Source: Sedimentisphaerales bacterium (lineage in GTDB: Bacteria; Planctomycetota; Phycisphaerae; Sedimentisphaerales; SM23-30). From it: a DNA stretch of 64,000 nt. Where the stretch lies: the NCBI GenBank assembly GCA_963663965.2, contig CAXXFK010000006.1, forward strand, positions 1-64,000. The letters are read 5' to 3'. Made by a program: the position numbers and the translations under genes. Each line of letters begins with the position of its first letter. Within the stretch, counting starts at the first letter, position 1. Shown here piece after piece: positions 1 to 64,000 of the stretch. The notes below the pieces were generated by a model that was not told where the DNA came from, made no database searches, and worked only from the letters and a program-made list of their open reading frames with translations.

Positions 1-248
1 TCATCGACAATGCCATCCATGCCAAATATGATCTGTTCGACATCGGGGGTGTCGGTGACATTGATAAAGATGACTTCGGTGAGTCCGGCCATATGGGCCG
101 GAGAATCGCACATAACCGCTCCCTCGGCGACCAATGGCTGACATTTGCCGGCAGTACGGTTATAGACGAACAGTTGATGGCCGGCTTTTAAGAGGTTGCG
201 GGCCATCGGAGTTCCCATGATTCCCATGCCGATATAGCCAACTTTCAT
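1..248 (-). CDS. NAD(P)-dependent oxidoreductase, 3-hydroxyisobutyrate dehydrogenase / tartronate semialdehyde reductase family (3' end outside window)
   Basis: Manual translation from ATG 248: [32 protein letters not shown], with a Rossmann GxGxMG motif. The start overlaps the FAH gene stop (ATGA). Confidence 0.85.
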
Positions 249-1050
249 GGTATTGCCTCCGTTTCGGTACGGATAGTATTTTCCAGGCGGCCGAGACCTT
301 CGATTTCGATGACAATAGAGTCACCGGGTTTCAAGGTTACTTTGGGATTCCGCGCATAGCCAACACCCGGTGGTGTGCCGGTCAGAATCAGGGTGCCGGG
401 CAGCAAGGTCATGCTCTGGGAGATAAAGCTGACCAGGTGAGGGATATTAAAAATAAAATATGAGGTACGGGATTCCTGCATGGTTTTGCCATTGAGAATC
501 GAACGAATGGCCAGGTCACTGGGATCCAGATCGGTTTCGATCCAGGGACCGACCGGGCAGAAAGTGTCAAAGGATTTGGCCCGGGCCCATTGTTCATCCA
601 GGATTTTCTGCACATCGCGGGCAGTAACATCATTGGCAATGGTATATCCAAAGATGTAGTTCCAGGCATCTTCCGGGGAGATATGTTTGGCGGATTTGCC
701 GATGACAATGGCCAGTTCGGCTTCGAAATCGACAAAATCAGGGCGATTTTCGGTAACAGAATAGGGCTTTGATGGCCGGTGAGTGAAGTGCCTGCTTTGA
801 TAAACAAACAAGGATGTTGGGGGAGTTTATTGCCGAATTCCTTGACATGATCGGCATAGTTAAGACCGACAGCCAGGATATTGGGGGGGGTAACAGGAGG
901 CAGCCAGGTTTGAATATCCTGAACGCTGCAGGAAATACCAGTCATTTCGTATTCACTGAAAATATCACCATCAATCAGTTCAATGTGATCATTATTAAGA
1001 ATGCCCTGACAGGGCAGAGAGAGCTTGTCTAAAAATCGTACTATTTTCAT
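245..1050 (-). pseudogene. Fumarylacetoacetate hydrolase family protein, frameshifted (possibly a sequencing indel)
   Basis: N-half in ORF 409..1050 (AVGLNYADH, PCLFIK); C-half in ORF 245..811 ([39 protein letters not shown]). One extra base at the G3 run 741-743 joins them as LPKIAPDFVDFE, giving 268 aa. Confidence 0.85.
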
Positions 1051-2321
1051 GAAGCATCCTTTACTCGTTCAATTCTGGCGCCAACGGCGTTTAATTTGAT
1101 TTCGATTTTTTCATAGCCGCGATCGATATGGTAAACACGCAAGATACGCGATTCGCCCCGTGCAACCAGCGCGGCCAGCACCAGCGCGGCTGACGCGCGC
1201 AGATCGGAAGCCATTACGGGGGCGCCGATTAATTCTTTGACTCCTTCGACAATAACAATGGCGCCTTCTTTGCGTAAATGGGCGCCCATTCGATTCAGTT
1301 CGGCCACGTGCATGAAGCGGTCGGGGAATATTTTTTCGGTGATAATGCTATTGCCATCGGCCAGGCAAAGCAGGGTCATGAGCTGGGCCTGCAGGTCGGT
1401 TGGGAAGCCGGGAAAAGGTTGCGTGACAATATCCGTTGGATTCAAGCGGCGGGTGGAGCTAACGGTCACGATATCGCCGGGTTCAGGTTCAATAATCACT
1501 CCGATTTCATTCAGGCGGTCAATTACGGCCATGAGATCCTGCACCCGGCAGTTTTTGAGTTTCAGTTCCCCGTTAGTGATCGCGGCCGCAACAATAAAAG
1601 TACCGGCTTCTATCCGGTCGGGTATGACTGAGTGGGTTGCGCCATGCAGTGATTCGACCCCTTCAATTATGATACGCGGGCTACCGTGTCCGGTGATATT
1701 CGCGCCCATATTATTCAGGAAATTGCCGAGATCAACGATTTCGGGCTCACAGGCGGCCGATTCGATGATTGTCGTACCCTGAGCCAGGCAGGCCGCTGAC
1801 ATAATATTCGCAGTGCCCAGTACTGTGCTGCCAAAAGCGCCGCCCATAAAAATGTGATTACCCTGTAATCCCGAGGTTTCCGCTTTAATATTGCCGCCAT
1901 CGAGATCTATGGAAGCTCCCATTTTTTCCAGGCCGCGCAGGTGCAGGTTGACCGGCCGGTCGCCAATGGCACAGCCTCCGGGCATGCTGACAGTTGCGGT
2001 TTTGCGGCGGGCAAGCAACGGACCCAGAACGCAGATGCTGGCCCGCATTTTGCGGACGCTTTCGTAGTCAGCCTCGCAGAACGATTCATCCATAGTCTGG
2101 CAATGCACAGCCCCCGTGTCATCGCGCCAGATTTTAACGCCGAGTGTTTCCAGCAAAGCGATCAAATGCCGGATATCGGCCAGGTCGGGTACATTGTGTA
2201 AAATGATTTCATCGGTTGTCAACAGCGCCGCGGACATGATTGGCAGGGAGGCGTTTTTGGAGCCACTGATTACTACCTCGCCTTTTAACCGGGTTCCACC
2301 TTGAATGACAAAACAATCCAT
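1047..2321 (-). CDS. murA: UDP-N-acetylglucosamine 1-carboxyvinyltransferase
   Basis: SGSKNASLP, MRASI, PGGCAIG (catalytic Cys), PDRIEAGT, PFPGFPTDLQ, DLRASAAL, HIDRGYE. Confidence 0.97.
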   Translation of the reverse strand: MDCFVIQGGTRLKGEVVISGSKNASLPIMSAALLTTDEIILHNVPDLADIRHLIALLETLGVKIWRDDTGAVHCQTMDESFCEADYESVRKMRASICVLGPLLARRKTATVSMPGGCAIGDRPVNLHLRGLEKMGASIDLDGGNIKAETSGLQGNHIFMGGAFGSTVLGTANIMSAACLAQGTTIIESAACEPEIVDLGNFLNNMGANITGHGSPRIIIEGVESLHGATHSVIPDRIEAGTFIVAAAITNGELKLKNCRVQDLMAVIDRLNEIGVIIEPEPGDIVTVSSTRRLNPTDIVTQPFPGFPTDLQAQLMTLLCLADGNSIITEKIFPDRFMHVAELNRMGAHLRKEGAIVIVEGVKELIGAPVMASDLRASAALVLAALVARGESRILRVYHIDRGYEKIEIKLNAVGARIERVKDAS

Positions 2322-2391
2322 TGTATGCCTCTTTCTAATAATGCTGAGTCAGGTAACGGGTATCCGTGATACCATTATCGAACCTTGAGTT

Positions 2392-3306
2392 TCAGGTGTT
2401 GGTTACGATTTTCTGTGCCTTAACGATTCTATGATGCCCGAGATGGTCTTTGACGGCTCTGATATCGGTCAAATAGCCGGCGTGTTCCATAAGATTTGTG
2501 ATCGCATCGGCCTGGTTGTAACCTACTTCCAGCATCAACCAGCCGCCCCCGGCCAGAAACACTCCGGCATCCTGGATAATGCGGCGATAATAGTTCAGGC
2601 CGTCCGTCCCGCCCTGCAGGGCGAGTTGGGGTTCATATTCTTTGACGTTGCGGTCCAACCGGGAGAATTCTTCTGTGGAGATATAGGGGGGATTCGAAAC
2701 AATGATATGAAACAGTCGGGAGGATGGCGGAGTGAAATCGTTGAAAAGATCTGATTTTAGCCACTGGATCCGATTGCCTAGTTCCAGGGTTTGCGCGTTT
2801 TGCCTGGCAATATCGAGCGCTTCATCGGAAATGTCGGTTGCGACCACCCTGGCTTCGATGGCTGAATTGGCAATAGCCAGAGCGATACATCCACTGCCAG
2901 TACAAAGATCAAGAACCCGGCATTCTTCGACATCCAGCCATTCATTAATCACTGTCAGCGCCTGTTCTACCAGCAGTTCTGTTTCGGGCCGGGGGATGAG
3001 AACGGCCGGTGTTACTTTCAGAGTCAGGCCCATGAAATGTGCCTTGCCGGTCAGGTACTGAACAGGTTCATGGGCGGCGCATCTTTTAATTAAGGCACGA
3101 TAGGTAGCCAGTTCCTGGGGGTTGGGACAATAGTCGAAGTGGGTATAGAGTTCGATGCGATCCTTTTTCAGGACATCCGCCAGCAGGATTTCGGCGCATA
3201 ACCGACCATGCTCAATATCGGCATTGGATAAATAGGTGCTGGTCCATTGTAAGAGTCGCTTGATCGTCCAGGGTTGACTTGATTCGGTGGCAGACTGGGT
3301 CGGCAT
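2392..3306 (-). CDS. prmC: Release factor glutamine methyltransferase
   Basis: EPVQYLTG, VLIPRPETELLV, LDLCTGSGCIA, VSNPPYI, EPQLALQGG. Confidence 0.95.
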   Translation of the reverse strand: MPTQSATESSQPWTIKRLLQWTSTYLSNADIEHGRLCAEILLADVLKKDRIELYTHFDYCPNPQELATYRALIKRCAAHEPVQYLTGKAHFMGLTLKVTPAVLIPRPETELLVEQALTVINEWLDVEECRVLDLCTGSGCIALAIANSAIEARVVATDISDEALDIARQNAQTLELGNRIQWLKSDLFNDFTPPSSRLFHIIVSNPPYISTEEFSRLDRNVKEYEPQLALQGGTDGLNYYRRIIQDAGVFLAGGGWLMLEVGYNQADAITNLMEHAGYLTDIRAVKDHLGHHRIVKAQKIVTNT

Positions 3307-3315
3307 GGCGTATCC

Positions 3316-4542
3316 TCAGAGTTTTTCGATTCGGGCCATCGCCTGCTCGACGGTTTCGCGGTTGCCAAACGCACTGATTCGGATAAAGCCTTCGCCAGCA
3401 GCACCGAAACCGGCGCCGGGTGTCACAACTAAATTGGCTTTGTTCAGCATGATATCGAAAAATTCCCAACTGCTGACTTTTTCGGGGGTTTTGACCCAGA
3501 TATAAGGCGCATTTTCGCCACCATAAACGGTATAACCCAAACGGGTCATTTCCGATTTTACAATTCGGGCGTTTTCCATGTAGTAATCAACCAGCGTCTG
3601 GACCTGTTGACTGCCTTGGGGTGAGTAAATCGCCGAAGCGGCCACCTGGACAGGGTAGCTGACGCCATTGAATTTAGTGCAGTGACGGCGGCTCCAGATG
3701 GGATGGACCTCGACCTGATTGCCGTTTTCCGTCCAGACTTTCAATTCTTTGGGTACAACGCTAAACGCGCAACGGGTACCGGTGAAGCCGGCGTTTTTGG
3801 AGAAACTGCGGAATTCGATGGCGACTTCACGGGCGCCGGGGATTTCATAGATTGAATGGGGAACCGATGGATCGGTGATAAAGGCGTGATAGGCGGCATC
3901 GTAAAGAATCAGGGAACGGTTGGCCCGGGCATAAGCGATCCAGCGAACCAGGTCATCTACTGTGGCGACGGCGCCGGTTGGATTGTTGGGGTAGCAGAGG
4001 TAAATGATGTCAAGCTGGGTTTCGGGTGGATTGGGTGTGAAATTGTTTTCAGGGGTGCAGGGCATATAGACAATTCCCTGATACTGGCCGGATTCGCCGG
4101 CCTTGCCGGTTCGGCCGGCCATGACGTTGGTGTCTACGTAGACCGGGTAAACCGGATCCATAACCGCGACGATGCAATCCAGTCCGAAGATTTCCTGGAT
4201 GTTGCCGGTATCGCATTTGGTGCCGTCGCTGATAAAAATTTCATCGGGATCGATATTGACGCCGCGGGAGACATAGTCATTTTCTGCAATTGCCTGGCGT
4301 AAAAAGGGATAGCCCTGTTCCGGACCGTAGCCGTGGAAGGTATCACTTTTGGCCATGTCATCCACGCCGCGATGAAAGGCCTCGATGATGGCCGGGGGGA
4401 GTGGTCTGGTAACATCACCGATGCCCAGTCGAATGACATTTTTGTCAGGATTTTCTGCTTGAAAACGGGTAACGCGACGGGATATTTCTGGGAAAAGATA
4501 GCCTGCTTTTAGTTTCAGATAGTTCTCGTTAATTTTTATCAT
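3316..4542 (-). CDS. dapL: LL-diaminopimelate aminotransferase
   Basis: [57 protein letters not shown]. Confidence 0.96.
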
Positions 4543-4604
4543 AATAAAACCTTATCTTCTTGTCTGGCATAAGCTTAATAGTGATGCTAACTAGGCAACC
4601 CGCA

Positions 4605-4633
4605 AGCATACCACGGGTATTGTGAAAGATCAA
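4605..4633 (-). promoter_or_regulatory. Putative sigma70 promoter of the dapL-prmC-murA operon
   Basis: Minus strand TTGATC-N17-TATGCT with an extended -10 TG, about 60 nt upstream of the dapL start. Confidence 0.55.
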
Positions 4634-4664
4634 GGTTAGAATCGAAGCCTGTTTGTGTCAATTA

Positions 4665-5890
4665 TTGGGTATTTGGTTTGGTAGGATAGTAGCCTTTTAG
4701 CTGAAATGAGAATGGCCTGAACTGACGGATTATGATGGAATCGTTTGATGAACTACTAAGGTTGGGTTCGTTCGGAATCGGGGGGAAAAGATGCGTTTCT
4801 AATTTGACTATATTAACGCTTAAGTGAAAATATAACTCTAGATGTGTTAAGTTGGGTATGATTGGGTTTGTTTCGCGTGAGGGTGTGGTACGGGGGGCCA
4901 GCCGCAAGCGGAGTTTAAGATGGCTTACATGAAGTCTGGATAGCCGCAATGAAAAACGGGGAGGAAGGTTGATTACGAATGAACGCGAATTGATGCTGAT
5001 TGATATAATACCAGGTTAAGTGTTTGGGAAATATATATTGTATGTCAATGCCAGATAATTAGTTATAATAATTTTGACTTGGGTTGGGTTTGTTTCGCGT
5101 TGGAGATACGTTTAATTTGGCGGGGGCAAAGTGAATATATTTAAATCCTTATAATATAAGAGGTTAGAGCCACGGAATACACGGAATACACGGAAGGGAA
5201 TTTGTGTAAGTGTTTGTAATAAAAGAAGTTAAATCATAGAAAGGGATGGAATGCATGAAAAAATCAGGAAGGTTTCTGGGTGTGGTTTACGGAGGGGGTA
5301 TTTGGTTGTTAAAGAGCGATTTAAAAAAAGCACGCTAAAGCGGTGTACTCCATACGGTGGGGGAAAAAGGCGAAAAGACGAAAAAGACAAAAGAGACGAA
5401 AAGGGGAAATCACGGGCAGGGATGGTCGTGGTATGACGGGGGATACAGGGATTGAGAAAGAAATCACGGGCAGGATGCCCGTGCCACTGGTTTTTTTGTT
5501 GGAGAATGGGGGGTGGGTTGGTAAAATATATTTTATGCCCGGTTGAGTTGTTTTGGCCGGGATTTTAGCTTTGGGATCACTGGCTTTCATAAATTTTACC
5601 GTGAATAATGGAGAGAACTGCCGGGGGGGCGATGGAATTTGATGGAAGATTTCACACGAAGGCACCAAGACACGAAGAAAACAGCTTTTTAGACAGGATA
5701 ATCCCGATCCCGATGGCTCGGGATTTCGCTTTGCTCAATATCCGGGACTTTCAGCTGATTTACAGGATAAAGCAAGGAAAGATTAATGCTGAGTTGATCT
5801 GTCAGAATCAGGTTTTGTATCAGGGGATTGATGCAAAATGGAAGAATATAAGAATTTATACCATGAAGAACATGAAGAGACATGAAGGTT
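4665..5890. repeat. Non-coding mosaic of short repeats (TTGGGTTYGTT motifs, triple 8-10 nt tandem repeats, REP-like palindromes)
   Basis: Exact 17-mer TTGGGTTTGTTTCGCGT at 4862 and 5084; (CACGGAATA)x3 at 5171; (CATGAAG..)x3 at 5862; CACGGGCAGGATGCCCGTG palindrome at 5465. No credible CDS. Confidence 0.7.
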
Positions 5891-5991
5891 AACGGCCTGG
5901 GGGGCTGGTTTTTGTTGCCGAGGTTTTCGAGATAAATTGTAATCGTTTCGATTATTCAAATAGAAAAGGAAAACATTACAGGAGTTTGAAG

Positions 5992-8900
5992 ATGGTTTGT
6001 AAAAGAGTAGGTGTCCGGCTGGGATTGGTTGGGATTGTGGTTGCGTTGCTGGCCGGGATGTCTTTGGGGCAGTATTCGGGGGGAGCGGGGACGGAGGGGG
6101 ATCCTTACCAGATTGCGACGGCGGCGGATTTGATTGCGCTGGGGGAGAATACGGGGGATTATGATAAGCATTTCATCATGACGTCGGATATTGATCTGGC
6201 AGGAGCTGGTTCAGGGGAAGATGGTGTGTTTACTCAAGCCTTGCTTGCGCCTTTGAGCACTAAGCCTTTTACCGGTATATTTGATGGTGGAGGGCATATT
6301 ATTCATAATCTTGAGATTTTTCAAATAGGCAGTAATTTCACCGGATTGTGTGGCTTACTTGGACTTGGTGGGCAAATTAATAACATTGGATTAGAAAAGG
6401 TTGTTATTAGGGGAGATAATTATGTAGGTAGCATTTGTGGGTATTGTGAGGGAGAAATTTTTAATTCTTATGTCAGGGGGACAGTAAACGGTTCCGGATG
6501 GGGTGACTATGTCGGGGGTTTATGTGGTAGAAATTATGGTATTATCAGGCGTTGCTATTCCTATGTTTCAGTTAAGAATAGTGCCGGGCGTGGTGGATTC
6601 TGTGGGAGTAATTCATTGGGTATAATCACAGAAAGTTATTCTGTTGGTCAAGTATCGGGTAAGTATACTGAATCTGGTGGATTTTGTGATATAAATAGTG
6701 GTACGATTGAAAAATGTTTCTGGAATATAGAAACCTCCGGGCAATCGATTAGCAGTGGAGGGACCGGATTGACAACAGCAGAGATGTTGGATATGCAGGT
6801 CTATCTGGATGCTGGATGGGATTTCGGAAATGATGGTGAACCTGCCGATTGGATGTTGTATGAAGGGTATTATCCTACGCTGGTCTGGCAACCAGAAATT
6901 TTTTTACCTGATGTAGTTGGGTGCGAGTGGAAAGAGACAGAAACAGAATTAACAGATTCTGGATTTTGTGTTGAGTTTCAAGAAGAAATGTCTGTTGATG
7001 TTCCAGCGGGATATATTATCCGACAGTATCCGACAGGCAACCAAGAGGTTGCTGCGGGATTGACTGTCAAGTTGGTGATTTCACGGGGATTGCCTTGTGC
7101 CGGCAGTGGCACGGAGCAGGACCCGTATCAAATAGAGACGATATTCCAATGGAAGTGGCTGACGGAAACACCGGAAGTGTGGGATAAGCATTTTATTTTA
7201 ACGGCGAATCTTGATTTCAAAGGAATGGAAATTCAGCAGATTGGACGCTTTTTGCGCACTCTTGTGTATGAACCTTTCTCTGGGGTAATAGAGGGCAATG
7301 GGCATGTTATGAAACAGATTAAGATGGTGTATCCAGGCAACCTTACCTATTATAATGAAGGTTTTGGTTTGTTTGCTTTTCTGGATGGCGCGGTTATTCG
7401 GAATCTGGGTCTGATGGACTTTGATATGACGCTGGGAACTAATGTATATCATATCGATGCGGGTTGTCTGGCAGGACATATAAGTGATCTGGAACCTTAT
7501 ACTAACGGCGCAATCATTGAGAACTGTTATGTTACCGGTAAAATTACTGGATCCATTAATGATGGAGGAATCGGTGGATTGATTGGTTCTAATCGATACG
7601 GTAAGATAAAGAATTGTTATTCTGACTGTGTTATAGACGTAGTGACGCCTGATACGTCAGGGTATACGGCATCTCTGGTTGGTTATAGCATTACAGAAGG
7701 CAGTTTGATAGAGCGATCTTTCTGGAATATTGAAAAGGAAGCTAATGGAGTAGGATACACGAGAGATACTGAGGTGGTTGATAATAGTGGTCTTACAGCG
7801 GCCATGATGTCCGATATCGGTTTGTATCTTAATTATGGGTGGGATTTTATTGGTGAAACTCAAAATGGCGCTGAAGATATCTGGCATATGCCCTGGGGAC
7901 AGGACGGGCCACCTAAGTTATGGAATGAGAAGGATATTCCCGGTGATGTGGCGGGGCGGTATGGGGTTGATCTGGCCGACTTGGATCGGTTGTCGGCGGA
8001 CTGGCTGAGAGATGACAGTGATTATCAATTTGATGGGGTATCTGGGTCTGATGGTTGTGTGGATACTGTTGAACTGGGGATGATTGCGGATAATTGGTTG
8101 GTCCAGCCGGAACTGGGTGAAAAGGTATCGCTGGTTTCGCACTGGCCATTTGATGTGGATGGTGTTGATGTTGAACGGGGGATAGAGGTGGTGATGAAAA
8201 ATGGCGCCACGCTGGTTCATGATCAGGGGGATTTCCGGATTGGTACTGGATCTGTTAAATTCGATGGTGTTGATGATCTGCTGGAGTGTGTGAGTGAAGA
8301 AACGCTGACAGACAGTAAGTGCTTTTCTGTTGCCATGTGGATCAATGTTAATCAGATAATATTTAGCCGAACCATGCATATTATCGGTCAGCGTGATGGC
8401 ACCGATCATTTGTGGAGTTTGCAACTCTGGGGTGCGAATGAGGCTCATTTGACAGGTTTTGTTGGCGGAACCAGTGGTTATGCTTTAACTGAAACCAGTT
8501 ATACTCCTATCAGAAACAGCTGGATTCATGTGGCAATGATTTATAACGACTACGGTGACCGTATGGTGCATTTGTATATCAATGGCGAGGAAGTTTCCAC
8601 CGTTCAGCAGGTTGCCGTGGAAGGAGAACTCCAATCTAATGGGTCGATTCCAATGACATTTGGTGATCGCATTGGAGGGGGCCGGGCGTTTGCAGGTATG
8701 ATTGATGATGTCGTGCTTACTCAACGAATTTTATCAGAATATGAAATAGATAAACTGGCAGAACTATATGCGCCCATCTCATACTGGCCATTCGATACGG
8801 ATGGCAGGGATGAGAAGAATCGAAATGAAGCGGTGTTGCAAAAAGGCGCATCCATAAGTCAGATTTCTGGTGAGTATCGGATCGGGCAAGGGGCGTTGAA

Positions 8901-9420
8901 GCTGGATGGCGAGGATGATATCGCCGTTTGCAGGACAGTGGGCATACCTAAAGACTCTACTGCATTCAGCGTGGCGCTGTGGTTCAAGGCGGATGAAGTG
9001 TCCGAAGATAAAACTGTGCAGTTGATTGGGCAACGGGATCTGTCGGAACATGTCTGGAGTTTGCAGATATGGGGCGCGAACAGCAGGCATTTGACGGGAT
9101 TTGTGGGGGGAAGTAGTGGTAATGCCCTTACTGAAACGGCATTTGTACCAGAGGTGGGGCGTTGGTATCATGTGGTGATGGATTATAATGATGCTTCCGG
9201 GCGAATGGTGCACATTTATGTAGATGGGGTAGAAGTGGATACCATTCAGCAAACAGCACTTACTGGCGTTTTGGCTACAAAAAATACCGAAGTGAAATCA
9301 TCTATGGGAGATCGTATTGGAGGAACTCGGGCACTTAGCGGCAGCCTTGATGATGTGCGGATTTATCCCAGAATATTATCGACAGGCGAGATTGCAAAGT
9401 TGGCGGGGATGGGGGGGTGA
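5992..9420 (+). CDS. Secreted multidomain protein: GLUG-repeat module, PASTA, second GLUG module, dockerin-like pair, two LamG (concanavalin-like) domains
   Basis: Signal peptide; AGGAG RBS before ATG 5992; GAGTEGDPYQI and GSGTEQDPYQI module starts; VGGLCGxN repeats; LPDVVG...IIRQYP (PASTA); GDVAGRYGVDLADL..DWL; two HWPFD/YWPFD...DDV LamG units. Confidence 0.85.
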   Translation: MVCKRVGVRLGLVGIVVALLAGMSLGQYSGGAGTEGDPYQIATAADLIALGENTGDYDKHFIMTSDIDLAGAGSGEDGVFTQALLAPLSTKPFTGIFDGGGHIIHNLEIFQIGSNFTGLCGLLGLGGQINNIGLEKVVIRGDNYVGSICGYCEGEIFNSYVRGTVNGSGWGDYVGGLCGRNYGIIRRCYSYVSVKNSAGRGGFCGSNSLGIITESYSVGQVSGKYTESGGFCDINSGTIEKCFWNIETSGQSISSGGTGLTTAEMLDMQVYLDAGWDFGNDGEPADWMLYEGYYPTLVWQPEIFLPDVVGCEWKETETELTDSGFCVEFQEEMSVDVPAGYIIRQYPTGNQEVAAGLTVKLVISRGLPCAGSGTEQDPYQIETIFQWKWLTETPEVWDKHFILTANLDFKGMEIQQIGRFLRTLVYEPFSGVIEGNGHVMKQIKMVYPGNLTYYNEGFGLFAFLDGAVIRNLGLMDFDMTLGTNVYHIDAGCLAGHISDLEPYTNGAIIENCYVTGKITGSINDGGIGGLIGSNRYGKIKNCYSDCVIDVVTPDTSGYTASLVGYSITEGSLIERSFWNIEKEANGVGYTRDTEVVDNSGLTAAMMSDIGLYLNYGWDFIGETQNGAEDIWHMPWGQDGPPKLWNEKDIPGDVAGRYGVDLADLDRLSADWLRDDSDYQFDGVSGSDGCVDTVELGMIADNWLVQPELGEKVSLVSHWPFDVDGVDVERGIEVVMKNGATLVHDQGDFRIGTGSVKFDGVDDLLECVSEETLTDSKCFSVAMWINVNQIIFSRTMHIIGQRDGTDHLWSLQLWGANEAHLTGFVGGTSGYALTETSYTPIRNSWIHVAMIYNDYGDRMVHLYINGEEVSTVQQVAVEGELQSNGSIPMTFGDRIGGGRAFAGMIDDVVLTQRILSEYEIDKLAELYAPISYWPFDTDGRDEKNRNEAVLQKGASISQISGEYRIGQGALKLDGEDDIAVCRTVGIPKDSTAFSVALWFKADEVSEDKTVQLIGQRDLSEHVWSLQIWGANSRHLTGFVGGSSGNALTETAFVPEVGRWYHVVMDYNDASGRMVHIYVDGVEVDTIQQTALTGVLATKNTEVKSSMGDRIGGTRALSGSLDDVRIYPRILSTGEIAKLAGMGG

Positions 9421-9734
9421 TGGTTTGGGGAGGATAGCCGGCCGGCCGGTAAATAAATTTGGAGTGATAAAAGAAGAAATAGACAGTGTTAATATGGTGA
9501 ATATAGACGTAAGGCACCTTTTTGTATATAGTTATGGTGTGATGTGATATGGTAAATCGAAGCGGGCGGAGTGTGAGGCCTGGTCGGGATTTTCTTGATC
9601 TGGCGGCCGGTTTTCTGGTAGAATGGTTATGGTAATTAAAAACTGTTCATATAGGGTGTTTTTGTGAAAACAAGATAACGTTTTGATATGTCGTATTTTA
9701 AACAAGATATTCACTTTATGTGGAGGAACGAAGA

Positions 9735-10442
9735 ATGAAAAAAGTATGTGTCGTTTTGTTGGTATTCACGATGAGCATGGCGGCCTGGGCGGATTTTTTG
9801 ACGACACCGCATATTGCCGGTGATTTCAATGGCTGGGCTCCGGGCGATATTCCGATGGTAGAGACCGCGCCTGGAAGCGGGATCTGGGAATATACGATTG
9901 TCGGACTGAATCCGGGCCAATATCAGCAGTTCAAAATTACCCAGGGTGACTGGGATTCGAATTTTCCCCCGGCGAACAGCTGGTATACCGCCGATTCAGC
10001 CGGTGAAGTCACCGTGACATTTAACACCAATATTGTGTCTGACGGTTGGTTGCCCGAACAGGCACGTCTGGGTTTGAGTACCGATCCGGGAAGCTGGTCG
10101 GTGGTGGGTGACTATAACGGCTGGAACAATGCCGATCCAACCCAGCTGATGGCCTCGATGGGGGGTGGGATATACATGCTATCCCAGACATTGACGGCCG
10201 GGGTGTATAACCTGAAACCGGTCGTGACCGGCACGTGGGATGGTATTGGCACCCAGGGGCGGTCTATTGACGCGTGGAACTATGCTCTTACGCTGGATAC
10301 GGACTCTGAAGTCGCGGTCTGGGTAGATGCTCTGAGCGGCACGATGAAGGTGGAAGTAGTTCCCGAACCGGCAACGATGGCTTTGTTGGGATTCGGATCT
10401 CTGATGGCGCTGCGCCGGAAGAAACTGGCCGCATCGAATTAG
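9735..10442 (+). CDS. PEP-CTERM sorting-domain protein with two putative carbohydrate-binding beta-sandwich repeats
   Basis: Signal peptide; AGDFNGW and VGDYNGW repeats; C-terminal VPEPATMALLGFGSLMALRRKK; GGAGG RBS. Confidence 0.88.
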   Translation: MKKVCVVLLVFTMSMAAWADFLTTPHIAGDFNGWAPGDIPMVETAPGSGIWEYTIVGLNPGQYQQFKITQGDWDSNFPPANSWYTADSAGEVTVTFNTNIVSDGWLPEQARLGLSTDPGSWSVVGDYNGWNNADPTQLMASMGGGIYMLSQTLTAGVYNLKPVVTGTWDGIGTQGRSIDAWNYALTLDTDSEVAVWVDALSGTMKVEVVPEPATMALLGFGSLMALRRKKLAASN

Positions 10443-10491
10443 AAAAAAGTAAGTTATAACCGGCCCGCAAAGGCTGTAAATTATATTTCTG

Positions 10492-10546
10492 AGCCCAATA
10501 TCCACGACAACCCATCGCCGGGTTGCCTGTGGGTATTGGGCTTTTT
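10492..10546 (+). terminator. Intrinsic terminator after the PEP-CTERM gene
   Basis: Long stem AGCCCAATA...TATTGGGCT with inner CAACCC/GGGTTG, followed by a T run. Confidence 0.75.
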
Positions 10547-10650
10547 GTGTTTCGCCTTCGGGGAGGTGTTAAACGGGTAGAGAGGTCACGCAAACTAATG
10601 CGTTGGCCTGATCGTTATTATGGGGAATCAAGGATAGAGAAGAGCTTTTT

Positions 10651-11505
10651 TTATTTTCGCCGGGGGTAGTGTCGCATTAACCAGATTACATCGGGATTGT
10701 CGGGCCGCCGGTCACCTTTGGCAAAGGTCAGGGTTGGATCATCGCGATTGGCAAAAAAGGCAATGGTGTCTTTCGATTCCCATTTGTGGCTTTCGGCGTG
10801 GCCATCTGCGAAGCTGAAGGTGGCGGCGTCGCCATGATACAAGCCGAGGTTGTCCCAGAGGGCGTAATCGTCGCCGGTAATTGCGGTGTCGAAATACATG
10901 GACCAGCCGCCGTGGCAGAAGTTGGCGGCCTGGCCGTCGTAGCCATCTTCGACAAAAACGAACGATTCGGCCGGGTTCTTGATCGAGGTTATCCGCTTGA
11001 TATTCTCATAGGTATAGGTGCTTAAGTTGTCCGGTAATGAATAGCTGCGAAATATCTGATAACGGGACGAACTGCCCAGGCTGGTTCCTTTGATCAGGCG
11101 GTTGTCGCCGGGACAATGATAGACATCGACGGATTCATTGTATTTGAACAATTTGCCGGCCTTGATGCCATTTTGCCGGGATTCCAGGGTAACGTTATCG
11201 TCCAGGGTATCGACTTGAGTGGCGCCGTTGTAGACCAGGGGAGGGCGGCACCAGGCATAGCGATTCCATGGCGCGTTATTATCCTGATTGATAAAATTGA
11301 CATAGCCGATGACTAACAGATCGTCATTATCGCCGGCGTACATCGTGTACGACAATCCCAATGATTTCTGGTTGCTGACGCAGACGGCCATGGTGGCCTG
11401 TTTTCTGGCCAGTCCCAGGGCCGGCATTAAGATGCTGACCAGCAAAGCAATAATCGAAATGACCACCAATAACTCAATCAGAGTAAAACCAACGTTTCGC
11501 TTCAT
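10651..11505 (-). CDS. Prepilin-type N-terminal cleavage/methylation protein with H-X9-DG domain (planctomycete DUF1559-like family)
   Basis: [47 protein letters not shown]. Confidence 0.92.
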   Translation of the reverse strand: MKRNVGFTLIELLVVISIIALLVSILMPALGLARKQATMAVCVSNQKSLGLSYTMYAGDNDDLLVIGYVNFINQDNNAPWNRYAWCRPPLVYNGATQVDTLDDNVTLESRQNGIKAGKLFKYNESVDVYHCPGDNRLIKGTSLGSSSRYQIFRSYSLPDNLSTYTYENIKRITSIKNPAESFVFVEDGYDGQAANFCHGGWSMYFDTAITGDDYALWDNLGLYHGDAATFSFADGHAESHKWESKDTIAFFANRDDPTLTFAKGDRRPDNPDVIWLMRHYPRRK

Positions 11506-11533
11506 TGCTAATTACCTTTCAAATTATGCCATA

Positions 11534-14500
11534 TTAAGGAGTCGGCCCACCCGGAGTGGGTTGAGCCGCTTTCCAGTTGATAACATCGTTGCCGTAGGCG
11601 GCCGGGTCGATTCGCTGGAGAGAAGAGCCATCGCCGTTTTTGCCGTCGGCGGCGGTGGGCCAGGGCGAATCATCGTCATAATCGACTTTGTCTTCCCGGA
11701 CATAATAACGGGTATGGGTATCGGGGTCTTCGTCGGCAGGTGAACCGAGTTCAATGGGTTCGCCGCCGTCGGACAGACCACCGTCTGACCATTGCAGTAC
11801 ACTGTCTGGATTGCCGGGGAAGCTGGCGTAATAAGCCAGAAATTCGGCTTTATTTTCGACCAGGATCAGGTATCCGCCGGCCGGGATGGTGGTATTATCC
11901 GGGAAGATCAGATCCAGTTTGGCGTTTTCATCGGTAAAGCGCCAGGGTAAGAACTGGCCCAGCGGGTTGTCCCAGCATTTCAGGGTAACCGGGTCATTGG
12001 AATTGTTATAGAGTTCGACAAATTCGCCACCGGAGTTGGCGCTATTGGGATTGTACATGATTTCATTAATCACAATCGGGCCGACACGCGGGGCGCTGTT
12101 TTCTTCACCCGGAGTGGGATAGGCCATTTCGACCAGGCTGTATTTGCCATTACTTTTCAGATAGCGGCCCATAGAGGTATCAGGGCGTGTGGCCCCGAAA
12201 TTTTCCGAGTCTTCGTAGCCGACGGTAGTGGCGGTCAGGTAAACCGTTTCGCCATTTTCGGTCAGGCCGAAGGGGATATTGGCCGGGTCGGAGGGCGGAT
12301 TCTGGCCGAAACTGGAATCCTGATAAAATACTTTGAAACCATGACGCGGAATAATGGTAGCGGGCGGAATCAGGTATTTGTATTTGTTGCTGCCATCATC
12401 ACTGAGATACCAGCCACCGATATTGATGTCGCTGCCAGTGGTGTTTTTCAGTTCGATCCAGTCGTACGGATAGAGTTGGTCGGAATGGGCCAGGACTTCG
12501 TTGATCAGGATGGCATTGGGCGGGAGCCGATCCAGATCGGGTTGGCCGGGAGTGCCTTTGAGGACGGAACTGGGCAGCCAGGCGGTTTTTACGTCCCATT
12601 CGACCGGGTCGGCCGTATCGTCCCAGATGGTCAGTGAGAACCCTTCGCCGTCGGTCAGGTCGAACCAGCCGTCCTGATATTTGAAGTCGTGGATGACGGC
12701 GCCCAGGGCGTCGACCAGGACGATACGCTCACCGGCGTTGTCGAGTGAGCCTTGGTAGACGCCGGCAATCTGTCCACTGAAAGTTGGGTATTGGGTGTTG
12801 AAGGCATCCAGGTTACGAACGAGAACGATGTATTCGCCGGGGGCAAGAGCCATATCGGGAAATTCAAAGTCGATCCCGTTGGTGAATTTCGCCAACGCCG
12901 GATTGATGGTTTGGGTGGTACTGATATTGCGCAGTTCGATAAATTCCGCATTGGGATCACCGGCGGGGGCTTCGTCCGGATGGTACATAATTTCGGTAAT
13001 CCGGAGATAATCCACGACCGGTCCAACAGCAAAGGTGGCTTCATGCAGGGCGGACCAGTTGCCATTGGTTAGTGAACGCGCCTTGATATGAACGCTCTTA
13101 TTTAGAACCGGCGGATTCAAGCTGGAATAAACCTTGATGTTATTTGTAGTAGTGGTTTCGGTTTTGGTTCCGATGAGCTCGATGCCCATGAGAAAATCAT
13201 TGTTGGTTGCGGCCCTGTTCATACCGTGAATGGCCAGTATATGGGAACCGGAAGTCAAGCCACTGATGATGGATGGATCGGTAATCGTAAAGGTTTCCTG
13301 TAAAACGGCCAGGGAGTCACTGTGAGAAGCCGTGGCATAGGCATCCCAATCTTCATTATTGGCGTTAACCGCATAGAAGGGTGCTCCATCCAGATAGGCG
13401 ATAAAGCCATCGTCGTAGCGGACCTTGAGTTCCAGAGATTCGATGGCTTCATTTCCCGTCAGGGTAAAGGGGATGCGAATAAAACAGGAGGCGTTTTCAC
13501 GGTACATTTCGCTTCTGACATTAATATCAATCAAGTTGGCGTAATCGGCCGGGTAGCTTTCGAAGCCGACGATTCCAGATTCGAAGCGCCATTCAGAATC
13601 CGGAGTATAGGCTGGTAATTGCCAGGAATCGCCAATGTCCTGGGTGGGCACCAGAACGTATTTCATGGCGTCTTCGGGGACCAGGTTGATTCTGATTACG
13701 TTGGAGCCGGCATAGTCGCCGGGATCGGTTATTCCGTCGGTGGTATAGATAATGGTATTGCCCTGATGGTTGTCCATGGTTAGAATCGCGCCGGTGGCGG
13801 CGGCGCCGCCGTGCTGAAGCGTACCATTGACGTAAAAATCAGGTGGATCGAAGGCAGGATACCAGCCAAGGGCGCGGAACTGGCCGATCATGTCATCCCG
13901 ACGGACCGGCAGGTAGCTGTTGACCAACCATTGCCGCTGGGTCCACCATTCATTGTTGCGGGTATATGGAGTGGCACGACGGAAGTCGCCCCAACGGGCC
14001 GATTCGCCGACGATGGCCCGGTCGATTTCATTGGCTATCTGGATATAATGTTGAATCACTTTAGCTGGAGTCAATTCGCCATCATTGTAAAGATGGCGGT
14101 AGATCCGATCGCCAAACAAGGTGGCATATTCGGGGTTTTCCATCCATTTATAATGAATACCAACCGGTTTGTCGGCTTCATCGTTGGCGGTTTGATTTTC
14201 ACCAACACCTTCCATGATATGTTCGCCGTCCCAGCAATGGAAACGCCAGCGGCCGTCAGGGTCCTTCGGATTGCGCGATGCGTACCAGTTTTTGTGTGAC
14301 CAGTCCCAATTACCCAGATAAAAATTCAAAATCAGGTAGTCGATAAAATTGGGCACATCCATGGCCTGTTGAAAACTGGTATAATCTGTGGAAGGGATAT
14401 TGAGCATCTGATTGTAGTCTGTGGCCGAGCCATTGACGACAATGGAATTATCGTGTTTGAGGATATCGTAATCATCCGGTTCGCCGCCCAGATAAGCCGC

Positions 14501-17191
14501 CGCGAACGATTCGTCGGGTCTTTCATGGAGCCAGTACAACCCCCAATACAGGCCATTGAGATAGAAATGGACCGGCCTGCCGTTGGGCGCCCATCCGCCC
14601 ATGTCATTTTGCATATCGGCAATAAACTGGTCGCGAGTGTACTGGGCCCGGGTCTGCTGTCCGGTATCGCTGTGATACCAGACGTTGTTGGAACGGGCGT
14701 CCAGGACGAAGGTGTCGAACCAGTTGGTGGCGCCGGGATCTTCAAACAGGTCGTACCGCAGTTTGCTGGGGCCGTACCCTCCGCGGAATACCACCCGCAT
14801 GGAGAGCTTGGGTATTTTCCAGCGGTCCAGACTGGTGCCGCCGGAAATTCCGGCACCGCCCTGCATCCGGACACCGCAATTGACATGAAATCCTTCTTCC
14901 TGCCCGGCAGGGTCCATTAATTCCAGCGAACAGGTCCGCTCGGTGCCATCCTGGGATTGGTTGGTATAGATACCGGTGGCGCCAAACAGGAAATCGATGT
15001 CCGTCACCAGCGATACGGTTGGGATGGCTTTCAGATCGTCGACAAAATTATTGGCGTAAAGACTTCCAAACGTTCCCGAAGGATTAGCGATATCGGGATC
15101 GACCTGATAATCGCCGGTAATGGCCGGACCACCATCAGATATCCATTGGGACGGATAACCATCCGGGACGACGGTTCCGCCGGAAGTATTGGTGCCCTGG
15201 TTTTTGACGTTTGCCAGATACAGGTAAGTCTGAGTGTCGATATTGGTGGACAGATAGTTTTCTTTATATGCCATGACTCTCAGGCAGGTAGTTTTGGTGA
15301 TATTGATCGGATTGCCAGAGACATAAGTTGTGCCATGGGCCGGTCCGGGTTCGCTGGAATCCGTTGTGTAGCGGATGATCGCTCCTGGGGTATCGCAACT
15401 CAACTCGACAGAGATCGGATCGTTATAAAAGCCTCTGTCGACACTGAAGTGAGTGTCGGCGACCACGCCTTGCCAGGCATCGGCATTATCATTGCCAAAC
15501 GTTCGGGATTTCAGATATCCGATTCGATCATTTGCACCAATACCGTAACTGATCAGGCCGCGCTGAGAGGGATAGTCGACGTATTCATGGGCAATGGTGA
15601 CGCCATCCGGCTCGACCAGGGCCAGATAGCCGCCGTCCCCGTCAAGATCGAAATTGGTATGCAGGGCGCCATAGACATCAATATAAGGGTAGTTGTCGGG
15701 ATAGCGATCCTGGTCTTTGTTGGAGGCCCAGACGATAAAATGACCACCGCCGGCAATCTGATAGCCAGTGGGGAATTGCCATTTGGTCAGGTTGTCCGGG
15801 TTGTCGGTCAGATACCAGCCGTCCAGACTGATCGATTCCTGGCGGGTATTGCGGAGTTCGATCCAGTCGGCGTAATCGAAATGACCCTCGACATTGGTGT
15901 AATTCAAATCGGCAGGGGCCGGCCGGAAATTGGAAAGATTGGAATTGATGGCCAGGAATTCATTGATAATTAAGGGTGAATCGGGCAAGCCGACGTAAGT
16001 GCTGGTCAATGTCAGGGATTGATGCCGCGATAAATAAATCGTTCGATTTTGCGGTTCGCTCCAAGTGACTACGGATTTAAATTCGATGGTATGATCTCCT
16101 TCACGAATCAAATCCAGTTTCTGGCCGCTGTTTTGCCATACCCCTTCATCGATACGCCATTGAGCCCCATCCGTTGCGGCTTCGGGTGGCAGGATGTTGA
16201 CCTGAACCGAACCGGTCCAGTCGGCCAGCCAGTTTTCGCTCAGCATGGCGTAATCCGGCAGATTGACCCCATCTTCGCCCTGGAAGTCGGCGTCAACGCC
16301 GATTTCTCCCAGCCATTGTTCGACAAAAAGGGCGTAGTCGGCCAGATCGACAATGCATTCATGGGTTAAATCGCCCACCGGGCAATCCGGAGGTAAAACG
16401 GAAATGAGTATCTCCTTTTCGCGCGACAGCAAGCCATCGCTGGCCCGGAGTTTCAAGGTGTAATTGCCCGGTCCGGGGAAGATAACCCGGGAATTCAGGG
16501 TATTGGCATCCGGGTCGAAAACCACCTGGGCAGGACCTCTGACCAGTGACCATCGATATTCCAGAAAGCCTTCCGGATCTCCTTTGCCATCATCCTGAAC
16601 CTGGCCGGTGAGGTTAATATAATTTTTGGGCCACAGGATTTCTTCGTTATTGCCGGCGTTAACCACCGGGGCATGATTGACCGTACCCAGCGGCGTGATA
16701 TCGATATAACACACATGGGCATTGATGGCCCATTGGGTGGGTTTGAGGGTCATTCTGCCATCTGTGACCTCAATCGTCGCTTCGAATTCATCAAAATAGG
16801 TCTGATCGTAATCTTCCAGCAAAGTCCCCTCCAGGTTGATATCATTGATCGGGGCTTTATTGGTCGGATCGCCACAAACCAGAACCACGTCATAAAGGTC
16901 GTTTTCCAGTTCGATTTCCCAGACTGCCGGGGGATTCCCGCTATATTGCAGTGACGCCAGGGTATCCTTGCGTTGATCCACATCTTCATCGTGCCGGTCG
17001 TAAAACCCCCAGATCATTTCACTTTGCCAGCCATAGGTATACCCGTTATTCCGATCGCCGAACGCCTGGCCGCTATCGACAAGGTAATCGGGGGGGATCT
17101 CGGAATCGGCCGGCTGGAAATTAATCTTGATCGTATTCCCCAAGGTAATGCTGCACAACAATACACAAATAATGAATATCCTGGTTGTCAT
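11534..17191 (-). CDS. 1885-aa secreted CotH-family kinase with lamin-tail domains, PKD-like, dockerin-like and Fn3/chitobiase domains
   Basis: Signal peptide; APVVNAG (PKD-like); GDLTHECIVDLADY; four INEFLA/ITEIMY/INEVLA/INEIMY...DWIEL/EFIEL lamin-tail units; FSVDRGFY..IRYTTD; CotH motifs YLNGLYWGLY..ERP, NWDW..KNW, WDGEH. Confidence 0.88.
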   Translation of the reverse strand: MTTRIFIICVLLCSITLGNTIKINFQPADSEIPPDYLVDSGQAFGDRNNGYTYGWQSEMIWGFYDRHDEDVDQRKDTLASLQYSGNPPAVWEIELENDLYDVVLVCGDPTNKAPINDINLEGTLLEDYDQTYFDEFEATIEVTDGRMTLKPTQWAINAHVCYIDITPLGTVNHAPVVNAGNNEEILWPKNYINLTGQVQDDGKGDPEGFLEYRWSLVRGPAQVVFDPDANTLNSRVIFPGPGNYTLKLRASDGLLSREKEILISVLPPDCPVGDLTHECIVDLADYALFVEQWLGEIGVDADFQGEDGVNLPDYAMLSENWLADWTGSVQVNILPPEAATDGAQWRIDEGVWQNSGQKLDLIREGDHTIEFKSVVTWSEPQNRTIYLSRHQSLTLTSTYVGLPDSPLIINEFLAINSNLSNFRPAPADLNYTNVEGHFDYADWIELRNTRQESISLDGWYLTDNPDNLTKWQFPTGYQIAGGGHFIVWASNKDQDRYPDNYPYIDVYGALHTNFDLDGDGGYLALVEPDGVTIAHEYVDYPSQRGLISYGIGANDRIGYLKSRTFGNDNADAWQGVVADTHFSVDRGFYNDPISVELSCDTPGAIIRYTTDSSEPGPAHGTTYVSGNPINITKTTCLRVMAYKENYLSTNIDTQTYLYLANVKNQGTNTSGGTVVPDGYPSQWISDGGPAITGDYQVDPDIANPSGTFGSLYANNFVDDLKAIPTVSLVTDIDFLFGATGIYTNQSQDGTERTCSLELMDPAGQEEGFHVNCGVRMQGGAGISGGTSLDRWKIPKLSMRVVFRGGYGPSKLRYDLFEDPGATNWFDTFVLDARSNNVWYHSDTGQQTRAQYTRDQFIADMQNDMGGWAPNGRPVHFYLNGLYWGLYWLHERPDESFAAAYLGGEPDDYDILKHDNSIVVNGSATDYNQMLNIPSTDYTSFQQAMDVPNFIDYLILNFYLGNWDWSHKNWYASRNPKDPDGRWRFHCWDGEHIMEGVGENQTANDEADKPVGIHYKWMENPEYATLFGDRIYRHLYNDGELTPAKVIQHYIQIANEIDRAIVGESARWGDFRRATPYTRNNEWWTQRQWLVNSYLPVRRDDMIGQFRALGWYPAFDPPDFYVNGTLQHGGAAATGAILTMDNHQGNTIIYTTDGITDPGDYAGSNVIRINLVPEDAMKYVLVPTQDIGDSWQLPAYTPDSEWRFESGIVGFESYPADYANLIDINVRSEMYRENASCFIRIPFTLTGNEAIESLELKVRYDDGFIAYLDGAPFYAVNANNEDWDAYATASHSDSLAVLQETFTITDPSIISGLTSGSHILAIHGMNRAATNNDFLMGIELIGTKTETTTTNNIKVYSSLNPPVLNKSVHIKARSLTNGNWSALHEATFAVGPVVDYLRITEIMYHPDEAPAGDPNAEFIELRNISTTQTINPALAKFTNGIDFEFPDMALAPGEYIVLVRNLDAFNTQYPTFSGQIAGVYQGSLDNAGERIVLVDALGAVIHDFKYQDGWFDLTDGEGFSLTIWDDTADPVEWDVKTAWLPSSVLKGTPGQPDLDRLPPNAILINEVLAHSDQLYPYDWIELKNTTGSDINIGGWYLSDDGSNKYKYLIPPATIIPRHGFKVFYQDSSFGQNPPSDPANIPFGLTENGETVYLTATTVGYEDSENFGATRPDTSMGRYLKSNGKYSLVEMAYPTPGEENSAPRVGPIVINEIMYNPNSANSGGEFVELYNNSNDPVTLKCWDNPLGQFLPWRFTDENAKLDLIFPDNTTIPAGGYLILVENKAEFLAYYASFPGNPDSVLQWSDGGLSDGGEPIELGSPADEDPDTHTRYYVREDKVDYDDDSPWPTAADGKNGDGSSLQRIDPAAYGNDVINWKAAQPTPGGPTP

Positions 17192-17312
17192 TTCAGAGGT
17201 TCTCGTATAGTTCTCTTTTTGTTTTGATACATTCTAAACCGGCAGAACCGGCGCCAAACTGGGGCACAGCAGCATGCCAGTCTATTGAAATTTCTTTGCT
17301 ATTTTATACAAA

Positions 17313-17341
17313 ATTATACTCGTTAAAGACAAAACCGGCAA
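17313..17341 (-). promoter_or_regulatory. Putative sigma70 promoter of the CotH-prepilin operon, flanked by a 24-bp repeat pair
   Basis: Minus strand TTGCCG-N17-TATAAT; imperfect 24-bp direct repeats at 17236-17259 and 17332-17355. Confidence 0.55.
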
Positions 17342-17501
17342 CGCCGACGCCAAACCGTATTTCGACGGTATATCGTCCGGCTTACTGGTTATTTTACGCA
17401 AGCTATTTTGTCAGAGGTCCAGGCGAGAAACAAGGTACAAGGCACAGGTCACGTGTGTCTGTAACTTTTCTGGTGTGGTTTGAGGGTTGGCTGGGCTAAG
17501 C

Positions 17502-17547
17502 AAAAGACCTGCCGGGCATATGGTTTGAACCATACACCCGGTCAGGT
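17502..17547 (-). terminator. Intrinsic terminator after the LamG gene
   Basis: Minus strand ACCTGACCGGGTGTATGGTT...AACCATATGCCCGGCAGGT followed by CTTTTGCTT. Confidence 0.7.
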
Positions 17548-19667
17548 AATTTTGATATTATTGGAAGATCATAGACCTGTTAGAATGGCCATGTGCAGTC
17601 AGGATTTTCCGGATCATTACACAGTAAGAAATTAGCGGCAAAGATGAGAAAATCATCAATATCCACTTTGCAGTCCTGATTCAAGTCGGCAGGCATAATC
17701 AAGCCGGCTGCCTTGACATCTTCGCAAGTGGGACTGATCAGTTCGATAACTAACGAAGCAGTAATGGTGGCATTGGCGGCACGATCCTGGACAGAAAGCT
17801 CCAGGGTATAGGTGCCGAACTTGGTAAAGGATACATTGGTGTCCACCATAGTGGGATCGGTGAAACTGGCAAATGAAGTGCCATCCGCAATTTCACCTTC
17901 AGGAGTCAGATAATTGCTGACTGACCAGCTGACAATGTGGTCCGAGGTCCCGTTCAGGCCATTATCGGTGACTGTACCATCCAGGCCGATTTCCTGACCA
18001 ATGAAATATTGCCAGGGACTGTCAATGTTTTCATCGGCGAACACGACGGAAACCCTGGGAGCCAGAGGCGCCATGGCGGTGATGGAAGCGATACTGTCGG
18101 CGCCGGTAGTGTCGGTTTCGAGCAGCGTATAGTTATAGACACGCAGGTCATCGATCAGGCCGTTCCACTCTTTGGTATTGATGTTGGCATTGTTGGGGTC
18201 CGCCACAGCACCATTATCAGTAGGGATAGTGGCAATCCCGGCGCCGATAAAGGCATGCTGCATACTGGTGCCGGACAGGTCATAACCGGCTGAGACATAA
18301 TCAGTATCTTCCAGAATGCCGTCTACATAGACCTTGTTCTTGATACCATCGCTGACACCGATAATGCAGTGCCATAGATTGTCATTTATTACGGTAGAGC
18401 CTTCCGATTCGAATTTGGTAATATTGTCATCAGTGACAAACCGGCCATGGCCACGATAGGTCTTGAGCAGGTAACGGATACCATTCGACTGGTCGGCGCC
18501 CTTGCTGAAGATATTCATATAACCCAGATTGTCATTGAAGGCGGTGTCCGCCGGAGCCATTTTGACCCAGGCTGTAACGGTGAATTCGGTGGGAGCCGGC
18601 TGGTCCAGTTTGGGAGCGTCCATGTCGATATGGATGTAGTTGGGTTCGTCCTTATGTACCGGAGGATTGACATCCGCGTCAAAGGAGTTGATGAGCTGGA
18701 CGGCCTGGCCAATAGCGCCATCCGTGTAGGTGACTATCCCAACGGGAGTTCCATCGTAACTGCTGACCGAATCGATCAGGTCATTTTCAAAAGCCCAGTG
18801 ACTGATTAATCCGTCGGTTTCAGGATCGTAGGGGCGGACATCGACGACCGCGTTGGCATCAACCGTGCTTGTGCCATCTTCGGCTCTCAAACGCAGGGCA
18901 TAATAGCCATCGGCAAGCGCAGTGATAGTACTGGTTACGGTGGTAACATTGCCTTCAGTCGTATCAGTGGAAACAATTGACAGACCGCTGGAAGAACCTG
19001 AAGCGAATACCCAGCTATAACTCAGGGGGGCGAGCGGATCCCCTAGAATGGGGCCGCTATCGGTGATGGTGCCCACGATTTCAAACACATCGCCCACCCG
19101 GCCCATGCGATGCCAGTCGGTAATTGATACTGACGGCGGAGGATCGATCGTTGGATCGAACGGGATGACCGCGATGCCAAACATGTTTCTGGCATCCTGA
19201 GTTCCGGCCGTAATCGTTACTGTACCAGGGGCGAAATGCTGTTTGAAGAGGGTAGCTGTTTGATCGATATCGCCATCACCGGCTTCATCATAACCTATTT
19301 GCAGGCCGGTATTCTCAAAATTTTCCTTTACCCAACCGAGCAGAGCCGTATTGGCAATTACCCGGTTATCGATCATAAGAATAACCTCGGCCCAGTCGGA
19401 TAGCACAACGTCATATTCTACATCAGCATCGCCTTTGTCATCGTTGGCGGTTTTGACATACTCGGCGCCCAGGATAAGAGCGGGAATATTATTCCACTGG
19501 TGGGTCCGGTCAACGAAACACAGAGAATCTTCTGCAAGTGGGGTCGCAGAAATCTCTGGCGCTGTTCGAGTATAATACTCCCCAAAAACTGGACAAAAAA
19601 ACGGTGATTTTTAGATGGAATTGCCGCCTGAACCGATTGAATAATTCGTATTCAGGAGACAGTTTTA

Positions 19668-19958
19668 ATGAAAGGCAAACGGCGAAATCACAGTGCCCAG
19701 TTTAAGGCGAAAGTGGCCCTGGCCGCCCTGAAGGGCGACAAGACGCTGGCGGAGTTGGCCAAGGTTTACCAGGTACACCCGACTCAGGTTACCCAGTGGA
19801 AAAAGGAGCTTTTGAATGCCTTGCCGGAGATCTTTTCTCTGAGGCGCCACCAGGATCAGCGCGAGCAGCAGGCTTTGGTGGATCAGTTATATCAGCAGAT
19901 CGGCCAACTCACGATGGAGTTGGACTGGCTTAAAAAAAAATCCGGGCTTGACACTTGA
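19668..19958 (+). CDS. IS3 transposase OrfA (HTH)
   Basis: KRRNHSAQFKAKVALAAL..TLAELA..YQVHPTQVTQWKK..LYQQIGQL..ELDWLKKK. Confidence 0.9.
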   Translation: MKGKRRNHSAQFKAKVALAALKGDKTLAELAKVYQVHPTQVTQWKKELLNALPEIFSLRRHQDQREQQALVDQLYQQIGQLTMELDWLKKKSGLDT

Positions 19959-20874
19959 GCAGAAGCGCCTGGCGATAGAGCCGGGCCATCCCCGGATTCC
20001 GATCGATCGTCAGTGTGAACTGCTGGGCCTGGCCCGCAGTAGTTACTATTATCGTCCCTGCCGGGACACGGAGTACCATGAGAGTCTGATGCGGCTATTG
20101 GATGAACAATACCTCAAAACCCCTTGTTACGGGGTTGACAAGATGACGCAGTGGCTGCGTCGTCAAGGCCACATCGTCAATCCGAAGCGCGTGCGCCGTT
20201 TGCTCCGGCTGATGGGCTTAGAAGCGATTTATCCGCGCGTTAAGCGGCATTTGAGCCAACCGGACCCGGCCCACAAGATTTATCCCTACCTGCTTGATGG
20301 GGTGGTGGTTACCCGGCCGAACCAGGTCTGGTCGACCGATATTACCTATATCCGCATGTCTCAGGGCTGGGTGTACTTAACGGCGGTCATGGATTGGTTC
20401 AGCCGTTATGTGTTAAGCTGGGAAGTTTCGATCACGCTGGAGGCCGATTTTTGCGTATCGGCGTTGGAGCAGGCGCTGGGCCAGGGCACCCCGGAGATCT
20501 TCAATACGGATCAGGGCAGCCAATTTACATCAGTGGATTTTATCCGGCCCTTGAAAGATGCCGGGATTTTAATCAGCATGGATGGCCGGGGCCGGGTATT
20601 TGACAACATATTTGTCGAACGGTTATGGCGTTCGGTCAAGGTGGAGGAGGTCTATCTGCGAGATTACCAGACGGTGGCCGAGGCGGTGTTAGGCCTGGGC
20701 CGCTATTTTGAGTTTTACAATCATGAACGGCTGCACGAGGCCCTGGGATACCTTACCCCGGCCGAGGTGTTCGCCGGGGCTGTCGCCCCTCCAGTCGCCC
20801 TCCGGGCTCCTTCCGGGGCGACAGCCCCCACCGTGGCGATAACTCCATCTAAGAAAGTCAATATTTTTGTCTAG
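19948..20874 (+). CDS. IS3 transposase OrfB (DDE integrase core)
   Basis: WSTDITY, DWFSR, FNTDQGSQF, DNIFVERLWRSVKVE, YNHERLH. Confidence 0.92.
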   Translation: MTLEQKRLAIEPGHPRIPIDRQCELLGLARSSYYYRPCRDTEYHESLMRLLDEQYLKTPCYGVDKMTQWLRRQGHIVNPKRVRRLLRLMGLEAIYPRVKRHLSQPDPAHKIYPYLLDGVVVTRPNQVWSTDITYIRMSQGWVYLTAVMDWFSRYVLSWEVSITLEADFCVSALEQALGQGTPEIFNTDQGSQFTSVDFIRPLKDAGILISMDGRGRVFDNIFVERLWRSVKVEEVYLRDYQTVAEAVLGLGRYFEFYNHERLHEALGYLTPAEVFAGAVAPPVALRAPSGATAPTVAITPSKKVNIFV

Positions 20875-22038
20875 ACAATGGGGAGGGGTACAGAGTACTG
20901 TTGCGCCGGTCTATCGAAGAGATGAGTTGGGCGTTTACGGTTCCTGCCAGAATTAAGAGGCAGATAATATGTGTGAATGTCTTTTTCATGTTAATTTCTT
21001 CCTCAATATATGAATGGATGCCAAAGTTAATTTGTTTTGCTATATAAAAAGATATTAATGGTGTGGAGCAGGGAAGGACGGTGTGGCCGGATCGGCGGGA
21101 CTGGCCCGGGGAAACATAATAGACCGCAAACACCGGTTTTTCCGGTTGTCATTCCAATTTATCTGAGGCATAATTTTCATAAACCGTTATTATAAATGGA
21201 TTTAAATATTTAGTTTTGGTGACCCATTCTCAGAATAGACAATGCTGGGAAATCGTATTAATCTGCTGGACTTGTTTCAACATTTCAATATATTCCTTTG
21301 CGGCATGCAAATAACGCATGCAAGTATTCAAGACCCAATATAAAATTTGTATATTTGTATTATCTTGAATATCAAGTGGTAAGTCAAGAAAATAATTCAT
21401 TACTTGAGATAATTCTTAACATTTTATTAACACGACTAGAAAAAACCCTACAATCATTAGAATCAGGGATCAAAAAGAATTATGGAATGACAAATCAGGA
21501 TAGGGCGGGAGGTAAAGAATTTCTGACAAAGGTTATCCGGGTCGAAAAAGACAGGCCCCGTGATTTTAAATTCCAATAGTGACGAAAGCGCAGCGGGAAC
21601 CCGGCCGATGTGCCGGAAAGTGTGAATTGTTTCCGGAATAACCAATGATATCAAATTTTATGTCCTATAATTCGATGATTATCGATACCAGAAAATCCGG
21701 TTTGTCGTCAGGTGACAGGCCGATAACGCAGAGGGTTCGTCTGATAAGTGTGTTAAAGTAGGAGGTATGCGTAAAGGGGGTTGGGTGCAAAAAAAATATT
21801 TAAAAAAATTCAAGTTGGGGATTTGCATCGAAATGGATTTAAACTGTATATTTAACGTGTGGTCACGAGCTTATCGTTACCCGAGTCTCACATTTAAATA
21901 AGTAAGTGTTCGAAAGCGGTTTTCGCCGGCCGTTGACGATTCAGTCAGTAAGATGGAATTTTTTAGAGAACCGCCAGCTGAATAGAGTTTGGACCCGACT
22001 TGTATGTTCTGGCGGCAAAAGACGCAACAGGAGGTTTC

Positions 22039-23799
22039 ATGTTACGTCAGAAAACCGTAGTACATATCCTGGACCTATCCAGCCGGCGATTGAGCCGGGT
22101 GGTTCGCGCACTGGTGGAAAGCGACGCTTATCGCGAGCAGGTGGAACGGACGATTATTGTCGGACTGGCTGACGCGAATTGCGGGTGCTGGTTTGATGTG
22201 AACCGGGCGGGTTCCAACCGGGTGCATTACTGGCGTGAGGGCGGCGTGTCCGATCGGCGCTACAGCGCAATATTTGAAGGGTTGGAGAAAAAGTTCGGAT
22301 CTCAATATGTGTATGGTCAGGTGGATGGTGAGCTTAATGAAGAGGGAACCGGTCGATCCGTCGAATTTGTTTTAATCGATGTCAGACAGGTTAATATCCA
22401 TCCTGTTAACGCGTTAAAGGGCTGGTTATTTGAAGAGTTTGGTATCGAGAGTATCCGCTATGAGCATGAAAATGACTATGAACGGTTAATTCGGCTGGCG
22501 CCGGCGGCCCTGGGCGCGATCCGGGCATTATTGAAACCATCGCCGGCGAATCCACCGGTTATTATTTCGCATGACATGACCGGAATGCCGACCGCGCTGG
22601 CGGCAGTACTGGATCCACTGGTACTGTTTAAAACGATGTACTGCGCCCATCGGGTGCCCATGGTGCGAACGATTGTTGAGGGTCACCCCGGCCATGATCT
22701 GATGTATAATACCTTGCGCCGCTGGGCACGGGAACACGATTATTATTTAAGCGATCTGTTTGGCTCTCAGGAGTTCAATTACGAATACGCATTGATTGGC
22801 GCGGCACGTTTTTGCGATAATATTATGGCGATGAGCCGCCGCATCAAAGAAGGCCTGCATTTTTTAAGTCCCAGTTTGAAAGAAGCGCGCATCGAGTTGA
22901 TGTACCATGGCGTGGTAGTGGCGCCGGTGAGCTATGAAGCCAAGAACCAGGCGCGCCAGAAAGTGCGTCAGATGGCATTAAAACGTCTGGGTGTTTGTCC
23001 GGACCATATCGTCACGCGCCGGGATCATCTGGATACCGCCAATGCGATCTGGCGCGATTTTCGCGTGCTGGCCGCGTTGAATCAGGAACTCTTGGATGCG
23101 GGCAAGACGGCGGTATTTGTATTGACGCCGCCAGGTGGAGACGGCGCGGACCGTTGCATGGCCGGCGCAGACGCATTGCAGTCGATGTCAGCCCGGCAAT
23201 ACTGGAAGGAATGGTTTGATCAGTTTAATCAGCGAAATACCAATATCAAGATTATGATTTTCGATACGGGCAGTCTGGAAGACTATGAGAGAGAACGCGT
23301 GACTGCTGAAGACATTCTGCTGGCGGGTGACATTGAACTGTCGCAGAATATTTACCGGCCCAGTTGCACCCGTCCGTTGCAGACGGTGGCGGTGGGTGGG
23401 TTATGCGTGGCGAGCGATTCGTGCGGATTGAATGATTTGCTGGCGGATATCGCCGATCGATCCGAAGGCGGAACGCGGCGCTTTGGACCGGGGCGTTTGA
23501 CGGCGCTGGATCTGGTAATCCGGGCGGATTATACCCGGGAATTTTCCGAGGTCAATGACCGGGCCGCCATCATGCAGATCGGGCAGGCGCAGCGGGATCA
23601 GATGGAAGATGAGGTGGCCCGTCAGGTGGCGCAAATTATTTACGAGCGCTTGCCCCGGAGTGAATCGGAATTGGCGGAACGCATGGAGTACGGACGGGAA
23701 TTGCTCCAGGCTGTCACCTGGGATGCCGTATGCAAACGGTATTTTATTCCCGCCCTGGAGTACGCGTATACGCATCATCAGTTTCGTTCAATCGCCTGA
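22039..23799 (+). CDS. Glycogen-synthase-like GT-B glycosyltransferase homolog with degenerate catalytic motifs
   Basis: AGGAGG RBS before ATG 22039; IISHDMTG, YCAHRV, DNIMAMS, MYHGV, IYRPSCTRPLQ..GGLCVASDSCG, TWDAV resemble GT3-type landmarks (HEW.G, THAT, YEPWGYTP.E). Confidence 0.55.
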   Translation: MLRQKTVVHILDLSSRRLSRVVRALVESDAYREQVERTIIVGLADANCGCWFDVNRAGSNRVHYWREGGVSDRRYSAIFEGLEKKFGSQYVYGQVDGELNEEGTGRSVEFVLIDVRQVNIHPVNALKGWLFEEFGIESIRYEHENDYERLIRLAPAALGAIRALLKPSPANPPVIISHDMTGMPTALAAVLDPLVLFKTMYCAHRVPMVRTIVEGHPGHDLMYNTLRRWAREHDYYLSDLFGSQEFNYEYALIGAARFCDNIMAMSRRIKEGLHFLSPSLKEARIELMYHGVVVAPVSYEAKNQARQKVRQMALKRLGVCPDHIVTRRDHLDTANAIWRDFRVLAALNQELLDAGKTAVFVLTPPGGDGADRCMAGADALQSMSARQYWKEWFDQFNQRNTNIKIMIFDTGSLEDYERERVTAEDILLAGDIELSQNIYRPSCTRPLQTVAVGGLCVASDSCGLNDLLADIADRSEGGTRRFGPGRLTALDLVIRADYTREFSEVNDRAAIMQIGQAQRDQMEDEVARQVAQIIYERLPRSESELAERMEYGRELLQAVTWDAVCKRYFIPALEYAYTHHQFRSIA

Positions 23800-23821
23800 A
23801 AGCCAGGCTGCTGACGCCGGG

Positions 23822-24787
23822 TTATTTATCCCGGATCAGCAGATGCTGGGGAAGTGAATCGAGCAGGCCGGTCGATTTCAGGTCGGCCAGGAACCGGGTG
23901 CCATCCTGATAGTATCCGGCTGTTGGTTTGAGGGTTGGGCTGAGTTTCAGGAAATAGTCGTTCAATACCTCCATAAATAATTCACGCAGGTATTTGCTGG
24001 TCATGGAGGCCAGCGCGATCAGCATGTTTTTCTGGTCGCCTTTTTGCAGGAAATGAACTTTCATAAATCGCCGGGCGGCAGAAAGCTGATAACTGCTGAC
24101 GGTATCGGTTTCTTTCAGGATTTTCATGGAGAGATCCGGGTACATTCTCTGGAGATGCTCACGATAATGACTGCGTCCGCCCTGCTTGTCCAGAATGGCT
24201 TGAAGATTGTGTTCGGGATAAGCCGTCCAGATGTGGTGAATGATCTGGCAGGCGGTATTAAACAGGACGGTCGCTTTGTTCTGAGTACGGTGAACCATCT
24301 GGTTATATGATCCCGCCATCAGCGGGCAACTGGTTACCTCTTTCAATTCAAGATAATGCTGTCGGCAATCAGAACGCAGGGAGGATCCCGCAGTCTGGAT
24401 ATCATCTGAGTCAAAATGGAGAGGCCAATGGGTCAGCCTGTCCCGGTACCATGGGTATTCGGCTATGGAATCCAGGCCCTGGCAGTTCAGCCGGGTGAGC
24501 AAGTCAGCGATCGTATGGGGAATTGAGTTGTGGATGGCATAGAGAGCGGCGAGCGTTCCGCGTTGCAACAGGTTGGTTTTGGCAGATTTCTTATGCAGGA
24601 GTTTACTGTCATTGATGAGAATCCTTCCGGAACTTCCTTTGGCTGTCCGGGCAATACTCAGGCGTAAGATCTCCCACAAATCCTGTCCCAGGCAGGAGTC
24701 GGGCAGTTCCATGGTCACGCCGGAAACGACCAGCGGGCCCAGAATCGGACCGTATCCGGCTTCATCAATACCTAATAATAATGTCAT
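23822..24787 (-). CDS. rnhB: Ribonuclease HII-like protein with a large insertion
   Basis: GIDEAGYGPILGPLVVSG, INDSKLL, DKQGGR, KGD..LIALASMTSKYLRE, AGYYQD. Confidence 0.75.
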   Translation of the reverse strand: MTLLLGIDEAGYGPILGPLVVSGVTMELPDSCLGQDLWEILRLSIARTAKGSSGRILINDSKLLHKKSAKTNLLQRGTLAALYAIHNSIPHTIADLLTRLNCQGLDSIAEYPWYRDRLTHWPLHFDSDDIQTAGSSLRSDCRQHYLELKEVTSCPLMAGSYNQMVHRTQNKATVLFNTACQIIHHIWTAYPEHNLQAILDKQGGRSHYREHLQRMYPDLSMKILKETDTVSSYQLSAARRFMKVHFLQKGDQKNMLIALASMTSKYLRELFMEVLNDYFLKLSPTLKPTAGYYQDGTRFLADLKSTGLLDSLPQHLLIRDK

Positions 24788-25007
24788 CGTATTTTCCTTG
24801 ATTAGAGCAGGCAGTATAGCAGATAGGAAAGGGGTGTTAAAGAAATTGTTCATAAAACCATTCTTTCAGGGCTGCAAGCGAGCACTTCGTGTGCGGTGAG
24901 ATAATTATTTGCCAATGTATGGCGTCACAAAGAACCGTAAATATTGTCAAATATGCCCGGTTCATTGCTTATTGCCAGAGAAAAATGTCATTGCTTTCGT
25001 CTCTAAA

Positions 25008-25175
25008 GAACCGTTCATCAATAACACCTTCATTTCTCATCCCATCTTGCCGCCATCTTCAGCCGCTTCTCTATTCTCGACATAGAATCGCTATGCCTTC
25101 GGTTTCGCTCAATCGGCGCGACTGAATCTGACAACAAGCTATGCGATAAATGCAGCATTTATTTATGGACGGTTC
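25008..25175. mobile_element. 168-bp MITE-like element
   Basis: 17-bp terminal IRs GAACCGTTCATCAATAA and (reverse complement) GAACCGTCCATAAATAA (15/17), flanked by CTAAA on both sides (25003-25007, 25176-25180); internal self-complementarity; no ORF. Confidence 0.75.
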
Positions 25176-25332
25176 CTAAAGCAATGTTTAGCGGTGCCCT
25201 TAACGTTTGGAGGATACTATTGTTATCATTTTCACAGGTTTTTAGTTGATTTTGTGTATCAACCTGTCTATGATTCATATTTCCGTAATTATTCATAAAC
25301 CCTATGTCATTATCTAGCAGTAAGTTATAATA

Positions 25333-26691
25333 ATGAGCGATAGCAATAACCAGGTCTTCGGCAAATGTACGTTTAAGCGAGGCGTTCATCCCCCGCATCG
25401 AAAGATGTCGGAGATGGACTCGATCAGTGAAATTATCATAAAGCCGGGCCAGCTTTTTGTGCTGCCGATGGTGCAGCACATCGGCGCTCCCTGTCAGCCA
25501 TGTGTCGAAAAAGGACAGGACGTTGAGGCGGGACAGGTGGTCGGTCAGGCGGAGGCTTTTGTCTCTGCGACAGTACACAGTTCTGTGCGGGGAGTGGTCA
25601 AAGAGGTGGTCGATATGCCTCATCCCAGCGGCCGACGAGTCTTAAGTGTGGTTGTCACAGCCGGGGAAAATCAACCGGGGATTCCTGAATGGCAAACGGT
25701 TGAAGATCAGCCGGTTGAGCCAATGGATCCTCATGGGATTGCCACGAAAGCTCGAGAGGCCGGTCTGGTGGGACAAGGGGGCGCGGCTTTCCCAACGCAT
25801 GTCAAGCTGGCCCGTAATCCGCAAAAACCGATTGACACGATTCTGCTGAATGGTTGCGAATGTGAACCCTATCTGACCAGTGATCATCGGTTAATGCTGG
25901 AAGCCGCTCAACCGATTATCAAAGGACTGGAACTGGCCGTGCACGCCACCGGGGCTCGAAAAGGGATCATAGCCATCGAAGATAACAAGCCCGACGCAAT
26001 AGAGAAAATCAGGCGCTTGATTACGGGTAAATCCAAGCTTCAACTGGCGATTTGTAAAACGAAATATCCACAGGGGGGCGAAAAACAACTCATCAGCGCC
26101 GTTTTGAAACGCGCGGTTCCCAACGGGGGTTTGCCATTGGATGTGGGAGTGGTGGTGATGAACGCGGGTACCGCGGCGTCGCTGGCCTTTGCGGTGATAG
26201 AGAGCCGGCCGGTTTATCGCCGGGTGGTCACTGTGACCGGCAGGGGCATCAAGAATACCGGTAATTATCTGGTGCCGGTGGGGATGCTGCTGGAAGACCT
26301 GTTGAAGGAATGCGGCGGCTTAACCCGCGATGCCGGCAAAGTGTTGCTGGGCGGTCCGATGATGGGGCCTACTACCTCCCGTCTGGATGTTCCGATTCTG
26401 AAAGGGACCAGCGGGATAACCGTGATGAGTCAGGAAGAGTTTCGTGTTATTCAAGAAACCGCTTGTATACGCTGCAGCCGTTGTGTGGATGTCTGTCCGA
26501 TGAATCTGGTGCCAACCCGGATCGCACACGCGGTGAAAGCGCGTGATATCGAAATGGCCCTGGATTGGGATTTGACGGCATGTATGGAATGCGGATGTTG
26601 TACCTATGTGTGCCCGGCCCAGATTCCGTTATTACAGTACTTGCGATCCGGCAAGGTATTCGCGCGGCAGTTACAAAATCAAAAAGGATAA
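25333..26691 (+). CDS. rnfC: Rnf electron transport complex subunit C
   Basis: TFKRGVHPP, QHIGAP, GQGGAAFPTHVK, NGCECEPYLTSD, KYPQGGEKQL, two CxxCxxCxxxCP clusters. Confidence 0.96.
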   Translation: MSDSNNQVFGKCTFKRGVHPPHRKMSEMDSISEIIIKPGQLFVLPMVQHIGAPCQPCVEKGQDVEAGQVVGQAEAFVSATVHSSVRGVVKEVVDMPHPSGRRVLSVVVTAGENQPGIPEWQTVEDQPVEPMDPHGIATKAREAGLVGQGGAAFPTHVKLARNPQKPIDTILLNGCECEPYLTSDHRLMLEAAQPIIKGLELAVHATGARKGIIAIEDNKPDAIEKIRRLITGKSKLQLAICKTKYPQGGEKQLISAVLKRAVPNGGLPLDVGVVVMNAGTAASLAFAVIESRPVYRRVVTVTGRGIKNTGNYLVPVGMLLEDLLKECGGLTRDAGKVLLGGPMMGPTTSRLDVPILKGTSGITVMSQEEFRVIQETACIRCSRCVDVCPMNLVPTRIAHAVKARDIEMALDWDLTACMECGCCTYVCPAQIPLLQYLRSGKVFARQLQNQKG

Positions 26692-26714
26692 TCCCTCATA
26701 CGATAGAAATTCAG

Positions 26715-27755
26715 ATGACAGACCAGGCAGAATCCAAATCCAGTGTATTGATTGTATCGTCTTCTCCCCACCTATCCGAACCGGCGACCAGCCGGCGCGT
26801 GATGATCGAAGTGTGTATCGGGTGCATTCCCGCAGCCATTGTCGGATTCATCATGTTCAAGATGGCGGTCCTGATCTTGCTGGTCAGTTGTATCGCATCA
26901 GGATTAATCACCGAATACCTGTTCAATATGGCCCGTAAAAAAGTCCAGACGATTAGTGACGGCAGCGTGGTCGTGACGGCAATTATCCTGGCGTTATCAT
27001 TGCCGCCGGCCTTTCCCTGGTGGGCGGCTGTCATCGGGATGGTAATCGCTGTGGCGATCGGGAAAATGGTATTTGGCGGATTGGGACATAACATTTTCAA
27101 TCCGGCCATGGTGGGACGGGCGTTTTTGATGGCCTGTTTCGGAATGATGATGACCACCTGGACGGTTCCGGATGTGAAAGGTTTCGATCAGGATATTCAA
27201 GCGGTTACCGGGCAGACGCCGCTGGCGCTGGCCAAACAACCGATCAAGGATGCCGCCAATGTCGATAAGCCGGTCCAAGAAAAGACGACCGCCCATCCGG
27301 CCAATGAATTGCTGCAGGAAGTACTGCTGGGCAAATCGATGGGATCGGTGGGCGAGACCTCGGCGCTGGCCTGGCTGATTGGCGGATTATTTTTACTCTG
27401 GCGCGGAACGATTACCTGGCACATTCCCATTGGCGTTCTGGGCTCCTCTTTGGTGATTGCCCTGATTGCCTGGCTCTCGAACAGCGAGATCTATGTCAAT
27501 CCGTTGATTCACCTCTTTGGCGGGGGTATGATGATGTGTGCGTTCTTTATCGCCACCGATCCGGTCAGTTGTCCGTTACCCCGTCTGGGGCGGTTGATCT
27601 TTGGTATTGGGGTGGGGACCCTGATTATGTTGATCCGTCTGAAGGGCGGCTATCCCGAAGGAGTAATGTACGCGATATTATTAATGAATTCTGTGTCCCC
27701 GTTAATAGGCCGCTGGACGCGTCCGGCGCCGTTTGGCGGACGTCCCAACCGGTAA
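26715..27755 (+). CDS. rnfD: Rnf complex subunit D
   Basis: SSSPH, FGGLGHNIFNPAMVGRAFL, GSVGETSA, FFIATDPVS, YPEGVMYAILLMN. Confidence 0.95.
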   Translation: MTDQAESKSSVLIVSSSPHLSEPATSRRVMIEVCIGCIPAAIVGFIMFKMAVLILLVSCIASGLITEYLFNMARKKVQTISDGSVVVTAIILALSLPPAFPWWAAVIGMVIAVAIGKMVFGGLGHNIFNPAMVGRAFLMACFGMMMTTWTVPDVKGFDQDIQAVTGQTPLALAKQPIKDAANVDKPVQEKTTAHPANELLQEVLLGKSMGSVGETSALAWLIGGLFLLWRGTITWHIPIGVLGSSLVIALIAWLSNSEIYVNPLIHLFGGGMMMCAFFIATDPVSCPLPRLGRLIFGIGVGTLIMLIRLKGGYPEGVMYAILLMNSVSPLIGRWTRPAPFGGRPNR

Positions 27756-27790
27756 TATTTGAAAAATCAATTAAGCAAGATTGAGTGATT

Positions 27791-28387
27791 ATGATAGCGA
27801 ACTTTATTAAACAATCCTGGCTGGTAATCGTTTCGGCGCTGGTATTTGGCCTGCTGGTGGCGCTGGTACAGGGGCAATTGGATCCGATGATCAAGGCGAA
27901 TGCCGAAAAGAAATTGCTCAAGTCAATGGCGGGTCTGTTTTTACAGAAGGCAGAGGTGACAAAAGACGACCTGAATAGTTTGAAAGTGAATCCGGTAGTG
28001 GATCCGGATACCCAGCAGGTTTTGTATTACAAAGTCAGCAAGGCGGATACTCTGGCGGGATACGCTTTCGAGGCGGAAGGCGGGGGATTTGCCGATAAGA
28101 TCAAACTGCTGGTGACGCTGGACGCGCAAAAGGAAAAGCTGATGGGAATCGGGATTTTGAAGACAAACGAAACACCGGGATTTGGCGATAAAATGAAAGA
28201 GTCGGCTTTCAAAGATCAATTTTCCGGCAAACCGGTTCCGACCCTCAAAGCCAAACTGGTCGTGGTGAAACGGCCGGTTGAGGCGGATGTCGAAATTGAA
28301 TCGATCACAGGCGCGACCATTTCATCGGACGCTGTTGTGAAAATCGTTAATACCTCGGTAATGAATATCGCAGATCAATTAAAATAA
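27791..28387 (+). CDS. rnfG: Rnf complex subunit G
   Basis: N-terminal TM helix, ETPGFGDK, FMN-attachment motif ITGATISS. Confidence 0.93.
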   Translation: MIANFIKQSWLVIVSALVFGLLVALVQGQLDPMIKANAEKKLLKSMAGLFLQKAEVTKDDLNSLKVNPVVDPDTQQVLYYKVSKADTLAGYAFEAEGGGFADKIKLLVTLDAQKEKLMGIGILKTNETPGFGDKMKESAFKDQFSGKPVPTLKAKLVVVKRPVEADVEIESITGATISSDAVVKIVNTSVMNIADQLK

Positions 28388-28408
28388 CCCAATAAAGCAG
28401 TTACTCTT

Positions 28409-29038
28409 ATGAATGAATCCAGTCAACCATCCAAAACCGCTGCCAGACCTGAAGCGATCGTACATTTTATCCGGGGTTTATGGGCAGAAAACGCGATCTT
28501 TCGACAGTTGCTGGGCATGTGTCCCACACTGGCGGTTACGGCGGAAGTGCAACCCGCCCTGACCATGGGACTGGCGACCATGTTCGTGCTGATCTGTTCG
28601 AATGTAGTGGTTTCCCTGATGCGTAATTTGTTGCAGGGCCATTTGCGAATTTTGATGTTTACCCTGACGATTGCGGCGTTTGTCACGATCGCGGATCTGG
28701 CTTTGCAGGCGTTTGTGCCGGATATGTCCGAGAAACTGGGGCCTTATGTGCCGTTGATTATTGTCAACTGCCTGATTATTGGCCGGGCTGAAGCGTGCGG
28801 CAGCCGCAAAGGGGTCTTTGTCAGCCTGATGGACGCCATCGGGATGGGATTGGGCTTTACTTTTAGTTTATGTGTGCTGGCCACGGTACGCGAGTTGCTG
28901 GCGGATGGCGAATTCTGGAATATTGCCATCATGCCCAAATCGTTTGTCCCCTGGAATGCCATGAAATTACCGGCGGGCGCGTTTATCACGCTGGGGATTC
29001 TGCTGGGACTGAGCAATCATTTTCTCAAGAAAAAATAA
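28409..29038 (+). CDS. rnfE: Rnf complex subunit E
   Basis: LLGMCPTLAVT, PLIIVNCLIIGRAE, RELL, PAGAFITLG. Confidence 0.95.
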   Translation: MNESSQPSKTAARPEAIVHFIRGLWAENAIFRQLLGMCPTLAVTAEVQPALTMGLATMFVLICSNVVVSLMRNLLQGHLRILMFTLTIAAFVTIADLALQAFVPDMSEKLGPYVPLIIVNCLIIGRAEACGSRKGVFVSLMDAIGMGLGFTFSLCVLATVRELLADGEFWNIAIMPKSFVPWNAMKLPAGAFITLGILLGLSNHFLKKK

Positions 29039-29050
29039 CGAGTTGCAACT

Positions 29051-29641
29051 ATGGAATTATTTAGCCATTTAATTGTAGTCTTTATTTCGATCGCCGTGGT
29101 GAACAACCTGGTGCTGACCAAGTTTCTGGGGATCTGCCCTTATATCGGGGTTTCCCGTAAGGTGGACATGGCCTTTGGCATGGGTTGCGCGGTGACTTTC
29201 GTGATGACGATCAGCGGATCGATGACCTGGATAATTAATCAGATGGTGCTGGTTCCCCTGAAACTGGATTTTCTGAAATATATCGCGTTTATTATGGTGA
29301 TCGCCAGCATGGTGCAACTGGTGGAGATGTATGTCCGGAAGTTTTTCCCGCCGTTATATAAAAGTTTTGGGATTTTCCTGCCCCTGATTGTGACCAATTG
29401 CGCCATTCTGGGCACCTGTTTGTTTATCGACCTGTGGGGCTACGATTTTCTGGAGGCGCTGGTCGCCAGTTTTGGCGGGGGGCTTGGTTTTACCCTGGCG
29501 ATCTGTATTATGGGCGGTATCCGTGAGAGTCTGGAATGGGCGGATGTCCCGGCCGCTTTGAAAGGGGCGGGGATCACCCTGATAACCGCCGGAATCATGA
29601 CCCTGGCATTTATGGGCTTTTCGGGCATGGTCAAAGGATAA
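29051..29641 (+). CDS. rnfA: Rnf complex subunit A
   Basis: NNLVLTKFLGICP, GMGCAVTFV, GIFLPLIVTNCAILG, LAFMGF. Confidence 0.95.
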   Translation: MELFSHLIVVFISIAVVNNLVLTKFLGICPYIGVSRKVDMAFGMGCAVTFVMTISGSMTWIINQMVLVPLKLDFLKYIAFIMVIASMVQLVEMYVRKFFPPLYKSFGIFLPLIVTNCAILGTCLFIDLWGYDFLEALVASFGGGLGFTLAICIMGGIRESLEWADVPAALKGAGITLITAGIMTLAFMGFSGMVKG

Positions 29642-29666
29642 GCCTGCAATGGCACTGAGATAACCT

Positions 29667-30569
29667 ATGAGTGAAATGACTGCAATGACACATACCATAC
29701 TGGCTGAATTGGATATGACGATTGTGACCGGGTCAGGCCTGTGCCTGCTGGCGATCGGATTATTGTTTGTAATTATTTTGACGATTGCCTACAACAAACT
29801 CAAAGTGGAGCGCGATCCGATCGTGGAAGCCATCGAGGCGGTTTTACCCGGCGCGAATTGCGGCGGTTGCGGGCTGGCGGGTTGTTCGGCCTATGCCGAG
29901 GCGGTGGCGGTGGATCATGGTTTGATCGGGCGCTGTGGTCCCGGCGGTGATGAGCTGGTCCGTCAGATCGCGGCGGCGCTGGGCATCGAAGCGGCGGCTT
30001 CCGCGCCGATCCGCCCGGTCGTACATTGTTCGGCGCATACGGATGATTTGATTAACGCAGCAAACTATTTTGGCGTCAGCAGTTGCGCAGAGGCGCAGAT
30101 GATTGGCGGGGCAATCGATTGCCCTTATGGTTGCCTGGGCCAGGGAGATTGTGTCCGGGCCTGTGAATTTGACGCGATTCATATCGTGGATGGTCTGGCT
30201 GTGGTGGATTATGCCAGGTGTGTGGGCTGCGGGGCCTGCGCCAAGGCCTGTCCCCGGATGCTGATCGAGATGGTGGCCATGCAGGAAGATCCGCTGTTGG
30301 TGGTAGGCTGTTCATCTCGCGATGGCGCCAAGGAAGTACGCGGCTACTGTAAGGTTGGATGCGTTGGATGCAGTTTGTGCGCGAAAATGGCGCCTAATAT
30401 GTTCCAGATCAAACAGAAACTGGCCGTGATCGATTACGAAAAATATGGCTTGCCGGAAGAACGAGATAAAGCTACAGGCAAGTGTCCCCGCGCCATGCTG
30501 GTATATGTGGGAAAAAACGCAAGTCAAACGTCAGCCATTCCTGACAATGACAAGGCAACCAGCGTATAA
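29667..30569 (+). CDS. rnfB: Rnf complex subunit B
   Basis: LPGANCGGCGLAGC, CPYGCLGQGDCVRAC, CVGCGACAKACP, CKVGCVGCSLC. The true start may be a downstream Met. Confidence 0.93.
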   Translation: MSEMTAMTHTILAELDMTIVTGSGLCLLAIGLLFVIILTIAYNKLKVERDPIVEAIEAVLPGANCGGCGLAGCSAYAEAVAVDHGLIGRCGPGGDELVRQIAAALGIEAAASAPIRPVVHCSAHTDDLINAANYFGVSSCAEAQMIGGAIDCPYGCLGQGDCVRACEFDAIHIVDGLAVVDYARCVGCGACAKACPRMLIEMVAMQEDPLLVVGCSSRDGAKEVRGYCKVGCVGCSLCAKMAPNMFQIKQKLAVIDYEKYGLPEERDKATGKCPRAMLVYVGKNASQTSAIPDNDKATSV

Positions 30570-31492
30570 CAAAGTTGATTCTTCATGGAAGGATTATTAA
30601 GTGTTCTTTCATATACCCTGGTTAGAAGAAGATCAAGAAACGTCATCCTGACTTTATGCCTCTGTTGATAATCTGACGTTACCGTTTTGGGAGAACATAG
30701 AACCCGAGCGGTTGAAGCGCTAGAAGAGTTGGGTAATTGTTTCGAAAGGTGTTGGAGGCAGAGACTACGATCTGTTTACAAATTCGAGTCGGAATAAAAA
30801 AACTGGTAAAGTGATTACTAATTTCCATCAAAATCACACGATTATCTATTTTCACTTGCAATTACCCTGATACAATAAAACGTACATATATTATATAGGT
30901 CATTAGTTGCTTTTGAATGCCGTTCTGATTTGACGGTTTAAATGCGGTTCAAGTGTATCTAGCAGGTTGAATTGTGTCCGGTGTAGTGTGCGCATGGTGA
31001 TAGATGCCTGTGCTATGTCTGCGGATGGTTCGTGAAGTCATGCCATCTGTATGAACAGGTCGCCAGGACGATAGAAAGATATTTTTTGTAACAGGTATTG
31101 AAAGAAACATACAGGCGGATGAAATGCGAGCAGATCGAGTCTGGATGATACGGATTATTAGACCATCAATCAATGGCGGGACTGTTCAAGTGGGTATATC
31201 TTGAATGATGGTCATGATATACAGGACTATAAGGAGTGATATTATCTTGAAATATCAATCACAACCTGTCAGCAAATCCTGGTTTTATGCGGATAAGCGC
31301 TGGTCAGAACCCTGTCTGGATACGATCGAGAGGCGCTTTTTAAAACGAATGAATCTGGCCATCCGGCCCGGATTGGCCAAAAAACCGGAAAGGAGGTGTG
31401 TTTTCAGCTAAACCACAATACTTCCGTTGATCGATGTGACTGGAACATTGGTGCCCTTAATAGTAGAAGCATCTTAATGGAGGATCCGAACT

Positions 31493-33391
31493 ATGAAAAA
31501 TTTATTGAATCGATTTGTCTTGATTGGAATTTTATTAATTGGAATAGGGATGGCAGGGCCAGGCTGGTCCGAATTGGGAGTGGCCCGGTTTGATTACTGG
31601 TTGAATATTACAGGCGGGACCATCGCGGACCTGACCGGCATCGACGCATATCCGGACAATCCGGATGGTGGCTTTACGACAACGAGCATGGTAGGCCCAC
31701 GCCAATTTGATGAATCTTATGGCGCCCGTCTCAGCGCTTACCTGATTGCTCCAGTAACAGGAAACTATACTTTCTGGATTGCCAGTGATGATGCCGGTGA
31801 ATTGTGGCTCAGTCGCGATGATAATCCGGCGAATATCAAAAAAATCTGTGAAGTGACCACCTATGTGGAAAGCAATGCGTTCGATACTTACCCTGAGCAG
31901 AAATCTGGTCTGATTGCCCTTCAGGCGGGTGAAATTTATTACATCATGGCGCTGGTCAAGGAAAATACCGGAGAAGACAATCTTTCGGTGGCCTGGTCAT
32001 ATCCCGGCCAGGAACGGCTGATCATTGGCGGCAATGTCATTGCCGACAGTAATCCAAGACTGGCTTCACAGCCATCTCCCGTGGATTGGGCCGGCGATAT
32101 TCCCATCGAAGGCGTTGACTTGAGCTGGATCGGGCCACTGGAAGGTTTTGTGGATAATCCGGCTTATGATGTTTATCTTTACAGTGATCCGAACAATCCC
32201 ATCCAATTGCTGGAGAACAGTACGGAAACCACGGTATCTACCGGAGCGCTGGACTATGAAACTGCCTATATCTGGCGGGTGGATGTTCGGGATCCCAATA
32301 ATGGCGTTCCTGTCATCCGAACAGGTAAACTCTGGCATTTCACTTCAGTATCGCCCAAACCGTTTATTACGCAACAGCCTCAGAATACCTGGGTGGAGGC
32401 GGGAGGCGATGCGACACTGACCATTGAAGCCGAAGTCCCGGTGGCAGAATACCCTATTACCGGGTATGCCTGGTTTGAAGTGAGCGATCCCAATAACCCG
32501 GTAGCGACTACCCAGAATCTGGCATTAACCAATATCACCAGTGACGCGTCGTACTATTGCGAGGTGACCAACGCGAATGGAACCGTCACCAGCCAGATTG
32601 CCAATGTCATCATTAAACTCACTATTGCCCATTGGCCCTTTGAGGGGAATTTCACCGATATTGCCGGTGAACATGACGGAACGGCTCTTGGTACCGGGAC
32701 TCCGACCTTTACCCAGGGTGTTATCGGTCAGGCAGTGGAATTGAACGGAACAGACCAGTATATTCAGGTTCCCTGGTCGGCCGATCTGAATCCGACCAGC
32801 AGTTTTTCCGTGTCAGCCTGGGCCTATATCGAACCGGCGAGTGTCGGGCTTTATCGCACGGTCGTCAGTTGCCGCGATGACGGGCCGCAACGTGGCTACA
32901 TCCTGTACGCGACCGATGCCAACATCTGGTCATACTGGACCGGGCCGGGCTGGAACGCGACTAACGGCAGTACGGTGGCCACCGGAGTCTGGAATTTCCT
33001 GGTCATTACCTTTGACGTAACCCAGCGCGTATCAGACACACAGATCATTGGTAACAAATCGTTGTTTATTAATGGCGAACTGGCCGCTCAAACCCTCGGT
33101 GAGACCATGGACCTCAATACCCTTCGGGCGTTCCAGATCGGCGCCGGCGCGAACGAAGGCGCCAGCAAGAATTACTTCCTGGATGGACTGATCGACGATG
33201 TCCGGTTCTTCAATTACGCTCTGGACGCGCGCGAGGTCGCTCAGATGTATGTGGATGTTTATGAAGATGCCGTCATCTGTCTGAGCTATTCTCCGTACGA
33301 TCTGAATGAGGATTGCGTCGTCGATTTTCTCGACTTACAGGCGCTTGTTGCCAATTGGATGGAGTGTAACCTGATTCCCGAATGCCAGTAA
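31493..33391 (+). CDS. Secreted protein: PA14, Ig-like, LamG and C-terminal dockerin-like motif
   Basis: Signal peptide; TGNYTFWIASDDAGELWLS (PA14); ITQQP..YYCEVTN (Ig); HWPFEG..IDDVRFFNYAL (LamG); DLNEDCVVDFLDL..NWMEC. Confidence 0.88.
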   Translation: MKNLLNRFVLIGILLIGIGMAGPGWSELGVARFDYWLNITGGTIADLTGIDAYPDNPDGGFTTTSMVGPRQFDESYGARLSAYLIAPVTGNYTFWIASDDAGELWLSRDDNPANIKKICEVTTYVESNAFDTYPEQKSGLIALQAGEIYYIMALVKENTGEDNLSVAWSYPGQERLIIGGNVIADSNPRLASQPSPVDWAGDIPIEGVDLSWIGPLEGFVDNPAYDVYLYSDPNNPIQLLENSTETTVSTGALDYETAYIWRVDVRDPNNGVPVIRTGKLWHFTSVSPKPFITQQPQNTWVEAGGDATLTIEAEVPVAEYPITGYAWFEVSDPNNPVATTQNLALTNITSDASYYCEVTNANGTVTSQIANVIIKLTIAHWPFEGNFTDIAGEHDGTALGTGTPTFTQGVIGQAVELNGTDQYIQVPWSADLNPTSSFSVSAWAYIEPASVGLYRTVVSCRDDGPQRGYILYATDANIWSYWTGPGWNATNGSTVATGVWNFLVITFDVTQRVSDTQIIGNKSLFINGELAAQTLGETMDLNTLRAFQIGAGANEGASKNYFLDGLIDDVRFFNYALDAREVAQMYVDVYEDAVICLSYSPYDLNEDCVVDFLDLQALVANWMECNLIPECQ

Positions 33392-33440
33392 CCCCGTAGC
33401 AAAAATTATTTTTACGGAAATAATTTTGGAGGATATAACC

Positions 33441-35535
33441 ATGAAAAAAATATCTCTGATTTATTTAGCGCTGCTTTTAAGTTTGGTATTAACGGGAGTT
33501 GCCGCAGCGGTGGCGCCCGTAACAGACGGCCTGATTTTGCAGTTGGAAGCCAACGCGATTTCCGGCCTGGCCGATGGAGACTCGATCGCGGTGTGGCCGG
33601 CCAGTGTCGGCAGTGACGCGGTGGCCACCGGACCAACACCAGTCGTTTACAAGAGCAATCTCATTAATGGTTTGCCCGTTGTTCGTTTTGACGGCAACGG
33701 CGGCTATGTCAATTTTGATCCGATCGATGACATCCGTACGGTCTTCTGGGTGGTCAAAGAAGATGCCGATGTCAATAAAATCGATCAGGGCCAGTGGCGC
33801 CATCTGCTCGATGACGACGATACCTCCCATTTCCATCGCGGCACGGTAGCGCAGTCCACCGATGATTACTGTGCTATTATCTCTGATACGTGGGGCGGCT
33901 CGATCGGTTCCGGTGAAGGAGCCGATCGAATTCGAAACGGTATTGTTCAGATTAATGCCGTTACGGTTGATCCGCTCACCACATCGGTCCCGCGCGACCT
34001 GTCGATTCTATTCGTTCAATCCAGCAATGTGGTGAGCGCCAGTAATTTTTCTTATGATGTCGGACAGAGCGTGCTGCGCAGCTGGGATGGCGATCTGGCC
34101 GAGTTGTTGATATACAATCGAGTGTTAACCGCGGAAGAAATTCGTAATATCGGCGGTTATTTAACAGCCAAATATGGCCTGACAACCAGTTATGAAAGCT
34201 GGACACCTGTGACGCAAACGGCTCCGGCTGATGGCGCGATGGATGTCCCGCTCAATGTCTTGCTGGAATGGACCCCGCCGGCGGGAACAACATCACAAAC
34301 GATTTATCTGGCGCAGGAACCCAATCTGATCATGTTACCCGTTGCCACGCTGTCCGGTTCGGCGAATTCGTTTGATCCAGAGATCAAGTCAAACAGTACG
34401 TATTACTGGCAGGTTGCCAACTACGTCGGATCGACAAGCGATCCGAATAATTTATTTTTAAGTCCGGTATGGACATTCACTACGTTGAATGCCATTCCGG
34501 TATTCGATCCACCTTATGGTCAGCAGCCCCCCAGCCATGACGGCGGTCCTGGAAGGTCAGACCGTTCAACTGACGGCTATGGCAGGCGTTTCACCAGGAG
34601 CGGATACCGAGATCGATTATCAATGGTATAAAAATGATACGCTGCTTGACGGTGAAACTAATAGCAGTCTGATTATTACCGATGTATCCGCAGCGGATAA
34701 CGGCAGTTATGTCTGCAAAGCGACCAATAACGCTGGAACGGCCCATTCCGATCCCGCTGTATTGAAAGCAATCGTATTGATTGGTCACTGGCCTTTCGAT
34801 GGCAATTATAACGATGTCGTGAACGGCAATACGGGTACGGGTATCGGCAGTCCGGTATTTGTTGAAGGCATTGCAGGACAGGCTGTCAAATTCAATGGTC
34901 TGGGAGATCAGGCCGCCACATTGCCTACGGCCGCGATGGGTACCGATACCAACTTTACCTTGATGTTCTGGGAACTCCAACCAGAAAATGCCCCGGCCAA
35001 CAACCAGTATATGTGCGCCTCGGGATCTCCCAGTGGTCACGAAAGATTATATATGTGGGCCTGGCGCAATCCGGATTACGATTGCGATTATTATGGTAAT
35101 CTTTACGTCAACTATGGCGGAAACTGGGGGGCGATCCCGAGTCTGAACCAATATGCCCGGGGGCAGTGGCATTTCCATGCCCTGACCTTTAATGCCGAGA
35201 CCATGAACTGGCACTGGTATATTGATGGCATTGACAAGGGATATCGTACCTTAACCTCGTTTCCCGGGCTCGATACCCTGATCCATCTGGGTAATCGGAC
35301 CAACATGCAGCGGCCCTTCACCGGCGCCATTGATGATTTCCGGCTTTATAATCATGAACTGCCCCGTGAAGCGATTGCCGCCATTTACGCGGAGATTTCC
35401 GGTAAGTCTGTTTGTCTGGACCCGATCAGTGGCGATTTGAACGACGATTGCAAGGTCAATCTCGAAGACATTGCCCTGTTGGCTCTGGATTGGTTGGCAT
35501 GTAACAAGGTCCCCGAAACCGCATGCAGTGAATAA
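33441..35535 (+). pseudogene. Secreted LamG/Ig/LamG/dockerin-like protein, frameshifted at a C6 run (697 aa if repaired)
   Basis: ORF ending 34631 (..YGQQP) continues in ORF 34489..35535 (PAMTAVLEGQTVQL, YQWYKN, YVCKATN, HWPFDG, GDLNDDCKVNLED) if one C of 34527-34532 is removed. Confidence 0.85.
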
Positions 35536-35568
35536 ATACTACTAAACAGGCTAGACTGTTTATCTTTT

Positions 35569-35606
35569 AAAAAAGGCTCCGGGAACGATTTCCCGGGGCC
35601 TTGTTT
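35569..35606. terminator. Bidirectional intrinsic terminator between convergent genes
   Basis: AAAAAAGGCTCCGGGAA-CGAT-TTCCCGGGGCCTTGTTT. Confidence 0.75.
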
Positions 35607-35653
35607 GGTTATAAGAATAATGACCTGATCAGGGGGGCTCCGCGTGCCGGAAT

Positions 35654-35884
35654 TCAATCAGGATCCGGATCTGTATTATTGGAGCGATCTGCTTTGGCGA
35701 TCACTTCAAATTTCTTTTCAGCCTGTTCAAGAATAGACCGGCAATATTTGATCAGTTCCATCCCCTGGGCGTATTTTTCGATGGTCTGTTCAAGCGACAC
35801 TTTTCCACTTTCGACTTCGGCAACGAGCTTATCCAGCTCTTTCATGGCTTGTTCGAAGGTTTTTTTTGTTTCTTTTTCGGTCAT
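35654..35884 (-). CDS. xseB: Exodeoxyribonuclease VII small subunit
   Basis: TFEQAMKELDKLVAEVESGKVSLEQTIEKYAQGMELIKYCRSILEQAE. Confidence 0.92.
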   Translation of the reverse strand: MTEKETKKTFEQAMKELDKLVAEVESGKVSLEQTIEKYAQGMELIKYCRSILEQAEKKFEVIAKADRSNNTDPDPD

Positions 35885-35913
35885 GGTATTCGGTATCTGA
35901 GTAAAAGACATTT

Positions 35914-35950
35914 AAAAGAAACAGGAACCGAACGCATCGGTTCCTGTTTC
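35914..35950 (-). terminator. Intrinsic terminator after xylA
   Basis: Perfect 14-bp stem GAAACAGGAACCGA/TCGGTTCCTGTTTC followed by TTTT on the minus strand. Confidence 0.75.
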
Positions 35951-35971
35951 CTGGTTTATGGATTGAAATGA

Positions 35972-37282
35972 CTAAATATACTGGTTAAAAAGATTTTCGA
36001 GCATTTCCTGGCGGCCGGACTGAATTTCCGGTTCGCCATTCTTAATGGTATACTCTTCCAGTTCTTTGAAACCGACCTGACCTTTTTCGATTTTGGCGCC
36101 AATGCCCTTATCCCAGCCGGCGTAACGCTGTTTGATGAACTTTTCAAGTTTAGCATCTTTGAGCATATTAGCTGCGGATTTCAGACCACGGGCAAAGGCA
36201 TCCATACCACCGATATGGGCATGGAACAGATCGACCGGATCGATCGATTGTCGGCGGACTTTGGCGTCGAAATTAAGACCACCAGTAGTGAAACCACCAC
36301 TGCGTAAAATATGGTACATCGACAGGGTGGTATCATAAAGATCGGTGGGGAACTGATCGGTATCCCAGCCCAGGAGCAGATCGCCACGGTTGGCGTCAAC
36401 CGAACCCAGGATACCATTGGCGATACAAAATTCCAATTCATGCTGGAAGGTATGGGTCGCCAGGGTGGCGTGATTGGCTTCAATATTCATTTTGAAATGA
36501 TCGACCAGATTATATTTCTGCAGGAAGGCAAAACAACTGGCCGCGTCAAAATCGTACTGGTGTTTGGTGGGTTCCTTGGGTTTGGGTTCGATATAAAACT
36601 GGCCTTTGAAGCGAATCGCTTTTTTGTAATCGACGGCCATTTGCAGCAGGCATGCCAGATGATCCAGTTCACGGCCCATATTGGTATTAAGCAGCGTTTC
36701 GTAACCTTCCCGGCCGCCCCAGAAGACATAACCGAGACCACCGAGTTCTTTGGTGATCTCCATGGCCTTTTTCACCTGGCTGGCAGCATAAGCAAAGACA
36801 GCCGGAGATGGATTGGTGCTGGCGCCTGACATAAAACGGCGATGGCTGAACAGGTTGGAAGTTCCCCATAACAGTTTCACCCCGGTATCGCTCTGTAACT
36901 TTTTAGCTATTTTAACGATTTTGTCAAGCCGCTTATTGGTTTCAATCAGATTGTCCGCTTCGGGAGCGATATCGCGATCATGGAAGCACCAGAATTCTAC
37001 CCCCAATTTAGTAAAAAACTCAAAGGCCGCTTGCAGGGTGTCTTCAGCGATTTGCATGGGATCGCCAGAGGCATTGTATTCGCGGATAATGGTACCCGGT
37101 CCGAAGGGATCGCCGCCCAGACCTTTGAAGGTATGCCAGTAGCATACGGCAAAGCGGAGATGTTCGGCCATGGTTTTGCCCATGACCTTCTGGCGTGGAT
37201 TGTAATGCTTGAAAGATAATGGATTTTTGGAATCCGGGCCTTCATACTTAATCTTTTTTATGCCGGGAAAGAATTCTTGCAT
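35972..37282 (-). CDS. xylA: Xylose isomerase (class II)
   Basis: [71 protein letters not shown] before ATG 37282. Confidence 0.97.
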
Positions 37283-37589
37283 GGGTGAAACCTCCATAAC
37301 AGGTGTCAGGACAAGATCAGGCCGTCAGGCCTGTAACAAATTACTTAATTTCGAAATTCCAGATGCTAATACTATATAAAGCAGATACGATTTGAGGCAA
37401 ATAAATAACGGAGCTATTATGAGGTTTTGTCGAAAAAAAGCGTTCAAATTTGACCATTGGGATATTTTTCGCCATGGTTTGCTGGAGGGCTGATAAGATC
37501 AGGCTGACAAATAACTTATTAATTCAATTGCAGTTATGTAATATATCCTGGCTTGTAATTCTAACGAGTTATTATTTGACCTGTTGTGA

Positions 37590-39794
37590 TTAATCATAAT
37601 CCATGGGTTCCAGTCTGGCATATTTAAGGACGAGTGTCTTTCGCTGGCCGGACTGGAATTGAACTTCCACTTTGCTGTTTTCACGCAATGGGATGACTTT
37701 GGTGATTTTCCCAATCCCCAGCGATGGATGACGTACCAGTTGATTGATCCGGAAGTTGGGGATGGCTTCATCATAGGAGGAGGGTCCGGCATCGATATCA
37801 CTTGAATCGTAGGTTAAATCGGAATCGTAGCTGTCATTGGAGCCTGAATCTTCCACCAGATCACGGGTGGAGGCTACCGGAGTGAATTGCAGACCGCTGA
37901 GGTGGCGGACGAACTGGGAACGAATCGTGGCGGCAGAAAAGCCATTGGTGGTTCGATTACGGGCACAGGTCAGATTTAAGAGACGCTGGGCTCGGGTAAT
38001 GCCGACAAACAACAGCCGGCGTTCTTCTTCCAATTCTGCTTTGTCGTTTTTACTGCGGCTGTGGGGTATCAGGCCTTCTTCGACGCCAACAATCACCACC
38101 ACCGGGAATTCCAGTCCTTTGGCCGAATGCAGGGTCATGAGTGAAACCGCGCCGCTTTCACTGTTATAGGCGTCTGAGTCGCTGGCCAGGGCGATCTGAT
38201 GCAGGTATTCCGGCAGGGCAGGATTTTCGTTTTCGCTTTCGAACTGGACAGCGGAGTTGATCAATTCCATCACATTCAAATGCGGCTCTTCGGTTTTTTC
38301 TGCTTTAAGGTTTTTTTGCAGACCGGTATTTTCGTACACGGTTCGAAGCAGATGAGAGACGCCGCCTTCCATTTCTTTTTTGAATCCGGCGATCATATCC
38401 GTGAAGAGCCGGATTTTGGATTTGGCGGCAGTATTGAGCGTGGCGATCTCATCAAGATGCTGAAGGGTATCCCAGATCGTCAGGCGGTTATGATGACAAT
38501 GTTCCAGGATACGCTGGATAGTGGTGTTGCCGATACCGCGCGTCGGTTTGTTAACGATGCGAGCGAACGAAACCTGGTCGGCCGGATTGACCAGAAAACG
38601 CAGGTAAGCGATCATGTCCTTGATTTCGGCGCGTTTAAAGAATTCCAGCCCTTTGACAATCTGATAGGGAATCCCGGCGCGGCGCATCGCGTCTTCCACC
38701 ACCCGGCTCATGGAATTGACCCGATAAAAGACCGCCATGTCACGGTAATCGATTCCATCGGCACGCCACTGTTTACAACGGCCGGCGATCCCGTCCGCTT
38801 CTTCGTATTCATTATAAAACTCGAGCATTTCAGGTTGAGCGCCGCTGGGGATGGCCGTGAAAAGGTTTTTATGTTTGCGGCGCGAGTTCTGGCGGATCAG
38901 GTCATCCGCCATTTGCAGCACTTCCGGAATACTGCGAAAATTTTCTTCCAGACGAACGACTCTGGCATTGGGGTAATCTTCTTCAAAAGCCAGGATATTG
39001 CCGATATCGGCGCCACGCCAGCCGTAAATAGACTGGTCGGGATCCCCCGTAACGAATAGATTGTGATGGTCGATGGTCAGGCCGCGGGCAATCTGGTACT
39101 GACAATGGTTAGTATCCTGATATTCATCCACCAGTACGAACTGATAGCGCCGGTTCAGTTCATGGCGAATCTCCGGCCGGTCGCGTAAAAGAAAGGCCAG
39201 TTTCATCAACAGATCATCAAAATCCAGCGCATTATTCGTGGTGAGTTGTTCCTGATACGCCTCATAAATCCGTTTAAAATGAGTAGCCCGGAAATCGTAC
39301 TCGAATTGTTTGGCGACATCATCAGGCAGCTTGAGATCGTTTTTCATGCTGCTGACTTTATAAAGCATGGCATTGGGAGGGAAATTCTGGGGATCGAGAT
39401 CGCAGACTTTGATGGCTTCACGCATGGCCGTTTTTTGATCGGCATCATCATAGATACTGAAATCGCCGGGTAGACCGGCTTCGGTGGCAAATTCACGTAA
39501 TAAACGGGCTGCCAGGCTGTGAAAGGTACATAATAGAGCGCCGCGAGGTACGCGCATGCCGGCCAGTCGATGTCGCATTTCTTCGGCAGCCTTGTTGGTA
39601 AAGGTAATCCCAAGAATATTCCAGGGCGCAACGCCCTGGCTGATCAACCAGGCGATTCGATGAGTAATTACACGAGTTTTGCCGCTGCCTGGGCCGGCCA
39701 AAACCAGGGCCGGGCCTTCAAAATGAGTAGCAGCTTCATATTGCGGCGCGGTCAGGCGCGACATCGATTCTTCAAGGGTGATCGCTCTGGTCAT
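37590..39794 (-). CDS. pcrA: ATP-dependent DNA helicase, UvrD/PcrA family
   Basis: AGPGSGKT, TFTNKAA, VDEYQDTN, GDPDQSIYGWRGA, TLHSAKGLEFP, EEERRLLFVGITRA, C-terminal Tudor-like VRHPSLGIG. Confidence 0.93.
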   Translation of the reverse strand: MTRAITLEESMSRLTAPQYEAATHFEGPALVLAGPGSGKTRVITHRIAWLISQGVAPWNILGITFTNKAAEEMRHRLAGMRVPRGALLCTFHSLAARLLREFATEAGLPGDFSIYDDADQKTAMREAIKVCDLDPQNFPPNAMLYKVSSMKNDLKLPDDVAKQFEYDFRATHFKRIYEAYQEQLTTNNALDFDDLLMKLAFLLRDRPEIRHELNRRYQFVLVDEYQDTNHCQYQIARGLTIDHHNLFVTGDPDQSIYGWRGADIGNILAFEEDYPNARVVRLEENFRSIPEVLQMADDLIRQNSRRKHKNLFTAIPSGAQPEMLEFYNEYEEADGIAGRCKQWRADGIDYRDMAVFYRVNSMSRVVEDAMRRAGIPYQIVKGLEFFKRAEIKDMIAYLRFLVNPADQVSFARIVNKPTRGIGNTTIQRILEHCHHNRLTIWDTLQHLDEIATLNTAAKSKIRLFTDMIAGFKKEMEGGVSHLLRTVYENTGLQKNLKAEKTEEPHLNVMELINSAVQFESENENPALPEYLHQIALASDSDAYNSESGAVSLMTLHSAKGLEFPVVVIVGVEEGLIPHSRSKNDKAELEEERRLLFVGITRAQRLLNLTCARNRTTNGFSAATIRSQFVRHLSGLQFTPVASTRDLVEDSGSNDSYDSDLTYDSSDIDAGPSSYDEAIPNFRINQLVRHPSLGIGKITKVIPLRENSKVEVQFQSGQRKTLVLKYARLEPMDYD

Positions 39795-40058
39795 AAGTCT
39801 TTATTATATAAATATATGGTTAAGTTTCGAGTTAATCGATAAAACTTCAATCATACCATCGAAATCGATGGCTGGCAAGATGTGGTTTTGAGGTTTTTTC
39901 CTGGACAAGATCAAATTTTACCATCCCGACTAAAATCAGTATTTTATCAATATAACGTAAGAATGAATATTATCCTGTTAAGACATCGCCAGAAGTCTAT
40001 AATAGAGCATAGAAGTGACATCGGTCGTGAAGCGGCCGGCATGATTCAGGTTTTGATT

Positions 40059-40700
40059 ATGACATTACAGAAATTGCAACGATATACCCTGGGCGAAGAA
40101 GTCGCCAACAGCCTGACACATGGCGCCGGGATTGGTTTAAGTATTGCCGGTCTGGTGATGCTAGTCGTTCAAGCCGTCAGGTTGGGTACTGTTTGGCATA
40201 TTGTGAGCTATTCGATTTTTGGTTCGATGCTGATTTTGTTATATCTGGCATCAACGTTATATCACAGTTTTCCCTGGGAGAAAGCCAAACGGATCTGCAA
40301 GATCCTGGATCATGCCGCCATATATCTTTTAATAGCTGGAACTTATACGCCATTTATGCTGGTTTGCCTGCGAGGCGGATGGGGGTGGAGTCTGTTTGGA
40401 GTGATCTGGGGATTGGCGCTTTTGGGGGTGGCGATGAAGATTGTTTTCATTGCCCGTTTCAAAGTGATTTCTTTGGTAGTTTATCTGGCAATGGGTTGGC
40501 TGTGTATTATTGCCGGTCGGGAAATGCTGCATAAATTGCCTTCGGTCAGTCTGGGCTTTTTACTGGCCGGGGGGTTGATCTATTCAATCGGTACGGTTTT
40601 CTATGTCTGGAAAAAACTGCCCTATGGTCATGCGGTCTGGCATATGTTTGTATTAGGCGGAAGTGTATTGCACTTTTTTGCGGTCTGGTATATTTTATAA
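40059..40700 (+). CDS. Hemolysin III / PAQR family membrane protein
   Basis: EEVANSLTHG, STLYH, LDHAAIYLLIAGTYTP, HAVWHMFV. Start may be 40041. Confidence 0.92.
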   Translation: MTLQKLQRYTLGEEVANSLTHGAGIGLSIAGLVMLVVQAVRLGTVWHIVSYSIFGSMLILLYLASTLYHSFPWEKAKRICKILDHAAIYLLIAGTYTPFMLVCLRGGWGWSLFGVIWGLALLGVAMKIVFIARFKVISLVVYLAMGWLCIIAGREMLHKLPSVSLGFLLAGGLIYSIGTVFYVWKKLPYGHAVWHMFVLGGSVLHFFAVWYIL

Positions 40701-40751
40701 TACGTCAACGTGCAATTTATTCGTAAAACCAGCATGAAAAAAGGATTGCTA

Positions 40752-42209
40752 ATGGATCGTCGAGAATTTTTGCGCCGCGGATTAATGGGCCTGACTCTGG
40801 CTTCTGGATTACCGATGAGCCAATTAAAGGCTGCCGATAAGGCCAGTCGACCGAATATCCTGTTTTTGTTTACGGACGATCAATGTTTCCGAACCATTAA
40901 CGTTCTCAATAATAAAGAGGTGCATACCCCGAATATGGATCGCCTGGTGCGTCGGGGCGTGACCTTCACGCATTGTTTCAATCAGGGCGCCTGGAATGGC
41001 GCGATCTGTATAGCCAGCCGGGCTATGTTGAATACCGGGCGTTATGTCTGGACCTGTGGGGGGAATGATTGCGGGAACTATCCGCTCTGGGGAGAAACCT
41101 TTACCCGGGCCGGTTACGAGACCTATGGCGTGGGCAAATGGCATAACGGCAAGGCAACTTTCCAGCGAAGTTTTAAGCATCAAGGCCCTATGGGGGCAGG
41201 GATGTATGCCTCCAAACCCGTAACAAAAAAAGACGGAGATCGGGAAAAAGTCTATGATCCCTATAACCGGCCAAGGGAAGATGATTTCTGGTCGCCATCG
41301 GATACATCGCTGACCGGACACTGGTTTGATGTAGAAGGCAACAAGATCCATTCCAGTCAGTACTGGGCGGATCATGCCATCGATTTTCTCAATACGACGG
41401 CAAAGACCACCGAAAATCCCTTTTTCATGTATGTGGCGTTTAATGCCCCGCATGACCCCCGGCAATCGCCTCAAAAGTATGTCGATATGTATCCACCGGA
41501 AAAACTGACTATTCCCCCCAATTTTATGCCGGAGCATCCCTTTGATCAGGGCGATCATAAAGTCCGCGATGAATTGCTGGCACCTTTTCCCCGTACCAAA
41601 GAGGCTGTTCAAGTTCACCTGCAGGAATACTATGCGATCATTACCCATGCCGATTATCACATCGGACGGATACTGGATGCTCTCGAGGCCAGTGGCAAGG
41701 TGGATAATACGATCATCGTATTTTCCTCCGATCATGGCCTGGCGTTAGGGCAGCATGGTTTGATGGGCAAACAGAATCAATACGACCATTCCATCCGCAT
41801 GCCTTTGGTTCTGTGTGGCCCCGGACTGGAACCAGAACGCAAGATTGATGCCCTTGTCTATTTGCAAAGTATGTTTGCCACCACCTGTGACCTGGCCGGG
41901 ATTACGATTCCTGAGTCGGTTCAGTTTCCCAGCCTGCTGCCGCTGCTGCGCGGGGAGAAAAAAAACATTTACACCAGTATATATAATGGCTATCGCGATT
42001 TGCAGCGTTCCGTCAGGACCGAACGATATAAACTGATTCGCTATCCCGAGGTGGATGAAATACAGTTGTTCGATTTGCAAAACGATCCGTGGGAATTGAC
42101 CGATCTGGCGGAAAAAGAACCCTATCAGACTTTAAAAAAAGAATTAGACAGACAATTACATGACTGGATGAAAAAAACGGGTGACAAACTCGAATTGGCG
42201 CCATTGTGA
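40752..42209 (+). CDS. Tat-exported formylglycine-type sulfatase
   Basis: MDRREFL twin-arginine signal; PNILFLFTDD; CIASRAMLNTG; GKWH; APHDP; SSDHG; QLFDLQNDPWE. Confidence 0.93.
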   Translation: MDRREFLRRGLMGLTLASGLPMSQLKAADKASRPNILFLFTDDQCFRTINVLNNKEVHTPNMDRLVRRGVTFTHCFNQGAWNGAICIASRAMLNTGRYVWTCGGNDCGNYPLWGETFTRAGYETYGVGKWHNGKATFQRSFKHQGPMGAGMYASKPVTKKDGDREKVYDPYNRPREDDFWSPSDTSLTGHWFDVEGNKIHSSQYWADHAIDFLNTTAKTTENPFFMYVAFNAPHDPRQSPQKYVDMYPPEKLTIPPNFMPEHPFDQGDHKVRDELLAPFPRTKEAVQVHLQEYYAIITHADYHIGRILDALEASGKVDNTIIVFSSDHGLALGQHGLMGKQNQYDHSIRMPLVLCGPGLEPERKIDALVYLQSMFATTCDLAGITIPESVQFPSLLPLLRGEKKNIYTSIYNGYRDLQRSVRTERYKLIRYPEVDEIQLFDLQNDPWELTDLAEKEPYQTLKKELDRQLHDWMKKTGDKLELAPL

Positions 42210-42453
42210 TCCTGAAGGGCAGCATAAAAGTTTTTGGCGAATTTATCAGAGAATTTCAACTTTTTGTTGCAATATAGTTCTTTTTGAGTAAGGTATTGTT
42301 TTAAAGTGAAAATGAAGTGACGAGATTTCCGGTTTGCTCCCGCATTTGGGTGGTGTGTTAATTCGGGAAATTCTTGTGTAAAATTGGTTGTTACTTTTGT
42401 TGAGAGGGTAAATACTACCCAGTGACAATTGAATAGATGGAGGTATTAAGATC

Positions 42454-43488
42454 ATGTTGAAACGAAGCATTAAGGTTATTCTGGTTGTTGGAATGGCGTG
42501 GGGGATGGTTTCCTGCAAAAAAGAAACCACCACAGACGATTCCCCGGTTCCATCGGCGGCCCCGACCGCGTCGGCGCCGGTTAGAAACGCCGCTGCGACT
42601 ACCTCGGGAAGTGGCCCGATTGAACTGGCCCTGAAAATGGCGGCGGATACTACATTCCGGATTCGTACCCGAACAGAAGTGAATCTGGCGGAAAAGGGAT
42701 TGATGGGGAAAACGCGAAATTTCTGGTTTGAAATCGATGAAACGTATACCTGTACCAGTGTGGATGAAGATGGTACGATGACTATTAAACAAAGCTGGGA
42801 TGCCGGGCGAGGCAAGGGGGAAGTCGGGGGTGGACGTTTTGAATGGGACTCAATCGAAGGTCCAAGGGCAGTACCGGAGATTGCCGCAAAGTTCAAACGG
42901 TTGCTGGGCAAGTCGATGGAAACGGCCGTTAAGCCCAATGGCGAATTGGTCGATATGTGGGACGCCGATATTCTGGCGGATGCGATCCTGCTGGAAAATG
43001 GCGTGGATGGCCGCAAAATGGATGAAGAATTCTATCGTCTCCATCACCTGGAACCGATGATGGATTCGATCTGGGAGAGTCACGAAATGCTGTTGACTCC
43101 GGCGCTTTTTTCCTATCCGGATAAATCCCTGAAACCGGGTGATTGCTGGAGCTATCGCAGTAAAGCATCCGCCGTCAGTGAGGGATTCGAGTTGGTGTTT
43201 TTAACGCTGAAGGAAGTTCGTAATGGCAAAGCCATTTTCGATGTTAAAATCGGCGTCGATCTGGGCGATAATCCCATGGACAGCGACGCGGTGGCGGATA
43301 GAAAAAGCGAAACCGGGATAAATTCGACCGGTCGTATGACCTTCGATCTGGCCAGCGGCATGATCGAATCCGCTGAGTTGAAAGGCGAGATCAAGATCGA
43401 AAGTGATGTCAAAAACAAACTGTTTGACCAGTCGTTTGAACAGAATATGCAGGGAACGATCAAATTGTCCATGACACGTATTCGCTGA
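42454..43488 (+). CDS. Hypothetical lipoprotein (DUF6263-like beta-rich protein)
   Basis: Lipobox GMVSC, Pro/Ala/Thr linker, YPDKSLKPGDCW, MTFDLASGMI; GGAGG RBS. Confidence 0.65.
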   Translation: MLKRSIKVILVVGMAWGMVSCKKETTTDDSPVPSAAPTASAPVRNAAATTSGSGPIELALKMAADTTFRIRTRTEVNLAEKGLMGKTRNFWFEIDETYTCTSVDEDGTMTIKQSWDAGRGKGEVGGGRFEWDSIEGPRAVPEIAAKFKRLLGKSMETAVKPNGELVDMWDADILADAILLENGVDGRKMDEEFYRLHHLEPMMDSIWESHEMLLTPALFSYPDKSLKPGDCWSYRSKASAVSEGFELVFLTLKEVRNGKAIFDVKIGVDLGDNPMDSDAVADRKSETGINSTGRMTFDLASGMIESAELKGEIKIESDVKNKLFDQSFEQNMQGTIKLSMTRIR

Positions 43489-43525
43489 CCCCATTAACGT
43501 GTACGCCAGGCGTGCAGGAGCCACT

Positions 43526-44161
43526 ATGTCTCAGGAAATGCTGGATTATTTTGATAGTGATATGAAATATCTGGGAACGGCTGATCGTGAGGTCGTGCAT
43601 GAAAATGGCTGGTGGCATCAGACGTTTCATTGCTGGGTGATTCGTTCTTCGGGCCAGATCCTGTTTCAGCGGCGCAGCCGGTACAAGGCTGAGCATGCCG
43701 GCCTGCTGGATATCACCGCCGCCGGACATTTGCTCAGTGGTGAATCCATCATGGATGGTGTCCGGGAACTGGAGGAAGAAATTGGCGTGCGTGCCGATTT
43801 TGAAAAGCTGATCAACCTGGGCCTGCGAATTAATGCCGAAATGCTGGGAATGAAAATCAATCATGAGTTTTCCCATGAGTATTTTGTGCTGGATGATCGC
43901 GATCTGGATGAGTTTGTTTTGCAACCGGAAGAAGTGGAGGGGATTTTTGCGGCGGATATCAACGATGCAATCCGGTTTTTTGCCGGTCAGGATGATGTAC
44001 TGGCCATGCAGGGTGTGAAATTAAGTGACAATAATCAGATGAAGCAAGTCGATATCCATGTCAGGCCGGTGGATGTGGTATCACGAATCGGACCTTATTA
44101 TCTGACGGTTTGCCTGATGGCCCAGCGTTTTCTGGCTGGTGAAACGATTTTATCCATTTAG
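43526..44161 (+). CDS. NUDIX hydrolase (isopentenyl-diphosphate isomerase-like)
   Basis: VHENGWWHQTFHCWV, QRRS, AAGH..GES...VRELEEEIG, QPEEV. Confidence 0.88.
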   Translation: MSQEMLDYFDSDMKYLGTADREVVHENGWWHQTFHCWVIRSSGQILFQRRSRYKAEHAGLLDITAAGHLLSGESIMDGVRELEEEIGVRADFEKLINLGLRINAEMLGMKINHEFSHEYFVLDDRDLDEFVLQPEEVEGIFAADINDAIRFFAGQDDVLAMQGVKLSDNNQMKQVDIHVRPVDVVSRIGPYYLTVCLMAQRFLAGETILSI

Positions 44162-44270
44162 TCTCTTAGTAATGAATCTTGCGCAAAATGGCCAGGAAAT
44201 CAATAGGGGGCGGTGAATATCCTGTGGTCCTGTTGGGTTAAGTATTACCGGATCAGATAACATGAATAGG

Positions 44271-44714
44271 TTAGTCGCTAACGGTGGCATTCCATCCGCA
44301 GTAATGTTGAATGAAACGATTCAGATCGTTTTTTTCGAACGCTTGCGGATCCCAGGTCTGTGGTAGGGCCAGATGACGAAAAGCACTTTTAAGTCGGTAA
44401 GTCCAGGCATTGATGGGTGTGCAGGAGGAATGGTCGATAAAAATATCAACAGAGATACGTTCGTAGTAATCGCCTTCAAAACGATCAAGCCGGTTAATTT
44501 CCTGGCTGGTCAGTTTAAAATAAAGAACTCCCGTTACGTCGTGGGCATTCTGTCCCGGTAATATGACCGGATAACTGTCATCCCGGATTTTCAGGCGCTG
44601 ATAACCTGGCAGTCTGCCCCGGCACTGTTTAACCGGACGCCGGATTAATAAATTCCATACGCTGGGATACATTAACGACCCATAAACGAACAAGTGTGAA
44701 TCAGGATGAGTCAT
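44271..44714 (-). CDS. Gamma-glutamylcyclotransferase (AIG2-like) protein
   Basis: LFVYGSLM, LDRFEGDYYER. Confidence 0.88.
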   Translation of the reverse strand: MTHPDSHLFVYGSLMYPSVWNLLIRRPVKQCRGRLPGYQRLKIRDDSYPVILPGQNAHDVTGVLYFKLTSQEINRLDRFEGDYYERISVDIFIDHSSCTPINAWTYRLKSAFRHLALPQTWDPQAFEKNDLNRFIQHYCGWNATVSD

Positions 44715-44956
44715 GAAGGATAGTCTCTATATTAGCGGGTCTCTTTCAATTTTCTTTATCCGCGATAATATCATAGAACTGCTCATCATTCAACAGGGAT
44801 CGGTAGAGAATTCTGTCTGTAAGGATTATCCCGTTCATCGATAAGAAAAATAACGGTATATGGTAAGATTGGGTCTGGTTTGGCTAAAGGATTTGGATTA
44901 AGTTGAGCTTGATTCGTTTGAATGTGTGATGCGAGAAATGAGTTTTTCCCCCTCAA

Positions 44957-45000
44957 CCCGGCAGACCTTTTTTTACCCTCCCGGTCTGCCGGGATTTTTT
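44957..45000 (+). terminator. Plus-strand intrinsic terminator with no CDS immediately upstream
   Basis: 11-bp stem CCCGGCAGACC/GGTCTGCCGGG followed by ATTTTTT. Confidence 0.6.
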
Positions 45001-45040
45001 GGGGGCAGGTTGTTCGGGAATCAGTAATTTAATCAGAGGC

Positions 45041-45069
45041 TTGACGGGTTATAAGTCGCCTGCTAAAAT
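45041..45069 (+). promoter_or_regulatory. sigma70 promoter of guaB
   Basis: TTGACG-N17-TAAAAT with extended -10 TG. Confidence 0.65.
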
Positions 45070-45126
45070 AGCTGGGGATATTTTCTATGTTTATTTAACT
45101 GTTTTAAGCATAAAGGCTTATATAAT

Positions 45127-46596
45127 ATGGATGAAAAAATTACCGGCCATGCCATTACCTTTGACGATGTACTCTTACTGCCATGTGCAAGCGATTTTCT
45201 GCCACGTGAGGCGGATGTAAGGACACGCGTAACCAGAAATATAGGCATCAACATCCCATTGCTCAGTTCACCAATGGATACGGTAACCGAATCCGCACTG
45301 GCTATAGCACTGGCACAGGAAGGCGGTATTGGTATAATTCATAAGAATCTGACGATAGATCAGCAGATCCGAGAGGTTGACAAAGTTAAACGCAGTGAAA
45401 ATGGGGTGATTCTCGATCCCGTCACGCTGGGACCGGATGATTCGGTCAATACCGCGCGTAAGTTGATGACCGAACAGAATATCTCCGGGATTCCCATTGT
45501 TGATGATCAAAACAAATTGGTTGGTATCATTACCCGACGTGACCTGGCTTTTTTCAAAAACAGCGAAGATCTGGTTAAAAATGTCATGACCAGTCAGAAT
45601 CTGGTGACCAGTTCGCCAGAAACAACGATCCAGCAGGCTGAGGCGATACTCAACCAGAAAAAAGTGGAAAAACTATTGTTGATCCATCCGGATGGCACCC
45701 TGGCCGGATTAATCACCATGCGGGATATCGCCCGGGTGTATCAGTATCCCAATGCCTGTAAGGATACCCGTGGCAGGTTAAGGGTTGGCGCTTCGGTCAG
45801 TGTGCTGGATTTTCCCCGGGTGGAACAATTAATCAGTAAAGATGTCGATTTGATTGTGGTTGATTCCGCCCACGGCCATTCAAAAAATGTGCTGGAAACG
45901 GTAAAAGAGATCAAACGGAACTGGGATATCGATGTGATTGCCGGAAATGTGGCGACCTATCAGGCGGCGCGCGATTTGATTAACGCCGGCGCCGACGCCA
46001 TTCGGGTCGGGATCGGTCCCGGATCGATCTGTACCACACGGGTGGTCTCAGGTGTTGGTGTTCCACAGGTGACTGCGATTATGGAGTGTGCCAAGGCCGG
46101 CGATGAGAATGATGTTCCGATTATTGCTGATGGCGGTATCCGCATGAGCGGCGATATTACCAAGGCCATTGCGGCGGGGGCTTCCTCTGTCATGCTGGGT
46201 TCCCTGTTTGCCGGATTGGATGAATCTCCGGGCAAACTGGTGATTTATCAGGGTCGACGATTCAAGGAATATCGCGGTATGGGTTCAATGGGGGCCATGA
46301 TCACCGGCGGCGGCGCGCGCTATGGCCAGGATACCCGGGAAGCCGACAAGCTGGTGCCTGAAGGAGTGGAAGGCCGGGTGCCCTATCGCGGTACTCTGGG
46401 AGAGTATGTCTATCAACTGGTGGGCGGCTTGCGGGCCGGTATGGGCTATTGCGGCACACCCGACGTTGAATCCCTGCGGAAGCATGGCCGCTTTGTCCGG
46501 ATCACCTCTGCCAGTGTTCGTGAAAATCACCCTCATGACATTAATATTACCCACGAAGCTCCCAACTATTCGCTTCGAACTCCCCTGGAAGGCTAG
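45127..46596 (+). CDS. guaB: IMP dehydrogenase
   Basis: [15 protein letters not shown], two CBS domains, [31 protein letters not shown]. Confidence 0.97.
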
Positions 46597-46599
46597 ACC

Positions 46600-47100
46600 A
46601 TGAAAGTAAAACTAACCGGCGCTATTCTGGTAAATCTTGTTATGATCCTTTGTCTGATGGGGGGGTGTTCCCGGAGCGGTTTTTTGAAAAAACCCGCTGA
46701 AACGGTTGTACAGGATGATCCCAATTCCATCTCGATTGTTTCCCTGGATGAGAGGAACATCACATCGGCAGAATCCATTCAGCCCACCGGCCGGAATCGT
46801 CCCTGGCGTGAACAGGTGGCGTATTTTCAAATGGGATCCGTCAAGCACGAGCCCATTTATTTCACCGGCGTTTACGATGATTGTACTGAATTCCCTGTGA
46901 ACTTCCGTATCTGGAATCGTAACGATATCGAAGCCACCCTCCTCCCGCCGGCTGAATTCCTGGTGGATCTGGTATTCCTACCCTGGCAGCTTTATCGCAA
47001 TCCACCTATTGAACCGGATACCAGCCGAAGTGTCTATCCCTATGTTTCACCCTGTTATGAAATTCCGTGCATGCCCGCCAGTCTGGAATGTGGCCGGTAA
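46600..47100 (+). CDS. Hypothetical lipoprotein
   Basis: Lipobox LMGGC; starts 3 nt after the guaB stop; HEPIYF motif. Confidence 0.7.
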   Translation: MKVKLTGAILVNLVMILCLMGGCSRSGFLKKPAETVVQDDPNSISIVSLDERNITSAESIQPTGRNRPWREQVAYFQMGSVKHEPIYFTGVYDDCTEFPVNFRIWNRNDIEATLLPPAEFLVDLVFLPWQLYRNPPIEPDTSRSVYPYVSPCYEIPCMPASLECGR

Positions 47101-47104
47101 GCGA

Positions 47105-47911
47105 TTAATGTTCTCTATCAGCCCGTTCAAAGGCCTGTAATATTTTGTCCAGCGCGTCATAGGGCGTTGCGCCGATATCGACCGTAAAATGTTCCTCGGT
47201 GTTGTCAGCGGTGACAACCTGTCCATTGGTGGTCAGTATATTACAGGTTTTTCGTTTGTGACTGGTCCTGGTAATCACCTGAAACGCTGCCAGTGATGGA
47301 TGGGCCAGGAACTGGACATCCATGGCCAGCGCGCTGATCGGGTATCCGTTGCGGTTCATGCCTAATTTACTGAGTCGGATTTTAAACGTATCGGGCTTGC
47401 CCGAGAGCAGGGCTACCGACGCGTGCCGGTAATAATAATCACCCTGGGCCTGTTTATGGCCTACGCGCGCCAGTTGTTCATCCGCATCAGAGAGTTGATC
47501 GACGCCCGGACAGAACAATACTTCAGGCTGGTCGTTCAGATATTTCTGTAAGAGCAGCCCCAGGCCAACCGGATCGCCGTTTTCCAGCGATAATAAACTG
47601 GTTACATTCCCGGTAACCGTATAAAAGTTAGATCCCGTGACAGGTCGTCCACCCGGTCCAAAAGGAATCATGTCATCATAATCGCCGGCATAGACATGAA
47701 TCGCGATACCGATCTCACGCAGGTTCGAACTGCAAACCACGCGCCGGGCCTGTTGGCGGGCCTGGCCCAGCGAGGGCAGCAGAATGGCAACCAACAACGA
47801 AATAATGGTAATAACGACCAGTAATTCGATCAGGGTAAAGGCCCTCAATCGCAGGTTTCGCCGCAGGCTGAATCGGGTTGTAATATCAGGGTTCATAATG
47901 AAGCCAGGCAT
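47105..47911 (-). CDS. Prepilin-type N-terminal cleavage/methylation protein (DUF1559-like), degenerate H-X10-NG tail
   Basis: [46 protein letters not shown]. Start may be 47896. Confidence 0.9.
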
Positions 47912-48704
47912 CGATCCATAGGATCAGGTCCTGTATGTTAATGCATCGATCGCCGGACATATCGGCAGTATCGGTGTCGCAAGCGAGCCAATGAACTGAC
48001 ATTTCAGCCAGGTCGTTCAGGTTAACTTGATGGTCAAAAGTGAAGTCAGACACGGTTTCTGAGTCAAGACGAACTGCATCGATGTCCCAGAAACCACCGG
48101 GCATTCCCGTGGAACGGATGGCAATGCCAATAGGCCTGCCCGCCCAGGGATCTTCAGGTTTAACTGCCGGCAAGGCGACCGAAAAATCCTGTAAGACGCT
48201 GGAAGACAGCGTTTCAGGGGAAACAGAGTACGAAACGATTTCAATGGTATTAGGATCGTTATCCTGAAGATAATAGAGTGACAGTTTCAATGTATTAGGA
48301 CTTGTTGGGGGGAAGCGCATCGAAACCCCGACGGCTACCGTTAATTCATAGTTTTTGCCGGGTATATAGCTGGCCTGTAAAACCTGTAAAATGGCGTTAC
48401 CCTGTTCGCTGCCGATAAAGACCAGTTGACGCCCGTCGGCATTGGTGATGTGATCATTATTGGGGCTGTTCGGTTCCGGATTTAAAAAGGTTCCAGTATT
48501 CTGACTGTATTCCAGATCGACATCCAGTTCGGTCCACATCGGGATAACCGGAATGGCATAAAATGGATTGGTGATCGGATCGATTTCAGGAATTTCGAAT
48601 GAGGCGTTGGCTATTGGAATCATTTCAGAATAAACAAAATGCCCCGGTAATATCAAGAGCGCAACGAACAATAAAGTTTTTAAGAGACCAGTCTCAGAAT
48701 TCAC
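47886..48704 (-). CDS. Secreted protein with a CBM-like N-domain and a C-terminal dockerin-like pair
   Basis: GTG start with AGGAG RBS; signal peptide; [47 protein letters not shown]. Confidence 0.75.
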
Positions 48705-49117
48705 GGTAATCTCTCCTTTGAGTTTAAATTTGAAGGGATCTATCGATATTTGTGATAGTTGTGTCGGACATGAAATATCTGCTTAATAATATTGTTGTGA
48801 TCCGCATAATGCTGAAAACTTAATAAATTATATGCCTCTGAAATGGCATGTCAATTCATCCGCAATTTCAACTCAGGTAATATACTTAAGAAAAAGCTTA
48901 TCGAGGCATGATAAAACTTAGCAATAATTCATGGTAATAATCGATATGCCGCTGCCCGATAACAGGGTTCAATAAATGGATTCTTGAAGTCTGTAAATTT
49001 ATAACATGTTATAATACAATGTGTTAAGCGTCTTTAGTCTATATTGGAATCTTATGATTTAACAGGAAAGTCAACCAGGCAAAGCTGATATTAAAATACG
49101 GGTATATTACGAAACAT

Positions 49118-49145
49118 TTGATTTTTTCGCAAAGCAGACTATAAT
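49118..49145 (+). promoter_or_regulatory. Putative sigma70 promoter of ilvB copy 1
   Basis: TTGATT-N16-TATAAT. Confidence 0.55.
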
Positions 49146-49160
49146 TTAAGTAATTGTAGC

Positions 49161-49256
49161 GCTCAAAGTCTGAGCAGTCTGACCGATCTCAGTTCATGAT
49201 CAGGGCTGGTGGCCTTGTTCAGGGATGTGATCGGATGCTTATTTACGGCTTTGAGT
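49161..49256 (+). ncRNA. Candidate cis-regulatory structured RNA in the ilvB copy 1 leader
   Basis: Nested pairings CTCAAAGTC/GGCTTTGAG, TGAGC/GCTTA, CCGATC/GATCGG, AGGGCT/GGCCTT; homologous to 51125-51195. Confidence 0.6.
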
Positions 49257-49293
49257 TGGTAAATCGATGGCTGATGTAAGAAGGAGCCTAAAT

Positions 49294-51048
49294 ATGTCAG
49301 TAATTTCAAATCAAAACGGAGCCGTTGCGGCCCCGAGTCGGAATCATTATTCAACCGAACAAATGCAAGGCGCCAAAGTTCTGTATGAAGTCTTGCGTAA
49401 AGAGGGTGTCGAAGTTGTTTTTGGCTATCCCGGCGCAGTGTTGCTGCCCTTGTTCGACCTGTTCTACGATGGCCCCATCGAACTGGTGTTAAGCCGTCAC
49501 GAGCAGGGCGCGACCCATATGGCCGATGGATATGCCCGGGCAACGGGAAAGCCCGGAGTGGTATTGGTCACCAGTGGTCCGGGCGCCTGCAACACGGTTT
49601 GTGGTGTCGCGACCGCGCATCTTGATTCGGTTCCCATGGTCGTTATGACCGGACAGGTCCGGACGACTTCTATTGGCAATGATGCGTTTCAGGAAGCCGA
49701 TATCACCGGTATTTCGCGTCCGATCACCAAACATAATATGATTATCAAATCGCCCGATGAAGTGGCCCGCTCCATGCACGAAGCCTTTTATCTGGCGCGT
49801 ACCCGCCGTCCGGGGGTGGTTTTAGTCGATCTGCCGGCTGATGTCCTGGGCGGTCAATCCGGTACTGAGGATATCGGTTATGAACCGGATCTACCCGGAT
49901 ATAAACTGCCTGGATCTGCCAATATCCGTCAGGTCAAACGGCTGGCTGAGGCTCTGAATCAGGCGGAAAAACCTGTCATTTATGTGGGTGGGGGAGTGAT
50001 CATTTCCGGCGCTTCCAATGAGGTTCGCCAACTGGTTGCCAAAGCCAACGCGCCGGTCACCACGACATTAATGGCGCTGGGCGCAGTGGATGAATCGGAT
50101 TATCATTCACTGAATATGCTGGGTATGCATGGAACCGCTTACGCCAATTTCGCCGTACAGGAATGTGATCTGCTGGTATCAATCGGCGCCCGCTTCGATG
50201 ACCGGGTAACAGGCGATGTCAAACGGTTCGCCCCCCATGCCACGATTGCCCATATCGATGTGGATCCTTCCAGTATCTCCAAGAGCGTTAAAGTCGATAT
50301 CCCGATTGTCGGTGATGCCAAATCCGTGCTGACCGAGTTGTTGCCGTTTGTCGAAACCAAACCGCGCAAAGCCTGGTTCCAGTGGATTGATGATCTTAAA
50401 CGGACTCATCCGCTGAGTTATGAAACCAGGGGTGAAAGTATCAAACCGCAGGCGGTTATTGAGGAAATCAGTCGCCAGACACAGGGCAATGCCATATTAA
50501 CCACCGGTGTCGGTCAGCATCAGATGTGGGCCGCACAGTTCTATCAATTCAAATATCCTCGCCATTTTCTTTCTTCCGGCGGTCTGGGCACCATGGGCTA
50601 TGGTCTGCCTGCCGCGATTGGCGCTCAAATCGCTTTTCCGGACAAACAGGTGATCTGTATCGAAGGCGATTGCAGTTACAGCATGACCTTAAACGAACTG
50701 CCTACTGCCGTTGAAAACAAGCTGCCGGTTAAGACCTTTGTTTTAAACAATGGCTATATGGGTATGGTTCGCCAGTGGCAGGAACTATTCTATGGCCGGC
50801 GTTATTCGAAAAGCCATATGCAGCATCCGAGTTTTGCCAAAGTGGCCCAGGCCTTTGGCGCGGTCGGAATCGAAGTTCGCAAAGCCAGTGAATTGCCGGC
50901 CGTCATTAAGCAGGTTCTGGCCGAGAAGCGGCCTTGCGTAGTCGATGTCTTCGTCGAAACCGAAGAAAATGTCTGGCCGATGGTGGCCTCCGGCAAGGCG
51001 CTTGACGAGATGGCCGGGTTGGCTGTTTCAACCATTGAACCGATCTGA
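49294..51048 (+). CDS. ilvB: Acetolactate synthase large subunit, copy 1
   Basis: [75 protein letters not shown] before ATG 49294. Confidence 0.93.
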
Positions 51049-51063
51049 TCAGTTTGTTTTAAC

Positions 51064-51091
51064 TTGTCTTATCGCAGATTTATACTATACT
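51064..51091 (+). promoter_or_regulatory. Putative sigma70 promoter of ilvB copy 2-ilvN-ilvC
   Basis: TTGTCT-N16-TATACT. Confidence 0.5.
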
Positions 51092-51124
51092 TATTGGTTT
51101 AAATTCTTTTGAGTTTGCATCCTG

Positions 51125-51195
51125 TGAGCCAATTATCCGTATCCATCTCATTGCCGCGGCCTGGCTGGCCCGGTGCGGGGAGATACGGCCGCTCG
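51125..51195 (+). ncRNA. Candidate cis-regulatory structured RNA in the ilvB copy 2 leader
   Basis: TGAGC/GCTCG, CCGTATC/GATACGG, GCCG/CGGT, GGCC/GGCC; same length and architecture as 49171-49241. Confidence 0.6.
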
Positions 51196-51267
51196 TGACT
51201 TAAATGCTTATTGCGTAATAAGATACAGGTGCATGTCTTGGAAGCTGTTTTTTGTAAGGAGTCAGTT

Positions 51268-52983
51268 ATGACCGACAAAACAAATGTATCGCCGACGATG
51301 ACCGGAGCAAAGGTTCTGGTTGAGTCTCTGCGTCGCGAAAATGTCGAAATGATTTTCGGCTATCCTGGCGGAGTTGTGCTGCCGCTTTTCGACGAGTTGT
51401 TCGACGGCCCGTTCAATTTTATTCTGACGCGTCATGAACAGGGCGCTACCCATATGGCCGATGCCTATGCCCGCACGACCGGCAAGGTAGGTGTCGTGCT
51501 GGTGACCAGCGGCCCCGGCGCCTGTAATACCATCACCGGTATTGCCACGGCTTTTATGGATTCAGTACCTATGGTGATTATCACCGGGCAGGTAAAAACC
51601 TTCATGATCGGTAATGATGCGTTCCAGGAAGCCGATGTGACCGGCATAACCCGTCCGATAACCAAACATAATTTTATAATTAAGGATCCCCGTGATCTGG
51701 CTCGCACTGTGCACGAGGCGTTTCATATTGCCCGTACCGGCCGACCCGGTCCGGTCCTGATCGATCTGCCGGTGGATGTGACCACTGCACAGGCTCCTCT
51801 GGGACGTGGATCGGAAGATATTGACCTGCCCGGTTATCATCCGCGTACTGAAGGGCATATGAGACAGATCAAGCGGGCTGCCGAGGCGATTAATGCCGCA
51901 GAGCGGCCAGTCGTTTACTCCGGTGGCGGGGTCCTCAGTAGTGGGGCTTCACAGGAACTCCGTGATCTGGTAAACAAGGCCAATATGCCTATCACCACCA
52001 CGCTGCTGGGCCTGGGCGCTTTTGATGAAAATGATCCCAAATCGCTGCATATGCTGGGAATGCATGGCACGGCCTATGCTAATTTCGCGGTACAGGAGTG
52101 CGATCTTCTCATCGCCATAGGCGCCCGTTTCGATGACCGCATTACCGGTGATGTCAAACGGTTTGCCCCCAATGCCCGGATTATTCATATCGATATTGAT
52201 CCCACCAGTATCTCTAAAAGCGTTAAAGTGGATATCCCGGTCGTGGGCGATGCCCGCAATATTCTGCAACTGTTGATTCCCCTGATTGTGTATCGGGAGC
52301 GAACACCCTGGTTTGCCCGCGTCAACGAATTAAAACAGAAATATCCGCTGACCTACGATAATAGTGGCGAAGGAATCAAGCCCCAATATGTCATCGAAGA
52401 ACTCAGCCGTCAAACCGCGGGCAAGTCGATTATTACCACCGGCGTTGGTCAGCACCAGATGTGGACTGCGCAGTATTACCGGTTCAATCAACCGCGTCAT
52501 TTTGTCAGTTCCGGCGGTTTGGGGACGATGGGATTTGGTTTCCCCGCGGCGATTGGCGCCCAACTGGCCAATCCGGACGCTCAGGTGATCTGCATCGATG
52601 GCGACAGCAGTTTCAGTATGACGCTTTTTGAACTGCCAACCGCCGTGGAGCATAAATTGCCGGTGAAAGTCTGTATCCTGAACAATGGCTATATGGGCAT
52701 GGTCCGGCAATGGCAGGAGTTGTTCTATAACAAGCGTTATTCCAAGAGCTATCTGAAACATCCCTGCTTTGCCAAAGTGGCTGAATCGTTTGGCGCGGCA
52801 GGTTATGTCGTTGAAAAGAAATCCGAAGTCCCGGTCACTATTGAGAAAATGCTCAAAGAAGACCGGTGCTGTGTGGTCGATTTCCATATTGAGCCGGAAG
52901 AGAACGTCTGGCCGATGGTGGCGGTGGGCAAAGGATTGCATGAAATGTCAGGCTTGCCAACCTCCGATAGCGAAAAGGTTTGA
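51268..52983 (+). CDS. ilvB: Acetolactate synthase large subunit, copy 2
   Basis: FGYPGG, RHEQGA, TGRPGPVLIDLP, GARFDDRITG, MVRQWQ; AAGGAG RBS before ATG 51268; directly followed by ilvN. Confidence 0.95.
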   Translation: MTDKTNVSPTMTGAKVLVESLRRENVEMIFGYPGGVVLPLFDELFDGPFNFILTRHEQGATHMADAYARTTGKVGVVLVTSGPGACNTITGIATAFMDSVPMVIITGQVKTFMIGNDAFQEADVTGITRPITKHNFIIKDPRDLARTVHEAFHIARTGRPGPVLIDLPVDVTTAQAPLGRGSEDIDLPGYHPRTEGHMRQIKRAAEAINAAERPVVYSGGGVLSSGASQELRDLVNKANMPITTTLLGLGAFDENDPKSLHMLGMHGTAYANFAVQECDLLIAIGARFDDRITGDVKRFAPNARIIHIDIDPTSISKSVKVDIPVVGDARNILQLLIPLIVYRERTPWFARVNELKQKYPLTYDNSGEGIKPQYVIEELSRQTAGKSIITTGVGQHQMWTAQYYRFNQPRHFVSSGGLGTMGFGFPAAIGAQLANPDAQVICIDGDSSFSMTLFELPTAVEHKLPVKVCILNNGYMGMVRQWQELFYNKRYSKSYLKHPCFAKVAESFGAAGYVVEKKSEVPVTIEKMLKEDRCCVVDFHIEPEENVWPMVAVGKGLHEMSGLPTSDSEKV

Positions 52984-53047
52984 TGATCATAAAACTGAAA
53001 TCGGGCCGAAAGACCCGCTGACAAGATAAAGATAAAAAGGAATAACC

Positions 53048-53533
53048 ATGAAAAGGACAATAAGCGCATTAGTTCAAAATAAACCCGGGGTACTGGCGCA
53101 TGTAGCCGGTATGTTCGCGGCTCGTGGATTTAATATCGATTCGCTGGCCGTTGGCCGCACCGACGACCCCAATTTAAGTCGCATGACGATTGTTGTGATT
53201 GGCGATGACAGTGTGATCGAACAGGTTCGTAAACAGTTGGGCAAGATCATACCCATTGTCAAAGTGTATGATTATACCGCAGAACGCCTGGTTCAGCGTG
53301 ATCTGATGTTGATTAAAGTTGCGGCTACTCCGGACAAACGGCCGGAAATTCAGTCTCTGGTTGAAATGTTCCAGGGGCGCGTGGTTGATATTGATCCCCG
53401 TTCGGTCGTTGTCGAAATTGCCGGACCGGAAGAAAAAATTGAAGCCTTTATTGACATGTGCCGCCCCTATGGAGTAAAAGATTTGGTCAGAACCGGCATG
53501 ATTGCCATGCCGCGCTATAGCCGCGAGGGATAA
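53048..53533 (+). CDS. ilvN: Acetolactate synthase small (regulatory) subunit
   Basis: LVQNKPGVLAHVAGMFAARGFNIDSLAVG, SRMTIV, QLGK, LVRTG. Confidence 0.95.
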   Translation: MKRTISALVQNKPGVLAHVAGMFAARGFNIDSLAVGRTDDPNLSRMTIVVIGDDSVIEQVRKQLGKIIPIVKVYDYTAERLVQRDLMLIKVAATPDKRPEIQSLVEMFQGRVVDIDPRSVVVEIAGPEEKIEAFIDMCRPYGVKDLVRTGMIAMPRYSREG

Positions 53534-53602
53534 CCTGCTTGTGGCCAGGACGCGGTTTTAAATATAACTCTTTTAATTTGCTATACTTAAGGAGTATAAA
53601 GC

Positions 53603-54607
53603 ATGAGCGCTAAAATTTATTACGAAGCAGACGCACCCAAAACGGCTCTCGAAGGAAAGACCGTTGCGGTGATCGGATACGGCAGCCAGGGCCATGCCCA
53701 CAGTCAGAATCTGCGTGATAGTGGTATCAATGTGGTCGTAGCCGAACTGGAAGGCACCGCCAATTACAAACTCGCAAAGGAACATGGTTTCAGCCCGTTG
53801 ACTGCGGATGAGGCCGTCAAACAGGGTGACTTGATTATTATTACACTGCCTGATGAAGTGCAGGCCAAAGTCTACGAAGCCGCCATCAAGCCCAACCTCA
53901 CCGCAGGTAAAACCCTTGGATTCTGTCATGGCTTCAATATTAACTTCAAATACATTGTGCCTCCGGCCGATGTGAATGTGGTGATGATCGCGCCCAAAGG
54001 TCCCGGCCATCTGGTTCGCAGCGAATATGAAAAGGGCGGTGGCGTCCCTTGTCTGATCGCTGTTTATCAGAATCCCGGCGGCAATGCCAAAGAGATTGCC
54101 TTGTCCTGGGCCAACGGTATCGGCGGCGCCCGTGCCGGTATTATCGAAACCACCTACCAGGAAGAAACGGAAACGGACCTCTTCGGTGAGCAGGCAGTGC
54201 TGTGTGGTGGTCTTTCCGCGCTGATCAAGGCCGGTTTCGAAACCCTGGTCGAAGCCGGTTACCAACCCGAAATCGCCTATTTCGAATGCATGCATGAAGT
54301 TAAATTGATCGTCGACCTGATGTATAAGGGCGGCATCGACTACATGCGTTACAGTGTCAGCAACACAGCCGAATATGGTGACCTGACCCGTGGTCCGCGA
54401 GTGGTTACTGAACAAACCAAAGCGGAGATGAAGAAAATACTCGGCGAGATTCAACGCGGTGAATTTGCCCGGGAATGGGTGGATGAATATAAGAATGGCT
54501 GCAAGAACTTCAACGCGCTTTATCAGAAAGACAAAAATCACCCCGTTGAAGTTGTCGGGCGTAAATTACGCAAGATGATGGCCTGGATCGATGCTAAGGA
54601 AGTGTGA
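53603..54607 (+). CDS. ilvC: Ketol-acid reductoisomerase
   Basis: [61 protein letters not shown]. Confidence 0.97.
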
Positions 54608-54657
54608 TGGGAACAGAGCGGCTTTTAGCCGTTTCGTTTCGATTACATTCGAGTTTT

Positions 54658-54694
54658 GGGCCCCTGTTCTTTATTGTGACGGGGGCTCTTTATT
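54658..54694 (+). terminator. Intrinsic terminator after ilvC
   Basis: GGGCCCCTGT...ACGGGGGCTC followed by TTTATT. Confidence 0.6.
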
Positions 54695-54726
54695 GTTACC
54701 GGTTGATGATGTGAGTTGAGTGGATC

Positions 54727-55035
54727 ATGACTAATCAGGAAGAAAAATTTGAAATAGTCGAACCCATTGGCAAGCGTGTCTTGATCCGTAAGGATGAAGA
54801 CAAAAAAGAGACCAAAGGGGGGATTCGGCTGCCGGACAATATCGAAATTCCCACGATTACCGGGCGGATCATGGCAGTATCGGCCGAAATCGAGAACGAT
54901 CCACTTCTGCCGCTCAAACAGTATGACAAAATCCTGTTCAATCCCAAAAATGCCATCCCGGTCGATTTTGAAGGTGATAACCGTCTGTTCGTGATCGAAC
55001 TGGAAAATATTGTGGCTGTCTTTCGCCGGAAATAA
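54727..55035 (+). CDS. groES: Co-chaperonin GroES family protein (no adjacent groEL)
   Basis: EPIGKRVLI..ETKGGIRLPD..GRIMAV..DKILF..IVAV. Confidence 0.8.
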   Translation: MTNQEEKFEIVEPIGKRVLIRKDEDKKETKGGIRLPDNIEIPTITGRIMAVSAEIENDPLLPLKQYDKILFNPKNAIPVDFEGDNRLFVIELENIVAVFRRK

Positions 55036-55058
55036 CCGGCTTTTTGGAAAGGGATGAT

Positions 55059-55934
55059 ATGAAACGTCTTTGCGTCCTGATCGTGCTGGTTTGTCTGGCG
55101 CCAGTGGCCCGGGCCTGGCATGGCGAAGGGCATCAGGTGATTACACAAATCGCGGTGCGGCATCTCCCTGGGGAAATGCCCGCTTTTTTTCGTGAAGGCG
55201 CTCTGACGATCGCCGATGCTTCCCTGGATCCGGATATCTTTAAAAAACCGCTTTGTGCCGATGAACTCCACGCGACGGAATACCCCGAGCATTTCCTCGA
55301 TCTGGAATTACTCAAAGGCAATCCCTTGCCGGCCAATCGTCAACAATTTACCGAGTTGTGTTTTCGCATCGAGGCCCGGCCGGACAAGGTCGGCACACTG
55401 CCCTGGGCCATTCTCGAAGGCCAGCAACGGCTGGCAGTCTGTTTTGCCGAATATCGCCAGTGGCCCGAAAATCCGCTGGTACAGGCCCGCACCTTGATTT
55501 ATGCCGGTCTGCTGGCCCATTATGCCCAGGATCTCTGTCAGCCGCTGCATACCACGGTCAATTATGATGGCATTGTTCACCCCGATGGCGCCAAATTGCA
55601 TAAGGGAATCCACCGGAATGTCGATGCCCTGCCCGGCAAATTCAGCGATCCAAACTCAATAGGATTGCCTCCCATGGAATCGATTCAGTCGGATGTATTG
55701 GGCGCCATCAAGCGGCAGTTGATGGATAGCCATCAGCTGGTTTCCGAGTTATACCGGCTGGCGGATTCGATTCCAGCACAAAAGGATCCTATTGTACCGG
55801 ATAGCGCCGCCGATGCGCTCACTCGTCAATATATTACCTGTTCCGCCAGTTTTACTGCCCAACTGTATTGGGCCGCCTGGCAGCAATCCGAAACGATCGA
55901 AATACCCGCCTGGCATTGTCGCCAGGCGCCATGA
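55059..55934 (+). CDS. Secreted S1/P1 nuclease (Zn phospholipase C/P1 fold)
   Basis: Signal peptide ending ARA-W; WHGEGH, PD, HFLD, HYAQDLCQPLH, GIH. Confidence 0.82.
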   Translation: MKRLCVLIVLVCLAPVARAWHGEGHQVITQIAVRHLPGEMPAFFREGALTIADASLDPDIFKKPLCADELHATEYPEHFLDLELLKGNPLPANRQQFTELCFRIEARPDKVGTLPWAILEGQQRLAVCFAEYRQWPENPLVQARTLIYAGLLAHYAQDLCQPLHTTVNYDGIVHPDGAKLHKGIHRNVDALPGKFSDPNSIGLPPMESIQSDVLGAIKRQLMDSHQLVSELYRLADSIPAQKDPIVPDSAADALTRQYITCSASFTAQLYWAAWQQSETIEIPAWHCRQAP

Positions 55935-55951
55935 AATTATGGAGAAGCCTT

Positions 55952-57145
55952 ATGAAACAGTTAATGATTATACTGATGATGCTGATGTTGGCTATTTATG
56001 GTTGCAAACGGACCACTGAACCGGAAACCGGGCCGCAGGATCAAACCCCGACGCCATCAACCCATACACCGGAAACAATAGAAACGCCAGCGCCGGTGGA
56101 TGCCGACGATTCTAAAACAGAGGAAACAACGGTCTCCGAACCGGAAAGCGGTCAGATCGGCTGCAAAGCGACTCCCCTGGATGGTCTGGAATGGGTCAAA
56201 GGCCAGCCGGTAACCATCACTCCCGGAAATATCTATGTTGTGGAATTCTGGGCGACCTGGTGCGGTCCCTGTCGGACCAGCATCCCACATCTGACCGAAT
56301 TACAGAAAAAATACGCTGATCGCAAAGTGACCTTCGTCGGGGTTTCCAATGAAACACTGGACGAGGTGAAGCCGTTTGTTGAAGAACAAGGCGATAAGAT
56401 GAATTATGCCGTGGCGATCGATCCGGATGGTAAAGTGAACGCCGGGTATATGGAAGCTTTTAAAATAGGCGGGATTCCGAATGCGTTTCTGGTGGATGCC
56501 AGTGGGCATATCGTCTGGCAGGGTCATCCGATGGGGGATCTGGAGTCGGTTCTGGAACAGGTGTTGGCCGGCAATTTCGATTACAGGGCTTATGAAAAAA
56601 AGAAGCAGGATGAAATTGCCGAGCGTCAGGCTGCGATTAGAAAGGCCCAGGAAGAATTTGACAATGCAATCGCCGCGATGGACGCGTTAATCGAAAAAGA
56701 GCCCGCCAATCCCGCTCATCGGGTCAAACGGGCCGAAACCTGGCTGGGGGAAAGTTTCGTTACCGATTTGCGCTACCGTCCGGAATATCTGATGAAGGCC
56801 CTGGAGGATTATAAGACAGCCTTGGCCCTGGATCCGCAGGATCCTCTGAAAGTGGCTGACGATATTGCCTTCTTTAAGGCCTGGCAGGGGGCCGAAGACG
56901 CCAGAATCCCGGCGTTGAAAGCCTTTGTTGAGCAATATCCGGACAGTATCCGCAGTCCTTTTGCTCACTATGCCCTGTATTATGATGCGCGTACCAAAGG
57001 AAACCTTCAGGAAGCGGTCGATCATCTTAGTGTTATGGAAAACGCTAAATTAAGCGAGGGGTTTGCCACGTTTGTCGTTAAAACGAAAGAACAGTTGGTT
57101 AACCAGATTCAAAATGTTCAGGAGAATGCCGGACAGGTTGAATAA
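55952..57145 (+). CDS. TlpA/redoxin-family lipoprotein with a C-terminal helical (TPR-like) region
   Basis: Lipobox IYGC; VVEFWATWCGPC; GIPNAFLVD..WQGHP. Confidence 0.85.
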   Translation: MKQLMIILMMLMLAIYGCKRTTEPETGPQDQTPTPSTHTPETIETPAPVDADDSKTEETTVSEPESGQIGCKATPLDGLEWVKGQPVTITPGNIYVVEFWATWCGPCRTSIPHLTELQKKYADRKVTFVGVSNETLDEVKPFVEEQGDKMNYAVAIDPDGKVNAGYMEAFKIGGIPNAFLVDASGHIVWQGHPMGDLESVLEQVLAGNFDYRAYEKKKQDEIAERQAAIRKAQEEFDNAIAAMDALIEKEPANPAHRVKRAETWLGESFVTDLRYRPEYLMKALEDYKTALALDPQDPLKVADDIAFFKAWQGAEDARIPALKAFVEQYPDSIRSPFAHYALYYDARTKGNLQEAVDHLSVMENAKLSEGFATFVVKTKEQLVNQIQNVQENAGQVE

Positions 57146-57187
57146 ATCAATCTCAGTTTAAGAAGCGGATGAGAATAAGCCGTGGGA

Positions 57188-58222
57188 TTAATCATCCTGC
57201 GGCTTTATTTTCGAGCGGGGCAACTGACCGGCCAGCAACTGACCGATGGGTTTGAGCGTGTCAAATTGCATCAGAATAATCCGGATAATAGCCGTGATAG
57301 GCATGGCCAGCAGCATGCCGATAATCCCCCAGAGCAATCCCCAGAACGATAGCGCCAGTACAATGGTGACCGGATGAAGATTCATTCCCTTGCCCATGAG
57401 TTTGGGCTCAAGAATATTGCCGATGGAGATCTGAATGATCCCGGGGATCACGAGGACCCCGGTTATCATCCAGGGATTGTCGTATTGGGCGAACGCAATG
57501 GGCAATGGTAACAAGGTGGCAATAATCGAGCCGATTGACGGAATGAAATTCAATAAAAATACGAACAGGGCGAAGACACCCGCCAGTTGTAGCCGAAACA
57601 GCAACAGGATGATCCATACTCCAATAGCCGTGGCCAGAGAGACCGCGAATTTGGTGGCGATATAGCGCCGAACCCGGGTATCCACTTCGGCATAAATGCC
57701 TTCCTGGATCGCGTAAGGATTGCGGCCGGCCAGCAGGAATAATACAAAAATCGTAACCAGGGTTAACACCGACAAAACGCTCATTAAGGATCCAAACGAG
57801 TTGCCGATCAGACCTGGAATGAGACTTTTTAATTCCTCGGTGAGCATTTCTTTGTTCAAATCGATTCCCATGGTTCCCAGTTTGTCCAGCCCGGTGCGAA
57901 TCAGCCGGGTAAAATCTTCACTGTAGGATCCGGCTGTGGTAATAATCGATTGAAACGATATCATAATGACCAGGCAGATCGTCGTAATGACGATGAATAC
58001 GGCCAATAAAGTTACTGTCAGTGCGATCGAACGGGGAACTTTGTACTTGATGACCTGTAGATCCAGCAAAGGACTGGCCAGTGAGGAAATAAACATCGCC
58101 AGCACAAACGGCACCATGAACGGACGGGTAAAATAGAGTATGAATCCCAGCGCCAGTGCCGCCAGAATCACAGTAGATCCGGTAATCAGCCAGACGGCCT
58201 CTTTACGAAATTGTGATATCAT
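57188..58222 (-). CDS. AI-2E family transporter
   Basis: Multi-TM; FLLNFIPSIGS, LEPKLMG..LHP, FWGLLWGIIGMLLAMP. Confidence 0.92.
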   Translation of the reverse strand: MISQFRKEAVWLITGSTVILAALALGFILYFTRPFMVPFVLAMFISSLASPLLDLQVIKYKVPRSIALTVTLLAVFIVITTICLVIMISFQSIITTAGSYSEDFTRLIRTGLDKLGTMGIDLNKEMLTEELKSLIPGLIGNSFGSLMSVLSVLTLVTIFVLFLLAGRNPYAIQEGIYAEVDTRVRRYIATKFAVSLATAIGVWIILLLFRLQLAGVFALFVFLLNFIPSIGSIIATLLPLPIAFAQYDNPWMITGVLVIPGIIQISIGNILEPKLMGKGMNLHPVTIVLALSFWGLLWGIIGMLLAMPITAIIRIILMQFDTLKPIGQLLAGQLPRSKIKPQDD

Positions 58223-58246
58223 ATCTTGTCCTCAAAGGTGGTTGAC

Positions 58247-58603
58247 TTAGCCGAACCACTTGTGCATCCAGTTTTCCAGAGGGGAACCAAATATCTGTTC
58301 ATGGGCCTGTTGAAAGGCTTCCTGAGAGCAGATACTGCTTTGGATCATTTCTTCCTGATACAGCCACCAGCCGCTGGGCTTCTGTTGCCAGATGAGCTTC
58401 AGGGCGCAAAGAAATTCCTGTCGGCTTGCCAACCCCGGCAGGTTGTCGCGCCAGCCGATGCGAAATCCGTTTTGCTGTAACAGGTCTTTCTGGGCTTCCC
58501 GTTGACGCCGGACACCACGCAGCATGAAGCTGACCTGATCGGGAGCGGCCCCGTGGCTTTGCAGGCGTAATAGTTTTTCCAGATTATCCAGTGAATCTGC
58601 CAT
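58247..58603 (-). CDS. Hypothetical protein
   Basis: 118-aa ATG ORF that fills the gap in a co-directional run with 23-24 nt spacers; no family recognised. Confidence 0.6.
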   Translation of the reverse strand: MADSLDNLEKLLRLQSHGAAPDQVSFMLRGVRRQREAQKDLLQQNGFRIGWRDNLPGLASRQEFLCALKLIWQQKPSGWWLYQEEMIQSSICSQEAFQQAHEQIFGSPLENWMHKWFG

Positions 58604-58626
58604 AATAGGTTAGGTATCATACGGAA

Positions 58627-59355
58627 TTAACGGGCCGGATAACCCGCCGTGGACATATAAAGTACGCTCTCATCAATGCCGTCTACCTGAAGCAGATCGT
58701 TAATCCGGTCATCAAACAGCGCTGCGATCTGACAACTGCCCAGTTCGAGGTTTTCGCAAGCCAGCGCCAGATTCTGGGCGATATGGCCGGCATCCAGATA
58801 AACATAACGATAGGCGCGCTGCCGGTATTTCCATTTGCTGCGCGGGAACACGCCCGTCCAGATGAATACGGCCGCGGCATCCGCGCACATCCGCTGTCCC
58901 AGCGCCGCGTTGGCCACAATACAACGCAGGTCATCCTGCCTTAATAAATGCAGGCCATGTTCAAAAACACCGTAATGATAAAGTCCTCGTTCCAGTTCGG
59001 CGATGTTATTGGCAACCAGGTAAGTTTCTACTGGATAAAGGGCGCCGGCCGATGGCGCGGTTCGCAAGGCGTATCCCCGGGTTTTTAATGTCACTCCATT
59101 GGCAGCCCATAACAAATAGGATAACGATTCCAGACTCAGCGCCCGGTTACGGTAATCCCTGATGCTGCGGCGCCGGCGCAAGAGCTCGGAAAGGGAATGA
59201 TCCTGAACCTGAGGGACCGGCGGCAAAGGAATGAATGCAGCCTCAGGATAATGCTTGCAGGGCTCGGGCTGACGCGACCAGTCCAGGGGTTCACGTGGGA
59301 GCGTATCAGGGCTGTATTTCGATAAACGCTGAAATTCGTCGCCGTAATGGGACAT
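58627..59355 (-). CDS. SagB/ThcOx-family nitroreductase-fold dehydrogenase
   Basis: RRRSIRDY, LSYLLWA, RTAPSAGALYP, KYRQRAYRYVYLDAGHIAQNL. Confidence 0.92.
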   Translation of the reverse strand: MSHYGDEFQRLSKYSPDTLPREPLDWSRQPEPCKHYPEAAFIPLPPVPQVQDHSLSELLRRRRSIRDYRNRALSLESLSYLLWAANGVTLKTRGYALRTAPSAGALYPVETYLVANNIAELERGLYHYGVFEHGLHLLRQDDLRCIVANAALGQRMCADAAAVFIWTGVFPRSKWKYRQRAYRYVYLDAGHIAQNLALACENLELGSCQIAALFDDRINDLLQVDGIDESVLYMSTAGYPAR

Positions 59356-59379
59356 CGCTGCTGGTTTCCATTATGCCGT

Positions 59380-62121
59380 TCAGTGTGCCGTATCCATCGC
59401 CTGGGTATCATCCGACGATTCATCTTTGGCCTTGGCTTCTTCGGTGAGTTGTTTGATCCGGTCGCGTAATTGTTCGATTTGCTGCCTCAGGGTGTCGATG
59501 ATCTTGTCTTTTTCCTGCTGCTGTTGCCGGGTGCTCTGGCTTTCTTTAACGGCGGTTTCGACTTTCTTCCGTAAGGCGTCGGCTTCCTGTTCGGCTTTGG
59601 CGATGGTGGCTTTAAGTTGGGCCTGGATCTGCTCAACCTGAACACGAGTCTTTTCACTGAGTGTCTTTAAATCGCCAGTTTCTTTTTCTTTCGTCTGAAG
59701 TTGTTCTTTTAATTGCGCGGCTTCCGCGGCAGCTTTATTCAGGGCGGCCTGCAATTGTTCTTTTAACACCGCCACTTGTTGTGTCGTTCGGTCGGCCAGG
59801 CTCTTTAGTTCCTGCTTTTCCTGGGTGGTGACATTGGTTTTATCCTGCCAGGTTTTCACCTCTTTCAACCGTTCTTCCAGTTGATTTCGAAGTTTGGTTA
59901 TTTCCTGATTCAGTTGCTGACCGGATTGTTCTTTGTCTTTAGTCGCCGTTTGTAATTGTTTGGCCGAAGTCTCAAGCTCGGCCTGCAATTGCTTGATTTT
60001 TGCCTCGGCCATTTCATGAAGACGATTCTTTTCGTCCGTGGCGCTTTTCAGTGCGGATTCCATTTTCTTCAGGTTCTGCTGCAACTCATTGAGCCGGTTT
60101 TGATTCTGTTCGCCGGCGCTGTTTTTTTCCTGGGTTAAGGTCTCATTCTGTTGCCGCAAAACCTGAAGTTCCGACTCAAGTTTTTGATTGGCCTGGGCCA
60201 GCGCTTCCTGTTCATTCTTGAATCTTTCCGCCGTTTCAGTCAAATCCATTTCCAGTTCATGGATCCGATTGGCGCTTCGTTCACCGGATTGATTTTTTTC
60301 CTGTAAAATGTCTTCATGCTTTGCTTGCAGGTTTTTAAGTTCGACTTCCAGTGCTTGCCGGATTTTTGTGGTTTCAACCAGTTTGGCCTGGGTGTCAGCC
60401 AGTGTCTTATTGGTTTGGTCCAGTTTGGTCTGCAGGGCCTGACTGTTGCCGGATTCTTTTATTTCCTTTTTTAACTGCCCGATTGCCGCTTGCAGTGCTT
60501 TAATCTCTGCTTCCAGCCGGGATTTCTCTTCCATGACGCGGTTCAGTTTTTCGACCATATCCCGGCATTCCATTTCCAGCCGTTCCGCTTTTTCTTTGGT
60601 CTCCAGACTCCGCTGGGATGATGCTGAAACTTTCTCCATCATGCCGTGAATCTGCTGATTGATTTCATTTTGAATCCGTTCGATCTGAGCGCCCAGCCGT
60701 TCGCGAATCTGTTCGATCTGCTGACGGGTTTTTTCAATATCGCCGTGCGCCTGCCCCGATACCTCTTCCAGCCGGTTCAGTTGTTCGGCCAGATGCGATG
60801 TCTGGTTCTGGATGTCATTGGCGCGATCGGTCAGTTCCTTAACCACATCCCGGGCATGCTGCAATTGACCGGTGGCCCATTCCCGAATGTCTCGTTCAGA
60901 AATCTCCAGCCGCTGATGTAATCCATCAAACCGTTCGTTTTGCTTGTCAAACTGCCGTTCAAATTCCTGGATCTGGCGGCCAAACTGTTCTTCCATCGCG
61001 CGGGATTTTTCCTGAAGTTTTTCCAGTTCCGCGCGGGCGCCTTCCTGCAGTTTCTGGATGGCGTTCTGAATCGAAGCCAGCCGTTCTTCCAGTTCTTGCT
61101 GTTGGGCTTGCGTTTGCTGCCGCAGATCCGCCACGGCAGTATCCACCTTTTCAAACCGGTGATCGTTAGTCAACCGACTGGTTTCCGCCGTTAACCGCAG
61201 ATCTTCCAGGCGTTGACGCATATCGCCGAAGGTCATGTCCACTTTCTCGACCGTTTTTTCGATCTGGTCGAGGCGGTTGCCCAGGTCCGCGTTCCAGTCA
61301 TCCAGTTCATCGATCCGCCGACCGGCATGGCTTGCGTCTTCACGCAAAGCCTGCATATGTTCCCGCAATTCATTCATCTGGCCATTTAACGCCTCGCGCG
61401 CGTCCGCCAGTTGCTCGACCATCTGTTGACGCATTTGATCGTTTTGTTCATTGAGGACTTTCTGAATTTCACCGATCATGGCGTGTTGTCGTTCCGCCGC
61501 TTCCCGGATCGAATCGGCGATTTTTTCAATGCGTTGCGCGTTGCGTTCCTGCGTTTCCGCCAGTTGGGCTTCGAATGCCGCACGGGTTTCATCCAGTCTG
61601 CCAGACAGGGCTTTCTGTTCTTTCGTCAGAGTTTTGACCGAGCTGGACAATTCTTTGTCTTTGGCGTTCAAACGGGCCACCGCGTCTTTCATTTTGGCAG
61701 CCAGTTGTTCGCTGCGTTCCATCAATTCATCATCGCGCTGCGCCTGTTCCGTCAGACGGGTGGTGTTGGCGGTGATCGCCTTTTCAGCGCCCGCCTGCCA
61801 GCCGGCCATCTGCTCTTTATCACGTTCGTGGCGCGTGATCATTTCTTTCAAAGCAGCATCCTGATTCCGGTCATATTTCTCAGAATCCAGAACGGAGCGA
61901 TCCAGTTTTTTGTCTGTGGTTGTTATTTGCACGGCCAGTTCATCCCGTTCCCGCTGGGCTTCATGCAGCGTTTCCTGGGTATAGTCCTGATGAACCTGCT
62001 GTACCTGCATCTGACCTTGCAAATCGGATATCTGGTTTTGCAAATTCATGATCTGGTCGTTGTAGCAACCTGTCAATACGGTTGCAAGGATGATGGATAT
62101 TAGCGCGCTGAAATATTTCAT
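59380..62121 (-). CDS. 913-aa lipoprotein, almost entirely coiled coil
   Basis: Lipobox VLTGC; E/Q/K/R/L/A-rich heptad sequence with no proline seen; AGGAGG RBS. Confidence 0.85.
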   Translation of the reverse strand: MKYFSALISIILATVLTGCYNDQIMNLQNQISDLQGQMQVQQVHQDYTQETLHEAQRERDELAVQITTTDKKLDRSVLDSEKYDRNQDAALKEMITRHERDKEQMAGWQAGAEKAITANTTRLTEQAQRDDELMERSEQLAAKMKDAVARLNAKDKELSSSVKTLTKEQKALSGRLDETRAAFEAQLAETQERNAQRIEKIADSIREAAERQHAMIGEIQKVLNEQNDQMRQQMVEQLADAREALNGQMNELREHMQALREDASHAGRRIDELDDWNADLGNRLDQIEKTVEKVDMTFGDMRQRLEDLRLTAETSRLTNDHRFEKVDTAVADLRQQTQAQQQELEERLASIQNAIQKLQEGARAELEKLQEKSRAMEEQFGRQIQEFERQFDKQNERFDGLHQRLEISERDIREWATGQLQHARDVVKELTDRANDIQNQTSHLAEQLNRLEEVSGQAHGDIEKTRQQIEQIRERLGAQIERIQNEINQQIHGMMEKVSASSQRSLETKEKAERLEMECRDMVEKLNRVMEEKSRLEAEIKALQAAIGQLKKEIKESGNSQALQTKLDQTNKTLADTQAKLVETTKIRQALEVELKNLQAKHEDILQEKNQSGERSANRIHELEMDLTETAERFKNEQEALAQANQKLESELQVLRQQNETLTQEKNSAGEQNQNRLNELQQNLKKMESALKSATDEKNRLHEMAEAKIKQLQAELETSAKQLQTATKDKEQSGQQLNQEITKLRNQLEERLKEVKTWQDKTNVTTQEKQELKSLADRTTQQVAVLKEQLQAALNKAAAEAAQLKEQLQTKEKETGDLKTLSEKTRVQVEQIQAQLKATIAKAEQEADALRKKVETAVKESQSTRQQQQEKDKIIDTLRQQIEQLRDRIKQLTEEAKAKDESSDDTQAMDTAH

Positions 62122-62134
62122 GGCTGCCTCCTGG

Positions 62135-62815
62135 TTATGGGGTCACAATCTTGTCTGAAGGTTGATGTTGTTTAGGCGTAACAGGGATCGACTCAATCGT
62201 TGAAGAGCGAAGACGGTCCGCATGACAAAATGAACAAAGATACTCCTCCTCGCCATTGCTGTTCCTGGTTAGCTGCAAATCAGCCGGCTGGGTTTCCCGG
62301 CCGCAGCTATCGCAGAAAAAACGGCTGGAGTTGGGCGATGGGGTGCTCAGGTCGGTTGGAAAGTAGTTAATCAGCCTGGCGACCAGTTCGCTACGCATAT
62401 GACGCGTGACCGGTGAATCCCAGCGTCTCATCCGAATGAAAAACCGGATCAGATAGCCAATGACCACCAGATTAATGATAAGAAAGAGAAATAAAAATGC
62501 CTGCATGCCCGGCGTTAATTGTCCGAGCAAAAGTGAAATGCTTAAACCGGTAAAGGTCAAAAATAAATACTCGCACATCACCCAGACAATCAACATTAAT
62601 GAGGAGTCACCGCTCTGGCGGATTCGAAAGATTCCGAAACCGGTTACTCCCATCAGCACCAGTGTAATTATGACCAGCATCAGATAGGCATATTCGACCG
62701 GTAACGCCTGAACAATCCATATGCTGCCAACAACATAGGGTAGCAGACACACGATGACAAGAATCTCCCAGAACAGTTCTTTGACCATCGTCACCGCTCT
62801 CTCAATTCGAATCAT
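62135..62815 (-). CDS. Hypothetical 4-TM membrane protein with a C-terminal CxxC...CxxC zinc-ribbon-like motif
   Basis: Four hydrophobic segments; FCDSCG...LCSFC. Start may be 62788. Confidence 0.7.
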   Translation of the reverse strand: MIRIERAVTMVKELFWEILVIVCLLPYVVGSIWIVQALPVEYAYLMLVIITLVLMGVTGFGIFRIRQSGDSSLMLIVWVMCEYLFLTFTGLSISLLLGQLTPGMQAFLFLFLIINLVVIGYLIRFFIRMRRWDSPVTRHMRSELVARLINYFPTDLSTPSPNSSRFFCDSCGRETQPADLQLTRNSNGEEEYLCSFCHADRLRSSTIESIPVTPKQHQPSDKIVTP

Positions 62816-63074
62816 CCGCGCGATTCTGATAAGGCTTGATTTTATAAAGTGCGTTCATCAATATCCCGGTTTTATTTATCAGGACCGGTTTCCAGTTTTG
62901 CCGGTTTGAATCACTGGTTATGCCGATAAATCATCAAAACGTTATTAGTCATTATATGATAATGGTTTCAGATAACTTTGGCCATAACATTCTTAAATAG
63001 CTTATTTGACAAAATGCACGCTGTAACTTGCTATAAAACAGAGTGTTACAATACGAGGAGATGCCCGGCTGAGT

Positions 63075-64000
63075 TTAATTGTCAAAGACAAGATTCTTGA
63101 TAAACGCATTGGTCTGAATAGCCGTTTGGGATAAGGCGGTTATAATTCGCCCGTTTGCACGGACATTCCGGCAGGTAATATTGGTAATATTGTCCTGGTC
63201 ACTGGCGCCGCTCAATTGGTTTCCAATGTCACTGGCATCGCAATTCAAGGTGATATTCTCCATACTCAAATCGGCTACCCGGCAGATTTCGGCATCACTG
63301 TCCAGTCGATCCGGTAAAACAATGTTGATCAATCCGGAATGATCCAACATGCAATTTTGAATAACAATGTCATCGAGAATACCTCCGGTGGGCCGGGCCG
63401 AAATAAATCCCATTTCACTGTTACTCAGACTATGCAGATTTTCCACGACGATATGATGCACTGACTGATGACTCAGGCGACTCAATACCAGATCGCCACC
63501 CATGCGTCCGGTTCCCCACAGCAATGATTTGCGGATCGTGACATTTTCAATTCTGTCGTCAATCCGATTTATCGTAGCATTTAAACCGGCTTTGTTTTTT
63601 TTATCCAGGTCGGCAAAAACAATTCGATCCCGGTTGCTGGCAATGACACAATCCTCTACGGTAATATTCTGTCCGTTGATATGAATCCCATCGCATCCTT
63701 CTACTCCTGCTCCATATAATTTCAGGTTCCGAATCTCGCCGCCGGCACAACCATCCAGATCCAACTGACAACCCGGACTTGAAATAATACCAATGCCTTC
63801 AATTCGGAAATTCTGGCAATCTCGCAAAACAATGCCGGCCTGATCCGTTTTCTGATCCGGCACGCTGGCGCCCGCGGCAAAATCCTGCGCCAGTACCCCT
63901 CTGCCCAGTATGGCGACATCGCGATAACCTCGCGCTTCGATAGTCGCTTCCACGACGGCGCCGGCTTCAAGGTACACTGTTTTAATCCCGTTCTGAAATG
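63075..64000 (-). CDS. Parallel beta-helix (GH28/pectin-lyase-like) carbohydrate-active protein, 5' end outside window
   Basis: Frame open to the window edge (FQNGIKTVYLEAGAVV); ILGRGVL, DGIHI..NITVEDC..DRI, ENVTIR repeats. Confidence 0.7.
   Translation of the reverse strand, partial: FQNGIKTVYLEAGAVVEATIEARGYRDVAILGRGVLAQDFAAGASVPDQKTDQAGIVLRDCQNFRIEGIGIISSPGCQLDLDGCAGGEIRNLKLYGAGVEGCDGIHINGQNITVEDCVIASNRDRIVFADLDKKNKAGLNATINRIDDRIENVTIRKSLLWGTGRMGGDLVLSRLSHQSVHHIVVENLHSLSNSEMGFISARPTGGILDDIVIQNCMLDHSGLINIVLPDRLDSDAEICRVADLSMENITLNCDASDIGNQLSGASDQDNITNITCRNVRANGRIITALSQTAIQTNAFIKNLVFDN

Follow-up and report, generated by a model that had tools for sequence, protein, structure and literature searches.

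The window analysed here is a stretch of 64,000 nucleotides from a Sedimentisphaerales bacterium (Planctomycetota; Phycisphaerae), corresponding to positions 1 to 64,000 of contig CAXXFK010000006.1 (assembly GCA_963663965.2). It contains two tandem genes, ilvB1 and ilvB2, both encoding biosynthetic acetolactate synthase large subunits, with ilvN and then ilvC located downstream. A preliminary description of the sequence had proposed that a 71-nucleotide structured leader RNA precedes each ilvB gene. The features of this locus are listed below; type A denotes the leader form of the window's family and type B that of the other families of the order.

49118..49145, forward strand: promoter of ilvB1, sigma70-like (TTGATT-16-TATAAT), by consensus match, with equivalents in relatives
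49161..49256, forward strand: rod of leader copy 1, from the MFE and centroid folds, enclosing the 71-nt core
49161-49170 with 49247-49256, forward strand: outer stem P1 of copy 1, 10 bp; the homologous type-A stem covaries at 8/8 pairs
49171..49241, forward strand: 71-nt core of copy 1 (P2, asymmetric loop and P3 irregular hairpin)
49242-49246, forward strand: 3' bulge of copy 1, from the fold
49264..49288, forward strand: conserved 3' block of copy 1, from an HMM match and pattern scans
49294..51048, forward strand: ilvB1, encoding an acetolactate synthase large subunit; a diverged paralogue with 67% identity to ilvB2
51064..51091, forward strand: promoter of ilvB2, sigma70-like (TTGTCT-16-TATACT), by consensus match only
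51094..51100, forward strand: TTGGTTT, 5' strand of copy 2; the equivalent strand of relatives forms helix P0 with the start codon of ilvB
51125..51195, forward strand: 71-nt core of copy 2, from the fold and its likeness to copy 1; undetected by models R1 and R3
51196..51264, forward strand: putative expression platform of copy 2, from folds of one sequence only
51268..52983, forward strand: ilvB2, encoding an acetolactate synthase large subunit; identity to the orthologues of the family 69-77%
53048..53533, forward strand: ilvN, acetolactate synthase small subunit
53603..54607, forward strand: ilvC, ketol-acid reductoisomerase

Both ilvB genes fall inside the clade of the family (support 98), in a quick version of the protein tree that did not settle whether they are sisters. 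The tandem arrangement is present within one contig in two runs of one sample, possibly the source sample, and genome G045 also carries two full ilvB genes in tandem. The ilvB1 gene (49294-51048) has a long branch (0.61) and altered conserved motifs (GYPGAV for GYPGGV and EGDCS for DGDSS), so its product may differ in substrate preference or the gene may be decaying. At other loci (L027, L048, L055, L203, L204, L206, L208, L212 and others) the leader and ilvB are separated by a short, degenerate second ilvB N-terminus, likely a relic of tandem duplication. A hairpin with a T-rich run, likely a terminator, is found 3' of ilvC (54597-54694), and a GroES-like gene is next (54727-55035). Sigma70-like sites are indeed present upstream of each leader copy, as first described, but their number is near chance, with 10 sites in the promoter scan versus 9.3 expected; the promoter calls of the window therefore rest on the relatives. 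A promoter score of at least 10 on an ad hoc scale was obtained for 86 of 98 type-B leaders.

The two cores (49171-49241 and 51125-51195) are exactly 71 nt long, with the sequences originally reported, and each folds as one irregular hairpin, with energies of -27.7 kcal/mol for copy 1 and -31.8 kcal/mol for copy 2. Both folds share a basal stem (GAGC/GCTY) and a 6-7 x 2 internal loop, and the extra base pair noticed in the second stem (CCGATC/GATCGG versus CCGTATC/GATACGG) was confirmed. Shuffled sequences folded as well in 6/200 cases for copy 1 and in 5/200 for copy 2, the fold of the latter being begun at 51126 (z about -2.1). The likeness between copies is modest (28/71 ungapped identities), and their global alignment score was equalled by 3 of 19,995 random 71-mers of the genome. 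An HMM made from the two copies detected no third one in the genome at E below 1, and the type-A model R1 gave one strong genome match. The copies are therefore not a dispersed repeat.

The proposal of a 71-nt unit was correct for the hairpins and too narrow for the element, since the hairpins are the core of a full leader of 150-190 nt located 5' of ilvB(N)C in the Sedimentisphaerales. Beyond its core, copy 1 adds the 10-bp outer stem and the conserved block 49264-49288, where a 3-4 bp hairpin, GGC(T)/(A)GCC, carries the Shine-Dalgarno (SD) sequence in its loop. In copy 2 the core and the 5' TTGGTTT (51094..51100) are retained, and the partner of TTGGTTT at the start codon has been lost. In its putative platform an anti-SD segment (51196-51201) can pair with 51259-51264, the SD sequence AGGAG being at 51257-51261; alternatively, 51225-51233 would form the 3' strand of an outer stem. 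The two predicted folds have energies of -52.6 kcal/mol (SD partly free) and -52.3 kcal/mol (SD paired to 51196-51201), with the core unchanged. After inclusion of 25 coding bases, the fold with the SD partly free was the more stable by 4 kcal/mol.

Orthologues of ilvB were identified in 56 of 61 genomes, and the upstream DNA of 29 loci and 20 further regions was inspected. This comparison has shown a predicted long kinked rod of nearly fixed length between promoter and start codon. The rod consists of a basal stem, a 3' bulge, a 4-bp P2, an asymmetric loop and P3, which is about 22 bp long. Most genomes also have a closing helix, in which the 5' end is paired with the start codon in type A and with the SD region in type B. 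NUGGUUU, the 5' strand of type A, is paired with the sequence that leads to the start codon and with the start codon itself. The other parts of type A are a basal stem containing an A x CGA loop, an 8-bp P1, a 5-6-nt 3' bulge, P2 (GAGC/GCUC), an asymmetric loop, P3 (about 22 bp) and the conserved 3' block, which has invariant unpaired nucleotides and the SD within its hairpin loop. In type B the rod is the same; its closing helix, CCUGA/UCAGG, lies over the SD region, and there are two small side hairpins. Its most conserved nucleotides cluster around a four-way junction and few are conserved in P3. A G occupies the centre of the apex in 87% of type B. Both rods align colinearly, two type-A rods are weakly matched by the type-B model (E 0.0015 and 0.0056) and genus g5 seems to be intermediate, which suggests that types A and B are homologous, and they were treated as such. 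The conserved junction nucleotides are not the same in the two types, and few of them remain in either window copy. In several relatives (L029, L045, L057 and L028) the rod alone is kept beside the SD.

Covariation of the stems, which the pairing-preserving differences between the window copies had pointed to, was strong in both types. In type A (34 rows) pairing was 87.9% versus 71.9% after shuffling, with scores of 0.489 and 0.205, and in type B (100 rows) the values were 89.8% versus 74.6%, with scores of 0.497 and 0.234. The real pairing was reached by 0/500 shuffles, a test inflated by kinship, and slid controls were far lower (score 0.05-0.15). The alignments used (A5 and A9) were fitted to the models and lean towards them; unfitted MAFFT alignments gave the same excess over shuffles and slid controls. 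The closing helix was paired in 91.5% (type A) and 98.5% (type B), with two-sided changes at 5/8 and 2/5 pairs, respectively. The top mutual-information pairs coincide with the proposed stems. A pseudoknot or loop-loop contact was also considered and rejected, as the top 45 MI-APC pairs hold no well-paired long-range pair outside the model. The core measures 64-74 nt in 33 type-A rows and 62-73 nt in 96 type-B rows (four of the 100 rows, with a core outside 50-80 nt or branched, being left out), and its apex is 30-38 nt away from the base in types A and B alike; the sequence drifts. The type-A counts given below for 33 or 32 rows leave out L240, a chance match.

As a rule the leader occurs once per genome, and its distribution is order-wide. 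R1 matched 18 of 25 genomes of the window's family, once each, 17 of them being training rows and G007 the new one. The type-B model R2, built from 21 training rows, matched 117 of 151 genomes of the order (two only weakly) and none in the window's family. The link with ilvB, expected by the preliminary description, was found in the relatives. The ilvB N-terminus follows in 98 of the 100 loci to which the type-B alignment was restricted, and the other two run to contig ends. Of 14 matches of the type-A 3' pattern in 185,579 genomes, 13 are directly 5' of ilvB, as are 18 of 20 in metagenomes. Among the 80 loci listed in the type-B pattern scan, 55 are strong R2 matches, and ilvB lies no more than 500 nt away in 51 of these; the remaining 25 loci all lack ilvB. 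Outside the order, R2 gave one weak match in 131 genomes of other orders, with no ilvB nearby, and 0/151 in a phylum sample that had no known positive. Four weak R2 places within the order (L172-L175) are without ilvB and were treated as chance, and the leuA-like and ilvD genes of the window's own genome gave no model match. In G007 (L083 1500-2325) the leader, with compensatory changes, is kept before ilvN-ilvC and ilvB has gone from the locus; a short remnant lies in between, and the best ilvB match of that genome (45% identity) is on another contig.

R1 and R2 matches were found before no gene outside the ilv operon, which bears on the idea of a constitutive processing or stability element, for instance a substrate of RNase III. 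Cleavage of such an element would open or destabilise the message, without any sensing of amino acids. The leaders of E. coli adhE and pnp are precedents for elements of this kind. A P3 of about two helical turns with free sequence would suit such a function, as would the retention of the element where no start codon adjoins. An element of this kind is nevertheless improbable here, since it needs neither invariant junction nucleotides nor a helix aimed at the start codon, and no association with a single operon.

Copy 1 is a clear type-A member, by sequence comparison, through its outer stem and 3' block: an HMM of 17 relatives without the window rows detected the block with E 9.7e-7, rank 1 in the genome. 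Its closing helix has been lost. Copy 2 was missed by R1, by the joint A+B rod model R3 and by the hairpin HMM, and it is counted as a member because of its position, its geometry and its resemblance to copy 1. The HMM of the relatives' hairpins matches neither window copy. A geometry filter derived from the relatives passes 24 of 1949 genome candidates, both copies included, and the copies are the first and third most stable of those 24. R3 (42 rows, without window rows) is weak, with 9 bits for copy 1 (E 0.28 in 2.2 kb), and its search of 151 genomes of the class gave nothing new.

No existing Rfam family accounted for the leader in the scanned part of the window or in the loci of relatives. 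In positions 46000-56000, Rfam 15 gave three matches, all with E 2 or worse; in 20 loci of relatives a single tRNA was found at the gathering cut-off, and one tRNA plus weak chance matches at E up to 5. The T-box model RF00230 gave no match in the window's own genome, in line with the earlier statement, whereas the positive control matched in 5/14 genomes. An intrinsic terminator is equally absent from the leaders, a T5 run 3' of the rod being present in 0/33 type-A and 4/100 type-B rows. The original claim of no terminator U-tract agrees with the terminator scan, which flags none, but copy 2 does have a T6 run (51248-51253). The absence of a convincing branched-chain amino acid (BCAA) leader peptide was also borne out, since codon runs match those of shuffles in 18 type-A and 100 type-B leaders; the same test found runs of 4-7 in 8/24 ilvB leaders of sister orders. 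No reading frame is conserved in type B (34/30/28). The UGA of the type-B 5' strand was tried as a uORF stop and discarded, with an in-frame start in 38/66 rows and unrelated peptides. The proposal of an undescribed conserved leader tied to ilvB, distinct from Rfam families, T-boxes, terminator attenuators and BCAA-rich uORFs, is thus supported.

In other Phycisphaerae orders, Val-rich leader peptides (often VVVL-stop) are encoded 5' of ilvB (L198, L201, L202, L207, L211, L212, L215 and L218), and L198, L201 and L202 have a terminator-like hairpin, as in classical attenuation. Four further conserved-looking structured ilvB leaders without evident uORF were observed in families f17 (L200, L203, L204, L205 and L208), f18 (L210 and L220), f10 (L209 and L216) and f12 (L214, L219, L221 and L222), and each could be another new motif. 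No relevant Rfam match was found in the 14 sister-order ilvB loci scanned.

These Val-rich peptides would favour a minimal uORF reduced to a start and a valine codon, in which a ribosome stalled at codon 2 for lack of valyl-tRNA would cover the 5' strand of the closing helix and free the ilvB start, with the rod as spacer or timer. ATG, GTG or TTG followed by a Val codon is present at the 5' strand in 27/32 type-A rows (L232, which is cut, being also left out), two rows with third-position changes (GTA and GTG) break a pair and keep Val, copy 2 reads TTG GTT TAA, and a start-like triplet precedes a Val/Ile-like triplet in 71/95 type-B rows. These triplets, however, are explained by complementarity, to the start-codon context in type A and to hairpin H1 in type B, and the start is lost with the pairing kept in 24/95 type-B rows. 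There is no SD upstream, peptide length varies from 2 to 54, and the arrangement is absent from copy 1; together with the lack of type-B frame conservation and BCAA-run enrichment, this makes such a uORF quite improbable.

Two tRNA-related details of the preliminary description were not supported. A Leu codon at the same loop offset was found in 2/33 type-A rows (one of them the window's own) and in 3/96 type-B rows, and the apical UGG, present in 6/33 and 29/96 rows, is unconserved. BCAA codons in the loop occur in 15/18 type-A leaders versus 12.5 in shuffles (64 of 1000 shuffles as high) and in 79/96 of type B versus 78.5, without enrichment. The string UGGNACC appears in 4/33 type-A rows, aligned at a paired rod base, and in 0/100 type-B rows. 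A non-T-box RNA sensing uncharged tRNA-Val/Ile directly would have a hinged rod following the L-shaped tRNA, with a basal GUU/AUU reading the anticodon and the apex meeting the free CCA end. The fixed rod length, the G at the apex centre of most type-B leaders and the triplets at the base (Val or Ile in 97/100 type-B rows and GUN in 29/32 type-A rows) fit this model. Nevertheless, any R-U-N triplet is Val, Ile or Met, the basal triplet is base-paired in the model with a partner that differs between types, and the scarcity of the apical UGG, the lack of long-range covariation and the T-box result also count against it, so tRNA reading is very improbable.

A metabolite riboswitch, in which valine, isoleucine, leucine, a 2-oxo acid or ppGpp at the rod-base junction would stabilise the closing helix, has more in its favour: conserved nucleotides around the type-B four-way junction, invariant unpaired nucleotides in the type-A 3' block and covarying structure 5' of functionally uniform genes. 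The closing helix is also marginal, as aptamer-closing helices often are. To our knowledge, there is no validated riboswitch class for valine, isoleucine, leucine or their 2-oxo acids. On the other hand, the two types have different junction nucleotides, most of which the window copies no longer carry, and the leader is present in one copy per genome in a single order, a narrow single-locus kind of motif that, as argued in PMC10272879, is less often a riboswitch. The ykkC/ppGpp model RF00442 gave no match in the window's own genome or in the loci of relatives, with the control matched in B. subtilis. A riboswitch is therefore unlikely. The broader reading that the leader senses BCAA supply directly, without uORF or protein, as a riboswitch or a non-T-box tRNA-reading RNA that replaced the Val-rich attenuator used by sister orders, is doubtful.

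From the sum of these data, the leader is very probably a lineage-specific cis-regulatory 5' element of the ilvB-ilvN-ilvC operon. How it would work can be proposed only tentatively. A factor, most likely a protein, would bind the rod and recognise it mainly by its shape; this would stabilise the closing helix, which is marginal (the anti-SD helix in copy 2), translation initiation would be shut when BCAAs are plentiful, and Rho-dependent polarity would extend the effect to ilvN and ilvC. The rod, constant in size and free in sequence, is kept everywhere, including both window copies, which retained it while losing the closing helix, and this favours protein shape recognition. Such recognition, itself somewhat short of an even chance, was ranked above a metabolite pocket, processing, a start-Val uORF and tRNA reading, in that order. 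No candidate protein binding the leader was found. CsrA targets carry GGA in hairpin loops near the SD; a csrA gene is present, and an apical GGA occurs in 17/33 type-A rows and 5/96 type-B loops.

Masking of the ribosome site by this helix is thermodynamically marginal in the models, with a predicted occupancy of low median value (0.25 in type A and 0.13 in type B) and a cost of opening the initiation region of 7-9 kcal/mol, inside the range of eight control genes (3.8-16.9). Moreover, in 26 of the 92 type-B leaders considered (8 of the 100 rows left out) the helix is not beside the ilvB start, 24 having short or relic ORFs and two lacking ATG, so pure translation control would be insufficient and control of the operon would need polarity. 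C exceeds G downstream of the leader in 84/92 type-B leaders, a modest skew that 13% of 1054 control genes also reach; these leaders come from kin that are not independent, and the skew is absent from the window copies (0.07 and -0.09). This skew and the presence of a rho gene are consistent with polarity and no proof of it. A second rho-like gene, below the family cut-off, was observed at G000:C25:215941-217065.

Among known systems, the closest are the ilvB uORF attenuators ilvB-II (Corynebacterium), ilvB-OMG and the Leptospira ilvB motif which, according to PMC10272879, PMC11109978 and PMC8632094, are also structured leaders of narrow clades, found once per genome and always before ilvB, and carry an in-frame BCAA-rich uORF, with a terminator stem as well in ilvB-II. 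The present leader differs from them in having no BCAA-run enrichment, frame conservation or conserved U-tract. T-boxes (RF00230), including translational ileS T-boxes, have a long irregular stem, a specifier codon in a loop and an unpaired UGGN bulge. A long irregular stem of conserved length before an amino-acid biosynthesis operon and possible SD sequestration are common to both, but the leader has no Rfam match, conserved loop specifier codon or conserved unpaired UGGN bulge. Ribosomal-protein leaders and E. coli thrS are protein-bound translational operators. The livJ motif of Streptomyces is BCAA-related, according to PMC11109978. It and these operators resemble the leader in an SD in or beside the closing stem and, under the mechanism proposed here, in BCAA-related or feedback logic and a shape read by a partner, and differ in gene, clade and fold. 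The ppGpp riboswitch (ykkC subtype 2a) controls ilvB in Firmicutes, according to PMC10272879. The regulated gene is the same and no uORF is needed, whereas the leader lacks an RF00442 match and occurs once per genome.

Three earlier ilvB riboswitch candidates came to resemble leader-peptide attenuators, as stated in PMC10272879. The leader studied here fails the leader-peptide test that sister orders pass, which makes it a clean candidate for another mode of control of BCAA synthesis. Planctomycetes are not mentioned in the main text of PMC11109978 and PMC8632094, as far as these were covered, and no work on Sedimentisphaerales riboswitches or planctomycete ilv attenuation was found in the open literature, although supplementary motif lists may hold this RNA. 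It is apparently an undescribed, order-wide folded leader RNA of the ilv operon, with more than 130 distinct aligned representatives (34 + 100 rows) and strong covariation. Should it turn out to be no more than a processing signal or an operator bound by a protein, it would still be a new order-wide regulatory RNA in Planctomycetota, a phylum with little known RNA regulation.
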